From a virus: a stretch of 64,000 nt of DNA. The position numbers and the translations under genes were made by a program. Below, one piece after another: positions 1 through 64,000 of this stretch; positions within the stretch are counted from its first letter, which is position 1; each line of letters starts with the position of its first letter. The notes below the pieces were generated by a model, which made no database searches, had not been told where the DNA came from, and saw only the letters and a list, made by a program, of their open reading frames with translations. The stretch spans positions 1-64,000 of the IMG/VR virus record IMGVR_UViG_3300023238_000005. One strand, given 5' to 3'.

Positions 1-163
1 ATAATCCTTCACCAGTCCCGCCCAAATTAGACACTGTTGTTTGCTCGTCATCACGTAAGTCTAACTCCTCAAAGTTAGCATTTGCTTTAATAAATGCTTC
101 GCGAAGATCATCGCCTGTCCCGTCGTTTGCAACATTACCTATGTTTATTAGTTGTACAGCCAT
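1..163 (-). CDS. Partial structural protein (baseplate/tail fibre, gp9/gp10-like N-terminus); runs off window edge
   Basis: Hand translation from ATG at 163 gives MAVQLINIGNVANDGTGDDLREAFIKANANFEEL, the same N-terminal motif as the 4791 and 7524 ORFs. Confidence 0.8.
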   Translation of the reverse strand, partial: MAVQLINIGNVANDGTGDDLREAFIKANANFEELDLRDDEQTTVSNLGGTGEGL

Positions 164-164
164 T

Positions 165-1730
165 TTAGTTTCCTATTCTAAGTTGAACATTACTATTAAA
201 TTTATTAAATGCATATCTATTAGTACTTCCTAATAAACTACGAGTGTCAGTGTAATCAACGACACTAGCAGTATCATACAGTTTTACAGTTTTAGCACTA
301 GTACTAATAAACGCTTTTGCTTGCGCAGGTGTAGCACCAGGATTTATTTGTAACCATAATGCTAACATGCCTGCTACTTGTGGCGATGCCATACTAGTAC
401 CGCTTATATTATTAATTAAAAAAGTAGCGTCTGCAGGATAAGGATTGTTTAGTGTAGTTGCGCCGAATTTATTAGTAGTACTCATTGCACTCATAATATA
501 TGTGCCAGGAGCATAAATGCTTACACCTGGCCCGCATTCTGAGCTAATAGATTTTTGCTCTAGTCCGCCTGCGTTTACAGTACTATCAACATTGCCTACA
601 ATATGTGCTTCGTCGTCATACGGACTTGATCCTTTTTGGTACTCTACTGATCCTGTGTCTGCTGCAATAAAGTTACTGTAGTCATCGCCGCCTACAACGT
701 CAATCTTATGACTTCTGTTGCCTGCTGCAATTGTAACGTGTACACCAGCATCGATTAATTCTTGTAAGTCAGTATCAACAGATCCGATTCGTACATTAGT
801 AGCATATGTGCCACCGAGGCCTCCACTTATAGGAGGTAGGCCAAATGCCCAGCGTTTTGCTGTTGAATCAATATCTGTGCCTGTCTTTAACACTCCGCGA
901 TATGTAAGATTGATAACAGTATTGTAGTATCTTAAATATCCCCAACTCATATTTACTACTGTAGGACGTTTTACGCCGGTTGTAGGATCTACTGGTTTTG
1001 CAAGATGCCATTCTTTGATGCAATCAAAAGCGTATGTTGTGCTTGTGCCTGTGCCACTGTCGCCTGCACCTTCTAGTCCAGCTAATTTTAAACTATAAAT
1101 TTTAGCATTTTTAGCCCACCCGTATGTTTTGCCTGCGGCTGTACCGGCTACGTGTGTGCCGTGCCCGTCAAAGTCTCTATAATAGTTTGCATTTTGTGCA
1201 GGCATTCCTACAATGCCGCTCTCGGTAGTCCAGTTAATTTGTTGTACACGACTAACTCCGTTTGCATCTTGAAACTCAGGATGGTCTGCTTGTATGCCAC
1301 TGTCCATAATAACAACATCAACCCCTGTGCCGTCTAATGTGTAGTTGTAACCGCCTTCAGCTGCATTTACACCAGTGTACCCATTTGTTGCTTCGTTTAT
1401 ACGTTTCATGCCCCAGTTTAGGAAGTCACCACGGTCTAGTGTAGTTTTAGTAAAATCACCAGTCTGTGTAGCACGAGTTCCTATACCTATGTTTGGGTCT
1501 AATTCAGGTAATAATGTTACAGCATATACTCGTCCGTCATTGCGCAGTGTTTCTGCTTCTGCATCAGTTAAATTATAGTGTGTATTACGTTGCGAAGCAG
1601 GTCGTGCATTAGCAACTGTAACATCACGACTTGGTATTGCTCCTGCTCCAGTCGCAGCAATCATTTCTGCGTTAAATGCAGCGTAGTCTACGCCTCGATT
1701 TAAACTTACAATATATTCTTTTTCGCTCAT
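165..1730 (-). CDS. Subtilisin-like S8 serine protease
   Basis: Catalytic triad motifs VVIMDSGI, HGTHVAG and SGTSMASP; oxyanion AAGN. Confidence 0.93.
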   Translation of the reverse strand: MSEKEYIVSLNRGVDYAAFNAEMIAATGAGAIPSRDVTVANARPASQRNTHYNLTDAEAETLRNDGRVYAVTLLPELDPNIGIGTRATQTGDFTKTTLDRGDFLNWGMKRINEATNGYTGVNAAEGGYNYTLDGTGVDVVIMDSGIQADHPEFQDANGVSRVQQINWTTESGIVGMPAQNANYYRDFDGHGTHVAGTAAGKTYGWAKNAKIYSLKLAGLEGAGDSGTGTSTTYAFDCIKEWHLAKPVDPTTGVKRPTVVNMSWGYLRYYNTVINLTYRGVLKTGTDIDSTAKRWAFGLPPISGGLGGTYATNVRIGSVDTDLQELIDAGVHVTIAAGNRSHKIDVVGGDDYSNFIAADTGSVEYQKGSSPYDDEAHIVGNVDSTVNAGGLEQKSISSECGPGVSIYAPGTYIMSAMSTTNKFGATTLNNPYPADATFLINNISGTSMASPQVAGMLALWLQINPGATPAQAKAFISTSAKTVKLYDTASVVDYTDTRSLLGSTNRYAFNKFNSNVQLRIGN

Positions 1731-1744
1731 TTTATTTTCCTATA

Positions 1745-4720
1745 TTATGCTGCTGCTGCAACTGTTACCCATGCGCCGCCCAAATAAGCAACTAGTGTAT
1801 TTTTACTATTTGTAGCAGGATCCCATCCTGTACCGTCTGCAATAACCATCATTCCGTTTACAGGATTGCTTGGTTCTGCGTTCAATGGTGTTAGTGTCAT
1901 CATATCACTAAACATTGCATAATTTACAGCATCAACCATTAGCGAACTATCATCAGCAAAAACGCTACCGCTAACATCACCTGCTAGTGTACCAGTGTGC
2001 GCACCATTTGCACTACCTGTTAGTGTTCCGTTAACAGTTGCATTATGTATTGTTACTTGTTGCCCGCGAGTGCTGCCAGTAGTACCTATTATAACATCGC
2101 CTGATGATGCTGTTGCATTGATTGCAATATTAGCTACATCAGCGGGATTACCCGGAGCATTAGGTTGAGTTGTCAATTCAATATAATTAATACCGGTTTG
2201 ATCCATTTGGATCTTGCTCATGCCTGCATCATCTGTGCCTGCGTTAATGTTAATAAAGCCATCAACATTAACTGCTAGATCATCTGTAGTGTGATTTTCG
2301 ATAGTTGTTGCTTTAACAAGTGTGCCTGAAATGTTAGCTGATACAATCGGTCCAACAATAGTACCAGACTGTCCATCTATCATTACAGTTGAATCGTCTG
2401 CTACAACACTACCTTTTATATCACCTGTTATACCAGCTTGTGCATTAATATTATTTGTAATTGGTCCAAAGAATCTAATATAGTCTGCTGTTAAGTTAAC
2501 ATATCTATTAGTTCCCTGCGGCCCAATACTAATTGCATTGCCGTCACCTGTAGCAGTAGTAATTGATATACTATCGTCTGCTGTAATTTCTCCTGCAATT
2601 AGTGCTGGTAAATTAACTGTACCGTTGATAGTAGTTGTACTACCTGCGTTACCGATTGCAATCGTTGTTGCAGTTGCCGCACCAACTGTTAGTATAGTGT
2701 TATCAATGTTACCTGTTACATCTCCAGTAAGATTACCAACAACGTTTCCGTTTAGTGTAGCATTAAAAGTTCCGTTAATTGTAGTTGTATTACCTACCTT
2801 ACCAATAGTGACATTACCAGTAGTTGCACCAGTACCAATGGCTACTGTTCCAGTAGCAGCACCATTAATGCTAACACCAGCAGTTGAAGTAATACTAATA
2901 CCACTGTTGCTTACTGATACATCACCCGACGATACGTCTCCTAGTGATACTGTTCCGCCTGTGCCTCTGTAAATATTTAAATTTGCACTTGCTCTACCTT
3001 GTACTGTTGTTGTAACTACTTCTGTGTTATCAATATCACCAACAATCTTGTTGTTAACACCATCTACTAATACAGTCGAATCGTCTCCGAACACAGTACC
3101 GGTCATGTCACTAGTAATACTTGGTGCAGTGATTGAGCCTGTAACTTCTAAATTTCCATCTACTTTTACTTTACCTGCTGGTAACAATTCAATATCAGTT
3201 GTAACACTTACAACTTGTACAATTCCGTTGCCGCCCATTGTAAGTGTGCCAGTTGCAGTAACATTACCGTCTGTCATTACAAGATCATCAGTTGATACTG
3301 ATAAACTTCCTACAACATAATTAGCTTCAAGTCTATTAGCAAGGAAACTAGCATCGTCAGTAACTATCCATTTGCCACCAAAGTTTTCTGTCCATACTAA
3401 GGATCTATTAGCACTACTGCCACGTTCAATCTCAATACCCGAAGTAGTTAGTGTAACACCTGCACCAGTTTCGCCTTTGTTTAGTGTAATAACATTGTCA
3501 GTAATATCTGTGTTCGTTGTTTCGATACTTGTAGTTGTACCAGTAATGGTTAAGTCACCGGCAATTACAACATCATTAAAGTTTGATGTTCCTGTTGTAG
3601 CTACTACATTACCGTTAACGTCGCGCCACGCACTGCCTTGATACATCTGTAGGCGGCTAGTTGTGGTGTTGTAGATTACATCACCTTCTTGTGCACCGAT
3701 TGCCAGTTGCTCAGTACCGGACACACTTGCAAATCTAAACGGAACTCCACCATCAATTTTAACTCTGTTGCCTGCTGTAATTTCTAAATCAGTTGTAGCA
3801 GTTAATTGAGCAACACCTATTGCTTCGCTTAAATTTACTGCGCCTGTAGCAACATTACTTGCATTAACGGTTACAAAATTTGCTTCGTTAAATGGCAATG
3901 CTGCTGTACCTACACTGCCGCCTTGTGCAAACTGAGGAGTAATATCTTCAAGAACTCTAGTTAATCCTATTTCTAAAGTTCCTCCGTTTGAAGGAAGAAT
4001 AACAATACTATCGCCTTCGATAAATCCAGACGTTGTGCCAAAGTCAATATCGCCTACAATTTTACCTGCGACAGCATCTACTAATAGCGTACTGTCATCA
4101 GCAAACACACTACCTTGTATGTCTGTTACAAACTGTTGTCCTTCGTCAAACAATCCAGCTAATTGTGTATCTAAATCAACAGCTCTTAAATATCCTATGT
4201 CGTCTGTAAATTCTGAAAGGAACGTTGGTGCACCTTGCAGTGCAGCATAGCTTATTTTACCAGTTGTTGCATCAAACACAATTTCTTCGTTAAATGAAAC
4301 TAAATTACCTTTTAGTGTACTAGCTACTACTTCATTAAATTTCTTAGCCTCTGTACCTACATAACCTATGTTGTCAGTAGTTGGAACAATTCTATTATCA
4401 ACAGTAATAGTATCAATTTCAATATTACCTAGGTCGCTTAGTGGTCTATATTCTAGTCCAGTACCGTCTGCTTTAACTTTTACAAAGTAGTTTGGAGAAC
4501 CGACAAACGTACTTGGTGTATCTGTTAGATCATTAAATGCTTGTGCAACTAGTCTGTTGCCGTTAACTTTTATGTCAGCGGCATCAATGGTACCTAGTGC
4601 AGTTATGTTCTGCACACCTGTGATACTATTGTCCGTAAGATTTAAATTATCTCCAGCTTGGATTTCTTTAATCTTGTTGTTGTCCGTTGTATCAAGTACT
4701 AGGGGAAATCTATTGGCCAT
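1745..4720 (-). CDS. Tail-fibre-like structural protein
   Basis: G/T/N-rich beta-type composition, four GSVFADDS-type repeats, located in the structural block. Confidence 0.7.
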   Translation of the reverse strand: MANRFPLVLDTTDNNKIKEIQAGDNLNLTDNSITGVQNITALGTIDAADIKVNGNRLVAQAFNDLTDTPSTFVGSPNYFVKVKADGTGLEYRPLSDLGNIEIDTITVDNRIVPTTDNIGYVGTEAKKFNEVVASTLKGNLVSFNEEIVFDATTGKISYAALQGAPTFLSEFTDDIGYLRAVDLDTQLAGLFDEGQQFVTDIQGSVFADDSTLLVDAVAGKIVGDIDFGTTSGFIEGDSIVILPSNGGTLEIGLTRVLEDITPQFAQGGSVGTAALPFNEANFVTVNASNVATGAVNLSEAIGVAQLTATTDLEITAGNRVKIDGGVPFRFASVSGTEQLAIGAQEGDVIYNTTTSRLQMYQGSAWRDVNGNVVATTGTSNFNDVVIAGDLTITGTTTSIETTNTDITDNVITLNKGETGAGVTLTTSGIEIERGSSANRSLVWTENFGGKWIVTDDASFLANRLEANYVVGSLSVSTDDLVMTDGNVTATGTLTMGGNGIVQVVSVTTDIELLPAGKVKVDGNLEVTGSITAPSITSDMTGTVFGDDSTVLVDGVNNKIVGDIDNTEVVTTTVQGRASANLNIYRGTGGTVSLGDVSSGDVSVSNSGISITSTAGVSINGAATGTVAIGTGATTGNVTIGKVGNTTTINGTFNATLNGNVVGNLTGDVTGNIDNTILTVGAATATTIAIGNAGSTTTINGTVNLPALIAGEITADDSISITTATGDGNAISIGPQGTNRYVNLTADYIRFFGPITNNINAQAGITGDIKGSVVADDSTVMIDGQSGTIVGPIVSANISGTLVKATTIENHTTDDLAVNVDGFININAGTDDAGMSKIQMDQTGINYIELTTQPNAPGNPADVANIAINATASSGDVIIGTTGSTRGQQVTIHNATVNGTLTGSANGAHTGTLAGDVSGSVFADDSSLMVDAVNYAMFSDMMTLTPLNAEPSNPVNGMMVIADGTGWDPATNSKNTLVAYLGGAWVTVAAAA

Positions 4721-4790
4721 TCTCATCTATCCTATTGTTATACATATTTATCGTATCCGCTCGAAGTATTATAGTGCTGCTATTCTTGCT

Positions 4791-7391
4791 TTAAATTCCT
4801 GTATTACCGTTAAGCGCATATATTGCAGCAGCAAGTCTATTTATTGCGTCAGTTATCTCTGCAGGATTAGGATCAGCCCAATGTGCATCTGTGCTTACTG
4901 CAAAATCTTGTGTATATGATGCTAATCTATCTAGCGCAACATCTACTGTTGAAGGCGTACTGCCGTCCCATACTACTCCTGCGTTTGCAGGATATGGTAT
5001 TGACGCATTGTGTGTAATCTCGCCTGTTCCAGCATTGTAACCAAGTATGGTTGTCATTGTAGCACTTCTAATTGGTTTAACTACAAAACTATCTTCTACT
5101 GCATTTTCTAATGGATTATCTGTTGCATTTAATATAATACTGCGAGCCGCTTGGTTGGTTTTACCTGCTTCTTTTCCGATTGCAATACTGTCTTGGCCTT
5201 GATTAGTATAGCCTGCTTGGTATCCAATTGCAATTGCTTCGTTTGCTTGATCAGTTCGGCCTGCCCACTTACCAACAGCAATACCGTGAGTGTCTTGCCC
5301 AGTTTCACCTGCTTGACTACCTATTGCAACACCACCAAGCCCTTGGTTAATATTACCAGCGTTTGCTCCAATGGCTATAGCCTGTTCATCTTGTACAAAT
5401 TTTCCAGCACCATGACCTAGAGCGACTGTGAAGCCTTGTTGTCCATATGCTCCAGCACCGCCACCAATTCCAACAGCAAAATTAAATTGTTGAGCGTTGA
5501 AAGTTAAAATTCCTGATGGAGTACTGAGTGACGAGTATTCGATTGTTAGTGTTGTACCATTGTCTACACTAAGTACTCGTGGTCGCATCGCCACTGTGGC
5601 TGAAAATCCTGTTCCACTTATTCTAGCACCAACGAAAATGCCAGTAGTATCATCAACTATTAATGTTGTGTCAAATTCTCCACCACTCACATATGTTGCC
5701 GTTGTAGTACCGCCTACGCCAGCCTGTCTACCAATTGCTATTGCATCAACGCCTTGCCCAGTTTCACCTGCTTGACTACCAATTGCTATTGCATCACTAC
5801 CTTGTGTTGTTTGACCTGCATTTGCACCTATGGCTACAGTTGCAGCACCTTGATCTGTTTTTCCTGCCAGATCACCAACTGCTACCGCTTGTCCGCCTTG
5901 ATTAGAATTACCTGAGCTCCTACCAACAGCAATGCTATATATACCTTGTGATGTTTCGCCTGCTTGGTAACCGATGGCTACTGCTTTAGTACCCTGAGTA
6001 TCATCTGCTGCGTTCATACCAAGTGCAATGCCATATGCACCTTGATTTGTGTTACCGGCACTATCACCAATTGCTACTGCGCTTAAACCTTGATTAGTCT
6101 TTCCAGATTGGAAGCCAATTGCTACAGCTCGTGCGCTTTGAGTATTATCTGCTGCATTCATTCCAATTGCTACCGCTTCTGCGCCTTGATCGGTTCTGCC
6201 TGCATCTTCTCCAATTGCTACTGCGTCAATACCCTGGTTTTCGCCTCCAGCAAATGGTCCATATGCTACTGCCTTTGTGCCTTGGTTGATAGCGCCTGCA
6301 TTATATCCAACTGCTGTTGCACCAACACCTTGGCCTGTCCACGCTGCGTCAGTGCCAATTGCTACTGATTGTGTGCCTTGGGTTGTTTTACCTGCATTTT
6401 TACCGATTGCTACTGATTCTGTGCCTTGGGTTGCTTGGCCGGCGTCTTGTCCAATTGCTACCGAGGAAGCACCTTGAGTAGTTAAACCGGTTTGTACACC
6501 AATTGCTACTGCGTCGAGGCCTTGATTGGTGTTACCGGCATTTGGACCAATTGCTATTGCACTTGCACCTTGAGTTGTTTGACCTGCTGTGTAGCCGATG
6601 CTGATTGCAGCTTGGCCTTGGTTAGCATCGCCTGCACCAAATCCAAGTGCAATGCCATATGCACCTTGATTAGTAAAGCCTGCACTATTGCCTAATGCTA
6701 TATTATTGTCGCTTGTTCTTAAACTTGCTGTATCTACTGTGCCAACAATCTTACCAGCAACTCCATCTACTAGTAATGTACTATCATCTGCAAATAAACT
6801 ACCTGTTAGATCACCGTCTAATGTATTAACAGCAGATATTGCTGAATCAACTTCTGTCTTTGTATATGTTGTTGTTTGTGGAGCGTATCCACCGGCTGTG
6901 TGATTGCCCCAACCAAATGCTGTATCCCAGTTTGCACTATCTTCAATGTTTGCTTTAGGTATTGTGTTGTTAACACCATCAACTAGTAGTGTACTATCAT
7001 CACCAAACACACTACCTGTTATGTCACCGTCATGCACTGTGCCAGGTGCCATAGCATCAGTAATGCCGTAGCCTGCAAGTGTTGTTGGTGTACTTGTTAC
7101 ACCTGTCCATGCTACTGTAGTTGCTGTGTCAGCATTGCCAGTTGTGTTGTTGCTTAGTGTTCCACTAATAACACTTGCAGGTATTAAATTGTTAACACCA
7201 TCGACTAGTAGTGTTGAATCATCACCAAATATACTTCCTACAACATCTGTTGTAACATTTCCATCCTCTAGTGCTTCAACACGAGGATATAGTTCTGTAA
7301 AGTTATCATTTACTTTGTCAAATGCTGTGCGCAACGGATCGCCGTCACCTTTGTTTGCACTGGTTCCTAAATTAACGGTTTGTTTGGCCAC
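4791..7391 (-). CDS. Tail fibre/adhesin with baseplate-attachment N-terminus and YadA-head-like 16-aa repeats
   Basis: N-terminus MAKQTVNLGTSANKGDGDPLRTAFDKVNDNF; long run of AxAIGxxAGxTxQG repeats. Confidence 0.8.
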   Translation of the reverse strand: MAKQTVNLGTSANKGDGDPLRTAFDKVNDNFTELYPRVEALEDGNVTTDVVGSIFGDDSTLLVDGVNNLIPASVISGTLSNNTTGNADTATTVAWTGVTSTPTTLAGYGITDAMAPGTVHDGDITGSVFGDDSTLLVDGVNNTIPKANIEDSANWDTAFGWGNHTAGGYAPQTTTYTKTEVDSAISAVNTLDGDLTGSLFADDSTLLVDGVAGKIVGTVDTASLRTSDNNIALGNSAGFTNQGAYGIALGFGAGDANQGQAAISIGYTAGQTTQGASAIAIGPNAGNTNQGLDAVAIGVQTGLTTQGASSVAIGQDAGQATQGTESVAIGKNAGKTTQGTQSVAIGTDAAWTGQGVGATAVGYNAGAINQGTKAVAYGPFAGGENQGIDAVAIGEDAGRTDQGAEAVAIGMNAADNTQSARAVAIGFQSGKTNQGLSAVAIGDSAGNTNQGAYGIALGMNAADDTQGTKAVAIGYQAGETSQGIYSIAVGRSSGNSNQGGQAVAVGDLAGKTDQGAATVAIGANAGQTTQGSDAIAIGSQAGETGQGVDAIAIGRQAGVGGTTTATYVSGGEFDTTLIVDDTTGIFVGARISGTGFSATVAMRPRVLSVDNGTTLTIEYSSLSTPSGILTFNAQQFNFAVGIGGGAGAYGQQGFTVALGHGAGKFVQDEQAIAIGANAGNINQGLGGVAIGSQAGETGQDTHGIAVGKWAGRTDQANEAIAIGYQAGYTNQGQDSIAIGKEAGKTNQAARSIILNATDNPLENAVEDSFVVKPIRSATMTTILGYNAGTGEITHNASIPYPANAGVVWDGSTPSTVDVALDRLASYTQDFAVSTDAHWADPNPAEITDAINRLAAAIYALNGNTGI

Positions 7392-7524
7392 GGTCAGCTC
7401 CTTTGTTTACTTGTATTCTTAGTTTACCCGCAGTATGGACAACTTGCCTACCCTGCGGATTTTTTTGATCTACACTAGTTTTTGCACCAGCTTTAATTAG
7501 TTTGTCTACTGCTTTCTTATCCAT
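7372..7524 (-). CDS. Small basic hypothetical protein (50 aa)
   Basis: Hand translation MDKKAVDKLIKAGAKTSVDQKNPQGRQ...; start overlaps the upstream stop and the ORF fills the gap between fibre genes. Confidence 0.6.
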   Translation of the reverse strand: MDKKAVDKLIKAGAKTSVDQKNPQGRQVVHTAGKLRIQVNKGADRGQTNR

Positions 7525-10500
7525 TAGTGCTTTCCTACTACAACTTCAACTGTACCGCGTTCGCCGTCTAGTTTAGTTCCAAGTGCTTTACCAATAACAC
7601 TACCAACTGCTGGAGTGTTGTTAACAATTGCATATCCTGGAACATTACTTGCTACTAGCATATCGCCTTTGGCAACCTTGCCAATTACGTTACAAGGTAC
7701 ACGCCCTTGTAGTGCTACTGCAACAACGTTTGCGCCTTCACAGTGTGAATTCATTAAGTGTGCTGGGTTAGTAGATACAACGCCTGCTACACGATGTGTA
7801 CCGTGTGTTGTGCTTTGTGTAACTTCAGCCTCACCGCCAAACTCAATAACTGTGCCAGGAGCATACTCTGCGTCAGCTAAGTAATTCTCTGCTAAGTCAG
7901 CGTAGTATGATTCAGTAGCAGTACCACGGAATGTTGTTGCATACACATCTTTGTACTTTTTAGTTGCACTACCAATATCATATGTGTTATCAGTGTCTGG
8001 TATCATTCCAATTGAGCTAAAGATAGCAGGAGCAACACTTGAACTAGATGCAGCGTTAGCAGTAATAATACCTACTTGTCCAACTGTAGTTTTACCTGTA
8101 TTAGCACCAATTGCAATAGCTGTACTTGCTGCACCTTTTTCACCTGGAGCTTCAATAAAGCTTGAATACATCCAATCAACACCTAGTGTCTTTTCACCAG
8201 TAAATGTTGACACACTTTGTAGAATACTTTCGCTTATTGCAGTGCCGCCAATTCCTACACTACCTTTTACTAGCATGTCTGGGAATGTTGGAGCTACATA
8301 TCCTGGATTACCTAATGTTCCAGTTCCTGCACTACCGCCACCTGCTGTAAATATTGTACCTTGTGCTGGAGTTTTAACTTGTAGTGTTAGCGTGTCTAAA
8401 CTTAATACTTCGTAACTTGCATCACCGCCTAATATAAGTGAGTTAGCTTGTATCTTACCGTTAACATCTGTTTTAACAATACTATTAACTTCACCTGTAG
8501 TAGACACATTACTAATACCATATGTGCCAGCCCCAGTTTTAATTAGTGCTTCACCTGGATCATCCGCTACTAATATTTCAGTAACAAAGTCTCCGTCTGC
8601 TAAACCTAATCCTTCATCAACTACTGTAGCAAATGATATTGCCGTAACTGCTCCAGTGCCGTCTGCACTTCTACCAAGTACTGTATCAGTTGCAATAGAT
8701 TCAATATCTGCTAGATTTGCACTTCCTGTTTTAACTGTAACCCAGCCATCAGTAATAGTAAATTTACCACTATCAAAACTTGCACTACCTAAATCACTTT
8801 GACTAATACCTGTTGCATCTGCTCTAGTTGTTGCTGCTTCTAGATTTAGTTTACTTTGCAAGATATTTGCAGTACCAGACACATCGCTATTAACAATTGA
8901 CCCTGGATTAATTTGTAAATTTAATTGTGTATAACGAGTTGACAATCCTGCGTTAACTCTTACAGTATCTATTAAAATATCACTTGCTGGATTTGCTACA
9001 CCGTTGGCCCATTCATCAATTGGTCCATCTATTACGTTACCCTGTTTGCCGCCTGACGCGGTAAGTACGTCAGCTGCTGGGCCGTCTGCTGGCTTCCCGT
9101 CACTAAACACACCTGTTAATACTTCGTATGTTACTTCGCAAATATTACCTTCAATGCCAACTAGTCCGTCGACATAATCAACAACTGTACCAGTTGCTCC
9201 TGATATTGATCCTGTAATAACATCACCGATAGCAAGTGCGCCGCCGACTATACTGCCTGCACTAAGAATTAATTTCTTATTTCCTGTAGATACCAAAATC
9301 TGATTTGCTGCAATGTTGTTATATTCAACACTACGTAAATCTTTAATTTCATCATTGCCGCCACGTCCGTCATCGACATATGCTTTGGTTGCTGCATCAG
9401 CTAAGTTTACCGGAGCTGATATGTTAGTAATTGTATTGCCAGCGGCGTTCAAATCATCTGTCATTGGTACTGCGCCGTTTGGAGCAAGTACACCAGGTCC
9501 TAATTTATTACTAACTGGCGCACCAGTTACATCGTAGCCTAAGCGTCTGTTAACATAACCACGTACAGCACTTTCTGTTGGTACTGTATCCGAAGCATTG
9601 TCTACCATCGCTGTGTCTGTACTAAATTCAGTAATAACAACACCACGCTTAAAGCCTAGTCCGTCTACGTCACTAAGTGCAAGTGATGCACTAAATGTAA
9701 CTGTACCTGTGCCTTGGTCTACACTAAAGAATCTACCAACTCTAAAGATACCATTTTGGTCTGTACTCACATAGAACACACGACCTTTGCCTACTTCTCT
9801 TACTTCGTTAGCTTCTTTCTTCTCACCTGGCTCACCAAAGATAACATTTGGATAGTTACTTGAGTTAAATCCGCCTGTACCAATGTCTAAGAAGTCATGT
9901 GACGTAGCACGACATGTACTAATGTTAACTGTAACTTGTGCAGTTGCACCTGCTTTAAGTCCTGCTCTAATTGTAACAAGTTCTGAACCTAGTACTGCTG
10001 TGGCTGCAAGGCCTGTTGCGTCTGTTTGGTTAATTGTATCATAGTCAACTAAGTCAACAATAGCGTATACATTATCTTCACTTGGTTCAACTACAGTATT
10101 AGTAGCGTCAACACCACGATAGTTAAACGCATAATGCTTTTTACCGGCCCATGTAATAATTGGAGCTTCTATTGTTAAACTATCTGCTGTTGATCCTGCA
10201 GGTCTATTATTAGCAGGTGTTCTTGCATTGTTATTAAGTCTAAAGATTTCATTGTCATCTGCTAGTTTAATTGCTAGTACAACATCTCCTGCTGTGTTAC
10301 CTTTTGTAGTACCTGTACTTGATAATGGTGTTTCTTGTGCTTTAGCAGGATCTACTGTTAATCTGATAAAATCGTATGTACTGTCTAGTCCTGCTTGTGA
10401 AGTGTTAGCAGGCAACTCAGTACCTAAACTATCACTTGTTAAGAAACTAATACTTCTATAAACAAAGCCTGGGTTCTCATCAAACGTTAATGCTGTACTT

Positions 10501-13500
10501 GGACGAATTGTTAATACATCTGGACGAGCCAAGTCACTAACAATGTGTGTCTGGTTTCTGTAGTAAACAAGACTTGTGTTAAACGGAACAATTTCTAGTA
10601 GACCGTTTGCACTAAACTGTGTATCACTTGTACTAAAGTTAAGTTTGTAAACAGCACCACTGTACATTGGAGTACTTTCTTCAACTGCAATAGTACCTGC
10701 AACTGTGACTGTTAGTACCTGTCCTGTTCCGTCAACTGTAGCAACTGTAACTGTACAATCGTTTGCTGTTGTTGCGCCACCTAGTTTATCGCCAGTGACA
10801 ACAAATGCATCGCCTATTGTGTAGTTGCTGCCGTCATTAGCTGCTGTAAATGTTGCAGTATAACCTGCATCAATTGTTTTGTATATATTAAAAATAAATC
10901 CACTTGCTGCTGCATTAGCTTTAGTAAATGAGTAATCTGTTGTTTCTACAAGTAACGGATATTCACCAATTATATGAGCAACAATTTCTGCGTTTGCAAC
11001 TTCGTAACGTGCAAATGCTGGACGAGCTGGGTGATAAATGTTAACTTCTGATCTGTTCGACGGCGTATCTTTCATATCGTATACGTATACTGACAATCCT
11101 TCTACGGGATTGTCATAGCCGTTTGAGTCAACACTAACTGGGACACTATCTGCGCCGAGAGCGCCGCTTACGCTACCAGATATTTGGTTAGTTGTATCAA
11201 ATGCACCAGTCTGACTTGTTACATATATTACATTCGATCCACCTGTTTGACTTGTTGCAACTGCAACTACACCAGCTGCCGATGAACCTGCCTGTGTTAA
11301 TGTTTCACCTGCTGTAAGTGTTAAAAAGCCAGTTGTGAACAATATTGCATCAACATCAAACGCTTTAGCAGGTTGTGTCATATCTTGATACAATGCAACT
11401 GCATCTGGAATTTCGTTTGGATCAGAACCTTCTGCAACTAAACCAAATTCACCATAACAACTAGATCCTGTTAGTGATCTGATCTCAGCACCGTTCTTTG
11501 AATAGTAACTAGCATAGCAGTAGTATGTAAACATACTAACCATTTCACTTAAGGCGCCGTTTGCAGCAACTAAACCGTATCCTAAGTCGTTAACTTGTGT
11601 AAAGTCATTACCTAAGATACTTCTGTTACCAGCTGTTTGTAGTGTAAGTGGAATGGGAGTGCTAAAGTCGTCAAGATCAACGCCGGTTCCTAGTAAACTA
11701 GTTACACCGGTAAATCCTGTGCCGCCATTTGAGTTTGGCGACAATATAAGTTCTGCTGTACCTGCATTTTTATCGTATGCTGTTACTGCGTTAACTTGGA
11801 AACGTCTACCGTCTATGTAAAACGCACTTGGTGTTTCAGGACGTCTTACAAACAATCCTTGTGGTACTGCCACTGAACCTAAACTTTGAATTTTTAATCT
11901 AAATGCACTTCCGTCTACTTTTTCTATAACTTGTACTGCACTGTTACCAACAAACGCATCAACAAACAATCCGCCTCTAAATGCTTGCTTGTTAAGTGAC
12001 TGTGAGAAACTTGAACCAGTTTGTATATATGGGGACTTAGTTAGAACCTGTCCTTCAGGATCAAGTACACACATAAATCCGCCGTGTCCTTGCACAGTAA
12101 TATTACGACACATTGTTGCATCATTCATTAAGAACACATCCATATCAATGTTACTTAATGGTGGATTGTATTCTGCGTTAAATGCAAACTTTACAGTATC
12201 GATTAAGTTTTGTAATACTGTCGCTGGACCGTCAATTACTCTCCAGTACTCTGCAATTTCTGCTGCTCCAAATGTTGCATTACTTGTGTGTTCTTTAGTT
12301 GGAGTATAGTAAGTTGTAACACTTAAACCAGTTGTAAATTTAACTACAGTTCCAAGTCTAAATACTTTGGCAGCCGACCATGCTTGTGGCTCTCCTGATG
12401 CATTAAATAAGTCTTCAGCATATAATCTATTTGAAGCATCACCGCCTGCTTGGTTGTAAAGTGTAGTTGGAGAAAGCCCAAGTATTAGTCTTGCAGCCAT
12501 TGTGTAAATATGCTGTATACCTGCCACAGTTTCAGTTTCTGTTCCTGCTTCGACAGCGCCAGCATAATATGTACCTTGTACTTCTAGTGAAAACTCATTT
12601 CCGCCGTTACGTAAATCTTTTACAAGTCCGTCGACAATTAGTCCTACGTCTCTAAAGCATTTTGCTCTACTATAACTACCAACTAGTGCAGGATATGTAG
12701 TTTCAATATAGTTAACAACTTGCTCTTGAATAAATTCTTTGTTGTCAATAAGTGTAAGAGCATTAGTATTCCACTTGCCTACGTTTTCGTAACCAGAACC
12801 TGTGTTCTTTAATGAGTTTGGCTTTTCTAGATAATGATAACCAAAGTATCCATCTACTTGATTAGTAAGTGGATTTACATATTCAATACCGTTCGGAACA
12901 CTTGCAACTGTAAATGTAATTGCTGTTGCTCCGCCTGCACCTAGTTGTGCGTCGAGTATAGTAATACGTTCATTCTTTTGATACTGGTCGCCGCTGGTAA
13001 CAATAGCAATACTTGCAATAGCACCATCTGCGCCAATTACAACACTAAATGTTGCTCCGCTACCTAGCTTATCACTAGTTAACAAACTTACTGCGTATGT
13101 GCCAGGAGTTCTTGCTGCATTTAGTTGTGTATCAAACGCAATACTAGTAATATTCGATTTACCTAGTATAAGTCCATCAAATTCTGCATCACGATAGAAG
13201 AACGTGTTTGCCCAGCGCGACTGTGAAACACGTTTCTTAGGACGTATAATACAACGTCTAAATTCATCACCTTTAACACTTACGTTAGCAGGAATACGTA
13301 TTGGATAATCTTCTTCATAAATTCCAGATTCAACTCTAATTGAAATCTGTGTTTCACGTACAAAGTTACCGTACTCTAGTTCTTCGCCTGCAACAAATTC
13401 AACTGGCTCTAGTAGCTGTAATTCAATTTCGTCTGTTCCAGCAACACTAACTGCTCTAGCACCAGACTCGTGTTTGTAGTCAATAATTCTAGCAACTGCG

Positions 13501-15356
13501 CCAGAGTTTTTACCACGTACAACTTTACCTGGAATAATGTCTGTGTTTTCTGGATTCGCTTGGTTAATAAATCCAAGTCCGCCGTTGTTAATATTAATCT
13601 TATAAGTTGTAGTACCATCAACAATCTGCGGAGCATCTAATACACCGTCTGCAATAACAGCAAGTACGATATCCATCTTTGCGCCGATTACTTCATCAGC
13701 ACTTGAATCAGGCAGCGATAAATTAGTTACCTGAGGCACTCTAGTTTGATATGTTGTAGGTACTGCTGTGTTAGTTAAAATGTATTGTGTAACAATGCTT
13801 TTAGCATATGTAATGCCTGCAATAGTTTCTACACGCTGCGAGCCAATTGCTTTTTGCGCACTAACATTTGAATAGTAACGTATGCCTGCCCAGCGCGATA
13901 AGAAGTTAGCATTGTTGCCTAGTAGTGAATCTAAACTTACACTGTCTAGAATAAATCCAACATCACGTTGGCATATTTCTAAACTGTATGTTCCTGCAAA
14001 ATTAGGGAAAGTTGCATCAATATACCCTGTAACTTCTTTAGCAATAAATTCTTTGTTAGCAACAATAATTGCTCTTGCATTTGCACGATCAGCTATTGGA
14101 CTTGTAATGCCTACTGTGTTAGTTAATGCTTGTGTTGTGCCTGTTGCATAAGACATAGTCTGCATATACGGACCTGGCTCTGGCGGAGCAGCAATAATTA
14201 CTTCTTCTGCTTTACGTGCTGCTGCGTTAATTGTGCGATATGCATACGCTGGAGCTCTACCTTCTTTACCATCTGGTGTAAATGTTTGTAAGTCGTTACC
14301 TGCTGTACTTACATACAAGTTAACTGTACTTTGTGCTGCTGCATTGTCGACATAAAGTTTTGTTGCAGCTTGCAAGTCGTCTGGACCATTTGGCAAGCCA
14401 GTACCTGAAAGTTCGCCTGGATGATCAAACAAGTTAAGCGCACCTGTCATATCGTCGCCTTGACGTCTTACAATACTTTTACGTGGAATAGCAACGTTGT
14501 CCAACCAAAAGCCTTTTAGTGTTGCATCGTAAGCAGCATCAGTAATTGAGAATGTGCCAGTGCCGCCACTTAACAATATTCTAGCTGTGCTATTGACAGC
14601 GTCTAATTCTGTTGGGTGCAGAGAAATACTGTTAGTACTAGCAATATTAACATAATAAGTACTACCAGTAACAACTCCAAATGGATCTGCACCAGTTGAA
14701 CGGAAAATAAAGCCTGCGCCATTAAATGTTTCTGTTAGTCCGTGTGCAGTAACAGTTAAATTTCCTAAACTAATACCCGAAGCAGTAAGTACATAGCTGG
14801 TAGCATCTATAGGCTCATCACCTATGCGAATTCCGCCACCTGCAACTGCCTTTGCTTGATAGTTTCTATCAGCATAGGCTTTGTCAATAACAAGAGCACC
14901 AATTGTTAGGTTGGTTCCATGCACACTGTTAAAAGTGTCAATAGCTGCTTGTGTAACGGTTACGTTGGCAATTGGTTGTGTAGCAGCATCCATAGGACCG
15001 CCTAAAATAGGCTCAGGATCATTTGAAACTTTACTAACAAGCTGTTTAATAATTAATTTACCGTCGACTGTAAAGTCAAAACCAATCGTATCTGGTGTGC
15101 CGTCTAAACTGTTGTCTGAAGCAAATGCAAGTAAATTAATTCCGCTACCGTCTGACTTAACCAACGGAACTTTGTTTTCGTTACCTTCGTAGGTATTTGG
15201 AGTATCATTTAAGTCTGTAAAAGATATCTGTCCACCAATTCCAAATACTGCATACAGCTCTTGAAAGTTTTCGTTTACTTTACGAAATGACTCGCGAATA
15301 CTATCGCCTGTGCCGTCATTACCTTCAATACCTATGTCTATGCCTTGCTTTGCCAT
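7524..15356 (-). CDS. Very large tail fibre/baseplate protein (2610 aa) with a C-terminal peptidase-G2-like intramolecular chaperone
   Basis: N-terminus GNDGTGDSIRESFRKVNENF; AATKxYVD fibre motifs; C-terminus YADLAENY...GVVSTNPA...VALQGRVPC. Confidence 0.8.
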   Translation of the reverse strand: MAKQGIDIGIEGNDGTGDSIRESFRKVNENFQELYAVFGIGGQISFTDLNDTPNTYEGNENKVPLVKSDGSGINLLAFASDNSLDGTPDTIGFDFTVDGKLIIKQLVSKVSNDPEPILGGPMDAATQPIANVTVTQAAIDTFNSVHGTNLTIGALVIDKAYADRNYQAKAVAGGGIRIGDEPIDATSYVLTASGISLGNLTVTAHGLTETFNGAGFIFRSTGADPFGVVTGSTYYVNIASTNSISLHPTELDAVNSTARILLSGGTGTFSITDAAYDATLKGFWLDNVAIPRKSIVRRQGDDMTGALNLFDHPGELSGTGLPNGPDDLQAATKLYVDNAAAQSTVNLYVSTAGNDLQTFTPDGKEGRAPAYAYRTINAAARKAEEVIIAAPPEPGPYMQTMSYATGTTQALTNTVGITSPIADRANARAIIVANKEFIAKEVTGYIDATFPNFAGTYSLEICQRDVGFILDSVSLDSLLGNNANFLSRWAGIRYYSNVSAQKAIGSQRVETIAGITYAKSIVTQYILTNTAVPTTYQTRVPQVTNLSLPDSSADEVIGAKMDIVLAVIADGVLDAPQIVDGTTTYKININNGGLGFINQANPENTDIIPGKVVRGKNSGAVARIIDYKHESGARAVSVAGTDEIELQLLEPVEFVAGEELEYGNFVRETQISIRVESGIYEEDYPIRIPANVSVKGDEFRRCIIRPKKRVSQSRWANTFFYRDAEFDGLILGKSNITSIAFDTQLNAARTPGTYAVSLLTSDKLGSGATFSVVIGADGAIASIAIVTSGDQYQKNERITILDAQLGAGGATAITFTVASVPNGIEYVNPLTNQVDGYFGYHYLEKPNSLKNTGSGYENVGKWNTNALTLIDNKEFIQEQVVNYIETTYPALVGSYSRAKCFRDVGLIVDGLVKDLRNGGNEFSLEVQGTYYAGAVEAGTETETVAGIQHIYTMAARLILGLSPTTLYNQAGGDASNRLYAEDLFNASGEPQAWSAAKVFRLGTVVKFTTGLSVTTYYTPTKEHTSNATFGAAEIAEYWRVIDGPATVLQNLIDTVKFAFNAEYNPPLSNIDMDVFLMNDATMCRNITVQGHGGFMCVLDPEGQVLTKSPYIQTGSSFSQSLNKQAFRGGLFVDAFVGNSAVQVIEKVDGSAFRLKIQSLGSVAVPQGLFVRRPETPSAFYIDGRRFQVNAVTAYDKNAGTAELILSPNSNGGTGFTGVTSLLGTGVDLDDFSTPIPLTLQTAGNRSILGNDFTQVNDLGYGLVAANGALSEMVSMFTYYCYASYYSKNGAEIRSLTGSSCYGEFGLVAEGSDPNEIPDAVALYQDMTQPAKAFDVDAILFTTGFLTLTAGETLTQAGSSAAGVVAVATSQTGGSNVIYVTSQTGAFDTTNQISGSVSGALGADSVPVSVDSNGYDNPVEGLSVYVYDMKDTPSNRSEVNIYHPARPAFARYEVANAEIVAHIIGEYPLLVETTDYSFTKANAAASGFIFNIYKTIDAGYTATFTAANDGSNYTIGDAFVVTGDKLGGATTANDCTVTVATVDGTGQVLTVTVAGTIAVEESTPMYSGAVYKLNFSTSDTQFSANGLLEIVPFNTSLVYYRNQTHIVSDLARPDVLTIRPSTALTFDENPGFVYRSISFLTSDSLGTELPANTSQAGLDSTYDFIRLTVDPAKAQETPLSSTGTTKGNTAGDVVLAIKLADDNEIFRLNNNARTPANNRPAGSTADSLTIEAPIITWAGKKHYAFNYRGVDATNTVVEPSEDNVYAIVDLVDYDTINQTDATGLAATAVLGSELVTIRAGLKAGATAQVTVNISTCRATSHDFLDIGTGGFNSSNYPNVIFGEPGEKKEANEVREVGKGRVFYVSTDQNGIFRVGRFFSVDQGTGTVTFSASLALSDVDGLGFKRGVVITEFSTDTAMVDNASDTVPTESAVRGYVNRRLGYDVTGAPVSNKLGPGVLAPNGAVPMTDDLNAAGNTITNISAPVNLADAATKAYVDDGRGGNDEIKDLRSVEYNNIAANQILVSTGNKKLILSAGSIVGGALAIGDVITGSISGATGTVVDYVDGLVGIEGNICEVTYEVLTGVFSDGKPADGPAADVLTASGGKQGNVIDGPIDEWANGVANPASDILIDTVRVNAGLSTRYTQLNLQINPGSIVNSDVSGTANILQSKLNLEAATTRADATGISQSDLGSASFDSGKFTITDGWVTVKTGSANLADIESIATDTVLGRSADGTGAVTAISFATVVDEGLGLADGDFVTEILVADDPGEALIKTGAGTYGISNVSTTGEVNSIVKTDVNGKIQANSLILGGDASYEVLSLDTLTLQVKTPAQGTIFTAGGGSAGTGTLGNPGYVAPTFPDMLVKGSVGIGGTAISESILQSVSTFTGEKTLGVDWMYSSFIEAPGEKGAASTAIAIGANTGKTTVGQVGIITANAASSSSVAPAIFSSIGMIPDTDNTYDIGSATKKYKDVYATTFRGTATESYYADLAENYLADAEYAPGTVIEFGGEAEVTQSTTHGTHRVAGVVSTNPAHLMNSHCEGANVVAVALQGRVPCNVIGKVAKGDMLVASNVPGYAIVNNTPAVGSVIGKALGTKLDGERGTVEVVVGKH

Positions 15357-15372
15357 TTATATTACTCCGTTA

Positions 15373-15744
15373 TTATATTGCTGTTGCTAGCGAATTGTCT
15401 AAGTTTTCTACATCAAAGTTAATGCTTACGCCGCATCCACATGCTGATTGTGCGTTTGGATTGTTAACTTGAAAAGTTGCACCCATTATATCTTTAACAT
15501 AATCTATTTCTGTACCTGCCATGTACATTACTGCTATTGCACCAACTACAAATTTACCTGTATCTGAGTCAATAACTATATCATTCTCTTCTAGATCAGC
15601 TTCTGTTGCTACAATTGTCCAATCGTATTCAAATCCAGCGCAGCCGCCACCTTTTAAATTGAGACTGACTGCATAACTGTCATTTTCTTGACATATACTA
15701 TCAATTTGTGCTTTTGCTGTGTCCGTTAGTGTAACTATACTCAT
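15373..15744 (-). CDS. iscA: A-type Fe-S cluster carrier (IscA/SufA/HesB family)
   Basis: GGGCAGFEY and NPNAQSACGCGVS motifs. Confidence 0.92.
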   Translation of the reverse strand: MSIVTLTDTAKAQIDSICQENDSYAVSLNLKGGGCAGFEYDWTIVATEADLEENDIVIDSDTGKFVVGAIAVMYMAGTEIDYVKDIMGATFQVNNPNAQSACGCGVSINFDVENLDNSLATAI

Positions 15745-15765
15745 GAATGATCCTTCTTATGATAG

Positions 15766-15773
15766 TATTTATC
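15766..15773 (-). promoter_or_regulatory. Late-promoter variant GATAAATA heading the iscA-tail gene run
   Basis: The same octamer recurs intergenically at 4745, 54351, 55375 and 59208 (-) and at 19887 (+). Confidence 0.55.
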
Positions 15774-15807
15774 GTTGCGTTTTATAATCTTAATGTTAAA
15801 TATACTT

Positions 15808-16095
15808 ATGTACATAAGAGAATTTAAAAAGCAGACCCGGCATGTGCGTAAAAGCAAAATGGGCAAGGAACATGCCTATAAGCGTGAAGTTACGCATTGT
15901 GTATTTAGGTGTGATAATTGCGATGCAGAGTTTGAGCGCACAAGAGGTAGCATGGATCCAAAGCGTCTAAGTAATAACTACTTTCACGTATGTAAGAACT
16001 GTGATGCAAAAGTTTTTGCCCAAAAGAAAGGCGTAGAGCGCAAACAAGTTTGGAACATGAGTGCTAGTAGCTCTACGCCTATTGGTAAGTTATAG
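15808..16095 (+). CDS. Hypothetical zinc-ribbon protein
   Basis: CDNC and CKNC cysteine pairs; ATG at 15808. Confidence 0.65.
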   Translation: MYIREFKKQTRHVRKSKMGKEHAYKREVTHCVFRCDNCDAEFERTRGSMDPKRLSNNYFHVCKNCDAKVFAQKKGVERKQVWNMSASSSTPIGKL

Positions 16096-16096
16096 A

Positions 16097-16168
16097 TTAT
16101 CTAGTCTTAAAATACATAGTAATCTCAAACCCTAGTCGCATATCTTGATACGTTGGTTTAGTCCACAT
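16097..16168 (-). CDS. pqqA: PQQ precursor peptide PqqA (23 aa)
   Basis: Hand translation [23 protein letters not shown] matches the PqqA pattern (W-x-K-P, R-x-G-F-E-x-T-M-Y with the ExxxY core); SD AAGGAG upstream; not in the ORF track. Confidence 0.92.
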
Positions 16169-16178
16169 AATAATCTCC

Positions 16179-16310
16179 TTATAGTTTTTTATAGTCGCCG
16201 ATGCGCTTAACTTCGTTAAATGCCTCGTGTCCTTCAAAATACATCTGTACCATTACATATATTGCTATATTAACAAATATAAGAATTCCATATATTAAAT
16301 AGCCAATCAT
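16179..16310 (-). CDS. 43-aa single-pass membrane peptide
   Basis: [43 protein letters not shown]; ATGA overlap with the upstream stop; its own stop overlaps the pqqA SD. Confidence 0.65.
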
Positions 16311-17536
16311 AAGTTTTTCCAAGTAAATGCGCCAAAGAACATTTCATCTTCTGACATTTGTCCCCATGGCACTAGTCTGCTTGGGTCTGGATTCATTTTA
16401 TTCTCTTCTGAGTTATCAAAAGCCCCTTCTACAAAAAGGCGTGTTCCTTTAGGTAAAGGCTTAGGCTCTTTCCAGGTATATGATAGCTGCCAAGCGTAGT
16501 TGTATACAGGAATATCGATTAGCTCCTCTACAGTACCATCTGGGTAGAATGCAGTTGCTTTCATGCTTTTACCACGGAAATGCATGTGGGGTAAGAATGT
16601 ATGCAAGTTAACATCGTTCTTTAATACTACTTCTGCTGTCTGAATAAAGTTAGGGTCATACGGCGGGATCGGTGTCCACGTATCAGGAAATATACAAGCG
16701 CAATCTCCTGCCATTCTTTCTTGTGGTACTACACCTTCGTCGTGAAAGTATAGGCCAATTCTTGCTTTATCTGTTCTAGCAGTGCCGTCTGGTGTGTAGT
16801 GTAGTTGCAAGTTTACAATTGATCCTGCACGTATTAACCCACCAGTGTTCTCGTCATAAAATTCAGGATCACCACCTGGAACATATGCAGAGATAGAAGC
16901 ATTGTTCATTTCTTCTTGACCACCACCTTGTGTACCTAAGATGTTACCGTTGCGCTCGCCAGGTACTGTAATTGAGTTTAGCATGTGATGCATTACAGTT
17001 GGCTCTGAAGGCAAAAACTGTGACCCACGTAACCAACGATCCTCAGTTAATCCTAGGTCTGCTTGCGTGTATCTGTAAGGTATTGCATTAGGTCCCATAG
17101 ATCCTATTGCTGGTATTTCTTGTGGGGGAACTTCGATAATCATATCAGGTTCACCGTGTACCCATTCTGAAGTTGAGTACGTAGTTTCTGTTAGAGGATC
17201 TCTATCACCTTCTACAGGAGTGCCTGCGTCAATCCAAGCTACAAGAGTTTCCATCTCTAAATCATTTAGCGTTCTGTGATTTATGATATCCTTTGCATAC
17301 TTGCGATCGATCTGTCCTGGTGGCATACGTTTTGATACAATAGCTTCTTTAATTGCAGGAGCAAATGCTTGTAGCATTCTATAGTCAGTCATTGCCCATG
17401 GCGCAATGCCACTTTCTCTATGACAAGCTTGACATTGTTCTACAAATATAGGTGCTACATTTTCAGCGTAGTCGATATCTACAGCTAGTCCTGCCGCTGG
17501 TAATAAACTACTTACTAGCCATATTAACTTTTTCAT
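16307..17536 (-). CDS. Exported cytochrome c plus copper type II (PHM/DBH-like) monooxygenase, paralogue B
   Basis: Signal-peptide-like N-terminus, CQACH heme motif, candidate Cu ligands MHHM...LHY and PHMH...DEM. Confidence 0.85.
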   Translation of the reverse strand: MKKLIWLVSSLLPAAGLAVDIDYAENVAPIFVEQCQACHRESGIAPWAMTDYRMLQAFAPAIKEAIVSKRMPPGQIDRKYAKDIINHRTLNDLEMETLVAWIDAGTPVEGDRDPLTETTYSTSEWVHGEPDMIIEVPPQEIPAIGSMGPNAIPYRYTQADLGLTEDRWLRGSQFLPSEPTVMHHMLNSITVPGERNGNILGTQGGGQEEMNNASISAYVPGGDPEFYDENTGGLIRAGSIVNLQLHYTPDGTARTDKARIGLYFHDEGVVPQERMAGDCACIFPDTWTPIPPYDPNFIQTAEVVLKNDVNLHTFLPHMHFRGKSMKATAFYPDGTVEELIDIPVYNYAWQLSYTWKEPKPLPKGTRLFVEGAFDNSEENKMNPDPSRLVPWGQMSEDEMFFGAFTWKNL

Positions 17537-18791
17537 TCCTTTCCTCTTTTAGTTTATTGTATCCTTCCTCGTCTAAGTGTGTAATAGCAAGCCAAGCGTG
17601 AGTCATTTCGTCACCTGTTCTTGAACCTCCCATTACCCACATATCAGCATCTGGATTATTTGGATTGTTTTCTGTATTATCATACCATTGCTTTAGCACA
17701 ATAACTGCGCCTGCTGGTATAAGCGGTGCTACGTCTGAATTGTACAAATGACTGTGATGCCATGTTGCACTCCAATTTGATACTTGGCTAATCTGTTCTG
17801 TTTGTCCTGTCTCAGGATAGAATATTTCCAAACTTGCTGCGTTCATACGCAAGTGTCCATGTGGTTGAAAACTATCTAGTCTAACTGGATGATCAAAACT
17901 GTGGAAGCCTTGTGTCATGTAATAGCCGTTGGGTGGGATAGTAATATCGTCCTGGTCTCCTAGGCGATATAAACTCAAGTCTTGTTTGTATTTCAATTCT
18001 TGGCTTTCCTCTTCGGTGTATAACCAAAGCCCAATCTCTACCACGTTGTCTCGAATAACTGATCCTGGTGCCATTGCTCCAAGTCCACCGGGGAACATAT
18101 GAATGTCCCATGCTACTTCTGCGTTTGCTGGTATAGTACGACATACTCCTTGTGGTACTATTTCTCCCCACTTTCCCATAGCATACTCAGTCAGCATACC
18201 TTGCCTGCCTCCCTCAGTTATAATACTTGAGTTGGCATGATGTACTACTGATTTTGCATCGCCACGTGGTTTAACTTGTACTGCTTTAATGCAACGGTCT
18301 TCACTTAGTCCTGTTGGAACATTGTGCTTGTGCCACAAGTCGTTACCGCTTGCTGGAATGTCAATTGCAACACTGGCAATGATTGCGTCCGGTGCGCCAA
18401 AGTCTTCTTCAAAACTCCATGCTTCTGGATCACGCAAATTTACTGGCTGTACTACCTTGTCTGGGTCGCCATAACTTGCTCCGGTATCTACCCACTCAAC
18501 TACTGTGTCTATGTCTTTTTGTGATAAGCGCCAATCACCTTGTAGGTCTTGAATTCCAATACCGTGGTCATACGCATATGGCGGCATCTCTCTTTTCATT
18601 ACTTTAAGTGATATTAATGGTGCCCAAGGGCGTACTTGCTCGTATGTTTCAAAGCTCATTGGCCCGATGCCACCAGCGCGATGACACACTACACAATTAT
18701 CGTTGATGATAGCTGCTACTTCGTTAGTGTATGTTTGTGCTGATAGGACAAGTGGGAATAAAGCCGCTAATGCTGCTGTAATATATTTCAT
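17508..18791 (-). CDS. Exported cytochrome c plus copper type II (PHM/DBH-like) monooxygenase, paralogue A
   Basis: Signal-peptide-like N-terminus, CVVCH heme motif, VHHA...IHM and PHGH...DEM. Confidence 0.85.
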   Translation of the reverse strand: MKYITAALAALFPLVLSAQTYTNEVAAIINDNCVVCHRAGGIGPMSFETYEQVRPWAPLISLKVMKREMPPYAYDHGIGIQDLQGDWRLSQKDIDTVVEWVDTGASYGDPDKVVQPVNLRDPEAWSFEEDFGAPDAIIASVAIDIPASGNDLWHKHNVPTGLSEDRCIKAVQVKPRGDAKSVVHHANSSIITEGGRQGMLTEYAMGKWGEIVPQGVCRTIPANAEVAWDIHMFPGGLGAMAPGSVIRDNVVEIGLWLYTEEESQELKYKQDLSLYRLGDQDDITIPPNGYYMTQGFHSFDHPVRLDSFQPHGHLRMNAASLEIFYPETGQTEQISQVSNWSATWHHSHLYNSDVAPLIPAGAVIVLKQWYDNTENNPNNPDADMWVMGGSRTGDEMTHAWLAITHLDEEGYNKLKEERNEKVNMASK

Positions 18792-18882
18792 ATATAATTC
18801 TCCTGGAACTATTAGTATTTAAACACATTACAGCAGATAAGCAACCGTTTTTAGGTGATTGTTACAATTTGTTGCATCTTGA

Positions 18883-19047
18883 TTATTCTGACTTATATAT
18901 TGTCCAAGCACCATATGCAATAGCACCGTATGCTACTAAAGCTGCTATAGGTTTAAATATTAGAAATGCAATTCCTGCAAGTACTAATACTGCACCGTCT
19001 AGTGTAGTTCTTTCTTCTAATCTTTTCTTTATCCATGTTTTAACCAT
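18883..19047 (-). CDS. Small two-TM membrane protein (54 aa)
   Basis: Hand translation MVKTWIKKRLEERTTLDGAVLVLAGIAFLIFKPIAALVAYGAIAYGAWTIYKSE; SD AAGGAG. Confidence 0.7.
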   Translation of the reverse strand: MVKTWIKKRLEERTTLDGAVLVLAGIAFLIFKPIAALVAYGAIAYGAWTIYKSE

Positions 19048-19105
19048 TTCTAGTCTCCTTTGTGTAAATATTTAGTAAATATATGTTCCTTAAGGAGGAA
19101 AACTT

Positions 19106-19489
19106 ATGTTTAAATGGCTAGCAACAATGTTTGCACCTAGTGTAAATCGAGCAGAAAAAGAAGCAACGCAAAAATTGTCTGATATTGCACCTGAAAAAAT
19201 GACAATTAAAAAGAAAGATCTTGCCATTCCGGCGGGTAAAGTAGAAGCAACACAGAAGCTGTCAGATATTGAAAAAACAATTACGAAAAATGGTGTAGGA
19301 TTTGCACCTAAGATCGAACCTGTGATTACCGAAGTTAAAGCTGTAAAAGTTACTAAAGCAAGTTTATCTAAACTTACAAAAGTAAAGTTAGAAGAATTTG
19401 CACTAGCAACTTATGGCGTTGACATTGACAGACGCAAGAAGAAAGAAGATTTAGTTAAAGAAGTGCTTAAACTTTCTAAGAAGGTCTAA
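19106..19489 (+). CDS. Hypothetical Lys-rich protein with a possible C-terminal HeH/Rho-N-like motif
   Basis: SD AAGGAGG; LSKLTKVKLEEFA...GVDIDRRKKKEDLV; EATQKLSDI occurs twice. Confidence 0.6.
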   Translation: MFKWLATMFAPSVNRAEKEATQKLSDIAPEKMTIKKKDLAIPAGKVEATQKLSDIEKTITKNGVGFAPKIEPVITEVKAVKVTKASLSKLTKVKLEEFALATYGVDIDRRKKKEDLVKEVLKLSKKV

Positions 19490-19763
19490 CCATTCCTTTT
19501 AGCTGCTCAATTGCAGTTTCACAGCGAGTTAGCTTACGTTCTAGGACGGTTATAGCTGCTCGCTGTTTTCTTGACTGCTCTTCCAAACTTTGCACATAAC
19601 GCTGTGTGGGAATCTGCTGCTCCAAGCCGTTCTCAGCAATCATAGTAAAGTGATCGCCGCCTTGTGCTTTTAATCCACCACTAACACGATTTGGATTCTT
19701 ATCCGAACTCGAGCTCTCTGCTGCTGGCTTGTTGCGTCTGTACATTTTCGCTAGGTAATTCAT
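19476..19763 (-). CDS. Hypothetical coiled-coil protein
   Basis: ORF with SD and upstream promoter motifs. Confidence 0.6.
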   Translation of the reverse strand: MNYLAKMYRRNKPAAESSSSDKNPNRVSGGLKAQGGDHFTMIAENGLEQQIPTQRYVQSLEEQSRKQRAAITVLERKLTRCETAIEQLKGMVRPS

Positions 19764-19824
19764 ATCCGTTTCCTTATTTGAGAAGAAAGTCTTCTTCTCT
19801 TATAATATTTATACAATAAGTTTA

Positions 19825-19853
19825 AGTATAACAGTGAAGATGGTGTATGTCAA
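19825..19853 (-). promoter_or_regulatory. Sigma70-type early promoter
   Basis: TTGACA-N17-TATACT. Confidence 0.8.
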
Positions 19854-19956
19854 CCACTTTAGACTCGCACATAATGTCCACAAAATGATAAATAAAAGTG
19901 TAGTCCACGATGCTCTAACATCTGACTACTCTAACAGTTAAAAAGGAACTATCAGC

Positions 19957-20658
19957 ATGAATATTTATTACGTATACCAATATATCCGCGAAGATCAGAC
20001 ACCCTACTACATAGGTATGGGTAAAGATGTCAGGGCTTGGGCATCACATCGTCGTTCGAACGGTGCCGAAATCAAACCAAAAGACGACATACGCATACAA
20101 CTATTAACAGAGAATCTATCCGAACAAGAAGCATGGGATTTAGAAATAGAACTTATTGCAAAGTACGGGTTAAAGTCAGAGGGCGGAATACTTGTTAATA
20201 TGACATACGGTGGCGAAGGTGGAACTCCTAGCCAAGAAATGAAGGACCACATGAGTCGTATACTGACTGGACGAAAGAAGCCTCCTCGTACAGAGGAACA
20301 TAAACGCAATCATGCAAAAGCAATGGCTAAACGTAGAGGAACTTCTAATACTAAAACTGCTCAAGGATTAAAAGAATGGTATGCTACTAATCCCGACAGA
20401 AGTGAAGCATTTGCCAAACAATCTGCAAGCATAAAGGAATGGTACAAAACTGTTGACAAAGAAGCAAAGGCGTGGAATACTTGGCATACCCGTTTTACAC
20501 AAGATTACAACGAGTATGCCCGTGCTATTATGCTACTTGGAGAATACCCGATTGTTGAAGTTGAGAAACAGGTAAAGTTCCAGCGAGATACTCTGAGGAA
20601 GTTGAAGACTGAAACTCACGGTGTGTATAAACATTTCCCTGAATTGCTCCAGTCTTAA
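19957..20658 (+). CDS. Free-standing GIY-YIG (Seg-like) homing endonuclease with a NUMOD3-like DNA-binding segment
   Basis: YYVYQY...PYYIGMGK..R, E...LI, LVNMTYGGEG, PRTEEHKRN; on the opposite strand to its neighbours. Confidence 0.8.
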   Translation: MNIYYVYQYIREDQTPYYIGMGKDVRAWASHRRSNGAEIKPKDDIRIQLLTENLSEQEAWDLEIELIAKYGLKSEGGILVNMTYGGEGGTPSQEMKDHMSRILTGRKKPPRTEEHKRNHAKAMAKRRGTSNTKTAQGLKEWYATNPDRSEAFAKQSASIKEWYKTVDKEAKAWNTWHTRFTQDYNEYARAIMLLGEYPIVEVEKQVKFQRDTLRKLKTETHGVYKHFPELLQS

Positions 20659-21718
20659 CAGCATAGTTGTATAGCTCAATAGAAGCAATGTTCTTAAATT
20701 TTACCTCCGCCATAATGTCTGCGTATGGCAGAAACGATAACGCCCATTCATTTGTAGCATTGTTAGGATAATACTCGCTATGAGCTCGTAGTTTACCTTT
20801 CTTGTATCCTTGCTCTAATAGTGTAGGAAAGTCTGGCTTAGTATTGGTATCAATATGTCCTACCCATTCTTCACGACTATAACTGTAATGTATTGCAGGG
20901 CGTACACCTCTCCAAGAATCTACTATGCGTTTAAATCTATCGTCGGTTGGTAGTATGTATTCGTTTTCACGGCACAGGTGATGATGGAGATCTAGCACCA
21001 AAGCGAGATCGTCTGCAAGCTCGAGGCTGTGTTCGATACCCCACTTGTTTTCGTCGTTTTCGATTGTGATAACGTTTCTTGCTTCTGGCGTGAGTTTCTT
21101 GAGTGCGGCCTTAATGCCGGCTGGACCGTTTCTGCCTGAGATATGAACATTGCACTTAAAGTCTTGGAAGGTCTTGCCGTAACCCATATAGCGGATGACA
21201 TCGGTGTGATATTCAAATTCTTCTATGCTCCTATCTACAATATCTGGTGTATCACTAGCAAGCACAGTAAACTGACCAGGATGCATACTAAGCCGCACAT
21301 CCAAAGCGCGGGCGAGCTTGCCGACACTTTCGAAGTGTGTTTCCGCATACGCAATAACATCAGCCTGCTGCCAAAAATAAGCCCAGTCACGCTGAGTATA
21401 TAAAGGAAGTACGTCACTGCCAAGACGAACCATTCGTAATTCATGCGTCAAACCTCCTACATATTCAATCAAGTTATAGTACGATTGTATATTGTGTACC
21501 ATAATATCCCATAGACGTTGCTCTGCAACTTCAACAGTTTGACGGTTAAGCCACTGTACTGTTGTACTACGAGTATTTAGCGGCCGCTGAATCTCTTCTA
21601 GTACTTTCTTCTTCTGTGTCTGATCCGGGTGCATGTACTTGCATGCAAAGCCTATACGTTGTATAGTTTGTTGATCACTGATATAGTCACCGCATGTTGT
21701 AAATTTAAGATCTTGCAT
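20528..21718 (-). CDS. uvsE: UV-damage endonuclease
   Basis: RIGFAC, RLSMHPGQF, TIENDE, LDLHHH, HYS and AHS motifs. Confidence 0.92.
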   Translation of the reverse strand: MQDLKFTTCGDYISDQQTIQRIGFACKYMHPDQTQKKKVLEEIQRPLNTRSTTVQWLNRQTVEVAEQRLWDIMVHNIQSYYNLIEYVGGLTHELRMVRLGSDVLPLYTQRDWAYFWQQADVIAYAETHFESVGKLARALDVRLSMHPGQFTVLASDTPDIVDRSIEEFEYHTDVIRYMGYGKTFQDFKCNVHISGRNGPAGIKAALKKLTPEARNVITIENDENKWGIEHSLELADDLALVLDLHHHLCRENEYILPTDDRFKRIVDSWRGVRPAIHYSYSREEWVGHIDTNTKPDFPTLLEQGYKKGKLRAHSEYYPNNATNEWALSFLPYADIMAEVKFKNIASIELYNYAVKTGAIQGNVYTHREFQSSTSSEYLAGTLPVSQLQQSGILQVA

Positions 21719-21840
21719 ATTAAAACTTCCTGTAGGAACCGTCTAGTTCGTGTGTGCCTGAATTGTAAATTGCCCATGCTATACAGTTGTACCATGCATA
21801 GTTCGGATTCTGCCTTAGTTGCTTGTACCATTGTTTATAT

Positions 21841-21869
21841 AGTATAACACGTTTCTTAAACCTTGTCAA
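21841..21869 (-). promoter_or_regulatory. Sigma70-type promoter upstream of uvsE
   Basis: TTGACA-N17-TATACT. Confidence 0.8.
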
Positions 21870-22588
21870 CCTACAAATGCCCGCTCTTGCACAAACGTAC
21901 CTTGCGTCTTTTTATTACCTTCACAAAAGCCTAATGAATTAAAATGTTCTTTTAGGTCGTTGTTAAATCCTATACTGCCACATAACATCACACGTTGGAA
22001 AGATGGATCGTTAATCTTAACAGTGCCGTCCTCCATGAATGTTTGAATACGTCCGTTTAGTTCAGCATCTTCTTGTGTCACTGTACTGATGTATTCAATA
22101 GGCATTTCATTTAAAAAGTCTCTATAACAATCCTGTTCAGCATTTAATCTAGTTGTCCATGTCACTGTTATGTTTTCAAACAAGTCATATGTTTCGGGAT
22201 CACGTAGCAAACTGATAAACGGCGCAATACCTGTGCCACTTGCCATCATTACTAAATGACCGCCTATATCTAAGTTAGCAAGCAATAGAGTGCCAGTTGG
22301 TTTCTCTCCCACTTCTAGCATATCGCCTACTTTAATATGCTGTAGTTTACTTGTAAGCGGCCCGTTTGGCACTTTGATACTATAAAATTCAAGCCAGTCA
22401 TCGCATGGACCACTTGATATACTGTATGCTCTCATTATAGGTTTGTTCTTTTGTAGTTTTTCTGACCAGTTGTCTAACCCAATCATTACAAACTCACCTG
22501 CTGTGAATCTATATGAGCGTGGACGTTCGACTCGTATTCTAAACAGCGTGTCTGTGTAGTGTTTAACATCGATTACGCTTAGTTGCAT
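21866..22588 (-). CDS. fpr: Ferredoxin-NADP+ reductase (bacterial Fpr type)
   Basis: RAYSISS, GPLTSKL, SGTGIAPF, MLCGS and a terminal ERAFVG. Confidence 0.92.
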   Translation of the reverse strand: MQLSVIDVKHYTDTLFRIRVERPRSYRFTAGEFVMIGLDNWSEKLQKNKPIMRAYSISSGPCDDWLEFYSIKVPNGPLTSKLQHIKVGDMLEVGEKPTGTLLLANLDIGGHLVMMASGTGIAPFISLLRDPETYDLFENITVTWTTRLNAEQDCYRDFLNEMPIEYISTVTQEDAELNGRIQTFMEDGTVKINDPSFQRVMLCGSIGFNNDLKEHFNSLGFCEGNKKTQGTFVQERAFVG

Positions 22589-22703
22589 ATTATAACCTTT
22601 GCTCGATTATTATCCCATACGGATTTAGCATACGGGCAGCGCGGTCCTTGGTTTTTGTCATTTGGAATGCTGAGCGTTCTTATCCAGGATTCTAAATCTT
22701 TTT

Positions 22704-23549
22704 CTAAATTGTCCAATTATCAACCACCCACTGATCCTTGCAGTTATGCGGATTAGGATCTCCGTGGAATACTGCTACACTTGTAGTATTTTTAATTGTA
22801 GGTTCGCCAGCAGTTTCAAAGTCACGTTGTCCTCTTGGACTTTTGTCATACCTAGGACGTCCGCGCATTTCCCACTTATAGCTTTGTATCCATTCTTCGG
22901 GCCAATATTCGAATTCGCCATCTGGTATTGTTGCTCGAAGCCAATCTTGGTCTCCGTGATATCTTCTAATAGGCCCGTTTGGATCTTTCATAAAGTTAGT
23001 ATAAACTTTACTATGCATACTAGTATCTAGTCTAAAGATACTGCTATTAAATTTATTATAATTACGTATAAACTGCCTATTAAAATCTCGAATAATGCAA
23101 AATTTATTTGGTTTGAATGTAAACAAATAATCAATGTTCTCAAAAATTATTACATCTAAGTCTAGGAAAAGGACCGTTCCTTTTAATCCTATATTGGGAT
23201 TGAAGAACATTGGCTTGTACCACCAACCTGTTACTCCTGGCATCAGTGGAATAGGTTCAATTCTGATGCCAAGATCGATACCGGTTGCATCTTCGGTATA
23301 ACAAACAAATTCATGATCAAGTGTAAGGTTACGCTTGACCATGTTATATAACTTGTTTACATAGTCTGCACTATACTTGGTACCATACTTTAAGCACACG
23401 ACATAACGAGTAGCGTCCGAAAGATTAATAGGCAGTTTCGCTGGCACCGATACGGAAGTTATACTCTCGTCAAGAGGACGACACCCTTTGTTGGTATTTT
23501 TTCTTGCCTTGCGTTCTGCTTTAGTTTCTCCTTCAGTGTACTGTTTCAT
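22704..23549 (-). CDS. Glycosyltransferase-like protein (GT-A fold)
   Basis: CLKYGTKYSADYVNKLY, LFLDLD (DxD), NSS, GDQDW, FHGDPNP; start set at ATG 23549. Confidence 0.7.
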   Translation of the reverse strand: MKQYTEGETKAERKARKNTNKGCRPLDESITSVSVPAKLPINLSDATRYVVCLKYGTKYSADYVNKLYNMVKRNLTLDHEFVCYTEDATGIDLGIRIEPIPLMPGVTGWWYKPMFFNPNIGLKGTVLFLDLDVIIFENIDYLFTFKPNKFCIIRDFNRQFIRNYNKFNSSIFRLDTSMHSKVYTNFMKDPNGPIRRYHGDQDWLRATIPDGEFEYWPEEWIQSYKWEMRGRPRYDKSPRGQRDFETAGEPTIKNTTSVAVFHGDPNPHNCKDQWVVDNWTI

Positions 23550-23995
23550 TATGCCTCGTAAATCGCTGAGTTTGCTCCATGCTCTGCACATTCTGCACTT
23601 ACACAGAAACAGCGATTGTTAGTTGCTTCACGTACTAGTTTGTCTGCAAAGTTAAATGCATGTTCTGCAAACTTCTCTGCACCAACACCGTCCATTACAA
23701 CAATTTCTGCTAGGTCAAGTTCTTGTAGTTCCATGAACTTTTCTAAGTATGGATCATCTTTGTCGATTGCAGTCTTGTGATCAAAGTTATCTTCTAGCCA
23801 TTTCTTTAGTGGCTTTAGTCCACCAAAGTCTACTGCCCAGTTTTTATGATCTAGTTCTGTACATCCAAACTTAAATGTAAATGCTAAACTGTATCCGTGT
23901 AGTAAGTGACAGTGTGAATGATCTGCGTTAGGTTGCCTAAATACCGCTGATAACCCAATGTTGTGTCCGTAATGCTTAGTTGAATAATATGCCAT
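23549..23995 (-). CDS. queD: 6-pyruvoyl-tetrahydropterin synthase / QueD
   Basis: SHCHLLHGY, VDFG, FDHK and EKFAE motifs. Confidence 0.88.
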   Translation of the reverse strand: MAYYSTKHYGHNIGLSAVFRQPNADHSHCHLLHGYSLAFTFKFGCTELDHKNWAVDFGGLKPLKKWLEDNFDHKTAIDKDDPYLEKFMELQELDLAEIVVMDGVGAEKFAEHAFNFADKLVREATNNRCFCVSAECAEHGANSAIYEA

Positions 23996-24061
23996 TGTAA
24001 TCTCCTATAGTTAACATATGAGCGGCAGAGTTAGAAGGGTTGACGCTAAGTCCTTACGTAT

Positions 24062-24090
24062 ATTATACTACAAATTACTTATCGTGTCAA
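24062..24090 (-). promoter_or_regulatory. Sigma70-type promoter upstream of queD
   Basis: TTGACA-N17-TATAAT (perfect consensus). Confidence 0.85.
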
Positions 24091-24646
24091 GCGAAACATT
24101 AGATTGTTTCCAGGCTTTTGGTAATTCAAAATCATCGTTGTGTACAACAAACTGTGTTGTTGGGTAATGTTTAAATATTTTTCCTATTTGATAGATCCAG
24201 TATCTAGGATCGACAGCACTCTTGTGTGCATGCGAATAGTTTGCAGTATCTTTGTATACATTGTTAACAAGCTTGTCTACGCTGTGTAAGTCAAAGCCTA
24301 GCAAGTGTATGTCATCTGTTGTCATCTTTGCTGCTAGTAGCACAGCATACGGTCCTGCACCCCAATGTATAGGATCATCTGGGCGTTGATCTCCTATATA
24401 AGGTAAGTCCGGAACTATACGTATGTTCGTTTGATACCGAGATAGCGCAAATTGATTTGCGCGAGTATACACTGTTGCATGTTTATTATAGTTTAATTCT
24501 AATGCTTCTAGTAGCATAGGACGATCTACACATACAAGATGGTCAACACTAAAGTCACGAAGAATAGCATTGCATCCAATCTTAGTATAATTTAATTTAT
24601 CAATGTTTACTGAGGCGCGGCTTTCACCATTACCAATTACTAGCAT
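24068..24646 (-). CDS. Hypothetical protein, possibly sialyltransferase/DUF115-like fold
   Basis: VIGNGESR, IGCNA, LLGFD motifs. Confidence 0.5.
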   Translation of the reverse strand: MLVIGNGESRASVNIDKLNYTKIGCNAILRDFSVDHLVCVDRPMLLEALELNYNKHATVYTRANQFALSRYQTNIRIVPDLPYIGDQRPDDPIHWGAGPYAVLLAAKMTTDDIHLLGFDLHSVDKLVNNVYKDTANYSHAHKSAVDPRYWIYQIGKIFKHYPTTQFVVHNDDFELPKAWKQSNVSLDTISNL

Positions 24647-24694
24647 AAATTTATTTATTCTATAATAAGTGAGATGTTATCAAAAATTTGGACT

Positions 24695-25132
24695 TTAGTT
24701 TTTTTGAAAAGTAAGTACACACTCAAACTCGCTGTATAGGGTTACTCTATACAACCCTGGATACATATCATCTGGTACAGGTACTCCCCACTGATGGTCA
24801 ACTATGCCTGTGTCCGAGCCAAGATAGTCATTTGACCTTATATATATTTTTCTAGCAAAGTTTAATGCAAATCTTTCACCAGTAGCGTCATCATATGCAT
24901 CCGAGCGTACCTTTGTTAGTACACATTCATGTCGTCGACTGCCCTCTAGAATAAAATTAATCTGATCGCCAGTTACTGGATTGTTTGTTACTGCAATACC
25001 TGCATTGTTAAACACAAATGCATTATTAAATCCTATGTATAGTATACCTAAACTAACGATAACTGCCATACTAATACCGCTTACGACATTTAATACCGCT
25101 TTAATAATTTTGTGCTTTTCACTCGATGTCAT
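24695..25132 (-). CDS. Membrane-anchored hypothetical protein
   Basis: One hydrophobic helix; overlaps the upstream ORF. Confidence 0.55.
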   Translation of the reverse strand: MTSSEKHKIIKAVLNVVSGISMAVIVSLGILYIGFNNAFVFNNAGIAVTNNPVTGDQINFILEGSRRHECVLTKVRSDAYDDATGERFALNFARKIYIRSNDYLGSDTGIVDHQWGVPVPDDMYPGLYRVTLYSEFECVLTFQKN

Positions 25133-25448
25133 CTTTAAATTCCCGTATATCTTCATTTATTTTACGGAATTCGTCTCGAACGTCCGCCAGCCCGTCACTA
25201 GCTATATTTAGCGTGCCTACTAATAGTTTGATTGTGTAAATAGTCCAAAACCACCAACATATTGCTGTAACTGAAAACAACCCTAGTCCTACATAAAATA
25301 CCATTTTAAATTCTATGTAGCCCAGCAGGATTAATGTTCCAAAACCAAAAAGGAAAAGAGTAGGAACTAGACGTGCGTACATGTCCCAGTTTTCGACTTG
25401 CTTAATAATTTCTGGATGATTATTATTTTTTGGAACGTTGTCTTGCAT
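25119..25448 (-). CDS. Two-TM membrane protein with a coiled tail
   Basis: Two hydrophobic segments. Confidence 0.6.
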   Translation of the reverse strand: MQDNVPKNNNHPEIIKQVENWDMYARLVPTLFLFGFGTLILLGYIEFKMVFYVGLGLFSVTAICWWFWTIYTIKLLVGTLNIASDGLADVRDEFRKINEDIREFKDDIE

Positions 25449-25526
25449 TTTTGAGTCGCCTAATTGATAATGTATGGCGAAAGCATTCCGCATTGGTGTT
25501 TAATATTTTTTTTATGCTAAGACGGT

Positions 25527-26645
25527 CTAAGAAGATATTTGTCCAAACGCTTTCCACTCGCCTGGAGAACCTTCACGGATACAAACCCATCCTACATAAC
25601 CTGTAGCAACTGCATTTGTATTATAAACAACATCGCCTTGGCGATATGTTCCGTTATCAGGTATTGCTGTACCTGTTGTAATTTTTGTGCCAGCGATTTG
25701 AATTCCATTTGCAGTTGCAATTGAAACATCGTCTGATACATTGTTAACTCCTACACCCAGTTTGCCATATACACTAACTTGTGCATCATTACGTCCACTA
25801 CGACCAAAGTCGACCTTACCATTAGCCTTTACTGTAATACGTGTTGTGTTATCTGTTATAATTTGTAAATCGTCTGTAGTCCAATTACCAATTTTAGTAA
25901 TATTTGATTCTACATCAATTATAAACTCCGAATCTAAACTAGTAATACTAATGCTACCGTTCGGATCTTCAGTGCCGAAGCCTAGTCGCTGACTATCACT
26001 ATCGTACATAATAAAGCCATCGATGTTCAAGTCGCCGTTTGTGCGCAAGTTTTGCAATGTGCCAACTCTAGACAAACTACTTGTTCTAACACTACTGCCT
26101 AGTTCTGTTGTAGTTATTACAGGAATATTACCAATTGAAAAACTCTTATCTGCTGCAATGTCAATTGTTTCCGTAGAATATAATCTATCTTCATTTGCTC
26201 TGAATATAAACTGCTTAGTAGGACCTTGACCTTTCCACTGCAATCCTTTGCCATAGATGCCGTTGTCATCTGCTACAAATTCTAATGGAGATGTGCGCTC
26301 ATTGCGTACGTCAGCAGTAAGTTCATTTACATGTAACTGCTGTGCAGTAATTAAACCGTTAACTGTTAGATCACCGCTGACTGTAGGACTGCTGCTAATG
26401 GTATTAATAACTATATTATCAATGCTAACACCATTGTCATTTACATACATGATACGCTTTGTAGCTTCGTCTTTAATGCCGATACTTTCAAACATGCTAA
26501 TGACGCCACCATGCACTTTGTTGCCACTTATTCCATTGTCTTTAAATTCAGGAACTGTAGCATGGTGTGCTACCACTTCTAGTGCATCTGCTGCTGTAAC
26601 TAGAGCAAGTTTTAGTTTAGCAACTGTATCGTTATAATGTTCCAT
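25527..26645 (-). CDS. Fibre-like structural protein, paralogue 2
   Basis: Shares EFxADDNGIYGKGLQWKGQGPTKQ and GWVC...PGEWK.FGQI with 26650..27525. Confidence 0.65.
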   Translation of the reverse strand: MEHYNDTVAKLKLALVTAADALEVVAHHATVPEFKDNGISGNKVHGGVISMFESIGIKDEATKRIMYVNDNGVSIDNIVINTISSSPTVSGDLTVNGLITAQQLHVNELTADVRNERTSPLEFVADDNGIYGKGLQWKGQGPTKQFIFRANEDRLYSTETIDIAADKSFSIGNIPVITTTELGSSVRTSSLSRVGTLQNLRTNGDLNIDGFIMYDSDSQRLGFGTEDPNGSISITSLDSEFIIDVESNITKIGNWTTDDLQIITDNTTRITVKANGKVDFGRSGRNDAQVSVYGKLGVGVNNVSDDVSIATANGIQIAGTKITTGTAIPDNGTYRQGDVVYNTNAVATGYVGWVCIREGSPGEWKAFGQISS

Positions 26646-26649
26646 AATA

Positions 26650-27525
26650 TTATCCTATTTGTCCAAATGGTTTCCATTCACCAGGCGTACCTGTTCTAGT
26701 ACACACCCATCCAATATAACCAGTTGATACAGTAGTTTCATTCCAAACAATATCACCCTGTCTAAAGTTGCCAGCAGTAGGTATGTCAGTGCCATTCATA
26801 AATTTCTTGTTTTCAAACTTAACTGGACCACTTGTACTTAATACTACATCTGAATCTATATTGTTAACGCCAATGCCTAGTTTGCCATGTACTGTAACTC
26901 GCGTGTCACTGCCATCAGGATCACCTAGGTCGATATTGCCGTTTGCACGTACAATTAATCTTGTTGTATCATCAGTAAGTATTCTTAAATCATCTGAAGT
27001 CCATGTACCTAGTTTTGCAGTACCTGGATCTGTATCAATAATAAATTCTGCATCAAGTGTTGCTAAAGCAAATTTACCATTAGGTGCTTCTGTTCCAATA
27101 CCAAACGCTTCAGTATCTGTGTTATAGAATATATAACCATCAATACTTAAATTGCCACTAGTGTTTAATCCTTGAAGTGTGCCGACAGTTACTAAGCTAC
27201 TATTTCTTACAGCAGAACCTAATTCTGTCATTCTAAGTACAGCAGTATTACCAATCATATAAGCCTGTTCTTGGCCTAAGTCAATACTTTCGTCAGTCCA
27301 TAAACGATCCGGATTAGCTCTATATATAAGTTGCTTAGTAGGACCTTGGCCTTTCCACTGTAACCCTTTACCGTATATACCATTGTCGTCTGCTATAAAT
27401 TCCACAGAACTTAATGCTTGCATACGCATGTCGTCAACAGTAAGTGCTCTATTAATAATAGAACTAAGTGATGAACCTAGGTCTTGAATCGCTGTGTCAA
27501 GTTCAGATGTATTTAATTGTGTCAT
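26650..27525 (-). CDS. Fibre-like structural protein, paralogue 1
   Basis: Paralogous to the neighbouring ORF; TATAAATA immediately upstream. Confidence 0.65.
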   Translation of the reverse strand: MTQLNTSELDTAIQDLGSSLSSIINRALTVDDMRMQALSSVEFIADDNGIYGKGLQWKGQGPTKQLIYRANPDRLWTDESIDLGQEQAYMIGNTAVLRMTELGSAVRNSSLVTVGTLQGLNTSGNLSIDGYIFYNTDTEAFGIGTEAPNGKFALATLDAEFIIDTDPGTAKLGTWTSDDLRILTDDTTRLIVRANGNIDLGDPDGSDTRVTVHGKLGIGVNNIDSDVVLSTSGPVKFENKKFMNGTDIPTAGNFRQGDIVWNETTVSTGYIGWVCTRTGTPGEWKPFGQIG

Positions 27526-27529
27526 ACTG

Positions 27530-27537
27530 TATTTATA
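27530..27537 (-). promoter_or_regulatory. T4-type late promoter
   Basis: TATAAATA just upstream of the 27525 start; also at 19806-19813 (-), 57081-57088 (-) and 54394-54401 (+). Confidence 0.65.
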
Positions 27538-27548
27538 CAGTTTACTTT

Positions 27549-28877
27549 CTAGATGGATACAGCAGACAAATCGCCAATCAGAATATCTTCAAACGTATTT
27601 TTACTGTACGTTACAATCTCAGATTTAAGAGCTTTTGCTTTTGCTTTTAGTTTTGCAATTTCTTCTGTTGTTAAGCTACGCATAGGAAGTCCTAAGAAGC
27701 CCTTAACACGACCTTGTAAGATAGCGTCATACGCTTCAGCTTGTGTAATTACTGCCGTTTCCTTGGTGTTACGAAGCTCTATAGCGCCGTCTACAACACC
27801 CTGTATGAACTTGGCTCTAGCGTTAGTATAGTCCATTTCCTCTTGCATACTAGCTAGTAAGTGCTGCTTGCGCTTGTCGTTGTACTCTATACGCTTGACA
27901 TACCATGCTTCTAACAACTCTTTAAGACCTTTAAAGATAACAATCTTGTTGTTCTCATCAATACAAGTAAAGTTTTCGCTTACCTTTTTAATCAGCTTTA
28001 GCTTGGTCATAATCCATTCATCTGTTCGTTCACCGAACGCACGATCTACTTGGATTTCAAACTCAAACACATCATTGTCACTCAAGTCATCATAGTCTTT
28101 AATCACTTTGTCGTCTACGAGCTTCTCTAACACTGCTTGATATTGCTTGAGTGTATAACCCACTGGCAACGAGTTAATAGTTATACGGTGCTTAGTATTG
28201 CGTACAAACGATCCTGTGATCTCCCATTGGACTTTGCTTTCGCCTTTGTTAACAACACAACTCATACCTTCCCAATGCGGAGTAAGGTTAGCAGTAATGC
28301 GCTCACCTGAAGCACGTTGCTTTACCCACTTCATAATCTCCTTGGGCTTGCGTGGAAGGATCTTTTGTGCAAAGCCAATACTTACACCTTCACTGCCGTT
28401 GATAGCGAGCATAGGAAGTACTGGTACATAGTAGCGGGGCTCAATCTTAGCCCCCTCAAAGTTCTGATGCTCAAGACTTACAAAGTCATCCTTAACATAC
28501 AGTTTCTTTAGGATAGGATTCATACGTGCAAAGATATAACGTGTAGCAGCCGCATCATTAATAAACGATGATCCAAAGTTGCCATCGCCTTCTAGTAATG
28601 GAACATTGTTGCCACTGCCTACATAGTTTGCAGTCATGTTAACAATAGTGCCTTCTAGGCTACCATGCAAATACTGTGCATAGTCCTGTACCTTAGGACC
28701 TAAGTTGCTTACTTTAACAAATTTGTCAATGTTCTGTTGTAGCACTGTGTGTACAATCTTACGACTTGCGTTCTTTTGCCCATCAATATAGTTTGCTAGT
28801 TTACGCACATTGTCGTATACTGAAAAGTCAATGTATTCGTTCTTAAAGAAGCCTTCGAGTGGAAGTTGCTTTGTCAT
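27549..28877 (-). CDS. Type II DNA topoisomerase, breakage-reunion subunit (T4 gp52-like)
   Basis: IDGQK..RK, YLHG, GNFGS, AATRYI (active-site Tyr), EPRYYVP. Confidence 0.93.
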   Translation of the reverse strand: MTKQLPLEGFFKNEYIDFSVYDNVRKLANYIDGQKNASRKIVHTVLQQNIDKFVKVSNLGPKVQDYAQYLHGSLEGTIVNMTANYVGSGNNVPLLEGDGNFGSSFINDAAATRYIFARMNPILKKLYVKDDFVSLEHQNFEGAKIEPRYYVPVLPMLAINGSEGVSIGFAQKILPRKPKEIMKWVKQRASGERITANLTPHWEGMSCVVNKGESKVQWEITGSFVRNTKHRITINSLPVGYTLKQYQAVLEKLVDDKVIKDYDDLSDNDVFEFEIQVDRAFGERTDEWIMTKLKLIKKVSENFTCIDENNKIVIFKGLKELLEAWYVKRIEYNDKRKQHLLASMQEEMDYTNARAKFIQGVVDGAIELRNTKETAVITQAEAYDAILQGRVKGFLGLPMRSLTTEEIAKLKAKAKALKSEIVTYSKNTFEDILIGDLSAVSI

Positions 28878-28888
28878 TCTTTATACCC

Positions 28889-30679
28889 TTAAATTTTCAT
28901 TATGTCGAAAGGAGCACTTTGTAGTAACTGCTCTTTGCGATAATCGATTGTACTACTACTAAACCAATTTGTAAAGAGGTCAGTGTCAGCAATACTTACG
29001 GTCGGCAACATTTCTGCCATTGTGTCTGCGTCGATGATGTGCTTTAAGTCTTTCTCACTCCAACTACCCAAGCCTTTTACATAGCTTACGTCTAGCTTGT
29101 GATCAATCTTGTTTACATCTGCAAACGTGTATGCCCATTCTTTAACAATGTTGTTCTTCTTGCCAATTGCAATAGGTGTGCGTAGGATCTTCATCTTGCC
29201 ATTATTTAAATGCTCCGGAAAGTACTTAAACATAAACAACGATACTAGTCCTGTAATACGCATGCCATCTGCGTCAGCGTCAGTTGCTAAACAAATCTCT
29301 GCTTCTGGAAACATTGTAATAATGCTGTACAGTTCGCTAAGTTCTTTGTTCGCCATAAACTTCTGATGCGACACTTCTAGTACATTAAGCGGAACACCTT
29401 TGAGTGCATAAAACGCATTACCTTTGCGTCCTAAACATTTAATCAAGCCACCACTTGCTGAGTCACCTTCTACAACAAAGATCCTGTCAGTGTTGCGTCC
29501 AATAGCTGCAAAGTACTTGTCGCTTTTAACTTTCTTTGCTTTCTCTAGTTTGCCTAAGTCTTTCTTAGCATTAAGATCATCTTGCAATCTAGTGTAAGCA
29601 CAAATCTCATCAATAAGCTCTGCGTTCTTCATTAGCTTTGCAACAACTTTGCTTACGTCAAAGTCGCCAATAGCATCGCGGCATTCTGCATTTGAGTTTG
29701 TTACACGCTCTTTAGTTTGCGAGTCAAACTTTAGTGCTGGGAAGCCGTTTACAATAGCATGTACTCGCAGGTGTTGCTTCAAACGTGCCGCACTAATATC
29801 TACTTTGCGTCGACGCTTTAGTACTTCACGTAAGTTACCAATCACTGCACTAATAAAGAAGTCAATGTGTGTGCCGCCTTTAACACTCAAGCCATTTACA
29901 AGCGAGTGTGATTGGAAGCTGCCGTCTGACTTAGTAATACCAAATACTGCTTTCTCTGTATTGAACACATCACATGTTCCAAAGTAGTCAGCAAATTTTA
30001 GTTTAATAGTTTTGCGGTTAAAGCGGAAGCGTACTGTATCAAAAGCAAGTGCTAATGAACGCACACGTTCTTCGATAATATCTGTGTGTGCTTGGTCAAT
30101 ATTCTCCATACCAAAGAAAGCATAGTCAGGTTGGAACTTTACAGTTGTACCTTTTAACGATGTTTCTTTAGTGCGGATACGATCAATCTGCCCGTCCTTG
30201 CCTACCATTTGTACTTGCAGTTTGCCGTCACTACTCTTAGCATCAAACTTAGTAGATGTTACAAACGTAATCATACTGCCAACTCCGTTCATGCCAATGC
30301 TTTCGCGATTGTCATCATCAAAGTTACTACCAGCTCTTGCTCGCGTAAATGCACTTACCATTTGGTATTCTTTACCATCCGGAGTATCAATCTCTACACT
30401 AGGAATGCCACGACCGTTGTCGCTTACAACAATAGTACCGTCAGCTTCAATGTCTACATCAATACGTGTAGCAAACTCGCGGTTAGTGCGAACGTGTTCG
30501 TCTACACTGTTGTCAATAATTTCGTTGATAACTTTTAACAAGCCGCCTACGATGTTTACTTTTTTAAACTCTGCGTTGATAAAAGATACTTCTTCTTGTA
30601 CAACCTGCGAGCCGCCGTACATGGAAAAGCGTTTGCGGATGTGTTCTGCATCCGATAATAGTTTAAAGTTATCAGTCAT
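28889..30679 (-). CDS. Type II DNA topoisomerase, ATPase/TOPRIM subunit (gp39+gp60 uninterrupted)
   Basis: EIIDNSVDE, DNGRGIP, GMNGVG, EGDSA, DADADG, KGLGS. Confidence 0.94.
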   Translation of the reverse strand: MTDNFKLLSDAEHIRKRFSMYGGSQVVQEEVSFINAEFKKVNIVGGLLKVINEIIDNSVDEHVRTNREFATRIDVDIEADGTIVVSDNGRGIPSVEIDTPDGKEYQMVSAFTRARAGSNFDDDNRESIGMNGVGSMITFVTSTKFDAKSSDGKLQVQMVGKDGQIDRIRTKETSLKGTTVKFQPDYAFFGMENIDQAHTDIIEERVRSLALAFDTVRFRFNRKTIKLKFADYFGTCDVFNTEKAVFGITKSDGSFQSHSLVNGLSVKGGTHIDFFISAVIGNLREVLKRRRKVDISAARLKQHLRVHAIVNGFPALKFDSQTKERVTNSNAECRDAIGDFDVSKVVAKLMKNAELIDEICAYTRLQDDLNAKKDLGKLEKAKKVKSDKYFAAIGRNTDRIFVVEGDSASGGLIKCLGRKGNAFYALKGVPLNVLEVSHQKFMANKELSELYSIITMFPEAEICLATDADADGMRITGLVSLFMFKYFPEHLNNGKMKILRTPIAIGKKNNIVKEWAYTFADVNKIDHKLDVSYVKGLGSWSEKDLKHIIDADTMAEMLPTVSIADTDLFTNWFSSSTIDYRKEQLLQSAPFDIMKI

Positions 30680-30708
30680 GAAATGCCTCTGTTTTATAGT
30701 ATATGCTT

Positions 30709-30737
30709 ATTATATAGCCATATAATGAAAAAGTCAA
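30709..30737 (-). promoter_or_regulatory. Sigma70-type promoter upstream of the topoisomerase genes
   Basis: TTGACT-N17-TATAAT. Confidence 0.8.
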
Positions 30738-30976
30738 GAATTACTTGACTTTTTGAGTGCATCAATGATGTCTTTTTGTTCTTGTTTAAAGCTTGCATAC
30801 TGCATACGAACAAGCTCAACTACTAAATCAACTAGTATTGCAGCAGGCGCAATACCAATGCCGCCATCTACAAACATTTCAGCAAGTAAGCCTATTGTGA
30901 AATAAGCAATGTAACGATACGTATATGGTTGCATGCCCGTGAAGTTCCATTTAATGAAATGCATTAAGTGCTTCAT
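30734..30976 (-). CDS. Hypothetical membrane protein
   Basis: Hydrophobic ORF with SD. Confidence 0.5.
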   Translation of the reverse strand: MKHLMHFIKWNFTGMQPYTYRYIAYFTIGLLAEMFVDGGIGIAPAAILVDLVVELVRMQYASFKQEQKDIIDALKKSSNS

Positions 30977-30998
30977 ATCTTTTTCCTAATTTTGTTTG

Positions 30999-31148
30999 TT
31001 ATCGAGTGGCTTCGTCGAGTGAAGTGGCTACATAGTTAACGCCATTTTTTACTCTGTCACCTGCATCTGCAATAGTGTTAGTATCTAGTATGCCGTAGCC
31101 AACTAACCCTACTACTAACAATGCGCCAATAAAAATACCTTTAATCAT
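30999..31148 (-). CDS. Small membrane-anchored protein (49 aa)
   Basis: Hand translation MIKGIFIGALLVVGLVGYGILDTNTIADAGDRVKNGVNYVATSLDEATR. Confidence 0.55.
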   Translation of the reverse strand: MIKGIFIGALLVVGLVGYGILDTNTIADAGDRVKNGVNYVATSLDEATR

Positions 31149-31257
31149 TAGGTGTTATCTCCATCGGTATAGGTTAGTTTTGATTTATCAAAAATATCAC
31201 TATCTTTCATTCCAATCAATTTTTTGAATCGTTTCCATACTGCTTTTAATTTATTCA

Positions 31258-32613
31258 TTATATCTTCTCTCCTGGCTCAAAGCCTCGGAATGTTTTAAAT
31301 CGTGGAAAACGCAAACTATAAATTCCGTCTTGATTCTGTGTAACAGCGTCAGCTCTTACTTCAACGAGATTGCCAAGAAGAGCATCACGACTAGACCAAT
31401 AGTCGTCCCTATGAACATCAGTGAAGCCACTACCGACATTAACGAAAATACTTTTACCATCGTCGACTCCTTCGCAGACAATCGCTCCAAGTCTGCCTTC
31501 ATTACGTCCAGTACCTTCTTCAACATCTACAACCTCCAATGTTACTTCAATAAACGGCTTTGCTTTAAGCCAAGCGTGAGTTCTTTTACATTCATACGGA
31601 GCATCTGGATCTTTAATAAGAAGACCTTCATAGCCGCCGTCTACAGCCGCCTTATTAAGCTCAACAAAGCGAGCTTCGCCTTCTTTTGAATCTAAATCGA
31701 CATCTTCCCATTCGCATGCTTGTACGTGCTGAAGTAAGCTCTCGTTCTCCAGTACCCAATACTTAACTAAGTTACTGCGAGTAGTCTGCGGTGTGTTCCA
31801 CGATCCTTTAAGAAAGTCTACTAGTGGGATAAAATCAAACAAGTGTAGTACTGCATCAGTTGCTTTCTTGCCATCTTTACGTTGCAACTGCTTCATAAGA
31901 TCCTGGAAGTCTGCACTCATCACTTCGCCATCTAGCACACAATCATATGGTGCAGGCTTTGCTGCCAGTACTGCTTCAATCTCTTCAACAATGTGTGGAA
32001 AGTTATGGAACTGTCTGCCGTTACGACTAAACAGTTCTACCTTACCTGCGCGACATACAGCCAGTACACGTACACCATCCAGCTTAACTTCGATTTGTTT
32101 TATGCCAACCATCTTCTTTTCGTGGTTAGCACTGTCATGTGCAAGTTGGCATCCAAAGATTGGAATAGCGTATTGCGGAAACTCTTTGGCTACTTTGTTA
32201 ACAGTCTTTTCGCTCATGCCGCATCGTAAGTCTTTGATTAAGATGCGTCTGTAAAACATATTCCACTGTTCAGTAGTAGCAACACTCATTGCAAGTTCAA
32301 TTGCATCACGTGCCGCGTGTCCTGTAAGCTCTCGATTAATAAGTTGGAATGCTAGTGATTTGAATGTTATCCAGTCCAAGCCTTGTCCACTAAGTACGTC
32401 TGAACGCTCCGGAACTTTCTTAACTCCAAATGTTACAAGCGGATCAAGTGCCATCGTAATGCCTTCAAAGAACTCATCAAGTCCTTCCTGCATTGCTTCT
32501 AGTAGAATTGCTTGTTTAGCGAGCTTGCTATTGTCAGCTTCTAAATGTTTGATAATTTCTTGTGGTTGCATTCGCATGTAGTCACCTGCTGTTGTAAATT
32601 TCATATCGTTCAT
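31258..32613 (-). CDS. ATP-dependent DNA ligase
   Basis: EVKLDGVR (motif I), LDGE, EGLLIK, WLKAK, SLRFPRF. Confidence 0.95.
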   Translation of the reverse strand: MNDMKFTTAGDYMRMQPQEIIKHLEADNSKLAKQAILLEAMQEGLDEFFEGITMALDPLVTFGVKKVPERSDVLSGQGLDWITFKSLAFQLINRELTGHAARDAIELAMSVATTEQWNMFYRRILIKDLRCGMSEKTVNKVAKEFPQYAIPIFGCQLAHDSANHEKKMVGIKQIEVKLDGVRVLAVCRAGKVELFSRNGRQFHNFPHIVEEIEAVLAAKPAPYDCVLDGEVMSADFQDLMKQLQRKDGKKATDAVLHLFDFIPLVDFLKGSWNTPQTTRSNLVKYWVLENESLLQHVQACEWEDVDLDSKEGEARFVELNKAAVDGGYEGLLIKDPDAPYECKRTHAWLKAKPFIEVTLEVVDVEEGTGRNEGRLGAIVCEGVDDGKSIFVNVGSGFTDVHRDDYWSSRDALLGNLVEVRADAVTQNQDGIYSLRFPRFKTFRGFEPGEKI

Positions 32614-32644
32614 TATATTGCCCTTTTGCCTAATTGTTATATAT

Positions 32645-32673
32645 AGTATAACACCTAAATGCCACTATGTCAA
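32645..32673 (-). promoter_or_regulatory. Sigma70-type promoter upstream of DNA ligase
   Basis: TTGACA-N17-TATACT. Confidence 0.8.
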
Positions 32674-32683
32674 CCATTTAGAT

Positions 32684-32902
32684 TTAACGCTTGTATCGTA
32701 CATTGTATCGTACATCTTTGTTCATTTCATTCATAATACGATCTGCTTCAATCCTAGTATTATATTTTACTTCATCTATTGCAATAGTATCAAATACGTT
32801 GCCCCAGAATTTACGTGCCCACGGAGTTAAATTGTCCCGTTCTAGAACAGCATGTACATTTGCTTTACGTTCTAACTGCGTCATTTCATCAAATGGCATC
32901 AT
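32684..32902 (-). CDS. Hypothetical protein
   Basis: SD GAGGTG; gene-dense context. Confidence 0.5.
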   Translation of the reverse strand: MMPFDEMTQLERKANVHAVLERDNLTPWARKFWGNVFDTIAIDEVKYNTRIEADRIMNEMNKDVRYNVRYKR

Positions 32903-33032
32903 GTTTCACCTCTTTGTTTTCTCTGGTATACCATTTTAAACCGCACTCTGCTCCACAGAATATGTGTTGCTTTCCTGCTGAATAATACGGTGAGTATAAG
33001 TATGCTTTGCCACATTCACTACACTTATTCAT
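32889..33032 (-). CDS. Small TRASH/YHS-like zinc-finger protein (47 aa)
   Basis: Hand translation MNKCSECGKAYLYSPYYSAGKQHIFCGAECGLKW (CxxC...FCxxxC). Confidence 0.6.
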   Translation of the reverse strand: MNKCSECGKAYLYSPYYSAGKQHIFCGAECGLKWYTRENKEVKHDAI

Positions 33033-33210
33033 GTTTCACCTTCTCAAATTTGCGGCGGCTCTTGGACCATTGCTTCATAGGCTTTGAAAACATAATCTCT
33101 TCAGTTGTACCTTGCCTAATGTAGCCTGCCAAGTTGCCGCCATCGTTAACAATATATGTGTGATTCTGAACGAGTGTGTCCCATACTGTCACTTCTTTAA
33201 GATATTGCAT
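33025..33210 (-). CDS. Hypothetical protein
   Basis: Coupled ORF in the operon. Confidence 0.55.
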   Translation of the reverse strand: MQYLKEVTVWDTLVQNHTYIVNDGGNLAGYIRQGTTEEIMFSKPMKQWSKSRRKFEKVKHE

Positions 33211-33506
33211 TATGCTTTCTTCTTTGCTGGTTTAGTAAATCCATCTCTTGGGTTGGCGTTTGCTGCCATAGAGCTTTTAAAGCCTCGCTTTATTCTATTA
33301 AGCCTCGATGGATCTGCGCCTGAGACAGTTTCTATTGCCCTAGCAACAGCCGCTAGTTCTAAGTCGCGTGTAGGTGAATTTGACCATTTTTGCTTCTTAA
33401 GAACAATGTCATACAATTCATACTGCCTTTCAAGACTTAACGGTCTGATTAAGTTCCTTGCTTCTTCATCGTAATTACGATTATCTTCCTTTGGTATATG
33501 TTTCAT
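33210..33506 (-). CDS. Hypothetical protein
   Basis: Coupled ORF in the operon. Confidence 0.55.
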   Translation of the reverse strand: MKHIPKEDNRNYDEEARNLIRPLSLERQYELYDIVLKKQKWSNSPTRDLELAAVARAIETVSGADPSRLNRIKRGFKSSMAANANPRDGFTKPAKKKA

Positions 33507-33524
33507 ACTGTATTTCTCAGTTAG

Positions 33525-33674
33525 TTAGTCATCCCACACAATTTTAGTGTGCTTAATTTTCTTCTTCATCTTATTTTTAATTACTTTGGGACGGAAGGGA
33601 CCTTGTGGATCCCTTACCGCCTTTGCTTCAAAGTTGCGTACTTTCGGTGCTTGCGGACGTCGAGTACTTTTCAT
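33525..33674 (-). CDS. Small basic protein, ArfA-like (49 aa)
   Basis: Hand translation MKSTRRPQAPKVRNFEAKAVRDPQGPFRPKVIKNKMKKKIKHTKIVWDD; ATGA-coupled to the HD gene. Confidence 0.5.
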   Translation of the reverse strand: MKSTRRPQAPKVRNFEAKAVRDPQGPFRPKVIKNKMKKKIKHTKIVWDD

Positions 33675-34171
33675 TGACCTAGTGCTTCGTGTGCGGCGTA
33701 GTGGATAGCACTACCTTTGACTTTGTCCAACACTTGGATAAGCAACAGCATTTCTTTGCGGTACACTACATTAAAGCTAGGATCATTGTCGCCAATATCA
33801 TGAGCGTTGTCTATGATGTCAGCACACTTAACAAACTGAGCTTCGTATGTTGCATCTGCACTATGCTGTCTATCCATTGCTTTACGTACTGCACGATTGC
33901 CATCTTCTGGCACACTAACATCAGTAAGACCATCAACGATAAGTGCAACAGCTGGTCCGAACATATCTTGTATATCAACAATGCTTACACCAGTGTCTTC
34001 AACAACATCGTGCAAGTACGCCGCAGAGATCATATCGTCAGTACCACCAAACTTTGCAACAGTTGTTGCAACACGAATAGGGTGTACAATGTATGGCTCA
34101 TCTGTGTATTTGCGCATCTGACCAACAGCAGCGTGAGCAGCAGTTGCGTATGTTAATGCTTGATTTTTCAT
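33671..34171 (-). CDS. Stand-alone HD-domain hydrolase (RelA/SpoT hydrolase / Mesh1-like)
   Basis: AHAAVGQMRK, PYIVHP, LHDVVEDT, KCAD..DN. Confidence 0.85.
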   Translation of the reverse strand: MKNQALTYATAAHAAVGQMRKYTDEPYIVHPIRVATTVAKFGGTDDMISAAYLHDVVEDTGVSIVDIQDMFGPAVALIVDGLTDVSVPEDGNRAVRKAMDRQHSADATYEAQFVKCADIIDNAHDIGDNDPSFNVVYRKEMLLLIQVLDKVKGSAIHYAAHEALGQ

Positions 34172-34225
34172 TGCCTTACCCTTGTTTTTGCAATTTATAC
34201 AACTATTATAGCACTTTGTCAACAA

Positions 34226-34249
34226 AAAAGAGGCAGTTAAGCCTCTTTT
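34226..34249. terminator. Intrinsic terminator-like hairpin, possibly bidirectional
   Basis: AAAAGAGGC-agttaa-GCCTCTTTT inverted repeat. Confidence 0.55.
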
Positions 34250-34533
34250 ATTTGTCTAAATTGCAGTTAGTCTTAGTAAAGTTCTCGCACTTTACAATTT
34301 TAATGTGATCGTGATGTTCTATAATGCGCATGTTTTTAAATTCAAGGCTTGAACAGTTGGCATTTTTACGATTACAAACGCAACACATACCGCCTTTTGG
34401 TTGATATTGATTATTTGTCATTGTAGTCCTGATTCCCTGTCGTGTGCGGCAAACCATTCATCAACGGTATATATGATCGGCGCGTAATACACCCCTTCAT
34501 CACAAAAATCATACGACTCAAACGTGGTTCCGC

Positions 34534-34668
34534 TTATAGTAATAAAATCTTCCTCACTTTTACATATTCCTTACCACTAGATTGCAAGTAAGCCTCAATG
34601 TCACGATCCATATGAACTGTATATCGCCCATCAATATGTTCTAGTGGTACATAAATTATTTTACTCAT
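34534..34668 (-). pseudogene. Short ORF, possibly the truncated N-terminus of a phage glycosyltransferase-like gene
   Basis: MSKIIYVPLEHIDGRYT... stops after 44 aa; family assignment from memory only. Confidence 0.3.
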
Positions 34669-34924
34669 TGGCGTTTCCTTTCTTGTTTTCCCAACTGCTA
34701 TAGTAGTCGTACTGTGTTTGTTTGTTTTCTCCAACATTCCATACTCTTGTTAATGTCTGAGACCACGACGTTTTTGATCCAAAATTGTTACTATGACATA
34801 ATGGCTGCGCTGGGCCTTCACAACACCAACCGTCAGCTAACATTAATTCAACCACACGCGAAAGATTTGCTGAATGTTCTTCCTGTACAATCTCGTATGA
34901 ATGTGTAACAGTTGTATCTGTCAT
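34661..34924 (-). CDS. Hypothetical protein
   Basis: Coupled ORF. Confidence 0.5.
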   Translation of the reverse strand: MTDTTVTHSYEIVQEEHSANLSRVVELMLADGWCCEGPAQPLCHSNNFGSKTSWSQTLTRVWNVGENKQTQYDYYSSWENKKGNANE

Positions 34925-35448
34925 ACAATTTCACCATTAGCTGGAACATCTTCTGCACTAAGTACACATATAATAGGGTCTATGTTAGTTATTTCCTCTT
35001 CAATGATTTGTGAAATAATTTCCCAATCTCCACCTGCTATGCCTGCTCCCATTTTTGGTAGGCCTATAGTAAAACCAGCCGGTAGACTTGTAATTGACAC
35101 ATTAAACGCTCGCAATGAATGCCGCAATGCCTCGTATCGCTCCAATCCGTCATATATTGAACCAACATCTAATACTGTTGTTTTACCAGGATAGTATTGT
35201 CCATAAAAATTTATAATGGTGCCAGACACCCCACCAGTACGCGCTACGAGCGCACACGTCCAATTTCCTAGCTTTTTAATACCCATAGCCATGGTTTTGT
35301 TATCAACTGCTCTAGCTTCTGGCCACCTGTTTGCTATCACTGGTGCAATACCACTTCCCATTTTGCAAAAGCAATTGCATTGATGTCCCATCATGTCTAC
35401 GTCACAATCATCAAATGCAGTTATTAAGCTTTTAACTTTATATTTCAT
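34921..35448 (-). CDS. Macrodomain (ADP-ribose-processing) protein
   Basis: HQCNC...MGSGIA and LPKMGAGIAGGDW. Confidence 0.85.
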   Translation of the reverse strand: MKYKVKSLITAFDDCDVDMMGHQCNCFCKMGSGIAPVIANRWPEARAVDNKTMAMGIKKLGNWTCALVARTGGVSGTIINFYGQYYPGKTTVLDVGSIYDGLERYEALRHSLRAFNVSITSLPAGFTIGLPKMGAGIAGGDWEIISQIIEEEITNIDPIICVLSAEDVPANGEIV

Positions 35449-35590
35449 TTTTTAATCCTTTATAATATCTTCGTAATTAAAGTGGTCGCATAAGTCGTCA
35501 TCGCCGAGGATATGATCTATTACATCATCTTCTTCCTCATAGACACTAATATCAAATTTAGAAATTAGTATAGGAAAAAGGTCCCATGAT

Positions 35591-35947
35591 TCAGGTAGCT
35601 TTATCATTTCCATCTCTTATTTCGGTATACCAGCCCATCTTGTATTCGTCAACAACATCTACACTGTTGATACGATCATAACGGAAACTGCGCCAGCCTT
35701 CTGCATTAACGTCCCATACATTTACAACAGCATCTGACATTTCACGAACCTTCTTTTGACTTAACGGGTCAACTTTAGCTGCTCGAGGCTTCATGTCTTC
35801 TCGTAGTGTACATGTCATTACACGCTTGTCACCACTGATCTTATTAAAGTCAACTACTATTACATTTTGTTCAAGTAGTCCTTTTAGATCCGCTTTGGTT
35901 GGAATACCTTTAATAGCTGCAACTGTATTACTTACTGCGTTGTTCAT
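35591..35947 (-). CDS. SH3/WYL-like phage protein
   Basis: FNKISGDKRVMTCTL...VWDV..EGWRSFR. Confidence 0.65.
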   Translation of the reverse strand: MNNAVSNTVAAIKGIPTKADLKGLLEQNVIVVDFNKISGDKRVMTCTLREDMKPRAAKVDPLSQKKVREMSDAVVNVWDVNAEGWRSFRYDRINSVDVVDEYKMGWYTEIRDGNDKAT

Positions 35948-36000
35948 CGTTTGCTCCTTTTGTTTCACTTCTAACCAACATATATCCAGCCACTGGCTCA

Positions 36001-36618
36001 TTAGCGTTTCTCAACAACTTCGTCTGCAAGTCCATGCTCGACTGCTTCTTGTGCTGTAAGGAATGTATCAAACTTCATAGTTTCAAACAGTTCATCATAT
36101 GTCTTACCAGCTGTGTTATGGCGTACATAAAGCTCTGTAAGGCGCTTGTTAACCTTCTTAGACTCTTCAAATGCTCGTGCAGCATCTTCAAACTGTAGCT
36201 CTTGTACGTGTACGCTACCGCTTGTGCCGCGTGTGCCTGAGCTTACTCTGTGAATCATTGTACGTGCTTCTGGCAGTACAACACGCTTGCCTGCTGTGCC
36301 TGCTTGTGCAAGGAACGATCCCATGCTACATGCTTGACCCATTACAATTGTGCGCACATCGCATTTGATGTACTGCATGGTGTCGTAGATAGCCAGTCCT
36401 GCTGTTACAGCGCCGCCTGGTGAGTTGATGTACAAGTTAATGTCCTTGCCAGGCTCTTCGCTTTCTAAGAACAACATCTGTGCTACAATCAAGTTAGCCA
36501 TGTTATCTTCTACAGGACCGTTAAGCATAATAATGCGGTCTTTCATTAAGCGGCTGTAAATGTCATACGAGCGTTCGCCATTTGATGTTTGCTCGACTAC
36601 CATAGGTACTAGTGGCAT
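36001..36618 (-). CDS. clpP: ATP-dependent Clp protease proteolytic subunit
   Basis: [10 protein letters not shown]...[18 protein letters not shown] (catalytic Ser), MIH. Confidence 0.96.
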
Positions 36619-36619
36619 A

Positions 36620-36847
36620 TTAATATCTTCCTTTGTTAGTGTTAAATTGTTTTGGGCCGTCGGTAGTAAATTCCATACCAAGCGCATTACCGACATATGT
36701 TTGGCCATTCCAACGCATGTGGATTTTGTTGCTTGCAACGAAAGCATCAAGTGATTCGTTTACTCTTACGTTGTCGACTTCGCACTCAACTTCCTGCTCG
36801 TTGCGAGTGTTTTTAAGCATTGCTGTCTTACCGAAATAACTGTCCAT
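36620..36847 (-). CDS. Hypothetical protein
   Basis: SD GAGG; promoter upstream. Confidence 0.6.
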
Positions 36848-36881
36848 ATCTACCTCAAGTTTGCTACTAATAATTAATACT

Positions 36882-36910
36882 AGTATAACAAACTATGTGG
36901 TAGATGTCAA
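36882..36910 (-). promoter_or_regulatory. Sigma70-type promoter upstream of the clpP operon
   Basis: TTGACA-N17-TATACT. Confidence 0.8.
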
Positions 36911-36919
36911 GCAAATTCT

Positions 36920-37183
36920 TTATAGATTCCTTATTACTTCATCAGCCCCTTTGAGGCGAAGATTAAGAACAAAGTTTTCAACAAGTAACTTAGTAGTTGT
37001 TGCTAAACTAATGTGAAGACGCTGGTCCTCATCCATTGCTGCCATTTGTTCAAGTAAGTTAGAAGCCATCATTTGATATGCTTGTTCCTCGGTGACTTTA
37101 AGTTGACCCCAATCAATTGGGTCAGCTGTATCACATTCCCTTGCTAAGTCTACTAGCCAATCAACTTGTTCTTGTGTTATCAC
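36920..37183 (-). CDS. Hypothetical protein
   Basis: Coupled ORF. Confidence 0.55.
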   Translation of the reverse strand: MITQEQVDWLVDLARECDTADPIDWGQLKVTEEQAYQMMASNLLEQMAAMDEDQRLHISLATTTKLLVENFVLNLRLKGADEVIRNL

Positions 37184-37401
37184 TAGTGCATGACCCTATG
37201 ATCACTTTGATCTGAGTCTCCGTTAGGGTCAATTCCAAACTTCTGAATACACATATCTACAATGCCTTCAGGAATGTCTTGATGGTCCATACCTTTAGGA
37301 ACCCAGATTCCTTTGAGCATTCCGTCACTGCCTACAATTAATCCGTAGTCTGTTGTGTCTAATGATTGTTTAAATTCTAGTGTTATCTGCTTGTGGCTCA
37401 T
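37183..37401 (-). CDS. Hypothetical protein
   Basis: SD AGGAG. Confidence 0.55.
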   Translation of the reverse strand: MSHKQITLEFKQSLDTTDYGLIVGSDGMLKGIWVPKGMDHQDIPEGIVDMCIQKFGIDPNGDSDQSDHRVMH

Positions 37402-37427
37402 GGTATTCTCCTAGTTGTAATATTGCT

Positions 37428-37853
37428 TTACTCGGAGGATTCGTATCGTACAAACTCTCCGTCTTGGATCTTAAATACGTCTACTTCACCGCTACTACGA
37501 ATGTATGCGCGGCCACCGTCAATCATCTTGTCTTCGATTACTTTGTAATCGTGTCGATGTTGACTGTAATAGTATTTACCTTTTGACTCAATCATTCCAA
37601 AGTCAAACGACTCTACTATGTCAGCATTACAAATCATTACTCGTGCATCGCCAGCATAAGGATTACTGTATATTCCAAAGTAGTAATTACCAAACTCAGG
37701 ATGAGGAGTTTCACGATAAAAGATGTCAGCGGCAAAGTCTCCGCCTTCCTGAGTTGCTGTTGTGCATATGTACTTTACAAGTACACCGTCTTTTTCTGTG
37801 TATAACTGTTCTGCTTTTTTTGTGTTAAACAGTGGCGAATGTTGTATATTCAT
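37428..37853 (-). CDS. Hypothetical phage protein
   Basis: C-terminal IDGGRAY motif. Confidence 0.6.
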   Translation of the reverse strand: MNIQHSPLFNTKKAEQLYTEKDGVLVKYICTTATQEGGDFAADIFYRETPHPEFGNYYFGIYSNPYAGDARVMICNADIVESFDFGMIESKGKYYYSQHRHDYKVIEDKMIDGGRAYIRSSGEVDVFKIQDGEFVRYESSE

Positions 37854-38451
37854 CTTGTTTTACCTTTTTAGCGATAGTCTTATGGATACCAGGATTAACT
37901 TTTAATACGCTTGACATCATATCATGTCTAATGTAATTACGAGTATAACATGTATCTGCGTTGCTGTCATCCTCAATATGTGGAACATTGTTTAGTCTTG
38001 CCCAAAGTTCTAAGTCGCGTTTGCGATTTAAACGAAACGGACGAAAGATCCTATCATTACGACTGTAGGGGATAATCTTTCCTGTACCATGCATACTGCT
38101 CCACACCCAGGTTTCTACACAATCATCTAAATGATGTCCTGTAATGACGTCTCGTTCAGTACATCGTTCTAACCAATCGTAACGAACATTACGCCAGTAT
38201 TCTTCTTGACTTTCACTAGCGTCTTTTACTCTAGTGTTAGTTGGAATATTAGTTAGCCAAGGAATGTCTTTTTCCTTACAATACTTTTCAACAAACTGCA
38301 TTGCCTTGTGTCCGTGTTCAGTACCGTGATTAAAGTGTAGTACAAATACATCGTGCTTACGACTTAAGAAGTCAACTACTGCCATACTGTCAACACCTCC
38401 ACTACAGGCAACATAAACTTTACGAGGCAATTTACCTTGTAGTTTAATCAT
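37825..38451 (-). CDS. tilS: tRNA(Ile)-lysidine synthetase-like PP-loop protein (catalytic domain only)
   Basis: ACSGGVDS, RY, TGHHLDD.VET, RP, D.SN...RNYIRH. Confidence 0.88.
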   Translation of the reverse strand: MIKLQGKLPRKVYVACSGGVDSMAVVDFLSRKHDVFVLHFNHGTEHGHKAMQFVEKYCKEKDIPWLTNIPTNTRVKDASESQEEYWRNVRYDWLERCTERDVITGHHLDDCVETWVWSSMHGTGKIIPYSRNDRIFRPFRLNRKRDLELWARLNNVPHIEDDSNADTCYTRNYIRHDMMSSVLKVNPGIHKTIAKKVKQDEYTTFATV

Positions 38452-38538
38452 ACAAAAACATACCTAAGTGTAAAGCCAACAATACAAAAAATTATACACA
38501 CAATGCCGAAGATTGCCTTTGCTTCATCGTGTTCCTCT

Positions 38539-38739
38539 TCAGTCATCGTTGGCGTTCCACTTGAGAATTTCAACTTCTCCATCGTCTAGTTTTTTATGAC
38601 GCAAGAATCCTTTGTCAATTAATGCATCAATTGTTGCTTCAGTTGCATTTTTAAAGTTTTGTCCTAGAAACAAATAATACGTAGCAAACGATCCTGCTAG
38701 ATACGCTCCGAGTAACCACATTGTATTTTCAGTAAACAT
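38539..38739 (-). CDS. Small membrane-anchored hypothetical protein
   Basis: N-terminal TM helix. Confidence 0.5.
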   Translation of the reverse strand: MFTENTMWLLGAYLAGSFATYYLFLGQNFKNATEATIDALIDKGFLRHKKLDDGEVEILKWNANDD

Positions 38740-38743
38740 ATTA

Positions 38744-39499
38744 TTATACCTTGTATAGTTTTACATAATTAAGACGTGTTTCGTTTGCACTAAACAACTT
38801 ATTTTGTGCTTGTGCTTTTACTTTACCTTTGATACGTTTCATAGCACCTACGTCATGCTCGTACTTATTCATAAAGCTAATTAAGTTTCCATCTATTACT
38901 GCGGTATAGTTATAGCTTTCCCATTGTGTGCTAAAACGCTTGTCTAGTATCTTAGCAACACCTTCGACTATATCTGCTACGTTACCCAAGTGCTTACTGT
39001 CACGATACTCTACACGGATCTCTTTCTTTAATCCGCTTTCGTGCTTGTCGCGTCTTACAAATTCTGGAATATATGCAACACGACCTAAGTTGCTAAACTT
39101 CACTGTGTCCTGTGACACTGTAGAAATCATGTCTTTCTTAAAGTCGTCTAAGTCACCAAGCCCAAGCATTATGTAACGCTTCATCCACTGCTGGATTTCT
39201 GCAACTTGTGCATAGTCTTCTTCAGTAGGCACAGGGCGTATAAAGTCCATAGGTAACATGCCCGGACGTTGTTCAAAAGCAAACTTAACAAGTTCTTTGT
39301 TAGCAAACTGTGTTAAGTTTTCTTCACAACTAAAGCGACGAGTGTCTTTTAGGTAGGCGCCATTAATACGAAGTGCAGCACATGCAACAGCAAGTGCGTC
39401 TTGTATACTAACAGCAGGGTGCTTCCTTGCCCCAGTAGGCGCAAGCTCATGTCGCAATTCAACTTCAAGTTCATCGCGTTTAAATGCTTGTTTGCTCAT
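38744..39499 (-). CDS. Hypothetical protein
   Basis: Long ORF downstream of a sigma70-type promoter. Confidence 0.65.
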   Translation of the reverse strand: MSKQAFKRDELEVELRHELAPTGARKHPAVSIQDALAVACAALRINGAYLKDTRRFSCEENLTQFANKELVKFAFEQRPGMLPMDFIRPVPTEEDYAQVAEIQQWMKRYIMLGLGDLDDFKKDMISTVSQDTVKFSNLGRVAYIPEFVRRDKHESGLKKEIRVEYRDSKHLGNVADIVEGVAKILDKRFSTQWESYNYTAVIDGNLISFMNKYEHDVGAMKRIKGKVKAQAQNKLFSANETRLNYVKLYKV

Positions 39500-39553
39500 G
39501 GTGCGCCTCTGTGTTGTTTGCCTAATTGTTATATACAGTATAGCATCTATACA

Positions 39554-40021
39554 CTAGATGTCAAGACCTTTTTTACCTAAAAAGTCACCTTCGATGTAAG
39601 TCTTTGCCATGTGACACAATACACATAATGTATTGATATTGTCTTTGGTGTCTTTACCGCCTTGACTCTTTAAGTGAATATGATCTCCGTGCATTACACC
39701 ACGCATGGCTCTATTTCTAATAAAAGCATCTTCAACATGTCCAAAGCGTACTTCGTCAGTGCGTGGATCATATCCACAATTGGTACATTCCCATCCTCGG
39801 TAGAACGTATGTGGACGTTCAGGTTTGCCCATTCCGCCATAAGGACTACATTCTAGTTGATGATCTCTGCACAGTATGTTGCTGCCTGGACCATCGTAAA
39901 TGCTAAGTGGGTTACTGCAATCTTCTAGCATACAAGTTGGAGCAGCGCGATGCTGCTCCTTTAGTATCGCATTGCTCTTTAGATTATCGTTGCGCGGATC
40001 TCGTAAAGTTTTCATTTCCAC
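39554..40021 (-). CDS. HNH-like endonuclease with an extra Cys/His zinc cluster
   Basis: CTNCG...DHI...GG.D...N...LCVLCH..KT. Confidence 0.75.
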   Translation of the reverse strand: MEMKTLRDPRNDNLKSNAILKEQHRAAPTCMLEDCSNPLSIYDGPGSNILCRDHQLECSPYGGMGKPERPHTFYRGWECTNCGYDPRTDEVRFGHVEDAFIRNRAMRGVMHGDHIHLKSQGGKDTKDNINTLCVLCHMAKTYIEGDFLGKKGLDI

Positions 40022-41172
40022 AAGTCCTGCTTGATAACTGTATAACCATTGTTAGGTGTATACGTAGGAGTTTTCAACTTAGTACTTAATTTCATTTGTG
40101 CAATTAAGAACGGAATACCTGTGCGCATCTCTGTGCTGAATCCTTTAAGCCCAAACTCTGCATAGCTGTCTGGGTTAGCATTAGCGTACCATCGAGTGTA
40201 GCTCATCTTAACCTTGTCCCAGAACACACCGGTTTCGCCAAAGTTAGCTTCGAAGTAATCTTTGGTAAATGACACCATCTCCAACAAATACTTCTTGTCT
40301 ACTTTAATGTCTTGCTCATAGCACAAGTTAAAGTATTCGTACAACTGCCTTGCTTCTTTAGCACGTACAGGACGTTCCTCGTTCAAGTATGCCCAGTAGT
40401 CTGCAAACATACGTGTTACTTCTGGGTGCTTACGAGTTTTTAGACCTTTACTCATTAGCGTGTCAGCTAACAAAGTAAATGCACCTGGTGCATCTTCATC
40501 ACCAAACTTTGAATTAGTAGCAAATAATCCTGCTGCTTTAAAGTAATCATTTTTTAGTGCAGTGTCTAACCATTCTTGGTCAGTTGCACCATCTACTTTT
40601 ACGCCGAATACCATCTGCTTGTAAGTATCAATAAAGTCCAAGCTTTCTTTAGCATCGCCATTAAGCAAAATAAAGTTTCTGCGAATTTCTAGTTTCTGGT
40701 GCGAACTATAAACAACAACAGGAACCATTGCTGTTGCAGTACGTTCGCCAAACACTTTAGTAAGGATAATAAACAGTGCAATGCTAGTGTGCTGGCCATC
40801 CCATGCAATGTACTTTCCTGGGCGGTTCGGGTCTTCATATACTTGAATTGACATTACCATGCTTTCACTAAAGTATGATAGGATTTTTAGTATATGACGC
40901 ATGTTAAGCTCACGTTGCATAGTTTCATCAATTAAGATGCAATCCATGATAACTTGTATTGCTTTACATAGTCCAATTTGTTTAAATTCTGTCCAGCCAC
41001 GTGCTGCTGGAGGACTACAGTTGCGACGACGAAACTCGTCTACTACTGCTTCTAGCTGTGCTTTGAATTGAGGGGATTTTGCAATTGCTTTTTCTAAGCG
41101 TTCTTGCAGTGTTACGAAGTTGCTCTCTGATACATCATAGAGATCGTTGATCTTTTGTGCGTGGTTGTTCAT
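40012..41172 (-). CDS. ParB/Srx-fold-like protein (DGQH motif)
   Basis: MQREL...YIAWDGQHT...F..LN. Confidence 0.6.
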   Translation of the reverse strand: MNNHAQKINDLYDVSESNFVTLQERLEKAIAKSPQFKAQLEAVVDEFRRRNCSPPAARGWTEFKQIGLCKAIQVIMDCILIDETMQRELNMRHILKILSYFSESMVMSIQVYEDPNRPGKYIAWDGQHTSIALFIILTKVFGERTATAMVPVVVYSSHQKLEIRRNFILLNGDAKESLDFIDTYKQMVFGVKVDGATDQEWLDTALKNDYFKAAGLFATNSKFGDEDAPGAFTLLADTLMSKGLKTRKHPEVTRMFADYWAYLNEERPVRAKEARQLYEYFNLCYEQDIKVDKKYLLEMVSFTKDYFEANFGETGVFWDKVKMSYTRWYANANPDSYAEFGLKGFSTEMRTGIPFLIAQMKLSTKLKTPTYTPNNGYTVIKQDLWK

Positions 41173-41242
41173 CTTAGTTTCCTTTGCGCGGACATACTCG
41201 TCCTGGGTTTTTTAAGTTGTAAACTTTATTGCTTACTATACT

Positions 41243-41271
41243 AATATAGCATTGTTTTAGGCAGTTGTCAA
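41243..41271 (-). promoter_or_regulatory. Sigma70-type promoter upstream of the ParB-like/HNH pair
   Basis: TTGACA-N17-TATATT. Confidence 0.7.
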
Positions 41272-41514
41272 GAACTTTTCTTCAAAATCATCTGAAAAAA
41301 TGTCTCTCCATTTCTGTGCTACTCCTTCTGTGTGCTTGCATTTGCCACGGAATGTAAATCCAGGACAATCACAAGTAAAGCCTTTGTCAGTAATAGCAAC
41401 AGTATAAGTATTGCCCTTACTACCTTCGATCGGATATTCAAGTCCTACTGCCCAATGTGTTTTGAAGTCAAAGAGATCAGTAGGCTTAAAGTGTTTGGTT
41501 GCAAATTTACTCAT
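41257..41514 (-). CDS. SWIM zinc-finger protein
   Basis: GSKGNTYTV...CDCPGFTFRGKCKH. Confidence 0.75.
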   Translation of the reverse strand: MSKFATKHFKPTDLFDFKTHWAVGLEYPIEGSKGNTYTVAITDKGFTCDCPGFTFRGKCKHTEGVAQKWRDIFSDDFEEKFLTTA

Positions 41515-41980
41515 TGATCTGTGTCCATGTTTTTTTACCATAGTCGTTCTTTTCGCACCATGTAATAAACAATGCATGTTCACGACCCATTGCATCCCAT
41601 TCCCAAGGGCTTTCCCAATAGCTAGGATGCTTTGACATCCATTTGCCTTGCCAGCGTGTCTTGTCAGTAAGTTGACTTTCGTATAACTCGCCGCGAGCAT
41701 ATTGCTTTACATGCACCATTTCGTGACATAAAGCAACAAGCAACGTTCGGAGTTTTGATTTGGAGCATACTTCAACTTCAAAGTAGCGAGGACGATCTGA
41801 GCGTTCGCCATCATCTACCAACGGTAAACAATAGCCAAGGGCTTTGCCTTTTAAGTCTGCTATCTTTACATTTACATGTATACCTAGCATACGAGGCAAA
41901 AGCTTCTTTTGACAAAACTTAACTGCACTTCTGACGTACTTTTTCTGCGACTTAGAGCCGCCTTGAATAGTAACTCTCAT
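41507..41980 (-). CDS. Zincin metallopeptidase-like protein
   Basis: HEMVH (HExxH) followed by PWE. Confidence 0.75.
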   Translation of the reverse strand: MRVTIQGGSKSQKKYVRSAVKFCQKKLLPRMLGIHVNVKIADLKGKALGYCLPLVDDGERSDRPRYFEVEVCSKSKLRTLLVALCHEMVHVKQYARGELYESQLTDKTRWQGKWMSKHPSYWESPWEWDAMGREHALFITWCEKNDYGKKTWTQINE

Positions 41981-42015
41981 TGCACTTGCCCTTGTGTTGT
42001 TTAACTTATACTACT

Positions 42016-42044
42016 ATTATACACTCAGAACAGCTATTAGTCAA
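42016..42044 (-). promoter_or_regulatory. Sigma70-type promoter
   Basis: TTGACT-N17-TATAAT. Confidence 0.75.
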
Positions 42045-42438
42045 TAGCTGATTTGCCTATATCTGACTCATATGTAGGTGGCTCATAGCCTTTGAGTGTA
42101 TTTTTTACGTCATCTGGGGTTTCTGATAAACGTTGAGCTCGCAACTGGTAAGTTAAGTTCACTAGCTTAATGACACTGCCTGGTCCATCCCAAACTTCGT
42201 TCATCACTTCGTTAATATCTTCCAACGGAATTGCTTTAATATGGCCTCTGCGAGTTTCGCCAAGCTGTTTACGGAAGTATTCCAATAAGAACTCTACATG
42301 CGGTTCAGGTATTCTAGAGTGGTCACTAAATGCAAATGTGCCAGCAAACCCATTAATGCTAAACGGATCGTCTGTAGGCATATTTGCCCAATAAGTACTA
42401 ACTGCTCGTGGAGTTATTGCTCTTTCTTCGGTATACAT
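42037..42438 (-). CDS. Hypothetical protein whose C-terminal half is duplicated at 48655-48865
   Basis: Promoter upstream; internal homology within the window. Confidence 0.65.
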   Translation of the reverse strand: MYTEERAITPRAVSTYWANMPTDDPFSINGFAGTFAFSDHSRIPEPHVEFLLEYFRKQLGETRRGHIKAIPLEDINEVMNEVWDGPGSVIKLVNLTYQLRAQRLSETPDDVKNTLKGYEPPTYESDIGKSAID

Positions 42439-42473
42439 AGTGTGTATTCTCTTAATTGTATGATTGAGTAACT

Positions 42474-42502
42474 ATTATAACACAGGTTTAGGAGCTTGTC
42501 AA
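42474..42502 (-). promoter_or_regulatory. Sigma70-type promoter
   Basis: TTGACA-N17-TATAAT. Confidence 0.82.
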
Positions 42503-42503
42503 C

Positions 42504-42722
42504 CTATAAACGGTAAGTAACTCTGCCTTTTGTCATGTCATATGGTGTCATTTCGATACGTACTTGATCGCCTAATACCAAGCGTATTCTGTTCTTTCTT
42601 AGTCTTCCGCTAGTATAGCACACTACAATGTGTCCATTTTCTAGTTCTACTTTGAATGATTGTCCTGGAAGAACATCTATAATTTGTCCTTCAAACTCTA
42701 TTACATCATCACTCTTTGACAT
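42504..42722 (-). CDS. infA: Translation initiation factor IF-1
   Basis: IEFEG...LP...F.VELENGH...[10 protein letters not shown]...[19 protein letters not shown]. Confidence 0.95.
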
Positions 42723-42900
42723 CTGGCTCCTTCTTGCTAATTGAGATTTGACCGTCTTCTACGGTAATTTTTAAAATGTCACCTTCTGTCCATCCCATAC
42801 GTTCTGAGATTTCAGGTGGAATGTTCATATTGACATTTTCTGGATCACCTTCAATATCTTCAAAGATGTCTTCTACTTTATATGTAATTATTTTGCTCAT
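42709..42900 (-). CDS. AbrB/MazE-like small DNA-binding protein
   Basis: [19 protein letters not shown]. Confidence 0.6.
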
Positions 42901-43679
42901 AATATATTTATCTCCATATGTTGAGGACTAGCTTGCATTACATTAAACGCATACCCACGAATAGGATACACGTAAGTTACGTTTGAGCTTACTTTAATTT
43001 TACCACAAGCAGCAAATGCATTCCATGCCGGAACTCCATATTCGTTGGCACCAAGAACCACTCGCATTAGATAATTATTTGGAGTTTTCCAAAAATAGTG
43101 AATTTCATTGTTGCCATTTGATTTAATTTTGAATTTGTCTACAAACTCAACAACTCCGTCAAATTTAGGATATTCTAAAGATTTATTTTTAGGAACACTT
43201 TTACACCCTTTCATTACATGCTCTAGCGAACGATTCTGTTCGTAGATACGAACAAGGCTAACTAATATTTTTACGTGTTCTTTATTAATCTTATTACGAT
43301 TCTCAATTAAATCGTCTACTGCTAACATATACTCGCTAACAAACTCGCCTTTGATTCGACGCATAGTATGCTTCTTGGCAAAGTAATCGTAAATCTCAGC
43401 AGCCTGTGCTTGATGTTCAATATTAATTTTAGTTGTACTGTCAAGCTGTTTGCCCACTCGTTCGAGTGTTTCATAAATTTCAACTCCAGATTTTCCTGCT
43501 TCATGCATCGCAACTACAATAGCCAGCGGAGGAGTAGTAAACTCTAGATATTCGATAGGTTTTTCTGTTTTACTGTTGTCAATAGTATCCCATTCGTCAA
43601 TCCAAACTGCTGTTGCTTTTTTACCAAAGATACTTTTACCAGATTGTCTTGCTGTCATTACTGCTAGTGAAGTTCCCAT
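42897..43679 (-). CDS. Hypothetical protein
   Basis: Long ORF; start set at ATG 43679. Confidence 0.6.
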   Translation of the reverse strand: MGTSLAVMTARQSGKSIFGKKATAVWIDEWDTIDNSKTEKPIEYLEFTTPPLAIVVAMHEAGKSGVEIYETLERVGKQLDSTTKINIEHQAQAAEIYDYFAKKHTMRRIKGEFVSEYMLAVDDLIENRNKINKEHVKILVSLVRIYEQNRSLEHVMKGCKSVPKNKSLEYPKFDGVVEFVDKFKIKSNGNNEIHYFWKTPNNYLMRVVLGANEYGVPAWNAFAACGKIKVSSNVTYVYPIRGYAFNVMQASPQHMEINIL

Positions 43680-43690
43680 TGTTTTTGCCT

Positions 43691-44077
43691 TTATGCTGCT
43701 AATAAGTTTTGTGCTAAATTCATTGCTGTTGCTGTTGCTGGGATAACACTGCCCAGCATTACTGCCTTGTCGTTCCAATAGATGCCTACAAGTGTCCAAC
43801 TAGTTGCTCCTAGTAGATAACAACCTTGTCCGTATACACCAAAGCCTGCACTTTGTAAAAAGATACCACCTACTGCAAAGACTACACCTATCCACTTTAG
43901 ATAACTGTCAGGGCCTCCTGTGGGAGTACTAGGAGCAACAATCTCAAACTGATGTTGCATGTCCTCTAGCTCTTTTTGTAGTCGTGCTTTTTCCTTGCTC
44001 AATTCCATAGCAAGGGTTGCTGCCTTGCTCATAGTGCTTTCAGCTTGGTATTCTTCTTTGGTAGTAGTATCGTCCAT
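43691..44077 (-). CDS. Coiled-coil plus membrane hypothetical protein
   Basis: YLKWIG...W..VG..WND hydrophobic C-terminus. Confidence 0.6.
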   Translation of the reverse strand: MDDTTTKEEYQAESTMSKAATLAMELSKEKARLQKELEDMQHQFEIVAPSTPTGGPDSYLKWIGVVFAVGGIFLQSAGFGVYGQGCYLLGATSWTLVGIYWNDKAVMLGSVIPATATAMNLAQNLLAA

Positions 44078-44138
44078 TATCCTGACTCTATCATTGCTAA
44101 TACAATTCCGCCTACCCATAAAATTACTAATAACTCAA

Positions 44139-44384
44139 TCATAGGTCAACTCCAAAATGTTGTTTCACTGCTTGAGAAAAGTTGTTGGCTTGAAACTCAC
44201 CAGCATCTAGGTGCTCGTATGTTTGACCTTCATTCTGAATTGCTTGAATACATTCCTCTACAATCAACTGGGCGAACTTTTCTAAATGCTGATCTGTTCC
44301 TGCAATCACACTCCACCCAAATGACTTATCCTCAAATAGTCTAATCTGAGCTTGTTCGGCAAGTAGTTTAATACGTTCGTTCAT
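44139..44384 (-). CDS. MNERI...FAxxIVxEC...HFGV small-protein family, copy A
   Basis: Shares motifs with three other nearby ORFs. Confidence 0.7.
   Translation of the reverse strand: MNERIKLLAEQAQIRLFEDKSFGWSVIAGTDQHLEKFAQLIVEECIQAIQNEGQTYEHLDAGEFQANNFSQAVKQHFGVDL
44145..44276. repeat. 132-bp direct repeat, second copy at 45588-45719
   Basis: One mismatch found by manual comparison. Confidence 0.92.
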
Positions 44385-44625
44385 CGTAGTGCCTGTTATC
44401 ATAAAAAATAAACTCAAAGTTGTATCCAAACAACCCAATGTCAAAATTAAAGCCGGCGTGGTCTTGTTTAAAGCTAGTAATCCCAAAACTAAATTCAAAT
44501 ATGCAGTTGTTCCTGTACAGTGCAACTTCAATAGTTTTGTTTTCAGTGACTGTAATTGCTTTATCAACAATTACCGCATGCCGTTGAAGCCATGGGTTTC
44601 TTAGAGCAAATCCAATGTAAATCAT
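44368..44625 (-). CDS. Hypothetical protein
   Basis: Coupled ORF. Confidence 0.55.
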   Translation of the reverse strand: MIYIGFALRNPWLQRHAVIVDKAITVTENKTIEVALYRNNCIFEFSFGITSFKQDHAGFNFDIGLFGYNFEFIFYDNRHYDERTY

Positions 44626-44837
44626 TCTTCAACTCCGAAATGTTGTTTAATCTTGCTCACAGTCAGAATATCGTATCCTTCTGAGCAAGGTTGTTCATCG
44701 CTCCACACATTCACAACACCCACACATTCCTGCACAATCGATTCAGCAAACGATTGTAGGCATAATTGAAAATGAGGGTTAGGCTCTATGTCCAGACTCC
44801 AAACCTTATCAGCGAGTTGTTTAATTTTTTTGTTCAT
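44622..44837 (-). CDS. Small-protein family, copy B
   Basis: MNKKIKQLAD...FAESIVQEC...KQHFGVE. Confidence 0.7.
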   Translation of the reverse strand: MNKKIKQLADKVWSLDIEPNPHFQLCLQSFAESIVQECVGVVNVWSDEQPCSEGYDILTVSKIKQHFGVEE

Positions 44838-44861
44838 AATGTTCTTTCTTGTTTCAATCGT

Positions 44862-45386
44862 TCAGCTCATAAATGGGAGTTCAGTCAAATCCTCATTAGG
44901 AAACTGTTCAGTTGGAGTAAACACGTACTCGGACTTCTCGGGTTTTACCCACGGAAATTCAATAGGAACACACGAGTCTGAATTAGTGAAATACGACTTG
45001 AATAGTTTACTGTCATCAATGTCCGGTGATGAGCACCATTCCCAGAATACTTTGCTATCCAACCAATATGCTTGACCATCGAAACGATCAGCTCGTTTGA
45101 ACACAGAACACATTCGTTTGTTCTGGAACACGCCATCTCCAACTTCATGCCATTCATCATCGGCGCCAGTCAGCGGACCTAGTGGTTCGAAACTTGCGAT
45201 TTTCTTGAATAAGTTGATTGTATAAGATGCGGAAGATCCAGAGTGACCTTCATCAGCAAAGATATCAAGCATTTTCAATACATTAGTACAGATCGCTTCT
45301 TGCATCTCATTGTTGTACTTTCCAGTGTCGTCTACCCAACCGGCAGCTTTGAATTCTGCCAGTGCGTGAAATTTATAGTTACTCAT
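44862..45386 (-). CDS. Hypothetical phage protein
   Basis: FADEGHSGSSA...PLTGADDEW motif; SD upstream of ATG 45386. Confidence 0.65.
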   Translation of the reverse strand: MSNYKFHALAEFKAAGWVDDTGKYNNEMQEAICTNVLKMLDIFADEGHSGSSASYTINLFKKIASFEPLGPLTGADDEWHEVGDGVFQNKRMCSVFKRADRFDGQAYWLDSKVFWEWCSSPDIDDSKLFKSYFTNSDSCVPIEFPWVKPEKSEYVFTPTEQFPNEDLTELPFMS

Positions 45387-45387
45387 A

Positions 45388-45585
45388 TTATTTTCCTTTA
45401 AAATTAACCAGTGCTTGCAAACAATCCCATTGGCCCCAAGTGAGTGAGAATTGACGTTCACTAAGTGTAAAGTCAAAACCCTCGCCGTTATGCCATTCAC
45501 ACACTTCTATGAAGTCATGTTCTTTGGCTGTATGGTCATACGGTTTGAGTTCAGCAAACTTTGCGCTACGATTATATTGTTCCAT
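45388..45585 (-). CDS. Hypothetical protein
   Basis: EWHNGEGFD; coupled ORF. Confidence 0.55.
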   Translation of the reverse strand: MEQYNRSAKFAELKPYDHTAKEHDFIEVCEWHNGEGFDFTLSERQFSLTWGQWDCLQALVNFKGK

Positions 45586-45821
45586 TAGTCAACTCCAAAA
45601 TGTTGTTTCACTGCTTGAGAAAAGTTGTTGGCTTGAAACTCACCAGCATCTAGGTACTCGTATGTTTGACCTTCATTCTGAATTGCTTGAATACATTCCT
45701 CTACAATCAACTGGGCGAATTTTTTCATTTGGTTATTACTGAATTCAAAGTACGGAACAGTTCCGCCAACATGGTATATATGACCTGCTTCTTTAGCAAA
45801 TTCAAGGATTCGTTCGTTCAT
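45585..45821 (-). CDS. Small-protein family, copy C
   Basis: C-terminal half nearly identical to copy A. Confidence 0.7.
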   Translation of the reverse strand: MNERILEFAKEAGHIYHVGGTVPYFEFSNNQMKKFAQLIVEECIQAIQNEGQTYEYLDAGEFQANNFSQAVKQHFGVD

Positions 45822-46015
45822 TTTTCAACTCCGAAATGGGTTAGGACATTTCCGCCAATCCATTCACATTTATTTTCATCAGCAAGATCCGCAACACGAG
45901 CACATTCCTGCACAATCGATTCGGCAAACGACTGCAAGCATAATTGAAAATGTGGGTTCGGCTCAATGTCTAAACTCCAGATCTTATCAGCAAGTTTTTT
46001 AATTCGTTCGTTCAT
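45818..46015 (-). CDS. Small-protein family, copy D
   Basis: N-terminal half nearly identical to copy B. Confidence 0.7.
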   Translation of the reverse strand: MNERIKKLADKIWSLDIEPNPHFQLCLQSFAESIVQECARVADLADENKCEWIGGNVLTHFGVEK

Positions 46016-46016
46016 A

Positions 46017-46736
46017 TTAATCCCAGAGATTTTGGTAGTACTTTCCAAACAAGCGGAATCCGTTTTGGATACGTGCTTCGTATGCTTTGCGTCCTTCCCA
46101 ATCATACACTTTAGTATCATTAGGACCGCGAATCATTTGGCTGTTACCGTTTTCGAGTTGCTTCCACTGTAGATCACTTTCTCCAGTTTCAAACTGTTCT
46201 TCCCAACGTCCGTCATCAACTTTAGTTTCAAACGCAAAGATCATTTCTCCCATTACCCAATCCCAGCGTTCAAAATGTTTGTCGTCTAGTTCGCCCAAAT
46301 CTTTCTGCTTTTTAGTAAGTTTCTTGCCGTGTAGTTCTTTAGGTACATCTGCTAAATCTACATACGGAGCACCGTGTTTGGCAGCCTTTAGTTGTACAAG
46401 CATAGGCAGAACGATGTGGGCAAGAGTACTGTCCATACTCCAAGTATCCCAGCGATCAATGTGTACTTTGATCTTACGTTTCTTGAAACTTTCAATCCAG
46501 ATAAGAAACTTGTACAACCAAGTAGTGTGACGCTCACGATCCCAACTACGGATTTCTCCTACTTCTGCTTCAGGTTCTACACTACCGTGAGCAAGGTATT
46601 CACCAAACTTGTGTACCCAGTCAGGCTTATCTTTCATGCCGTGTTCGTCTTCTACTTCTTTAACCCAAAAGCAAAGTAGTTCAGCGAGCTGATATGGTCC
46701 AACCCAGGATGTATACGGTCCTATTTTAACTTTCAT
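46017..46736 (-). CDS. Conserved phage hypothetical protein
   Basis: DTWSMD.TLA...GFRLFGKYYQNLWD. Confidence 0.65.
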   Translation of the reverse strand: MKVKIGPYTSWVGPYQLAELLCFWVKEVEDEHGMKDKPDWVHKFGEYLAHGSVEPEAEVGEIRSWDRERHTTWLYKFLIWIESFKKRKIKVHIDRWDTWSMDSTLAHIVLPMLVQLKAAKHGAPYVDLADVPKELHGKKLTKKQKDLGELDDKHFERWDWVMGEMIFAFETKVDDGRWEEQFETGESDLQWKQLENGNSQMIRGPNDTKVYDWEGRKAYEARIQNGFRLFGKYYQNLWD

Positions 46737-47151
46737 AATCGTTTCCTATATCTTGTTCAGCAATAGCTCTAGCATCGTGTAATGCGTTGTGCGGCACTTT
46801 ACTATCACCACTGCTTAGATCACGTCTTGATTCCATTGTAATTGGCGGGTAATTTAAACAAACTCCTGGACCTACTATCAATGCTTCACAGAAGTGCTTT
46901 ATATCATCGGGCCAATCTGATATTAACTGAATATTAGTATACTGATATAAAAACAATTGCAGTGTATGTTGAAACTCGTGTATAGATACTGGCTCTTTTT
47001 CTAAAAACGGCATAACATTCTTTGCTACCCAACTTTTTGGGTTTTCACATGCTAGTACTTCATAAAATTCTTCTCCATCTGCTGCTACTAATGCCATTGA
47101 TATTAGTGCTCCTTGAAACTCGTTAAACTCTGTGTCAATATAAATTCTCAT
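46726..47151 (-). CDS. DEDDh 3'-5' exonuclease-like protein
   Basis: YIDTEF...D...HNALHDAR. Confidence 0.8.
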   Translation of the reverse strand: MRIYIDTEFNEFQGALISMALVAADGEEFYEVLACENPKSWVAKNVMPFLEKEPVSIHEFQHTLQLFLYQYTNIQLISDWPDDIKHFCEALIVGPGVCLNYPPITMESRRDLSSGDSKVPHNALHDARAIAEQDIGNDYES

Positions 47152-47173
47152 TTTGTATCCTCGTATGGAAGTG

Positions 47174-47554
47174 TCATGATAGATTTGTAATTAAATTATA
47201 GTTGTCCCACGCCTTTTGTTGGGCAGGAGTGTGTTCGTCTATTGACACCGAACAGTCTAACCAATAGTTCCGCATGCGTGGCGGGCGTGCCTGGAATTGT
47301 CTAGGCTGATGGATTAGTCCACGATTGAACATTACTGTTGTAAGTTCTCTAAATTCTTCTTCATAGGGTAGATAATCCATCCACTCAGCATTACTTAACC
47401 CTCCTTGTGTGTAGGCCCGCCATACATCGTTCCACTCGTTATCCTTTGTTGGGTTAAAATCAGTTCGTGCTATAATAACAATCACTTTGTCTAGTGTTAC
47501 TTTTTTGTCGTAGATGTCTCGTAAGCATCTACTAAAACTTAATCCAATTTTCAT
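47174..47554 (-). CDS. Hypothetical protein
   Basis: Coupled ORF. Confidence 0.6.
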   Translation of the reverse strand: MKIGLSFSRCLRDIYDKKVTLDKVIVIIARTDFNPTKDNEWNDVWRAYTQGGLSNAEWMDYLPYEEEFRELTTVMFNRGLIHQPRQFQARPPRMRNYWLDCSVSIDEHTPAQQKAWDNYNLITNLS

Positions 47555-47796
47555 AAACTATCCTGATTAATAAAGTCGGGCCATTGTGTTGCAAACAGTG
47601 CTGCATGTTCTGCAAATTCAAAATAGAACGTATGTTCGTACACGTTTGTCCATGTATTCATTTTCCATTGCTGTCGTTCTAAGTTTCTTCGACACCAAGT
47701 TTTACCTTGAGTATCGAGGTCGCTGTGTAAACGTACAGGATTATTTTCTGTACGCATCCAATTCATTTTATAGTCTGCTATTTCTTGTGGTTTCAT
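47551..47796 (-). CDS. Hypothetical protein
   Basis: Directly downstream of a sigma70-type promoter. Confidence 0.55.
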   Translation of the reverse strand: MKPQEIADYKMNWMRTENNPVRLHSDLDTQGKTWCRRNLERQQWKMNTWTNVYEHTFYFEFAEHAALFATQWPDFINQDSL

Positions 47797-47802
47797 AATA
47801 CT

Positions 47803-47831
47803 ATTATACAACCTTTATTGTACTTTGTCAA
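47803..47831 (-). promoter_or_regulatory. Sigma70-type promoter
   Basis: TTGACA-N17-TATAAT. Confidence 0.82.
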
Positions 47832-48374
47832 CCAACTAAATATATATATGAATGATACTTATAACTTAGCTTTATTTGACATTGTCAAAGAAACTTCCGC
47901 TACAGGCGGTTACGATTTACCTGAACCAATTGAAGCATATATAGTTATCTTAAATTACAATATCATCAAGTGCATTTGTAGGTAACAATTCAAAAACTGT
48001 TATTTGGTTGTACATTAAAAACAACAAACACAACACCAGACAACCAGTACCTGCGTAGATTAGTAATTTTTCTATGGCTTGGCCAAGCCGCATTTTAAAA
48101 AGTCTAGTTGTTATGAAGTTACCAGTAGTAATTATCGCATAAACAGCTACTAAAAATTGCCAGAAATACAATACTACAAATATAAATGACATCGGCGTAC
48201 TGAATAAAAAATAACTACCTTGGTTAACTTGCAATGCGGTAATAAAAAGAACTGCAAATATTAGAATACTTTTGAATGCATCTTGTATTATATTTTTTAA
48301 TATTCTTTTTACAACATCGCATACGTCAGTCGCGTACGAACCGCCGCGATTTAGCCATTGATCAAAGTGTGAAC

Positions 48375-48611
48375 CTAATTTAATTTTCGTAATAACTCCA
48401 TTAATGTTTTGTAAAAGCATACACCAAATGTAATGCTTATTATTGCTGATATTGGTATATAACTTATAGTGCCACCAGTTAAAAAATACCCACGTAACCA
48501 TCCATACACTATAACACTGGTGTACACAGTAAGCAAACTTATTATAAAATTTATCATGCTTCTAACGTGTTTCTTTTGGCTTCTAGTGCCACCTTTAATA
48601 CTAATTGTCAT
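48375..48611 (-). pseudogene. Chimeric ORF: N-terminus of the 41507 metallopeptidase homologue fused to an unrelated hydrophobic sequence
   Basis: MTISIKGGTRSQKKHVRSMINF versus MRVTIQGGSKSQKKYVRSAVKF. Confidence 0.6.
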
Positions 48612-48645
48612 TGCATTTGCCCTTGCTTTGTTAACTTATACTACT

Positions 48646-48674
48646 ATTATAACACTATTTTTCCAGTCTGTCAA
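48646..48674 (-). promoter_or_regulatory. Sigma70-type promoter, homologous position to 42016-42044
   Basis: TTGACA-N17-TATAAT. Confidence 0.8.
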
Positions 48675-49359
48675 CCACATTTTCACCTAAATTTGACTCA
48701 ATCGTAGGTGTTTCGTACCCTTTGAGCGGGTCTTTCGTATCATCTGAGTCCGCAAATAGGCGTGAAATGCGCATATCATACATCATTTCTATTAGTTTAG
48801 ACATACTACCGGGTCCCTTCCAGACGCTGTTTAGTAAGTCATTGATTTCATTGAGGCTCACTGTTTTATTAGATAACGGGCCTCCCCAAAAGTCATTACA
48901 AATTAATCCAGCTGCCCAGAAGTTTTGTATATCATGGTCTACATCAATAACATTAATTTCAGAAGGCATGGTTTGATCGTAGTCTGGAAGAATATAAGAT
49001 TTATTTGTACTGCCTAAAAATGTACCAGTTTTTGAGTAAAATCTAATTTGATTCTCTTTACGATAACCTTCATCAAATGCCTCGTCAGTTTCTGCCCACA
49101 TAGTTCCAAGACACAAACCGACATTGTTTTCGACAGCACATTCAACTACTTCCTTTTCTGCATCATACAGATCTTGTATTGTCCTGCCAAATAATACGTC
49201 AAATCCTGGAAAGTATCCTGAAAGACTTCCTTCAGGTGTTAATAGATAGTCTACTGCGTTTTCACCTGCCCACACAATTGCATCTTTAATGTCAGTAACA
49301 TTTTTACTAAGGTCGTCTGATGCTGGAAGTTGCGCTCCAGCAAATCTTATATCTACCAT
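48655..49359 (-). CDS. Carbon-nitrogen hydrolase (nitrilase family) N-terminal part fused to a homologue of the 42037 C-terminus
   Basis: TPEGSLSGY, K and ICND triad motifs, then an abrupt switch to NSVWKGPGS...KGYETPT. Confidence 0.7.
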   Translation of the reverse strand: MVDIRFAGAQLPASDDLSKNVTDIKDAIVWAGENAVDYLLTPEGSLSGYFPGFDVLFGRTIQDLYDAEKEVVECAVENNVGLCLGTMWAETDEAFDEGYRKENQIRFYSKTGTFLGSTNKSYILPDYDQTMPSEINVIDVDHDIQNFWAAGLICNDFWGGPLSNKTVSLNEINDLLNSVWKGPGSMSKLIEMMYDMRISRLFADSDDTKDPLKGYETPTIESNLGENVVDRLEK

Positions 49360-49413
49360 TACTTTTATTCTCCTATAATGTATTATAACATTATATATTC
49401 AGAAGAGCAACCT

Positions 49414-49962
49414 TTATTTCATATCATTTAACGGATTATCTAATGCTTCCTCAACTTGTGCTTGAATATCCTTTTCGAGCTTGTCCATATCAGTTTCTAT
49501 ACGTTCTTCAGTTTCACGCATACGATCACGAACATCCTTTTCGCTTTCACGACTAACAATCTCAACTTCACGTAGTGTTTTGTCAATACTGTCTTGCGTT
49601 GTTTTAACAGTATTTTCAACTCTATCTACTTGTGACTCGATGCCTTGGATGTCTGCTTTGAGATCAATCTTAATATCTCTTGTGTAATCTAGTGCTGCTA
49701 GTACAGACTCGTCAACTGCTTTTAATTTAGTGTCTATGTTTGATTCTGCTGATACAAGGCGTTCTGTTAACACGCTTATTTCTTCTCGCATACCACTAAG
49801 GTCAGGAGCAACATACTCTTGTATCTGCTCTTTCATATTCCTATAATCGTTATAAAATTCAAAGCCTCCCCAGGCAACTCCGCCTAGTGTACTTAACGCT
49901 GTAATGACAGCAAACATTTTTCCACCGGTGAACTTAACGCCACCTACTTCTACTTCAGCCAT
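49414..49962 (-). CDS. Membrane-anchored coiled-coil protein
   Basis: N-terminal TM helix followed by an acidic heptad pattern. Confidence 0.7.
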   Translation of the reverse strand: MAEVEVGGVKFTGGKMFAVITALSTLGGVAWGGFEFYNDYRNMKEQIQEYVAPDLSGMREEISVLTERLVSAESNIDTKLKAVDESVLAALDYTRDIKIDLKADIQGIESQVDRVENTVKTTQDSIDKTLREVEIVSRESEKDVRDRMRETEERIETDMDKLEKDIQAQVEEALDNPLNDMK

Positions 49963-49964
49963 GT

Positions 49965-52900
49965 TTATTTCCTCTCATATTGCTGACGCACCATTGCTTG
50001 ATGCGTTTCGTCACTTGCTCCGCTAAAGAACCTAGATGACGGATTATCATAATTCTGTTGGTCTGTGTATATTCCATCAGATCCATACCAGTTACTATTA
50101 GTTGGCATCTGCGGCTGTACATATTGACGGAAGTTAGGATTATATCCTAGTAGTGCTGCTTGTGCATCTTCACTGTCATCGCCTGCTATTGCCTTTTCAA
50201 CAAGGTCGTCTTCTAACTCTTGCTGCGCTTCTAATTCTTCTTCACTTACTTCGTCTAACGGTTCGCCCATTTCATTTGCTTCTTCTAATGTGCGTTTGGT
50301 TATGTCTATTATCATTTGATTTAGTTCTGCTGCAATTACATTTGATATGTCGCTTGCAACTGTAGCATCTATGTTACCAAATGAGTAGCTTACTTGCCCT
50401 GAGCCTAAGTCTTCTACTTCGCCTGTTAGTTCTTGTGTGCTTAATCCTTGGCTGGCAAGCATTTGTGTATCATTGCCGCCTGTCATGGCTCCTATTCCTG
50501 CGTCTCCTGTTTGGAGGTCTGGCTGTCCTGTTGCAGAATTAAAGTCTTGGCTGCTAAATCCTCCACTGCTGTTGCTGCCGAAGTCTGCGCTTGTGTTACT
50601 TCCTCCAAAGTCTGCGCTGCCTGATGAGCTGCCTGATGAGCTGCCTGATGAGCTGCCACTACTACTGCCACTATTATTATTCCCACCGCTACTGCCGCTA
50701 TTGCTTCCCATGTCATCGCTGCCGCTATTTCCGCTACTGCTGTTGCCATTATCGCCACTCCCATTATTAGTACTACTAGAATTGCCACTATCGCCTGCAT
50801 TGCCTGAGTCGTTACTATCTGATGCGCTTGTTGATGCCTCTGTTGCTGCTGTGTTCTCTGCTGCTGCTGCTGTTGCTTCTGATGCAATACTCAACGCACG
50901 TTTCTTCACACTAGTTGACTTGCTAGTTCTTGGAGTATCTGGTGTTGCTGAAATTTCTTCTATTGGTGCAAGTTCTTCTACTGACTCTGATAGTTCCTCT
51001 TCAAATGCTTCAGCTAGTTCCTCCCTAACTTCTGCTTCTTCCATAGCCATTTCCTCTGCTACCATTTGTTCTTCGGCCATTGCTTGTTCTTCGGCTATCA
51101 TTTGTTCCTCTTCGATTGCTGCATCAAATGCTTCTTCGAGCATATCTGGTAACGCTTCAAATTGTTCTTCGTTGAGTGGATCTAAGTTGTCTAGTGGGCT
51201 ATCAGCAAATATGTCGTCCATTGGCATTTCTTCAAATGCATCTTCAAACGGTAATTCTTCAAACGCATCTGGAAACGCTTCTCCTGGAAAGTCTGGTAAT
51301 CCGTTTGCGCCGCCAAAACTATCTGCCTCTTCAAAAAACTGTTCAAACTCTGCTTGCTCTCTAGCAATGTCTTCTTCGCTTGGCATATCCATTGGACCAT
51401 TTTCAAATGATTCTAAGTCAAACTGTTCTCCATTTTCATCAGGACCCATTAAGTCAAGCGCACCTTGCATGTCAACTTCTACTTCGCCTTTAGCTGCTGA
51501 ATCATCTATACCAGTTGCCATCTCTTGGTCGATGCCTGTTGAAGATTCTAAATCAATACCAGTAGACGCTTGTACATCAATACCTGTTGTTGCTTGTATA
51601 TCAACACCTGACAGTTGTCCATCGAAAGGCATGTTAGGATCGAAAGGCATGTTAGGATCAAACTGTCCATCAAAGTTGTCGTCCATGCTGCCATCATCTT
51701 GGCCACTATAATCATCTTGACCATCATACTCATCTTCAAACTGTTCTTCTTGGTAGCCGTTACACATCATACTGCTTTGCGGATCTACATTACAGTCCTG
51801 TTCAAACTGTTGGTCTTCTATAGTGTCAGCATAACCAGCACATCGTTGTGTGTAAGTACCATCTGCTGAACATGCTGTGTCTATTTCAATAAACTCATAC
51901 CATTTGCCGCTTTGTGGGGTTATTACATTTCCGTCTATGTCTTCCGTATACAAGAATATATAATCATCGCCTTGCTGTACTGCGTCTTTAATGTAACCAA
52001 TTTGATTGTCGCCGCACTCTGCTCCGCTTGTACATTCCCACATCCAATCAAATAAATTAGCTAGGTTTGCTTGTAGTGTTGCAAATACTTCTGGATTGTT
52101 TCCTCTAAAGATGAATATGTAATCACTGCCCTGTCCACTTACATTCATACCTGGTACAGTCATCTTTGCTTGCGACTGATTGTAGTAAGGACAACTAGGA
52201 TCATATGACTGATCTATATCACATTGCTGTGCTGTATTTGCTGCTTCGTATCCTGGACAACCGCTGTCGTATAACGCATCTGCTGTACATTGTTGATCGT
52301 AGTAGGCAGTTGCATAACCGTCACAGCTAGGGTCGTATAGTGAATCTGCTGAACATTGTTGCTGTGTGTATGCTGCTGTATAACCTGGACACTGATCAGA
52401 ACTCATTGGATCTGCTGCACATTGATTCTCAAATGCTGTTAATCCGTAATCGTATGTATCGCTAAAGTCATCTTCGTGTCCTACTACAGGAGCATAAGAA
52501 ATAGTATATTTTATATTTCTAACACCACTACCTTGGCCGTTGCCTGACATTGTAGATTTAACTGTCCAATCGTCAGCAGTTTGAAATGCAGCACCCGGTG
52601 GTTCATCTGCATTAAAAGCAGTCCAGTCTACAAACTGCTGTCCATCATAGTTATAAACTGCTTGGTAAAGAGTTTGTCCATTTCCTAAAAGTATATTAAC
52701 TTTTAATTCTAAAGCACTACTAGCGTCTGGTTTCTTTACTTCCCATTCGTATCTAAGTCCTCTTATCTCAATACCAATGCCTGCAGCCTGGAGTGCTGTA
52801 TTAATTGCAAACGTAGTCGATACAACTTTGTTAGTAATTGTATTATTAGAAAATACCATTCCGCCTGAAGCATCTTCGTATGCAACAGGATTGCCGTTAT

Positions 52901-53156
52901 CGTCTAGTGGAATATTTAAGTCTACAGCATTATCAACAAAATTGTCGTTGTTCATGTCAAGAGTTTCACAGCGTAGTTGATCTTGATTATAACCAGCAGG
53001 GTTTGCATCTCCTGCATTAAAGGCAGTGGCTGCGGAGCCAGTATACGTTGTTGCACTACACTCAGCACTTGGTGGTGTTGTTTGAGCTACTACGTTAGAG
53101 CAATAAAAGAAGAAGCAGAGCGCCGCCAGCACCCTTGAGCATATTGTTAGTTGCAC
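49965..53156 (-). CDS. Large secreted acidic low-complexity protein with Cys repeats
   Basis: Signal peptide; QC.xD..YDP.C.GY repeats; E/D-rich and S/G/N-rich tracts. Confidence 0.7.
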   Translation of the reverse strand: MQLTICSRVLAALCFFFYCSNVVAQTTPPSAECSATTYTGSAATAFNAGDANPAGYNQDQLRCETLDMNNDNFVDNAVDLNIPLDDNGNPVAYEDASGGMVFSNNTITNKVVSTTFAINTALQAAGIGIEIRGLRYEWEVKKPDASSALELKVNILLGNGQTLYQAVYNYDGQQFVDWTAFNADEPPGAAFQTADDWTVKSTMSGNGQGSGVRNIKYTISYAPVVGHEDDFSDTYDYGLTAFENQCAADPMSSDQCPGYTAAYTQQQCSADSLYDPSCDGYATAYYDQQCTADALYDSGCPGYEAANTAQQCDIDQSYDPSCPYYNQSQAKMTVPGMNVSGQGSDYIFIFRGNNPEVFATLQANLANLFDWMWECTSGAECGDNQIGYIKDAVQQGDDYIFLYTEDIDGNVITPQSGKWYEFIEIDTACSADGTYTQRCAGYADTIEDQQFEQDCNVDPQSSMMCNGYQEEQFEDEYDGQDDYSGQDDGSMDDNFDGQFDPNMPFDPNMPFDGQLSGVDIQATTGIDVQASTGIDLESSTGIDQEMATGIDDSAAKGEVEVDMQGALDLMGPDENGEQFDLESFENGPMDMPSEEDIAREQAEFEQFFEEADSFGGANGLPDFPGEAFPDAFEELPFEDAFEEMPMDDIFADSPLDNLDPLNEEQFEALPDMLEEAFDAAIEEEQMIAEEQAMAEEQMVAEEMAMEEAEVREELAEAFEEELSESVEELAPIEEISATPDTPRTSKSTSVKKRALSIASEATAAAAENTAATEASTSASDSNDSGNAGDSGNSSSTNNGSGDNGNSSSGNSGSDDMGSNSGSSGGNNNSGSSSGSSSGSSSGSSSGSADFGGSNTSADFGSNSSGGFSSQDFNSATGQPDLQTGDAGIGAMTGGNDTQMLASQGLSTQELTGEVEDLGSGQVSYSFGNIDATVASDISNVIAAELNQMIIDITKRTLEEANEMGEPLDEVSEEELEAQQELEDDLVEKAIAGDDSEDAQAALLGYNPNFRQYVQPQMPTNSNWYGSDGIYTDQQNYDNPSSRFFSGASDETHQAMVRQQYERK

Positions 53157-54306
53157 GTTCTTTTTCCTCCTCAGCCTGTACTACCTTAGGTTGCAGTTCC
53201 GGATTTGCATTCCACTTTTCTTTTGCTTCTGTGCCTATGCTTCCATCAAACGGACAAGGTGTGCCTGCCATTTCCATAGAGCGATATACTCTTTCATCTT
53301 GGCAGAGCAAACTAACAGCCGCTACCTTCATGCCCATGTTATACAATGTCTTGCTAAGTTTTAACGCTTCGCAATTCATATCTCTCACATGAGTACCGCC
53401 TGCAATACCAATAATCTGTGTTTGGACTGCACCACTTATACTAGTTGTACAAGTATCATTGCCGCCGGCATTTACAGTAGGAGCAATTGCACTTGGAGGA
53501 GGTGCAATAATCTTTTGTGTGATAGTGCTGTTATTGTTATTATTGTTAGTGTTCTCGTTTTGACTAGTGCTGTCAACAGTAGTATCGTTCTTATTGGTGT
53601 TAGTATTTGAGTTAGTATTTGAATTCGTATTGTTGTTAGTATTTGAATTCGTATTATTACTAGTACTGTTTACAGTTTGATCTACTGTGCTGTTGTTTGT
53701 GCTGTTTACGGTTTGATCTACTGTGCTGTTGCTAGTATTGTTATTTGTGTTGGTGTTTGTATTGTTTGTTCCGCCACTCATTACGTTGTTATTGGTGTTG
53801 GTTGCTGTGCTGTTACTAGTGTTATTATTTGTATTTGTGTTGGCACTAGTGCTGTTTACTGTGCTGTTGTTGGTGTTAGTATTGTTGTTTGTATTCGTGT
53901 TAGTAGTTCCGCCACTAAGTACGTTGTTATTCGTGTTAGTAGTTCCGCCACTTATATTATTGTTATTTGTATTCGAGTTGGTATTTGTGTTAGTACTTGT
54001 ATTAATATTTGTATTAGCATTGGTATTTGTGTTATTGTTTGTGCCACTGTACGTTGTGTTATTTGTGTTAGCATTAGTATTTGTGTTATTGTTTGTATTT
54101 GTGTTGGTGCTAGTGCTAGTATTATTATTCGTGTTGGTGTTGGCATTAGTACTGTTTACTGTACTATTGCTGTTAGTTGTGCTATTTGTTTCTACATAGC
54201 TAGTTTCGTCAAAATTTCCATCTGCATCATCTACTACCTGCGCGAAAGCTGCTGTGCTTGCCGAAATTAACGCCGCAATGATTGCAATTTTTAACCCAAA
54301 TTTCAT
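53095..54306 (-). CDS. Secreted or membrane-anchored Asn/Thr-repeat protein
   Basis: Signal peptide, long (NT)n tract, Cys-containing C-terminal domain, terminal hydrophobic tail. Confidence 0.75.
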   Translation of the reverse strand: MKFGLKIAIIAALISASTAAFAQVVDDADGNFDETSYVETNSTTNSNSTVNSTNANTNTNNNTSTSTNTNTNNNTNTNANTNNTTYSGTNNNTNTNANTNINTSTNTNTNSNTNNNNISGGTTNTNNNVLSGGTTNTNTNNNTNTNNSTVNSTSANTNTNNNTSNSTATNTNNNVMSGGTNNTNTNTNNNTSNSTVDQTVNSTNNSTVDQTVNSTSNNTNSNTNNNTNSNTNSNTNTNKNDTTVDSTSQNENTNNNNNNSTITQKIIAPPPSAIAPTVNAGGNDTCTTSISGAVQTQIIGIAGGTHVRDMNCEALKLSKTLYNMGMKVAAVSLLCQDERVYRSMEMAGTPCPFDGSIGTEAKEKWNANPELQPKVVQAEEEKERATNNMLKGAGGALLLLLLL

Positions 54307-54406
54307 ATAATTACCCTTGTTGAATAGACGTGTGTCTATACCCTCAGTAATATTTATCATTCGATGTTAAAAATTTAACACCTAGTTAATTGTTATAAAT
54401 AACTTT

Positions 54407-54664
54407 ATGCCAAATAACGACACAGGTCCTACAGAGCAAGATGCAATGTTCCAAATTTTCAGAGAAATATTCGATGAATCGCGTAGTATTGAACCTATTG
54501 TAATTCCTAATGATTTGAAGGACGTTATTGAAAAATACGAACGTCAGCATATAATGGATGCATTAGAACACTACGAGTTCAATCAAACGAAAGCTAGTAA
54601 GTGCTTAGGTATAAAACGTACTACACTTATTGCTAAAATGAAAAAGTTTGATATTGTATATTAA
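54407..54664 (+). CDS. Stand-alone Fis-family HTH protein
   Basis: YERQHIMDALE...NQTKASKCLGIKRTTLIAKMKK. Confidence 0.8.
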   Translation: MPNNDTGPTEQDAMFQIFREIFDESRSIEPIVIPNDLKDVIEKYERQHIMDALEHYEFNQTKASKCLGIKRTTLIAKMKKFDIVY

Positions 54665-54843
54665 TCTGTCGTAACTGGCGGATTAGCAATGTATAAACAG
54701 TCAATGGTTTCTCCAGTTTTAGTAACTAAGATATGTGCTTTTCCTAATTCTTCTCCACATTCTTCTACAGTTGCATAAGTTCCTAAGTGATAGTATCTCA
54801 TATCACCGCCACTGTTAATTGCTAACCAAATTAGTATCCACAT
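54661..54843 (-). CDS. Small hypothetical protein
   Basis: Hydrophobic N-terminus; two Cys. Confidence 0.5.
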   Translation of the reverse strand: MWILIWLAINSGGDMRYYHLGTYATVEECGEELGKAHILVTKTGETIDCLYIANPPVTTD

Positions 54844-54844
54844 A

Positions 54845-55327
54845 TTACCATTTCCCTGTTCCTGCACCTATTACATAAACGATACCACCTAATACACTAG
54901 CTAATGCTACTGCCATTACAATACCTACTATCCATTCAATAATTAGTTGTTTGCGTTCTTCAATAGCATACACTTCTGCGGCACGTTTCTTTCGCATTTG
55001 ACCTTCGATCCGTACAATTTCTTCCCAAGCTGATGGACCATAGTACAATGATATGTGACTACGTAATTCTTCACGCATCTCTTTTGCTTTTGTTTTATGT
55101 CCCCACACTTCTAGTGCATTGGCTTCTACATTACTAGCGCCAAACATTTTTTTGAATAAAGGTGGATTTTCAGCTTGCTTGTGAGAAAAGTCTAAGTCTG
55201 ACATTGCGCCAGCCCACTGCGAAAGTGTACCTGCCATATCTGACAGTTCTTTTCCTGTACTTATTGCTGATTTAATGCCGCGATATGCAGCGGATGCCAG
55301 GCCAATGGCAGTTACTGGATCTATCAA
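54845..55327 (-). CDS. Membrane-anchored hypothetical protein (IDPVTA family)
   Basis: C-terminal TM helix. Confidence 0.6.
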   Translation of the reverse strand: MIDPVTAIGLASAAYRGIKSAISTGKELSDMAGTLSQWAGAMSDLDFSHKQAENPPLFKKMFGASNVEANALEVWGHKTKAKEMREELRSHISLYYGPSAWEEIVRIEGQMRKKRAAEVYAIEERKQLIIEWIVGIVMAVALASVLGGIVYVIGAGTGKW

Positions 55328-55391
55328 ACCAATGCCCTTTCATTTGATAGGAGCGCCCTCACGCTCTACAAATGTATTTATCAGATAGTTG

Positions 55392-57056
55392 TTAGACTGT
55401 GGCGTTTGGATCGTTAACTTGCTTGGTTTGATCTGCTGGTGCATCGTCAGGCTCAGCTGGGTTTGTAGGCGCTGTTTTGTTCTTTTCTACTTGAGCTGCA
55501 TCTAGTTTTTCAACATTAGCAAGCTCTTTTAACAGAGGACCCATTTCAACTAGGTTACGAATCGCATCAGCACTGGTTCTTGAACTCAATTGTACTAATA
55601 CTGCTTTGCCGTCTAATTTTTCAGCGCCGTCTTTGCCAAGAGTTCTAACTGCTTCTTCACCTTTTAGTTCGCCAATAATACTAATTCTGTGAGTTGAAAG
55701 ACCTTGATCATTTGTTACTCTTAGGTCATAAAGTTCTAATGCTGATAATAGTCTAGCATCAAACGCTAGTTCTTTGTATGCTACTTTTGCACTAGGCGAA
55801 AGAATAACCATTGTTACACCTTCTTCGCCTCTTGTTGCATGAAAGTTAATAGCATCATACACATGTTGTACAAGTTTGAATTCTTTGCTTGTGTCGTCAC
55901 CAGCAGTGTATGCTTGTACCTGCTTGGCCATTTCTGAATACAGTTTAGCAAACGGACCGTTGCTATAGTTGTGATCTTTGTAGTCTTCTTCGTTGCTGCT
56001 TTTAAATCCAAAATCTTGTTTCATAGAATCTGGAAGTCTAAACTTAAATATGCTTTCAAAGAAATCACTTACAGTTTCCCACTCTCCGCCGCTTATTTGT
56101 CCAAACTGTTTTACAGTTCCAGCTTTTAAACTTAGTAGTCTTTGTGGCTTACCATCATACTCGAGTTTCAAGTCAACTTTAGTTGAGCTCTGTTGTGTAG
56201 CATCGCCGCCGTCGGAGATAATACTAATTTGATTGTTGCCTTTTAGTTCTAGTTTGGCTTTATCAACTGCTGTGGATGCTCTTTTATTTTTGTTTGCATA
56301 TTCAACAGCATCTGTCACTTGCTTTTGCATGCTGTCCAATGTTTCCTTTTTAACTTCAAACTCTGTGAAAAGTCGAAGATCTCCGACAGCACCCATTGGA
56401 TCTTCTTCGTCTATCCATAGTTTTAATGGTTTCATCGATGCACTATTAAGTGTTAGAGTAAATTTATAGTTGTCATCGACAACTCCAACAGTTTGATAAT
56501 CAGTTGTGCCTTCAGCAATGCCTGATGCTACTACATCTTTTAGAACTCGTATAACATCGTTTTTAGAAATGTTCCTGCCGCCTACTGCAAATTTTGCAGA
56601 AAGTGCAGAACCCAACACTGCTTCGGCAATATCGCCGAGATTAGGGACCAATGAGCCTTTTACTGCTTCATTCTTTTTCAGTTTATTAAGTGGAACTTCA
56701 TCGCCGTCAATAAAGAATTTAGTATTTTTTATAAAGTCTGGATAATTTGATAACGCATATGTTTCCCAATCATCAGTGGACATTTCCTTACCGTTAACAG
56801 TAATCTTGTCTACCTTGCCAGCTTTTTCAGGAGCTTTGCCTGCCGAGCCTTTTGCACCAATCTCGGCGTAGACAAAATCTTTGGCATTTCTAATACTCTT
56901 TGCTGTAGCAATTACATATTTGGTAGGCTTGCCTGTGCCGCCAGCTTTTTTATCACCAGACGCTAACCAATTTTTTCCACTCATCATTGAGGCTTCTGCC
57001 AAGTCAGTCTTTGCTTTAACTTTTGATTCTACAATTTTAATATCTGAAAAACGCAT
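55392..57056 (-). CDS. Late-expressed hypothetical protein, possibly PD-(D/E)xK nuclease-like
   Basis: GDIAE...TKVDL...LSLKAG; TATAAATA upstream. Confidence 0.45.
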   Translation of the reverse strand: MRFSDIKIVESKVKAKTDLAEASMMSGKNWLASGDKKAGGTGKPTKYVIATAKSIRNAKDFVYAEIGAKGSAGKAPEKAGKVDKITVNGKEMSTDDWETYALSNYPDFIKNTKFFIDGDEVPLNKLKKNEAVKGSLVPNLGDIAEAVLGSALSAKFAVGGRNISKNDVIRVLKDVVASGIAEGTTDYQTVGVVDDNYKFTLTLNSASMKPLKLWIDEEDPMGAVGDLRLFTEFEVKKETLDSMQKQVTDAVEYANKNKRASTAVDKAKLELKGNNQISIISDGGDATQQSSTKVDLKLEYDGKPQRLLSLKAGTVKQFGQISGGEWETVSDFFESIFKFRLPDSMKQDFGFKSSNEEDYKDHNYSNGPFAKLYSEMAKQVQAYTAGDDTSKEFKLVQHVYDAINFHATRGEEGVTMVILSPSAKVAYKELAFDARLLSALELYDLRVTNDQGLSTHRISIIGELKGEEAVRTLGKDGAEKLDGKAVLVQLSSRTSADAIRNLVEMGPLLKELANVEKLDAAQVEKNKTAPTNPAEPDDAPADQTKQVNDPNATV

Positions 57057-57083
57057 GTAATTGTTCCTATTTCTTTTTAATAT

Positions 57084-57770
57084 TTATACGATTTTAGGAA
57101 ACAACATGTCTGTGCAGAACTTGTCTACGTCTGCTTCATCTAAACCTAATGATTTCATTGTGCGAGGAGTGTGTGGATTCTTTTGCTGGTTTTCACAGTA
57201 GTAATTCTGTGCGCCGATAACCATATCGCTATTCCCACTGCCAGTAAATTCGCCTATCTCATCAAAGTATGCACGTAGGTTATCTTGTGCTAGTTCTATA
57301 ATAGCAACTGCTTCGTCAATGTCACTTACATTGCCTGCGGCAAGCATCTTATCTGTAAAGATGTTAGTTGCCCACTCAGGTAGTACACGTTGCTTGCTTG
57401 GAATAAATTCTGCTACTGCTTCCTTATAGCCTGCAATCATAGGATTGTCGTGATCACTACTAGGACTAAAGTCGTGAAATGCACCTGTCATTTTGTTCTT
57501 GCCTGCAATAACATCAAAGCCGTATATTGGCCCATCGTTTTGTATTACAGGAAAAACGCATACGTGCATCATCCACAAGCCTTTGCTATCGCGAGCATCT
57601 ACAACATCAATGTGTGCTCTGCGTACATTGTCGTTAGCCCATACACGGTTAACCCAAGTATCGCTGTTAAAGTGTGCTAGTCCTGGCTCGTCATATTCTG
57701 TTGCCTTCTCGTCAAAGATGCTAATTATTTCTTCTTGGCATTCAATTAGCCTATCCCAAATAGTACTCAC
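57084..57770 (-). CDS. Ferredoxin-dependent bilin reductase (PcyA/PcyX type)
   Basis: RRAHI, MMHVCVFP, PIYGFDVI, AFHDFS, QNYYC.NQQKNPHT. Confidence 0.88.
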   Translation of the reverse strand: MSTIWDRLIECQEEIISIFDEKATEYDEPGLAHFNSDTWVNRVWANDNVRRAHIDVVDARDSKGLWMMHVCVFPVIQNDGPIYGFDVIAGKNKMTGAFHDFSPSSDHDNPMIAGYKEAVAEFIPSKQRVLPEWATNIFTDKMLAAGNVSDIDEAVAIIELAQDNLRAYFDEIGEFTGSGNSDMVIGAQNYYCENQQKNPHTPRTMKSLGLDEADVDKFCTDMLFPKIV

Positions 57771-58324
57771 GATTCTTTTGCCTCACTTAATTCTACAAAC
57801 ATTTTAGTTGCAAAGTCAAAACATAGTTTAGCTTCGTCTGCCATGCTATCGTCTAGTCTAGCACGTACCATTTCTTTAAGTTCATCGTGTCCTTTGTCAA
57901 ACTTGTACATACGTCCTTCACCTGGAACACGCTTGGCAATCATCTGTCCGCCACTTAGGTCACCCATGTGTCTTACATAAACATGTGCCATAAGTTTGTC
58001 AGCATCATCTTTAATACTCATTAAGTGATCCATATACTCTTTTACTACTGGCATTAGTGGAGGTTGATTAGCATTTGCTTTGCCCCAAAGTTCTTGATAA
58101 TCTTCGTGTATACTTGGAGCTCTGCGCAATTCTGGCATGCCATCAAACAATCCGTGCATCATAGCAAGCATTTCTAGCATGTTATATTGCGGATGCTGAT
58201 TAAACAAGTAACAAGCATAACGATCGTCAGTTATCTGCGTTGTCTTATTGAACATCTCTTTCACAAACGTTTGACGTTCTGCGTTCTTATGATGCTCCAT
58301 TGTTAGTTCTTTTAAGTTGCTCAT
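57767..58324 (-). CDS. Heme oxygenase
   Basis: LKELT.EHH..AE (proximal His), AHVYVRHMGDLSGGQMI. Confidence 0.92.
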   Translation of the reverse strand: MSNLKELTMEHHKNAERQTFVKEMFNKTTQITDDRYACYLFNQHPQYNMLEMLAMMHGLFDGMPELRRAPSIHEDYQELWGKANANQPPLMPVVKEYMDHLMSIKDDADKLMAHVYVRHMGDLSGGQMIAKRVPGEGRMYKFDKGHDELKEMVRARLDDSMADEAKLCFDFATKMFVELSEAKES

Positions 58325-58623
58325 AGACTCTCTTCTACTGTTACTTGCAGAGGGAATCCGTGATTGCGACTTGCATTTATCGCTTCGACACTCTTTTGCT
58401 CTGCTATCTCGTACTTATACGTGCCTACTACAGCAGAATCTTCATTATGGATTTTCATTGTAATTGCCTCAGCGGCAATATCGCTATGCTTAAATATTTC
58501 TTTAAGAACACCCAATACCCATTCTATAGGAGTAGCATCATCATTGAGCATGATCACATCGTAATCACTAGGCTCTTTAATATCTAGTTTAATTTTTTCG
58601 TCAATCTGTACGTCAGTTGTCAT
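58321..58623 (-). CDS. clpS: N-degron adaptor ClpS
   Basis: YDVIMLNDDATP, IH, EIAEQK, GFPL. Confidence 0.9.
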   Translation of the reverse strand: MTTDVQIDEKIKLDIKEPSDYDVIMLNDDATPIEWVLGVLKEIFKHSDIAAEAITMKIHNEDSAVVGTYKYEIAEQKSVEAINASRNHGFPLQVTVEESL

Positions 58624-58643
58624 GTTATATCCTAAGTGTAAGT

Positions 58644-58666
58644 TGGGGGAGATATTTCACTCCCCC
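58644..58666 (-). terminator. GC-rich hairpin downstream of hsp20
   Basis: GGGGGAG...CTCCCCC inverted repeat between hsp20 and clpS; weak U-tract. Confidence 0.5.
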
Positions 58667-58673
58667 GGTTTAG

Positions 58674-59147
58674 TTACTTGCTGTCTGTGTCAACTGCTTC
58701 GTGTACTGCGCCTGAGTAATCTTTAATAGCGATTTTCTTAGGTTTTAGTGCATCTGGCAGATTTCTTTGTAAGTGTATATTGAGCATGCCTAGTTCAAGA
58801 CCGGCCCCTTCAACTTCAACGTGATCAGCTAATGTAAACTCTCTTCTGAAGTTGCGTCCGCCAATACCTTTGTGCAGGTAGTTAACTGATTCATCTCCTT
58901 TTGGAGCCGTACCTTCAATCTTTAATTGATTACCATCTGTAGTAATATCAAGATTGTCCATACCAAAGCCAGCAACAGCTAATGAGATCATATACTCATC
59001 ATCGTTTATTTGTGCAATGTTGTATGGGGGATATCCGTTTCCGTTTGGACTATTTGCAAAGCCTCTTTCGAGTTCATTAAATAGTCTGTCAAAGCCAATA
59101 GTAGCTTTGTGGAAGTGTGGTAGATTTATTGTGTCAATTCTTGTCAT
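58674..59147 (-). CDS. Small heat-shock protein (IbpA/Hsp20)
   Basis: IGFDRLF, YPPYNI, LAVAGF, YLHKGI..R.F.R.F.L. Confidence 0.95.
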   Translation of the reverse strand: MTRIDTINLPHFHKATIGFDRLFNELERGFANSPNGNGYPPYNIAQINDDEYMISLAVAGFGMDNLDITTDGNQLKIEGTAPKGDESVNYLHKGIGGRNFRREFTLADHVEVEGAGLELGMLNIHLQRNLPDALKPKKIAIKDYSGAVHEAVDTDSK

Positions 59148-59208
59148 TTTGTTTTCTCCTTTAAAAAAGCAAGATATAATTGTGTGACCCTCACGGCATC
59201 ACACAATT
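59148..59208 (-). promoter_or_regulatory. ROSE-like RNA thermometer in the hsp20 5'UTR
   Basis: 5' hairpin AAUUGUGUGA/UCACACAAUU, then UCUUGCU-loop-AGGAGA covering the SD. Confidence 0.7.
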
Positions 59209-59224
59209 ATTTATCATCAAACAG

Positions 59225-61151
<1,927 letters not shown>

Positions 61152-61200
61152 CTTTATTTCTCCTTTAAAGCAAGATTTAGTTTGAGCTCTTTCGACGCTC
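61152..61200 (-). promoter_or_regulatory. ROSE-like RNA thermometer in the groES 5'UTR
   Basis: GAGC...GCUC hairpin, then UCUUGCU-UUAA-AGGAGA. Confidence 0.62.
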
Positions 61201-61203
61201 GAT

Positions 61204-62331
61204 TTATTTATTATTGTTAGCATACACAGCATTGAATTGCTGAGTACAACGAACAAAAGTTGTGCATTTGCTAAGTTGCTTGAGCTTCATAGCGCCTGCA
61301 TAAGTGCAGGTAGATCTAATACCACCGAGTAAATCTTGTATGGTTACACCAACAGAGCCCCTGTATGGTATTAGAACTTCCCTGCCTTCAGAAGATCGAT
61401 AATCTTTCAATCCTCCAAAGTGTTTCGTGTTTGCTGCATCACTACTCATACCGTAGAACTGTATAAAATCTTTTGTTTCTACGTACTGCTCGCCAGTTTG
61501 ATTATTAAGTTCGTTTGACAGATAACTTCTAGTAATAATTTCGCCGCCACCTTCATCGTGTCCGGCAAGCATACCGCCAAGCATTACAAAGTCGGCACCG
61601 CCAGCAAAGGCTTTAGCCACGTCACCAGGGCAAGTACAGCCGCCATCAGCAATAATATGTCCACCCAAACCATGAGCGGCGTCAGCGCACTCGATGACCG
61701 CACTAAGCTGCGGATATCCCACACCAGTTTGTATACGAGTAGTACACACGCTGCCAGGCCCAATCCCAACTTTAATAATATCAGCTCCATTTAAGATTAA
61801 CTCCTCTGTCATCTCTCCAGTAACTACATTACCAGCAATGATTACAATGTGTGGAAATGCATCGCGCACCTTCTTAACGTGTTGTGCAAAGTGTTCTGAA
61901 TAACCATTTGCAATGTCCATACATACGTATTTTAAGTTACCATCTGCTAATGCAATTACACTTTGTAATTTGCACCAATCGTCATCACTAGTGCCAATGC
62001 TCATTGCAACATGATTAGTACGTAGATAGTCGTCAGTATTAAAGAACTCTATAAGTTCATCTGCTGAATATGTTTTAACTAGACAAGTAAAGATGCTTTT
62101 TTTAGCAAGTGTATCTGCCATTTCAAACGTACCAACACCATCCATATTACTTGCCATAATAGGAATGCCAGTACAGTGTACATCATCTATATTTTCAGGA
62201 AAGTCTGGAACGTAGTTCCTAAATGTAAAACTTCTATTTAAAACTACTTGCATACGTGATTTAAGTGTTGATCTCTTTGGACGTATAAGAACATCTTTGT
62301 AGTCTAACTTAATATCTTCTTCGAGGCGCAT
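61204..62331 (-). CDS. guaC: GMP reductase
   Basis: [40 protein letters not shown]. Confidence 0.95.
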
Positions 62332-62345
62332 TTTGTATTACCTTT

Positions 62346-62603
62346 TTAATATAGACGGTTTTTAGAACTTGTTGGTGTAGCTTCGTTCATTGTTGCAAGT
62401 TTCTTGAGCCAACGTGCTCTGCCTGCTTTTTTGGCTTTAGCTCGTTTAGTAGTTGGCTTTTCATAAAACTCACGATTACGTAGTTCCTGTAAAATGCCGT
62501 CTTCTGCGATCTTCTTTTTAAACTTGCGTAGTGCAAAGTTAATGTCATTGTTTCGTACTTCAACGCTTAAACCGCGTTTTTCAAATTTATCATTGTGTCT
62601 CAA
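62346..62603 (-). CDS. rpsU: Ribosomal protein bS21
   Basis: V.VRNNDINFALRKFKKK...G...ELR.REFYEKPT.KR. Confidence 0.9.
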   Translation of the reverse strand: MRHNDKFEKRGLSVEVRNNDINFALRKFKKKIAEDGILQELRNREFYEKPTTKRAKAKKAGRARWLKKLATMNEATPTSSKNRLY

Positions 62604-62988
62604 AGTTGTCTCCTATTTTAGACAAAAAATCTAAGTTGTATATTTTATTACTACTTAAACTATTATACACTGAATCCTGGCTGTTTGTCAACCAGTAAGT
62701 TTTGTTTTTTGCAATCATATAGCTTGCAAGGTCTCTGCACCAAGGCGATGTATTATCTATATCAATTATAGCTACATCGCATTGTTTGAACACACTTAAC
62801 AGCCATGTTACTTCATCTTTGTCATGGACAGGTTTGTCGTATACATAGACATTAACATCGTCATCAGACTGTGCCAAGAATTTATCTTGGAGTTCATCTT
62901 GTAGGGGTTTACTGGGATATACTAACAACAGTTGAAGACTGTCATTGAATAACACATCCGGGGATGTAACAATGTTAATTTTTTTCAA
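62590..62988 (-). CDS. Hypothetical protein
   Basis: ORF coupled to rpsU. Confidence 0.6.
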   Translation of the reverse strand: MKKINIVTSPDVLFNDSLQLLLVYPSKPLQDELQDKFLAQSDDDVNVYVYDKPVHDKDEVTWLLSVFKQCDVAIIDIDNTSPWCRDLASYMIAKNKTYWLTNSQDSVYNSLSSNKIYNLDFLSKIGDNFETQ

Positions 62989-62996
62989 TTAAGAAC

Positions 62997-64000
62997 CTAT
63001 TTTTTAGATAGTTTGTTAAAAAGTGTACTTTCGCTTTGCTCTGCATTTTGTTGATAACCTTCGCTATTGCTATTATAGTTATCAGGTTGTACTAGTGTTT
63101 CCCACGGAAGTGAATCTATTTCACCTTTTGAAAATGCATCCTTCCACGCTTCTCTTTCTTCCTTTGGATTACTTGCTTCCCAGTCTGCACGAGCAGTTAC
63201 CCATTCGTCATCTTGTTCTCTATCTTCATAGTATCTACTGTTTGGGTTTGATTCTTCCGGTAACTCTGAAGCTAGTTTTTTTTTGGTCTCTTCAAGTTCT
63301 TCTGGATAAAACATTCTGTTTGCAGTATCAGGGATGTCCTTAGGAGGTAGCATGTCAGCATTTAAATTTATTACGGGTGTCGCTAAGACTTGTTTCTCTA
63401 GCGTTGCAATGTCTCCGAAATCATCAGCAAACACTTCTGGATTGGCCTCAGCTTCTGCGTTTGCTTTTTCGACCCACTCGTTCCAGTTCTCTAAGTTATC
63501 TATTCCGTAGTCTTGTTCTGTTGATTCCACTCTTCCGGCATCGTCTCTTCCGATAGTGTAGGCTCTAGCGGCATCGTTCCCATTAGGCTCTTCAACTTCT
63601 CCTCGATCAAACCAGGCTGCTTCGCCTTTATTATCTTCTCCGGTTCCTTCGGTAGTATCACCGGTGCCGGGGAGTTGCCCATCATCAATTGTATCAGACT
63701 GTTCATTTACTTGTTCTTTCTCTTCTTCCGCAGGCGGCGTAGGAGTAGCAATATCAGGAGGAACGTTGTCAACTATTGCTTGTGCTCTTGCTCTTTCGAA
63801 TTCAGCTTGTTCGAGCCGAAGACGCTCACCGGTTTCATCTTCGAGTTCTTTTCTGCGGAACTCAAAGGTATATTGTGCGGCTAATAATAGTAGTACTGCT
63901 AGTGGATCAAACACAAAGATGATAACAATAATGACCCACTTCACTGCTTCTTCAAGCATATTTTTATCGGCTGCTTCGCCATACACAAATTCAGCAATAT
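62997..64000 (-). CDS. Partial membrane protein with an acidic tail; starts beyond the window
   Basis: VKWVIIVIIFVFDPLAVLLLLAA TM segment; frame open to the window edge. Confidence 0.65.
   Translation of the reverse strand, partial: IAEFVYGEAADKNMLEEAVKWVIIVIIFVFDPLAVLLLLAAQYTFEFRRKELEDETGERLRLEQAEFERARAQAIVDNVPPDIATPTPPAEEEKEQVNEQSDTIDDGQLPGTGDTTEGTGEDNKGEAAWFDRGEVEEPNGNDAARAYTIGRDDAGRVESTEQDYGIDNLENWNEWVEKANAEAEANPEVFADDFGDIATLEKQVLATPVINLNADMLPPKDIPDTANRMFYPEELEETKKKLASELPEESNPNSRYYEDREQDDEWVTARADWEASNPKEEREAWKDAFSKGEIDSLPWETLVQPDNYNSNSEGYQQNAEQSESTLFNKLSKK

Follow-up and report, generated by a model that had tools for sequence, protein, structure and literature searches.

Gene organization and predicted products

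The window analysed here is a stretch of 64 000 nt (positions 1 to 64 000) of the IMG/VR virus record IMGVR_UViG_3300023238_000005. We identified it as phage DNA from this origin, from PHROG matches to tail-fibre, T4-type topoisomerase II, ligase and GroEL proteins, and from relatives of the phage that reach 340 kb. Its minus strand carries four open reading frames (ORFs), termed A, B, micro-protein and pqqA, adjoined by tail-fibre genes, as follows:

17508..18791, minus strand: gene A, ORF of 427 aa
16307..17536, minus strand: gene B, ORF of 409 aa
16179..16310, minus strand: micro-protein gene, ORF of 43 aa counted from the ATG
16097..16168, minus strand: pqqA, ORF of 23 aa with matches to PF08042 and TIGR02107
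16175..16181, minus strand: TAAGGAG, the micro-protein stop fused to the pqqA Shine-Dalgarno, read from the sequence

The coordinates, common orientation and coupling of the four ORFs given in a preliminary description of the window were confirmed. B begins within A, with an overlap of 29 nt, the stop codon of B (TGA) and the start codon of the micro-protein (ATG) share an ATGA, and the TAA stop of the micro-protein (16181–16179) lies within the TAAGGAG, 6 nt ahead of the pqqA ATG. The GC content was ∼40% in the phage versus 53–57% in bacterial loci carrying A/B homologs.

A and B are paralogs (26% identity, E 7e-32), and both N-termini, which begin with MKYITAALAALFPLVLSAQ in A and MKKLIWLVSSLLPAAGLA in B, were judged signal-peptide-like when the sequence was read by eye. 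A combines a putative class-I-type c haem domain (C33xxC36H37 and M69PP) with a PHM/DBH-type two-copper core, the putative ligands of which are H184, H185 and H231 on one side and H311, H313 and M396 on the other; B has the same layout (C35xxC38H39, M71PP, H183 H184, LH246Y, H317xH319 and M399). In a 42-sequence family alignment including A and B, C33/C36/H37, M69-P70-P71, H184/H185, H231 and H311/H313 were invariant and M396 was kept in at least 90% of the sequences. The profile derived from this alignment placed the copper ligands of A on H107/H108, H172, H242/H244 and M314 of PHM and matched DBH at E 1.3e-9 and PHM at 1e-7 with the ligands aligned. Both enzymes were reached only by this family profile, PDB sequence searches with single A or B sequences being uninformative.

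The AF2 models of A and B, with pLDDT of 87.7 and 83.9, respectively, both contained the two-domain beta-sandwich catalytic core of the PHM/DBH type. The best Foldseek matches were PHM and DBH for A and DBH and PHM for B, in each case with E ∼1e-11, a probability of 1.0 and ∼300 aligned columns. The HMM searches proposed in the preliminary description gave a divided result: PqqA scored above its cut-offs (see below), but A had no Pfam match to Cu2_monooxygen or Cu2_monoox_C, and B reached 15.7 bits for Cu2_monoox_C, below the gathering threshold of 23. Likewise, the Cytochrome_CBB3 and Cytochrom_C scores of A and B (18.7 and 17.5 bits) were below the cut-off, which is exceeded in some bacterial relatives. 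Purifying selection on the phage copies is strong, with dN/dS of ∼0.1 for A (61 copies, in which the putative copper ligands were all invariant) and ∼0.09 for B (28 copies, invariant at the CxxCH, MPP, HH, HxH and Met positions checked). Signal-like starts, CxxCH...MPP haem motifs, six ligands and fold matches together support the earlier proposal for A and B, namely exported copper monooxygenases of PHM/DBH fold with a fused haem c, as predicted from sequence and structural models.

The micro-protein is predicted to form a single hydrophobic helix with a conserved MYFEGHEAF motif. It had no Pfam or PHROG match, and PHROGs likewise held no family for A, B or PqqA. In related loci the gene is kept downstream of A whether B is present or not, and since its relatives comprised only 20 protein clusters, all at least 80% identical and none bacterial by name, the micro-protein appears to be restricted to this phage group.

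The pqqA gene was borne out as a genuine PQQ precursor gene, passing both curated cut-offs (PF08042, 42.9 bits against 21.1; the equivalog TIGR02107, 44.8 against 20). Its product contains an E15-x3-Y19 pair within GFEITMY, which we take to be the residues cross-linked to form PQQ, and by eye ∼16 of its 23 residues match the PqqA encoded by a Pseudohongiella-type genome with a pqqA-B-C-D-E set. Searching the window with a degenerate DNA pattern for PqqA gave a single match, compared with none in any of 100 shuffled versions. PqqA has neither a signal peptide nor a C-terminal glycine and keeps the canonical sequence recognised by PqqD/E. Neither pqqC nor pqqE was found in the record of the phage itself or in a relative, 91% complete, that has pqqA; no PQQ_2 protein was found in that relative, and no viral PQQ dehydrogenase was found in the phage. 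A phage that carries pqqA without these genes would rely on the maturation enzymes of its host.

Bacterial relatives and their PQQ dehydrogenase neighbours

A and B belong to a very large, uncharacterised bacterial family of predicted periplasmic proteins, which comprises 9,136 clusters at 50% identity. Literature searches on bacterial PHM-like enzymes and on Cu2_monooxygen with cytochrome returned no paper describing the haem-fused branch, and those on Pseudohongiella phages returned nothing relevant. The closest homologs, at 63–82% identity, were found in Pseudohongiella, Pseudohongiellaceae and Pseudomonadales genomes, and Pseudohongiellaceae carry 8–23 family copies per genome. In the tree, the phage A clade was nested among these homologs and phage B was sister to a Pseudohongiellaceae B-type. 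By this phylogeny A and B are of host origin rather than phage inventions, and Pseudohongiellaceae are the likely host lineage of the phage. The marks of auxiliary metabolic genes were present: identity of up to 82% to Pseudohongiellaceae genes, viral neighbours, dN/dS of ∼0.1 and a shift in GC content.

Bacterial B-type relatives are ∼560 aa long and have an N-terminal AhpC-TSA redoxin domain that phage B does not have. Sequence comparison thus indicates that phage B has lost this domain and that the phage genes are copies of two subfamilies, the A-type and the B-type minus its redoxin. Genes of both types are found in common loci in bacteria, and A is often present without B. An accessory protein of ∼300 aa, absent from the phage, was encoded beside family members in ∼55 of the 75 bacterial loci.

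These observations bear on whether A and B might serve the phage directly, either by remodelling the envelope or a receptor against superinfection or by handling periplasmic copper or oxidative stress. Both proteins are predicted to be exported, tail-fibre genes adjoin them, and the redoxin domain of the bacterial B-type relatives is peroxiredoxin-like, all of which would fit such a role. However, this is the domain that phage B has lost, and the phage genes are up to 82% identical to chromosomal orthologs that sit with dehydrogenases or, in locus L104, beside an MFS transporter gene, which points to conserved small-molecule enzymology. We consider a direct role improbable.

Bacterial family members directly adjoin genuine PQQ dehydrogenases on the same strand in at least five different gene orders, with examples in loci L288/L289/L290, L291/L293, L294, L292, L098, L130 and L122, Gemmatimonadota loci included. 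The neighbouring dehydrogenases matched PF01011 with E values from 1e-59 to 1e-184, and several of them carried a fused haem module of the same CxxCH...MPP type. Phage B's nearest bacterial relative was itself operonic with a PQQ dehydrogenase, and in L098 a B-type gene (48% identical to phage B) lay between two PQQ dehydrogenase genes with an A-type gene opposite. Across three genomes, 6–7 of the 68 family genes had a PQQ dehydrogenase gene directly adjacent or next but one, compared with ∼0.5 expected from gene counts, orthologous operons across genomes being non-independent observations. Among 81 Pseudohongiellaceae genomes, the monooxygenase family was present in 24 of the 26 with pqqC versus 25 of the 55 without it (Fisher p 6e-5, ignoring phylogeny).

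Proximity over a wider range was less informative. A PQQ dehydrogenase gene lay within 8 kb of the A locus in 11 of 75 cases, which is not clearly above chance because such genes are dense in these genomes (15–17 in 2.5–2.7 Mb in the genomes with the closest A copy), and we downgraded this count as evidence. No pqqC was found in the three genomes that carry the closest A copy, and no pqqA in the one of them searched for it (G010). A host of this kind could not use the phage pqqA, although these genomes are metagenome-assembled and may be incomplete.

Linkage of pqqA to the monooxygenase genes

The linkage of pqqA to A and B is facultative. In related phage loci, pqqA was present in 8 of 58 and absent from the other 50, and the exact gene order of the window recurred in none of the sampled loci. 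The closest relatives of the window's A (93–97% identity) had A followed by a small lipoprotein gene and IscA, with no pqqA. None of the 75 bacterial A/B loci had pqqA within 8 kb, and in genome G006 the pqq operon lay 1.9 Mb away from the A/B locus. Conversely, at least 119 other viral contigs carried pqqA with neither A/B nor pqqB-E nearby, the gene having only ordinary phage genes around it. Searching the INPHARED phages at DNA and protein level gave no match.

The four-gene cassette of the preliminary description did not hold up as a conserved unit against these counts. The independent occurrence of pqqA and the monooxygenases in related phages, which that description had named beforehand as speaking against its reading, was found and counts against it in part.

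The islet downstream of A is hypervariable and exchanges the lipoprotein, the micro-protein and IscA, so the adjacency of pqqA to A/B may go back to a single insertion into a tolerant site. The possibility that this lipoprotein of 57 aa, which takes the place of B in close relatives, is left over from the B signal peptide was rejected, a homolog being an independent gene in unrelated phages.

A/B and pqqA could accordingly be unrelated auxiliary genes that share one hypervariable islet without any redox or pathway coupling. This is what the loci with A (with or without B) but no pqqA, the stand-alone viral pqqA genes, the separation in bacteria and the exchange of other small genes would lead one to expect, and we regard it as a possible though rather unlikely explanation. 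It does not account for the operons that bacterial family members, phage B's nearest relative among them, form with PQQ dehydrogenases in several independent orders. Moreover, where pqqA occurs in this phage group, it is found always and only at the A locus, in three gene orders, and in the window it is tightly coupled to the preceding gene.

The preliminary description had offered as an alternative a peptide-modifying, RiPP-like cassette, in which the PHM-like enzymes would act on the PqqA-like peptide or on the 43-aa micro-protein. PHM does act on peptides, and the genes are translationally coupled. Compartment argues against it: an export signal is missing from PqqA but predicted for A and B, which would also need periplasmic haem attachment. 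Nor does PqqA offer the C-terminal glycine, and it retains the sequence recognised by PqqD/E, the E-x3-Y pair and a match to the equivalog model. The enzymes are paired with pqqA in none of the 75 bacterial loci, and most phage A/B copies lack pqqA and many lack the micro-protein. We therefore consider peptide modification very unlikely.

Stand-alone viral pqqA, now in at least 120 contigs, appears far commoner than the single published case implies, that of Lake Baikal Methylophilaceae phages (Coutinho et al. 2020, PMC7678222). The earlier impression that the phage system was undescribed thus needs qualification, for phage pqqA had been published.

Proposed role and comparison with known systems

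We favour, as the more probable account, an islet of host-derived auxiliary metabolic genes in a ∼340-kb marine jumbo phage, in which A and B would be exported oxygenases, pqqA an optional addition and the connection between them indirect, via host dehydrogenases. An optional functional link of this kind between A/B and pqqA is plausible. As to cofactor loading, the direction of electron flow, the substrate and the benefit to the phage, we infer the following scheme. The haem of A/B would be reduced by periplasmic c-type cytochromes or by dehydrogenases with a fused haem and would hand the electrons to CuH in place of ascorbate, and CuM would activate O2 and hydroxylate a small periplasmic substrate other than PqqA. 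Separately, phage pqqA would supply precursor peptide for the host PqqB-E, one molecule being consumed per PQQ, and sustain PQQ for the many PQQ dehydrogenases of the host. The two would meet only through those host enzymes that are operonic with the monooxygenase family in bacteria, and these may return electrons to the haem-copper enzyme, oxidise the alcohol it forms, or do both. The electron path from a PQQ dehydrogenase through haem c to a copper monooxygenase, as first proposed, is thus partly supported: it gains independent support from the bacterial operons.

More tentatively, a haem c-fused PHM-like oxygenase and a haem-fused PQQ dehydrogenase might form a self-sufficient redox couple for periplasmic C-H oxidation in bacteria, in which the dehydrogenase would oxidise the alcohol product and return two electrons to the oxygenase. 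Such a system, so far unrecognised, would exist in Pseudohongiellaceae and other bacteria, and abundant marine jumbo phages would reinforce both halves during infection, through the oxygenase pair and through pqqA as a consumable cofactor precursor.

With few exceptions, the known PHM/DBH-type copper monooxygenases are animal enzymes that depend on ascorbate. The prokaryotic PHM-like branch described here has a predicted c-type haem of its own, exceeds 20 copies per genome in one lineage of marine heterotrophs, occurs in operons with PQQ dehydrogenases and has been captured by widespread 340-kb marine phages. If the coupling is true, it would amount to a new way of oxidising the unactivated C-H bonds of dissolved organic matter in the periplasm, with phages tuning both an enzyme and the cofactor supply of its partner.

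Compared with PHM, DBH and tyramine beta-monooxygenase, A and B have the same two-domain beta-sandwich fold and the six ligands in the same order, HH...H (CuH) and HxH...M (CuM). They differ in sharing only 11–16% identity with these enzymes and scoring below the Pfam gathering threshold, and in being bacterial or phage-encoded, periplasmic and fused to an N-terminal c-type haem, with a redoxin in addition in the bacterial B-types. The fused haem, and the redoxin where present, imply protein-borne electron delivery rather than ascorbate.

The Lake Baikal phages resemble ours in carrying pqqA alone, without maturation genes; there it was read as boosting host PQQ for PQQ dehydrogenase, with methanol dehydrogenase as the viral partner (PMC7678222). 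Here the phage is a marine jumbo phage, the neighbours of pqqA are haem-copper monooxygenases, and no viral PQQ dehydrogenase was found. The dehydrogenases beside the bacterial family members resemble quinohaemoprotein alcohol dehydrogenases (PQQ propeller plus cytochrome c) in joining a PF01011 propeller to a c-type haem domain, but this domain is N-terminal and of the CxxCH...MPP type seen in the monooxygenases, and none is phage-encoded.

In the direct-coupling model, particulate methane monooxygenase is coupled to PQQ methanol dehydrogenase via cytochrome c. The parallel lies in a copper monooxygenase facing the periplasm and a PQQ dehydrogenase that oxidises the alcohol formed by it and can return electrons through c-type haem. 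The methane enzyme is, however, an unrelated membrane protein, whereas the A/B family is predicted to be soluble and PHM-like with its own haem, and its coupling is proposed from gene order alone. LPMOs are activated by dehydrogenases with a haem domain, such as cellobiose dehydrogenase and a fungal PQQ-dependent pyranose dehydrogenase, and so provide a further case of a secreted copper oxygenase reduced by a secreted dehydrogenase via a cytochrome domain, with one PQQ-dependent donor. They differ from A and B in copper site (a histidine brace), fold, haem type (b) and kingdom, and the A/B family has its cytochrome joined to the oxygenase itself, a cytochrome often being joined to the dehydrogenase too.

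The monooxygenase-pqqA islet and its surroundings

The four ORFs recognized in the preliminary description were all confirmed on the minus strand:

17508-18791, minus: A, ORF of 427 aa
16307-17536, minus: B, ORF of 409 aa, whose first 29 nt overlap the end of A
16179-16310, minus: micro-protein, 43 aa, hydrophobic, whose ATG overlaps the TGA of B
16097-16168, minus: pqqA, 23-aa ORF, whose Shine-Dalgarno sequence TAAGGAG contains the micro-protein stop codon

The 23-aa peptide is a bona fide PqqA, as had been proposed: HMM searches scored it at 42.9 bits for PF08042 (cut-off 21.1) and 44.8 bits for the TIGR02107 equivalog (cut-off 20), the Glu-x3-Tyr pair is present, and a degenerate PqqA DNA pattern had no match when the window was shuffled 100 times.

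The paralogs A and B share 26% identity (E = 7e-32). Pfam matched cytochrome c families and Cu2_monoox_C below threshold only, and single-sequence searches of PDB sequences found nothing. When 1.84 billion cluster representatives were searched exhaustively, 9136 relatives were found at E ≤ 1e-3, many with the domain order N-terminal AhpC/TSA redoxin, cytochrome c module, and Cu2_monooxygen N and C domains. In a 42-sequence alignment including A and B, C33, C36 and H37 (haem attachment), M69-P70-P71, H184, H185, H231, H311 and H313 were invariant and M396 was present in at least 90% of the sequences. The profile of this alignment matched human DBH (E = 1.3e-9) and rat PHM (E = 1e-7), placing family residues on PHM H107/H108, H172, H242/H244 and M314, and the confident AlphaFold2 models (pLDDT 87.7 for A and 83.9 for B) had PHM and DBH as their best PDB matches (Foldseek E ∼1e-11, probability 1.0, ∼300 aligned columns), which bears out the PHM/DBH-type ligand pattern first noticed by eye. 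With signal peptides judged by eye, A and B are best read from sequence and models as putative exported haem c-fused PHM-like copper monooxygenases. The ligand positions checked were all conserved across 61 phage A and 28 phage B copies with a dN/dS of ∼0.09-0.12, and the phage genes are therefore functional. We found no paper on the bacterial A/B-type family in the literature searched, which is not proof of absence.

The window is the initial 64 kb of a 116-kb IMG/VR record (CheckV completeness 32%), and related phages reach 340 kb (91% completeness). Genes around the islet are phage genes, namely tail fibre and spike, T4-type topoisomerase II, DNA ligase and GroEL. Other features of the window were as follows:

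59225-60853, minus: GroEL (PHROG 5725, E = 5e-178)
27549-30679, minus: both T4-type topoisomerase II subunits
19825-19853, minus: promoter, near-consensus TTGACA-17-TATACT with extended -10 TG
18883-19047, minus: 54-aa hydrophobic ORF just upstream of A
15775-16095, plus: convergent Zn-ribbon ORF
15373-15744, minus: IscA/ErpA-type iron-sulfur carrier gene (PF01521, E = 9e-17; TIGR00049 above cut-off; PHROG 17776)

Large myovirus-like jumbo phages typically encode such a GroEL and both topoisomerase II subunits. With a promoter ∼1 kb upstream, transcription of the unit may begin well before A. Many related phages likewise have the IscA/ErpA-type gene, here just past the Zn-ribbon ORF, on the downstream side of the A islet.

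Relationship to Pseudohongiellaceae enzymes and PQQ dehydrogenases

The nearest cellular homologs of A (63-82% identity) were found in Pseudohongiella, Pseudohongiellaceae and Pseudomonadales genomes, and the host was assigned solely by homology of the captured genes. The family was present in 49 of the 81 sampled Pseudohongiellaceae genomes, typically with 8 to over 20 copies per genome (22-23 by exact count in three genomes); in these bacteria, a ∼560-aa B-type gene with a redoxin domain is found within a few kb of one to three A-type genes arranged in tandem. In a FastTree phylogeny, the phage A clade (support 99) was nested within the Pseudohongiellaceae A-type radiation, with one bacterial sequence inside it, and the phage B clade (support 100) was sister to a Pseudohongiellaceae B-type (support 90). 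Given that phage A and B have the GC content of the phage (∼40%, versus 53-57% for the bacterial loci) and that the redoxin domain is missing from phage B, having been lost there, the capture was not recent. On four MAG contigs labelled Klebsiella (L137, L147, L126 and L159), the A/B loci are Pseudohongiella-like (63-66% identity to phage A), and these labels look wrong.

A conserved exported ∼300-aa protein is usually present at the bacterial loci, one of which (L104) also has an MFS transporter gene. Such proteins of ∼290-320 aa, having no Pfam hit, occur with monooxygenase genes in ∼55 of the 75 bacterial loci (L285 5554-6480, plus; L104 3631-4584, plus; L288 7732-8592, minus; L291 6566-7525, plus), and the family was not present in the phage loci. 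By Atlas features they are similar to clusters that bear the names DUF4198 or PKD, a lead only, and they could be chaperones or substrate-binding partners.

In three Pseudohongiella-type genomes, several monooxygenase paralogs lie directly next to a genuine PQQ dehydrogenase (PF01011, E = 1e-59 to 1e-184) on the same strand; many of these dehydrogenases carry an N-terminal CxxCH...MPP haem module, as do the monooxygenases.

Gene orders of neighbouring monooxygenase and PQQ dehydrogenase genes
L288, L289, L290 (all three genomes; gaps -4 to 42 nt): ∼290-aa accessory protein, monooxygenase, cytochrome c-PQQ dehydrogenase (722-734 aa)
L291, L293: cytochrome c protein (di-haem in L291), PQQ dehydrogenase, monooxygenase, accessory protein
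L294: cytochrome c-PQQ dehydrogenase, monooxygenase
L292: monooxygenase, accessory protein, cytochrome c-PQQ dehydrogenase

At the loci with the genes most closely related to those of the phage, the bacterial B-type gene best matching phage B (48%, L098) is flanked by two PQQ dehydrogenase genes opposite a 67% identical A-type, a 65% identical A-type is followed after ∼155 nt by a PQQ dehydrogenase (L130), both families are interleaved on one strand (L122), and a PQQ dehydrogenase is also present in three Gemmatimonadota loci. Six to seven direct neighbour pairs were seen against ∼0.5 expected from gene counts (68 family genes, three genomes), where orthologous operons are not independent but gene orders differ. 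A looser criterion, having a PQQ dehydrogenase at most 8 kb away (11 of 75 loci), gave a result not clearly above chance because the genomes hold 15-17 such genes each. The monooxygenase family occurred in 24 of 26 pqqC-positive and 25 of 55 pqqC-negative genomes (Fisher p = 6e-5, phylogeny uncorrected).

Association of pqqA with the monooxygenases in phages

Using A as query, 80 related viral loci were fetched; with the probable phage contig L085, 58 loci had at least 3 kb downstream of A. A was followed by B in 33 of these, a 57-aa lipoprotein and/or the micro-protein stood in place of B in 16, pqqA was found in only 8, and the exact order A, B, micro-protein, pqqA in none of the 58. In the closest relatives of the window's A (93-97% identity), A is accompanied by the lipoprotein and IscA and in some cases by the micro-protein, and both B and pqqA are missing. 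The DNA pattern found a complete pqqA ORF on at least 120 IMG/VR contigs (L165-L284), of which at least 119 had neither A nor B and none had pqqB-E within the fetched flanks; the neighbours of stand-alone viral pqqA are ordinary phage genes, and the commonest form of the peptide is encoded among replication and recombination genes. Among the 75 bacterial A/B loci, none had pqqA within 8 kb, and in one genome 1.9 Mb separates the pqqA-B-C-D-E operon from the A/B locus.

In phages, pqqA is therefore not tightly tied to A and B, which is part of what the preliminary description had named as counting against its proposal. That A/B and pqqA are independent auxiliary genes whose co-location is purely coincidental is a serious rival explanation, albeit one we hold to be rather unlikely; within the phage group, pqqA when present is always at the A locus, in three gene orders (A-B-pqqA, A-B-micro-pqqA and A-lipoprotein-pqqA). 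The preliminary description had alternatively suggested peptide modification, a RiPP-like role in which A/B modify PqqA; this is very unlikely, since PqqA has neither an export signal nor a C-terminal glycine, is canonical in sequence, and is never paired with A/B-type enzymes in the 75 bacterial loci.

The lipoprotein (∼57-70 aa; LxGC lipobox; motif F-[DN]-W-[MN]-P ... N-I-R-x-C-R), which replaces B in the closest relatives and lies downstream of A in L002-L004, L013 and L085, was also found directly upstream of pqqA in unrelated phages (L166 ∼318-530; L173 2992-3204, minus) with no A/B within the 7-11 kb of contig fetched, and could be a further small gene linked with pqqA. L085 (PBPT01000016.1, 335 231 bp, labelled a Candidatus Neomarinimicrobiota MAG) carries A (83% identity), lipoprotein and pqqA; of jumbo-phage size, this contig probably represents a phage genome that was placed in a bacterial bin.

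A probable host-derived auxiliary islet

We consider a host-derived auxiliary islet the best reading, and a reasonably probable one. The haem of A/B would most likely replace ascorbate as the electron entry point to the CuH copper site. Within this reading, the electron path first suggested, from PQQ dehydrogenase through c-type haem to copper monooxygenase, has roughly even chances: bacterial operon structure favours it, but it is not conserved as a phage cassette. pqqA would be an optional add-on, a stoichiometrically consumed precursor for the host's PqqB-E in a lineage whose periplasmic metabolism leans heavily on PQQ dehydrogenases; pqqC, pqqE and a PQQ_2-type protein were not found in the phage's own record or the 91%-complete relative.

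The genomes closest in A (81-82% identity; G010, G015 and G066; 2.5-2.7 Mb) have 15-17 PQQ dehydrogenase genes each; pqqC was not found in the three, nor pqqA in G010, the one searched. They may be PQQ auxotrophs needing exogenous PQQ, or incomplete MAGs, and in a host like these the phage pqqA would be useless. Speculatively, patchy phage pqqA (14%) may mirror patchy host pqqC (32%). Stand-alone viral pqqA has already been published for Lake Baikal Methylophilaceae phages (PMC7678222), and from the contigs collected here it is far commoner than that single case suggests.

Follow-up and report, generated by a model that had tools for sequence, protein, structure and literature searches.

A 72-bp orphan pqqA gene in a T4-like giant marine phage that probably supplies the PQQ pathway of its host

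Why would a phage carry the gene for PqqA, the precursor peptide of PQQ, and none of the enzymes that turn the peptide into the cofactor? The question arises from a 64,000-nucleotide stretch of viral DNA (hereafter the window), which covers the opening 64 kb of an IMG/VR record of 116,040 bp that is rated ~32% complete, which implies a genome of ~360 kb. The original prediction described a 23-aa PqqA with a strong Shine–Dalgarno sequence and no other pqq genes in the window, and it proposed a host that relies on PQQ dehydrogenases.

We find that the gene encodes a bona fide PqqA. The peptide is exactly as predicted and lies at the predicted coordinates (Table 1), on the minus strand, a point that the prediction had left unstated; reverse-complement translation yields the ORF, and the plus-strand frame over the same interval is interrupted by a stop codon. 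The peptide scores about twice the curated cut-offs of both PqqA profiles, Pfam PF08042 (42.9 bits versus 21.1, E = 4e-11) and the NCBIfam equivalog TIGR02107 (44.8 bits versus 20), and a six-frame PqqA scan of the 116-kb record returned this one site only (40.7 bits, E = 5e-11). Its Glu15 and Tyr19, within ...GFEITMY..., form the Glu-x3-Tyr pair that PqqE cross-links in PqqA (PMC10906245). Like PqqA in general (typically ~20–40 aa), it is a stand-alone short ORF with its own ribosome-binding site, an AAGGAG that overlaps the stop codon of the upstream micro-ORF. An Rfam scan found no family overlapping the pqqA region.

Table 1. Positions of pqqA, its neighbours and the comparison genes discussed in the text
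Feature	Sequence	Position	Strand	Remarks
pqqA	This record	16097–16168	minus	23 codons + TAA; ATG 16168–16166, TAA 16099–16097
Shine–Dalgarno AAGGAG of pqqA	This record	16175–16180	minus	6-nt spacer to ATG
89-bp cassette	This record	16096–16184	minus	Shine–Dalgarno, pqqA, stop and 1 nt; exactly lacking in nearest relative L265 (alignment)
CTATAA direct repeat	This record	16184–16179 and 16095–16090		Bounds the cassette
43-aa micro-protein	This record	16179–16310	minus	Single-helix membrane protein; ATG 16310, TAA 16181–16179; ATGA overlap with orf409 stop
orf409	This record	16307–17536	minus	Exported cytochrome-c domain fused to predicted PHM/DBH-type two-copper monooxygenase fold
orf427	This record	17508–18791	minus	Paralogue of orf409 (26% identity, E = 7e-32); first of the four-gene string
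54-aa membrane-like ORF	This record	18883–19047	minus	Own AAGGAG; just upstream of orf427
Zn-ribbon-like ORF (CxxC...CxxC)	This record	15775–16095	plus	Convergent; stop codon 1 nt from pqqA stop
IscA/HesB-type Fe-S carrier	This record	15373–15744	minus	PF01521, 61.7 bits
QueD-like 6-pyruvoyl-tetrahydropterin synthase	This record	23549–23995	minus	PF01242
tRNA-Arg(tct)	This record	108550–108626		ARAGORN
~668-aa protein preceding pqqA	MAG locus L203	3655–5664	plus	Co-oriented with pqqA
~668-aa protein preceding pqqA	MAG locus L160	5410–7413	minus	Co-oriented with pqqA
pqqA, unannotated	Melnitz-1 (MZ577095.1)	3995–4069	plus	With Shine–Dalgarno
pqqA, unannotated	Venkman	3001–3072		With Shine–Dalgarno
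pqqA, unannotated	P19250A	3001–3072		With Shine–Dalgarno
pqqA, unannotated	MEP301	3001–3072		With Shine–Dalgarno
pqqA, unannotated	MEP402	621–692		With Shine–Dalgarno
pqqA, unannotated	MW202481.1	2119–2190		With Shine–Dalgarno

In this phage the gene is a true orphan. Models for PqqB, PqqC, PqqD, PqqE and PQQ-dependent alcohol dehydrogenase found no match in the whole 116-kb record, and the PqqE model matched in 14 of 14 control genomes. A tblastn search of the record with the PqqB–E and PQQ alcohol dehydrogenase of the candidate host (see below) was also negative. The same queries gave nothing significant in G048, a 339,794-bp phage genome (91% complete) that carries the same cassette, where the single marginal match to PqqD (43 aa, E = 0.01) is non-significant. 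The predicted absence of further pqq genes therefore extends from the window to the whole record, and the suggested search for pqqB–F elsewhere in the genome found PqqB–E missing from both the record and G048. Proximity to pqqB–E, which is typical of pqqA and not obligatory, is not seen here; bacteria, too, often have orphan copies, and in methylotrophs additional ones are normal.

On each side of pqqA are T4-like genes for structure and replication. They include a giant baseplate protein (2610 aa) whose start resembles T4 gp9/10, tail-fibre-like proteins, both topoisomerase II subunits, an ATP-dependent ligase and a homing endonuclease. The topoisomerase shares <40% identity with its counterparts in cultured T4-like phages, and the carrier is, as judged from these genes, a distant T4-like giant marine phage. 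Host contamination, which the original prediction had named as a possible objection, is excluded because the same phage flanks are found both in relatives that have the cassette and in relatives that lack it; the flanks of the gene are viral on both sides and not a host junction. ARAGORN found one tRNA gene (Table 1) and no tmRNA in the whole record. We had considered the tmRNA tag as an independent host marker and dropped it, as the record has no tmRNA and the candidate hosts have ordinary tags.

In its immediate neighbourhood, pqqA closes a string of four chained genes of one orientation, after orf427, orf409 and the micro-protein. A signal peptide and a single CxxCH are present in both orf427 and orf409. 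Across 15 aligned orf409 sequences, C35, C38, H39 and M71 are invariant, as are H183, H184, H246, H317, H319 and M399; these residues are predicted to be a c-type haem site (C35xxC38H39 with M71) and the two-copper ligand set of peptidylglycine hydroxylating monooxygenase (HH...H / HxH...M). The top Foldseek matches to the AlphaFold model of orf409 (mean pLDDT 72) are PHM 3mll (E 6e-10, probability 1.00) and DBH 4zel, and Pfam Cu2_monoox_C gives a sub-threshold match (E 0.011). The model thus combines the two-domain beta-sandwich fold with the copper ligands that would be expected of a PHM/DBH-type enzyme. The micro-protein is 89% identical in the nearest relative and is missing from most sister copies. 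The 54-aa ORF just upstream of orf427 is co-oriented with it and may belong to the same transcription unit. On the other side of pqqA, the Zn-ribbon-like ORF and the IscA/HesB-type carrier are syntenic in many relatives; any link of the carrier with the Fe-S-rich PqqE is speculative.

Comparison with related loci indicates how pqqA came to sit in this position. An orf409 at 77–98% identity is encoded by 119 IMG/VR contigs. The orf427–orf409 pair is nearly always present among these relatives, and pqqA follows it in 15 of the 80 loci kept; a separate scan found the same cassette behind orf409 in 13 further loci. Because the cassette is absent from ~60 of 76 informative module loci, including that of the closest relative (L265, 98% identity in orf409), it is dispensable. 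The difference from this relative is exactly 89 bp and is bounded by a CTATAA direct repeat, and the presence or absence of pqqA on the orf409 tree requires at least five changes of state. A fresh, independent insertion into this phage, which the difference from the nearest relative and the orf409 tree might suggest, was rejected: both cassette junctions are common to the sister copies. A single origin of the cassette followed by deletions between the CTATAA repeats is more likely, because the junctions are the same in the sister copies. The phages that carry the module do not form a single close group: only 32 of 131 ORFs have a match in G048, at a median identity of 53%. The module itself is shared horizontally, given that it is 84–85% identical between this phage and G048. 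The QueD-like synthase, 90% identical to its G048 counterpart, is a second outlier beside the module. Other large pqqA-bearing IMG/VR contigs (356, 166, 148 and 72 kb) were set aside as relatives, since they share neither orf409 nor topoisomerase II.

To which bacteria would such a peptide belong? We scanned one genome per prokaryote species with the peptide core as the query and ranked the results over all 23 residues. Matches to the core came mainly from Burkholderiales. The best full-length PqqA peptides are found in three marine gammaproteobacterial MAGs (contigs NVUL01000020.1, CAJWGN010000022.1 and JAESUV010000078.1), with 22/23, 22/23 and 21/23 identical residues against 17/23 for the next best, and the three share with the phage peptide a rare MYFKTR tail. 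The same MAGs give the best matches to phage orf409, and each has 17–23 paralogues of it, the best of which are 47–50% identical (E 1e-125 to 1e-132) and, as in the family in these MAGs, bear an extra N-terminal redoxin-like domain that is missing from the phage copies. Two unrelated phage genes therefore point to the same bacteria as the probable host, by similarity of a peptide and of a protein. These bacteria look like heavy PQQ users: their pqqA heads a pqqA-B-D-E-C cluster, and each MAG has 28–46 PQQ-dehydrogenase-family matches, of which 5–7 pass a full-length cut-off. The expected reliance of the host on PQQ dehydrogenases is thus borne out in the predicted host lineage. The order of the MAG cluster is A-B-D-E-C and not A-B-C-D-E. 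The size of one of the MAGs (3.6 Mb) casts doubt on its NCBI label 'SAR86 cluster'. A co-oriented protein of ~668 aa precedes pqqA in the MAGs (Table 1), and we rejected a joint capture of pqqA and the PHM-like gene from the host on the ground that this upstream gene is a different one.

The match between the phage and MAG alleles is close at the protein level and does not look recent at the DNA level. Two patches inside the phage ORF are identical to the MAG allele where the sister copies differ, and of the five residues at which the phage peptide departs from the sisters, four parallel differences between the PqqA alleles of related MAGs. The DNA identity between phage and MAG pqqA is 85–87%, and synonymous changes amount to 9–11 of 12.8, which is near saturation, so a recent transfer from the MAGs was rejected. 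Because the synonymous sites are near saturation, the match has been maintained, by selection or by gene conversion, and is not recent. Allele matching is also seen between methylotroph phages and Methylophilaceae.

The gene is widespread among viruses. Three pattern scans of IMG/VR, in which counts refer to the matches listed, found orphan pqqA on at least 360 contigs. Intact PqqA-type ORFs with their own Shine–Dalgarno sequence make up 352 of the 359 motif matches listed, and neither pqqB–E nor a PQQ dehydrogenase was found in the flanks of the 360 stretches listed. All intact viral homologues among these matches retain the cross-linking Glu and Tyr; loss of the pair in phage homologues, which would have spoken against the original prediction, was not seen in any that we examined. 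Viral pqqA is under purifying selection, with a pN/pS of 0.155 (100 distinct sequences) and 0.208 and with the third codon position as the most variable (10, 9 and 19 variable sites at positions one to three). Most of the viral copies among the matches listed lie in unrelated contexts, without the module. IMGVR_UViG_3300023174_000036 (356,312 bp, 96% complete) is a giant phage with an orphan pqqA (MWTKPTAQEMRFGFEITMYVMNR) and without an orf409 module or topoisomerase II match, and pqqA therefore occurs in at least two unrelated giant-phage lineages. We discarded 'Acinetobacter phage MD-2021a' (CAKLQF020000010.1), in which a complete pqqABCDE lies next to ppk and a 5'-nucleotidase and which looks like a bacterial chromosomal contig.

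Cultured phages carry the gene as well. Six methylotroph phage lineages have an intact, unannotated pqqA of 23–24 aa, and it was found in every such phage matched. The commonest allele of these phages is identical to that of Methylophilaceae, a family in which PqqA was present in 61 of 61 sampled genomes, in 1–12 scattered copies (usually 3–6), some of which could be prophage-borne.

We consider it likely that pqqA of this phage is an orphan auxiliary metabolic gene whose product, a precursor peptide, feeds the PqqD, PqqE, PqqB and PqqC of the host, the rest of the pathway being present in the MAGs of the candidate host, itself identified by similarity. By the known pathway (PMC10906245), host PqqD would bind the phage-made peptide and the radical-SAM enzyme PqqE would cross-link Glu15 to Tyr19; the cross-linked peptide would then be trimmed, hydroxylated by PqqB and oxidized by PqqC to give PQQ. 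The indirect support for such processing is that 22 of 23 residues agree with a PqqA at the head of a full pqq cluster. Exported PQQ could load the many periplasmic PQQ dehydrogenases of the host, which in turn would raise or maintain the respiratory energy supply for phage production. The phage would thus carry only the pathway component that is destroyed at each turn and borrow the enzymes from its host. We infer from sequence the expression of the gene, its processing by host enzymes, its benefit to the phage and its timing relative to host shut-off. As a catalytic cofactor, PQQ survives its use, so a short infection would need new PQQ only where there is a surplus of apo-enzymes or a loss of PQQ, and we assume that one or the other occurs during infection. 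Precursor supply does matter in bacteria, as indicated by the multiple pqqA copies of Methylophilaceae and by reports that pqqA expression tracks the rate of PQQ synthesis, that cell extracts turn added PqqA into PQQ (PMC9851590) and that overexpressed pqqA or pqqAB raises PQQ (PMC7936290).

Viral pqqA as such is already known from two metagenomic surveys. The first (Coutinho et al. 2020, PMC7678222) described PqqA, alongside a viral methanol dehydrogenase, in phages of Lake Baikal (population VP_266), and a 2026 survey of reservoir sediments reported virus-encoded pqqA, pqqE and pqqD (PMC13188868). The idea of a phage-borne pqqA is thus not new; every computable part of the original prediction holds for this locus. 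The papers on Melnitz and the MEP40x phages leave pqqA unmentioned. The Baikal gene likewise encodes the precursor on a phage, and it was read as an auxiliary metabolic gene in support of PQQ-dependent oxidation. However, the Baikal phage encodes methanol dehydrogenase and infects freshwater Methylophilaceae, whereas the phage described here is a marine T4-like giant without a PQQ enzyme. A gammaproteobacterium outside the Methylophilaceae, with many PQQ dehydrogenases, is predicted to be its host, and its pqqA is a cassette attached to a module. What appears to be new here, from these comparisons, is that the gene forms an 89-bp cassette that was lost in the nearest relative, that the cassette adjoins a shared module of two predicted exported cytochrome-c/copper monooxygenases and that the phage allele tracks the host allele. 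The scale on which the gene occurs and its absence from annotations also add to prior knowledge.

Other systems show the same design to differing degrees. The bacterial PqqA of the MAGs is likewise a 23-aa peptide, identical at 21–22 of 23 residues, with a W-x-x-P leader, a Glu-x3-Tyr core and a similar GGAGATTA ribosome site; the phage copy differs in having no pqqB–E in the record and a phage-like codon choice. The cultured methylotroph phages (Melnitz, Venkman, MEP301, MEP401/402 and P19250A) resemble this phage in having an orphan PqqA with its own Shine–Dalgarno sequence and an allele identical or nearly so to that of the host family. They differ in their allele family (EMRFGFEVTMYVMNK), in being unrelated phage types of 35–141 kb and in the genomic context of the gene. 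Cyanophage psbA, which encodes D1, follows the same logic, in that the phage carries one rapidly used-up component of an energy-yielding system of the host, and the host supplies the rest. D1, however, has a structural role and turns over through damage, whereas PqqA is a sacrificial cofactor substrate encoded by 72 bp.

The position of pqqA raises a more specific possibility, compatible with precursor supply, which we regard as doubtful: that it is kept 3' of the two cytochrome-c/copper-monooxygenase genes because the three work together. Extra PQQ could, for example, activate periplasmic PQQ dehydrogenases, with electrons passing through c-type haem to the phage monooxygenases, or alcohols made by the monooxygenases could serve as dehydrogenase substrates. 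The translational chaining of pqqA to orf409 and orf427, the recurrence of the cassette behind orf409 in the two sets of loci, the high identity of the module relative to the rest of the genome, the great expansion of both the module family and the PQQ dehydrogenases in the candidate hosts and the periplasmic redox character of both kinds of enzyme are all consistent with such a coupling. However, about four-fifths of module copies have no pqqA, most listed viral pqqA genes have no module, and adjacency in phage accessory regions often reflects tolerance of insertion and not a common function. PHM-family genes beside PQQ dehydrogenases in hosts were rejected as a functional link: in one host genome (G006), 2 of 21 module-family genes lie within 5 kb of PQQ dehydrogenases, and ~2 are expected by chance. 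An extended version, which we think improbable, would have the phage install a periplasmic oxidation circuit, in which extra PQQ switches on the surplus apo-PQQ-dehydrogenases of the host, the electrons or alcohol substrates of these enzymes are linked through c-type haem to the PHM-like monooxygenases, and the peptide is kept matched to the PqqA of each host. If true, it would be a novel type of phage reprogramming, in which several parts act together on periplasmic respiration.

Three further readings of the gene are all unlikely. It could be a very small piece of host DNA captured at an intergenic site that tolerates insertion, of no benefit to the phage, as its patchy distribution on the orf409 tree and the clean 89-bp difference from the nearest relative might suggest; nearly all listed viral copies are nevertheless intact with their own Shine–Dalgarno sequence, pN/pS is ~0.16–0.21, Glu and Tyr are invariably kept, changes in the protein track the host alleles even as synonymous sites drift, and the gene recurs in many unrelated phage types, including the six cultured lineages, so we give this explanation little weight. 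We find it hardly credible that the peptide ties up host PqqD or PqqE and shuts down host PQQ synthesis: a leader-containing peptide is expected to bind PqqD, and nothing specific favours this role, whereas the cross-linking residues and the whole core, which a decoy would be expected to lose, are kept nearly identical to the host substrate, and a block of PQQ in hosts that use it heavily would cut the energy that the phage needs. PHM-type enzymes act on animal peptides, and the two PHM-like genes upstream of pqqA could therefore hint at a phage-encoded peptide-modification pathway other than that for PQQ. This, too, is very improbable, given that the PHM-like enzymes are predicted to be periplasmic (signal peptides, c-type haem) and PqqA has no export signal, that the PqqE model, for all its success in the control genomes, found no candidate in the 116 kb, that the PqqD model found no RRE-type PqqD domain there and that most listed viral pqqA genes have no PHM-like neighbours.

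With a supply of precursor to the host pathway as the favoured reading, the 72-bp pqqA may be the smallest widespread auxiliary metabolic gene. The agreement between phage and host PqqA alleles could provide a cheap host-prediction marker for uncultured phages, and it suggests that the variable PqqA residues are recognized by the host machinery. We envision that the sacrificial-substrate logic could be tested directly in existing phage–host pairs, such as OM43 with Melnitz or Venkman. Because pqqA falls below the size limits of gene callers, neither the cultured methylotroph phages nor most metagenomic viral contigs have it annotated, and the influence of viruses on PQQ-dependent oxidation of carbon (methanol, alcohols and sugars) is consequently under-counted. 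In Melnitz, a 'hypothetical protein' (Melnitz1EXVC043M_151) is annotated over pqqA on the opposite strand, and in Venkman the gene is antisense to all its neighbours.
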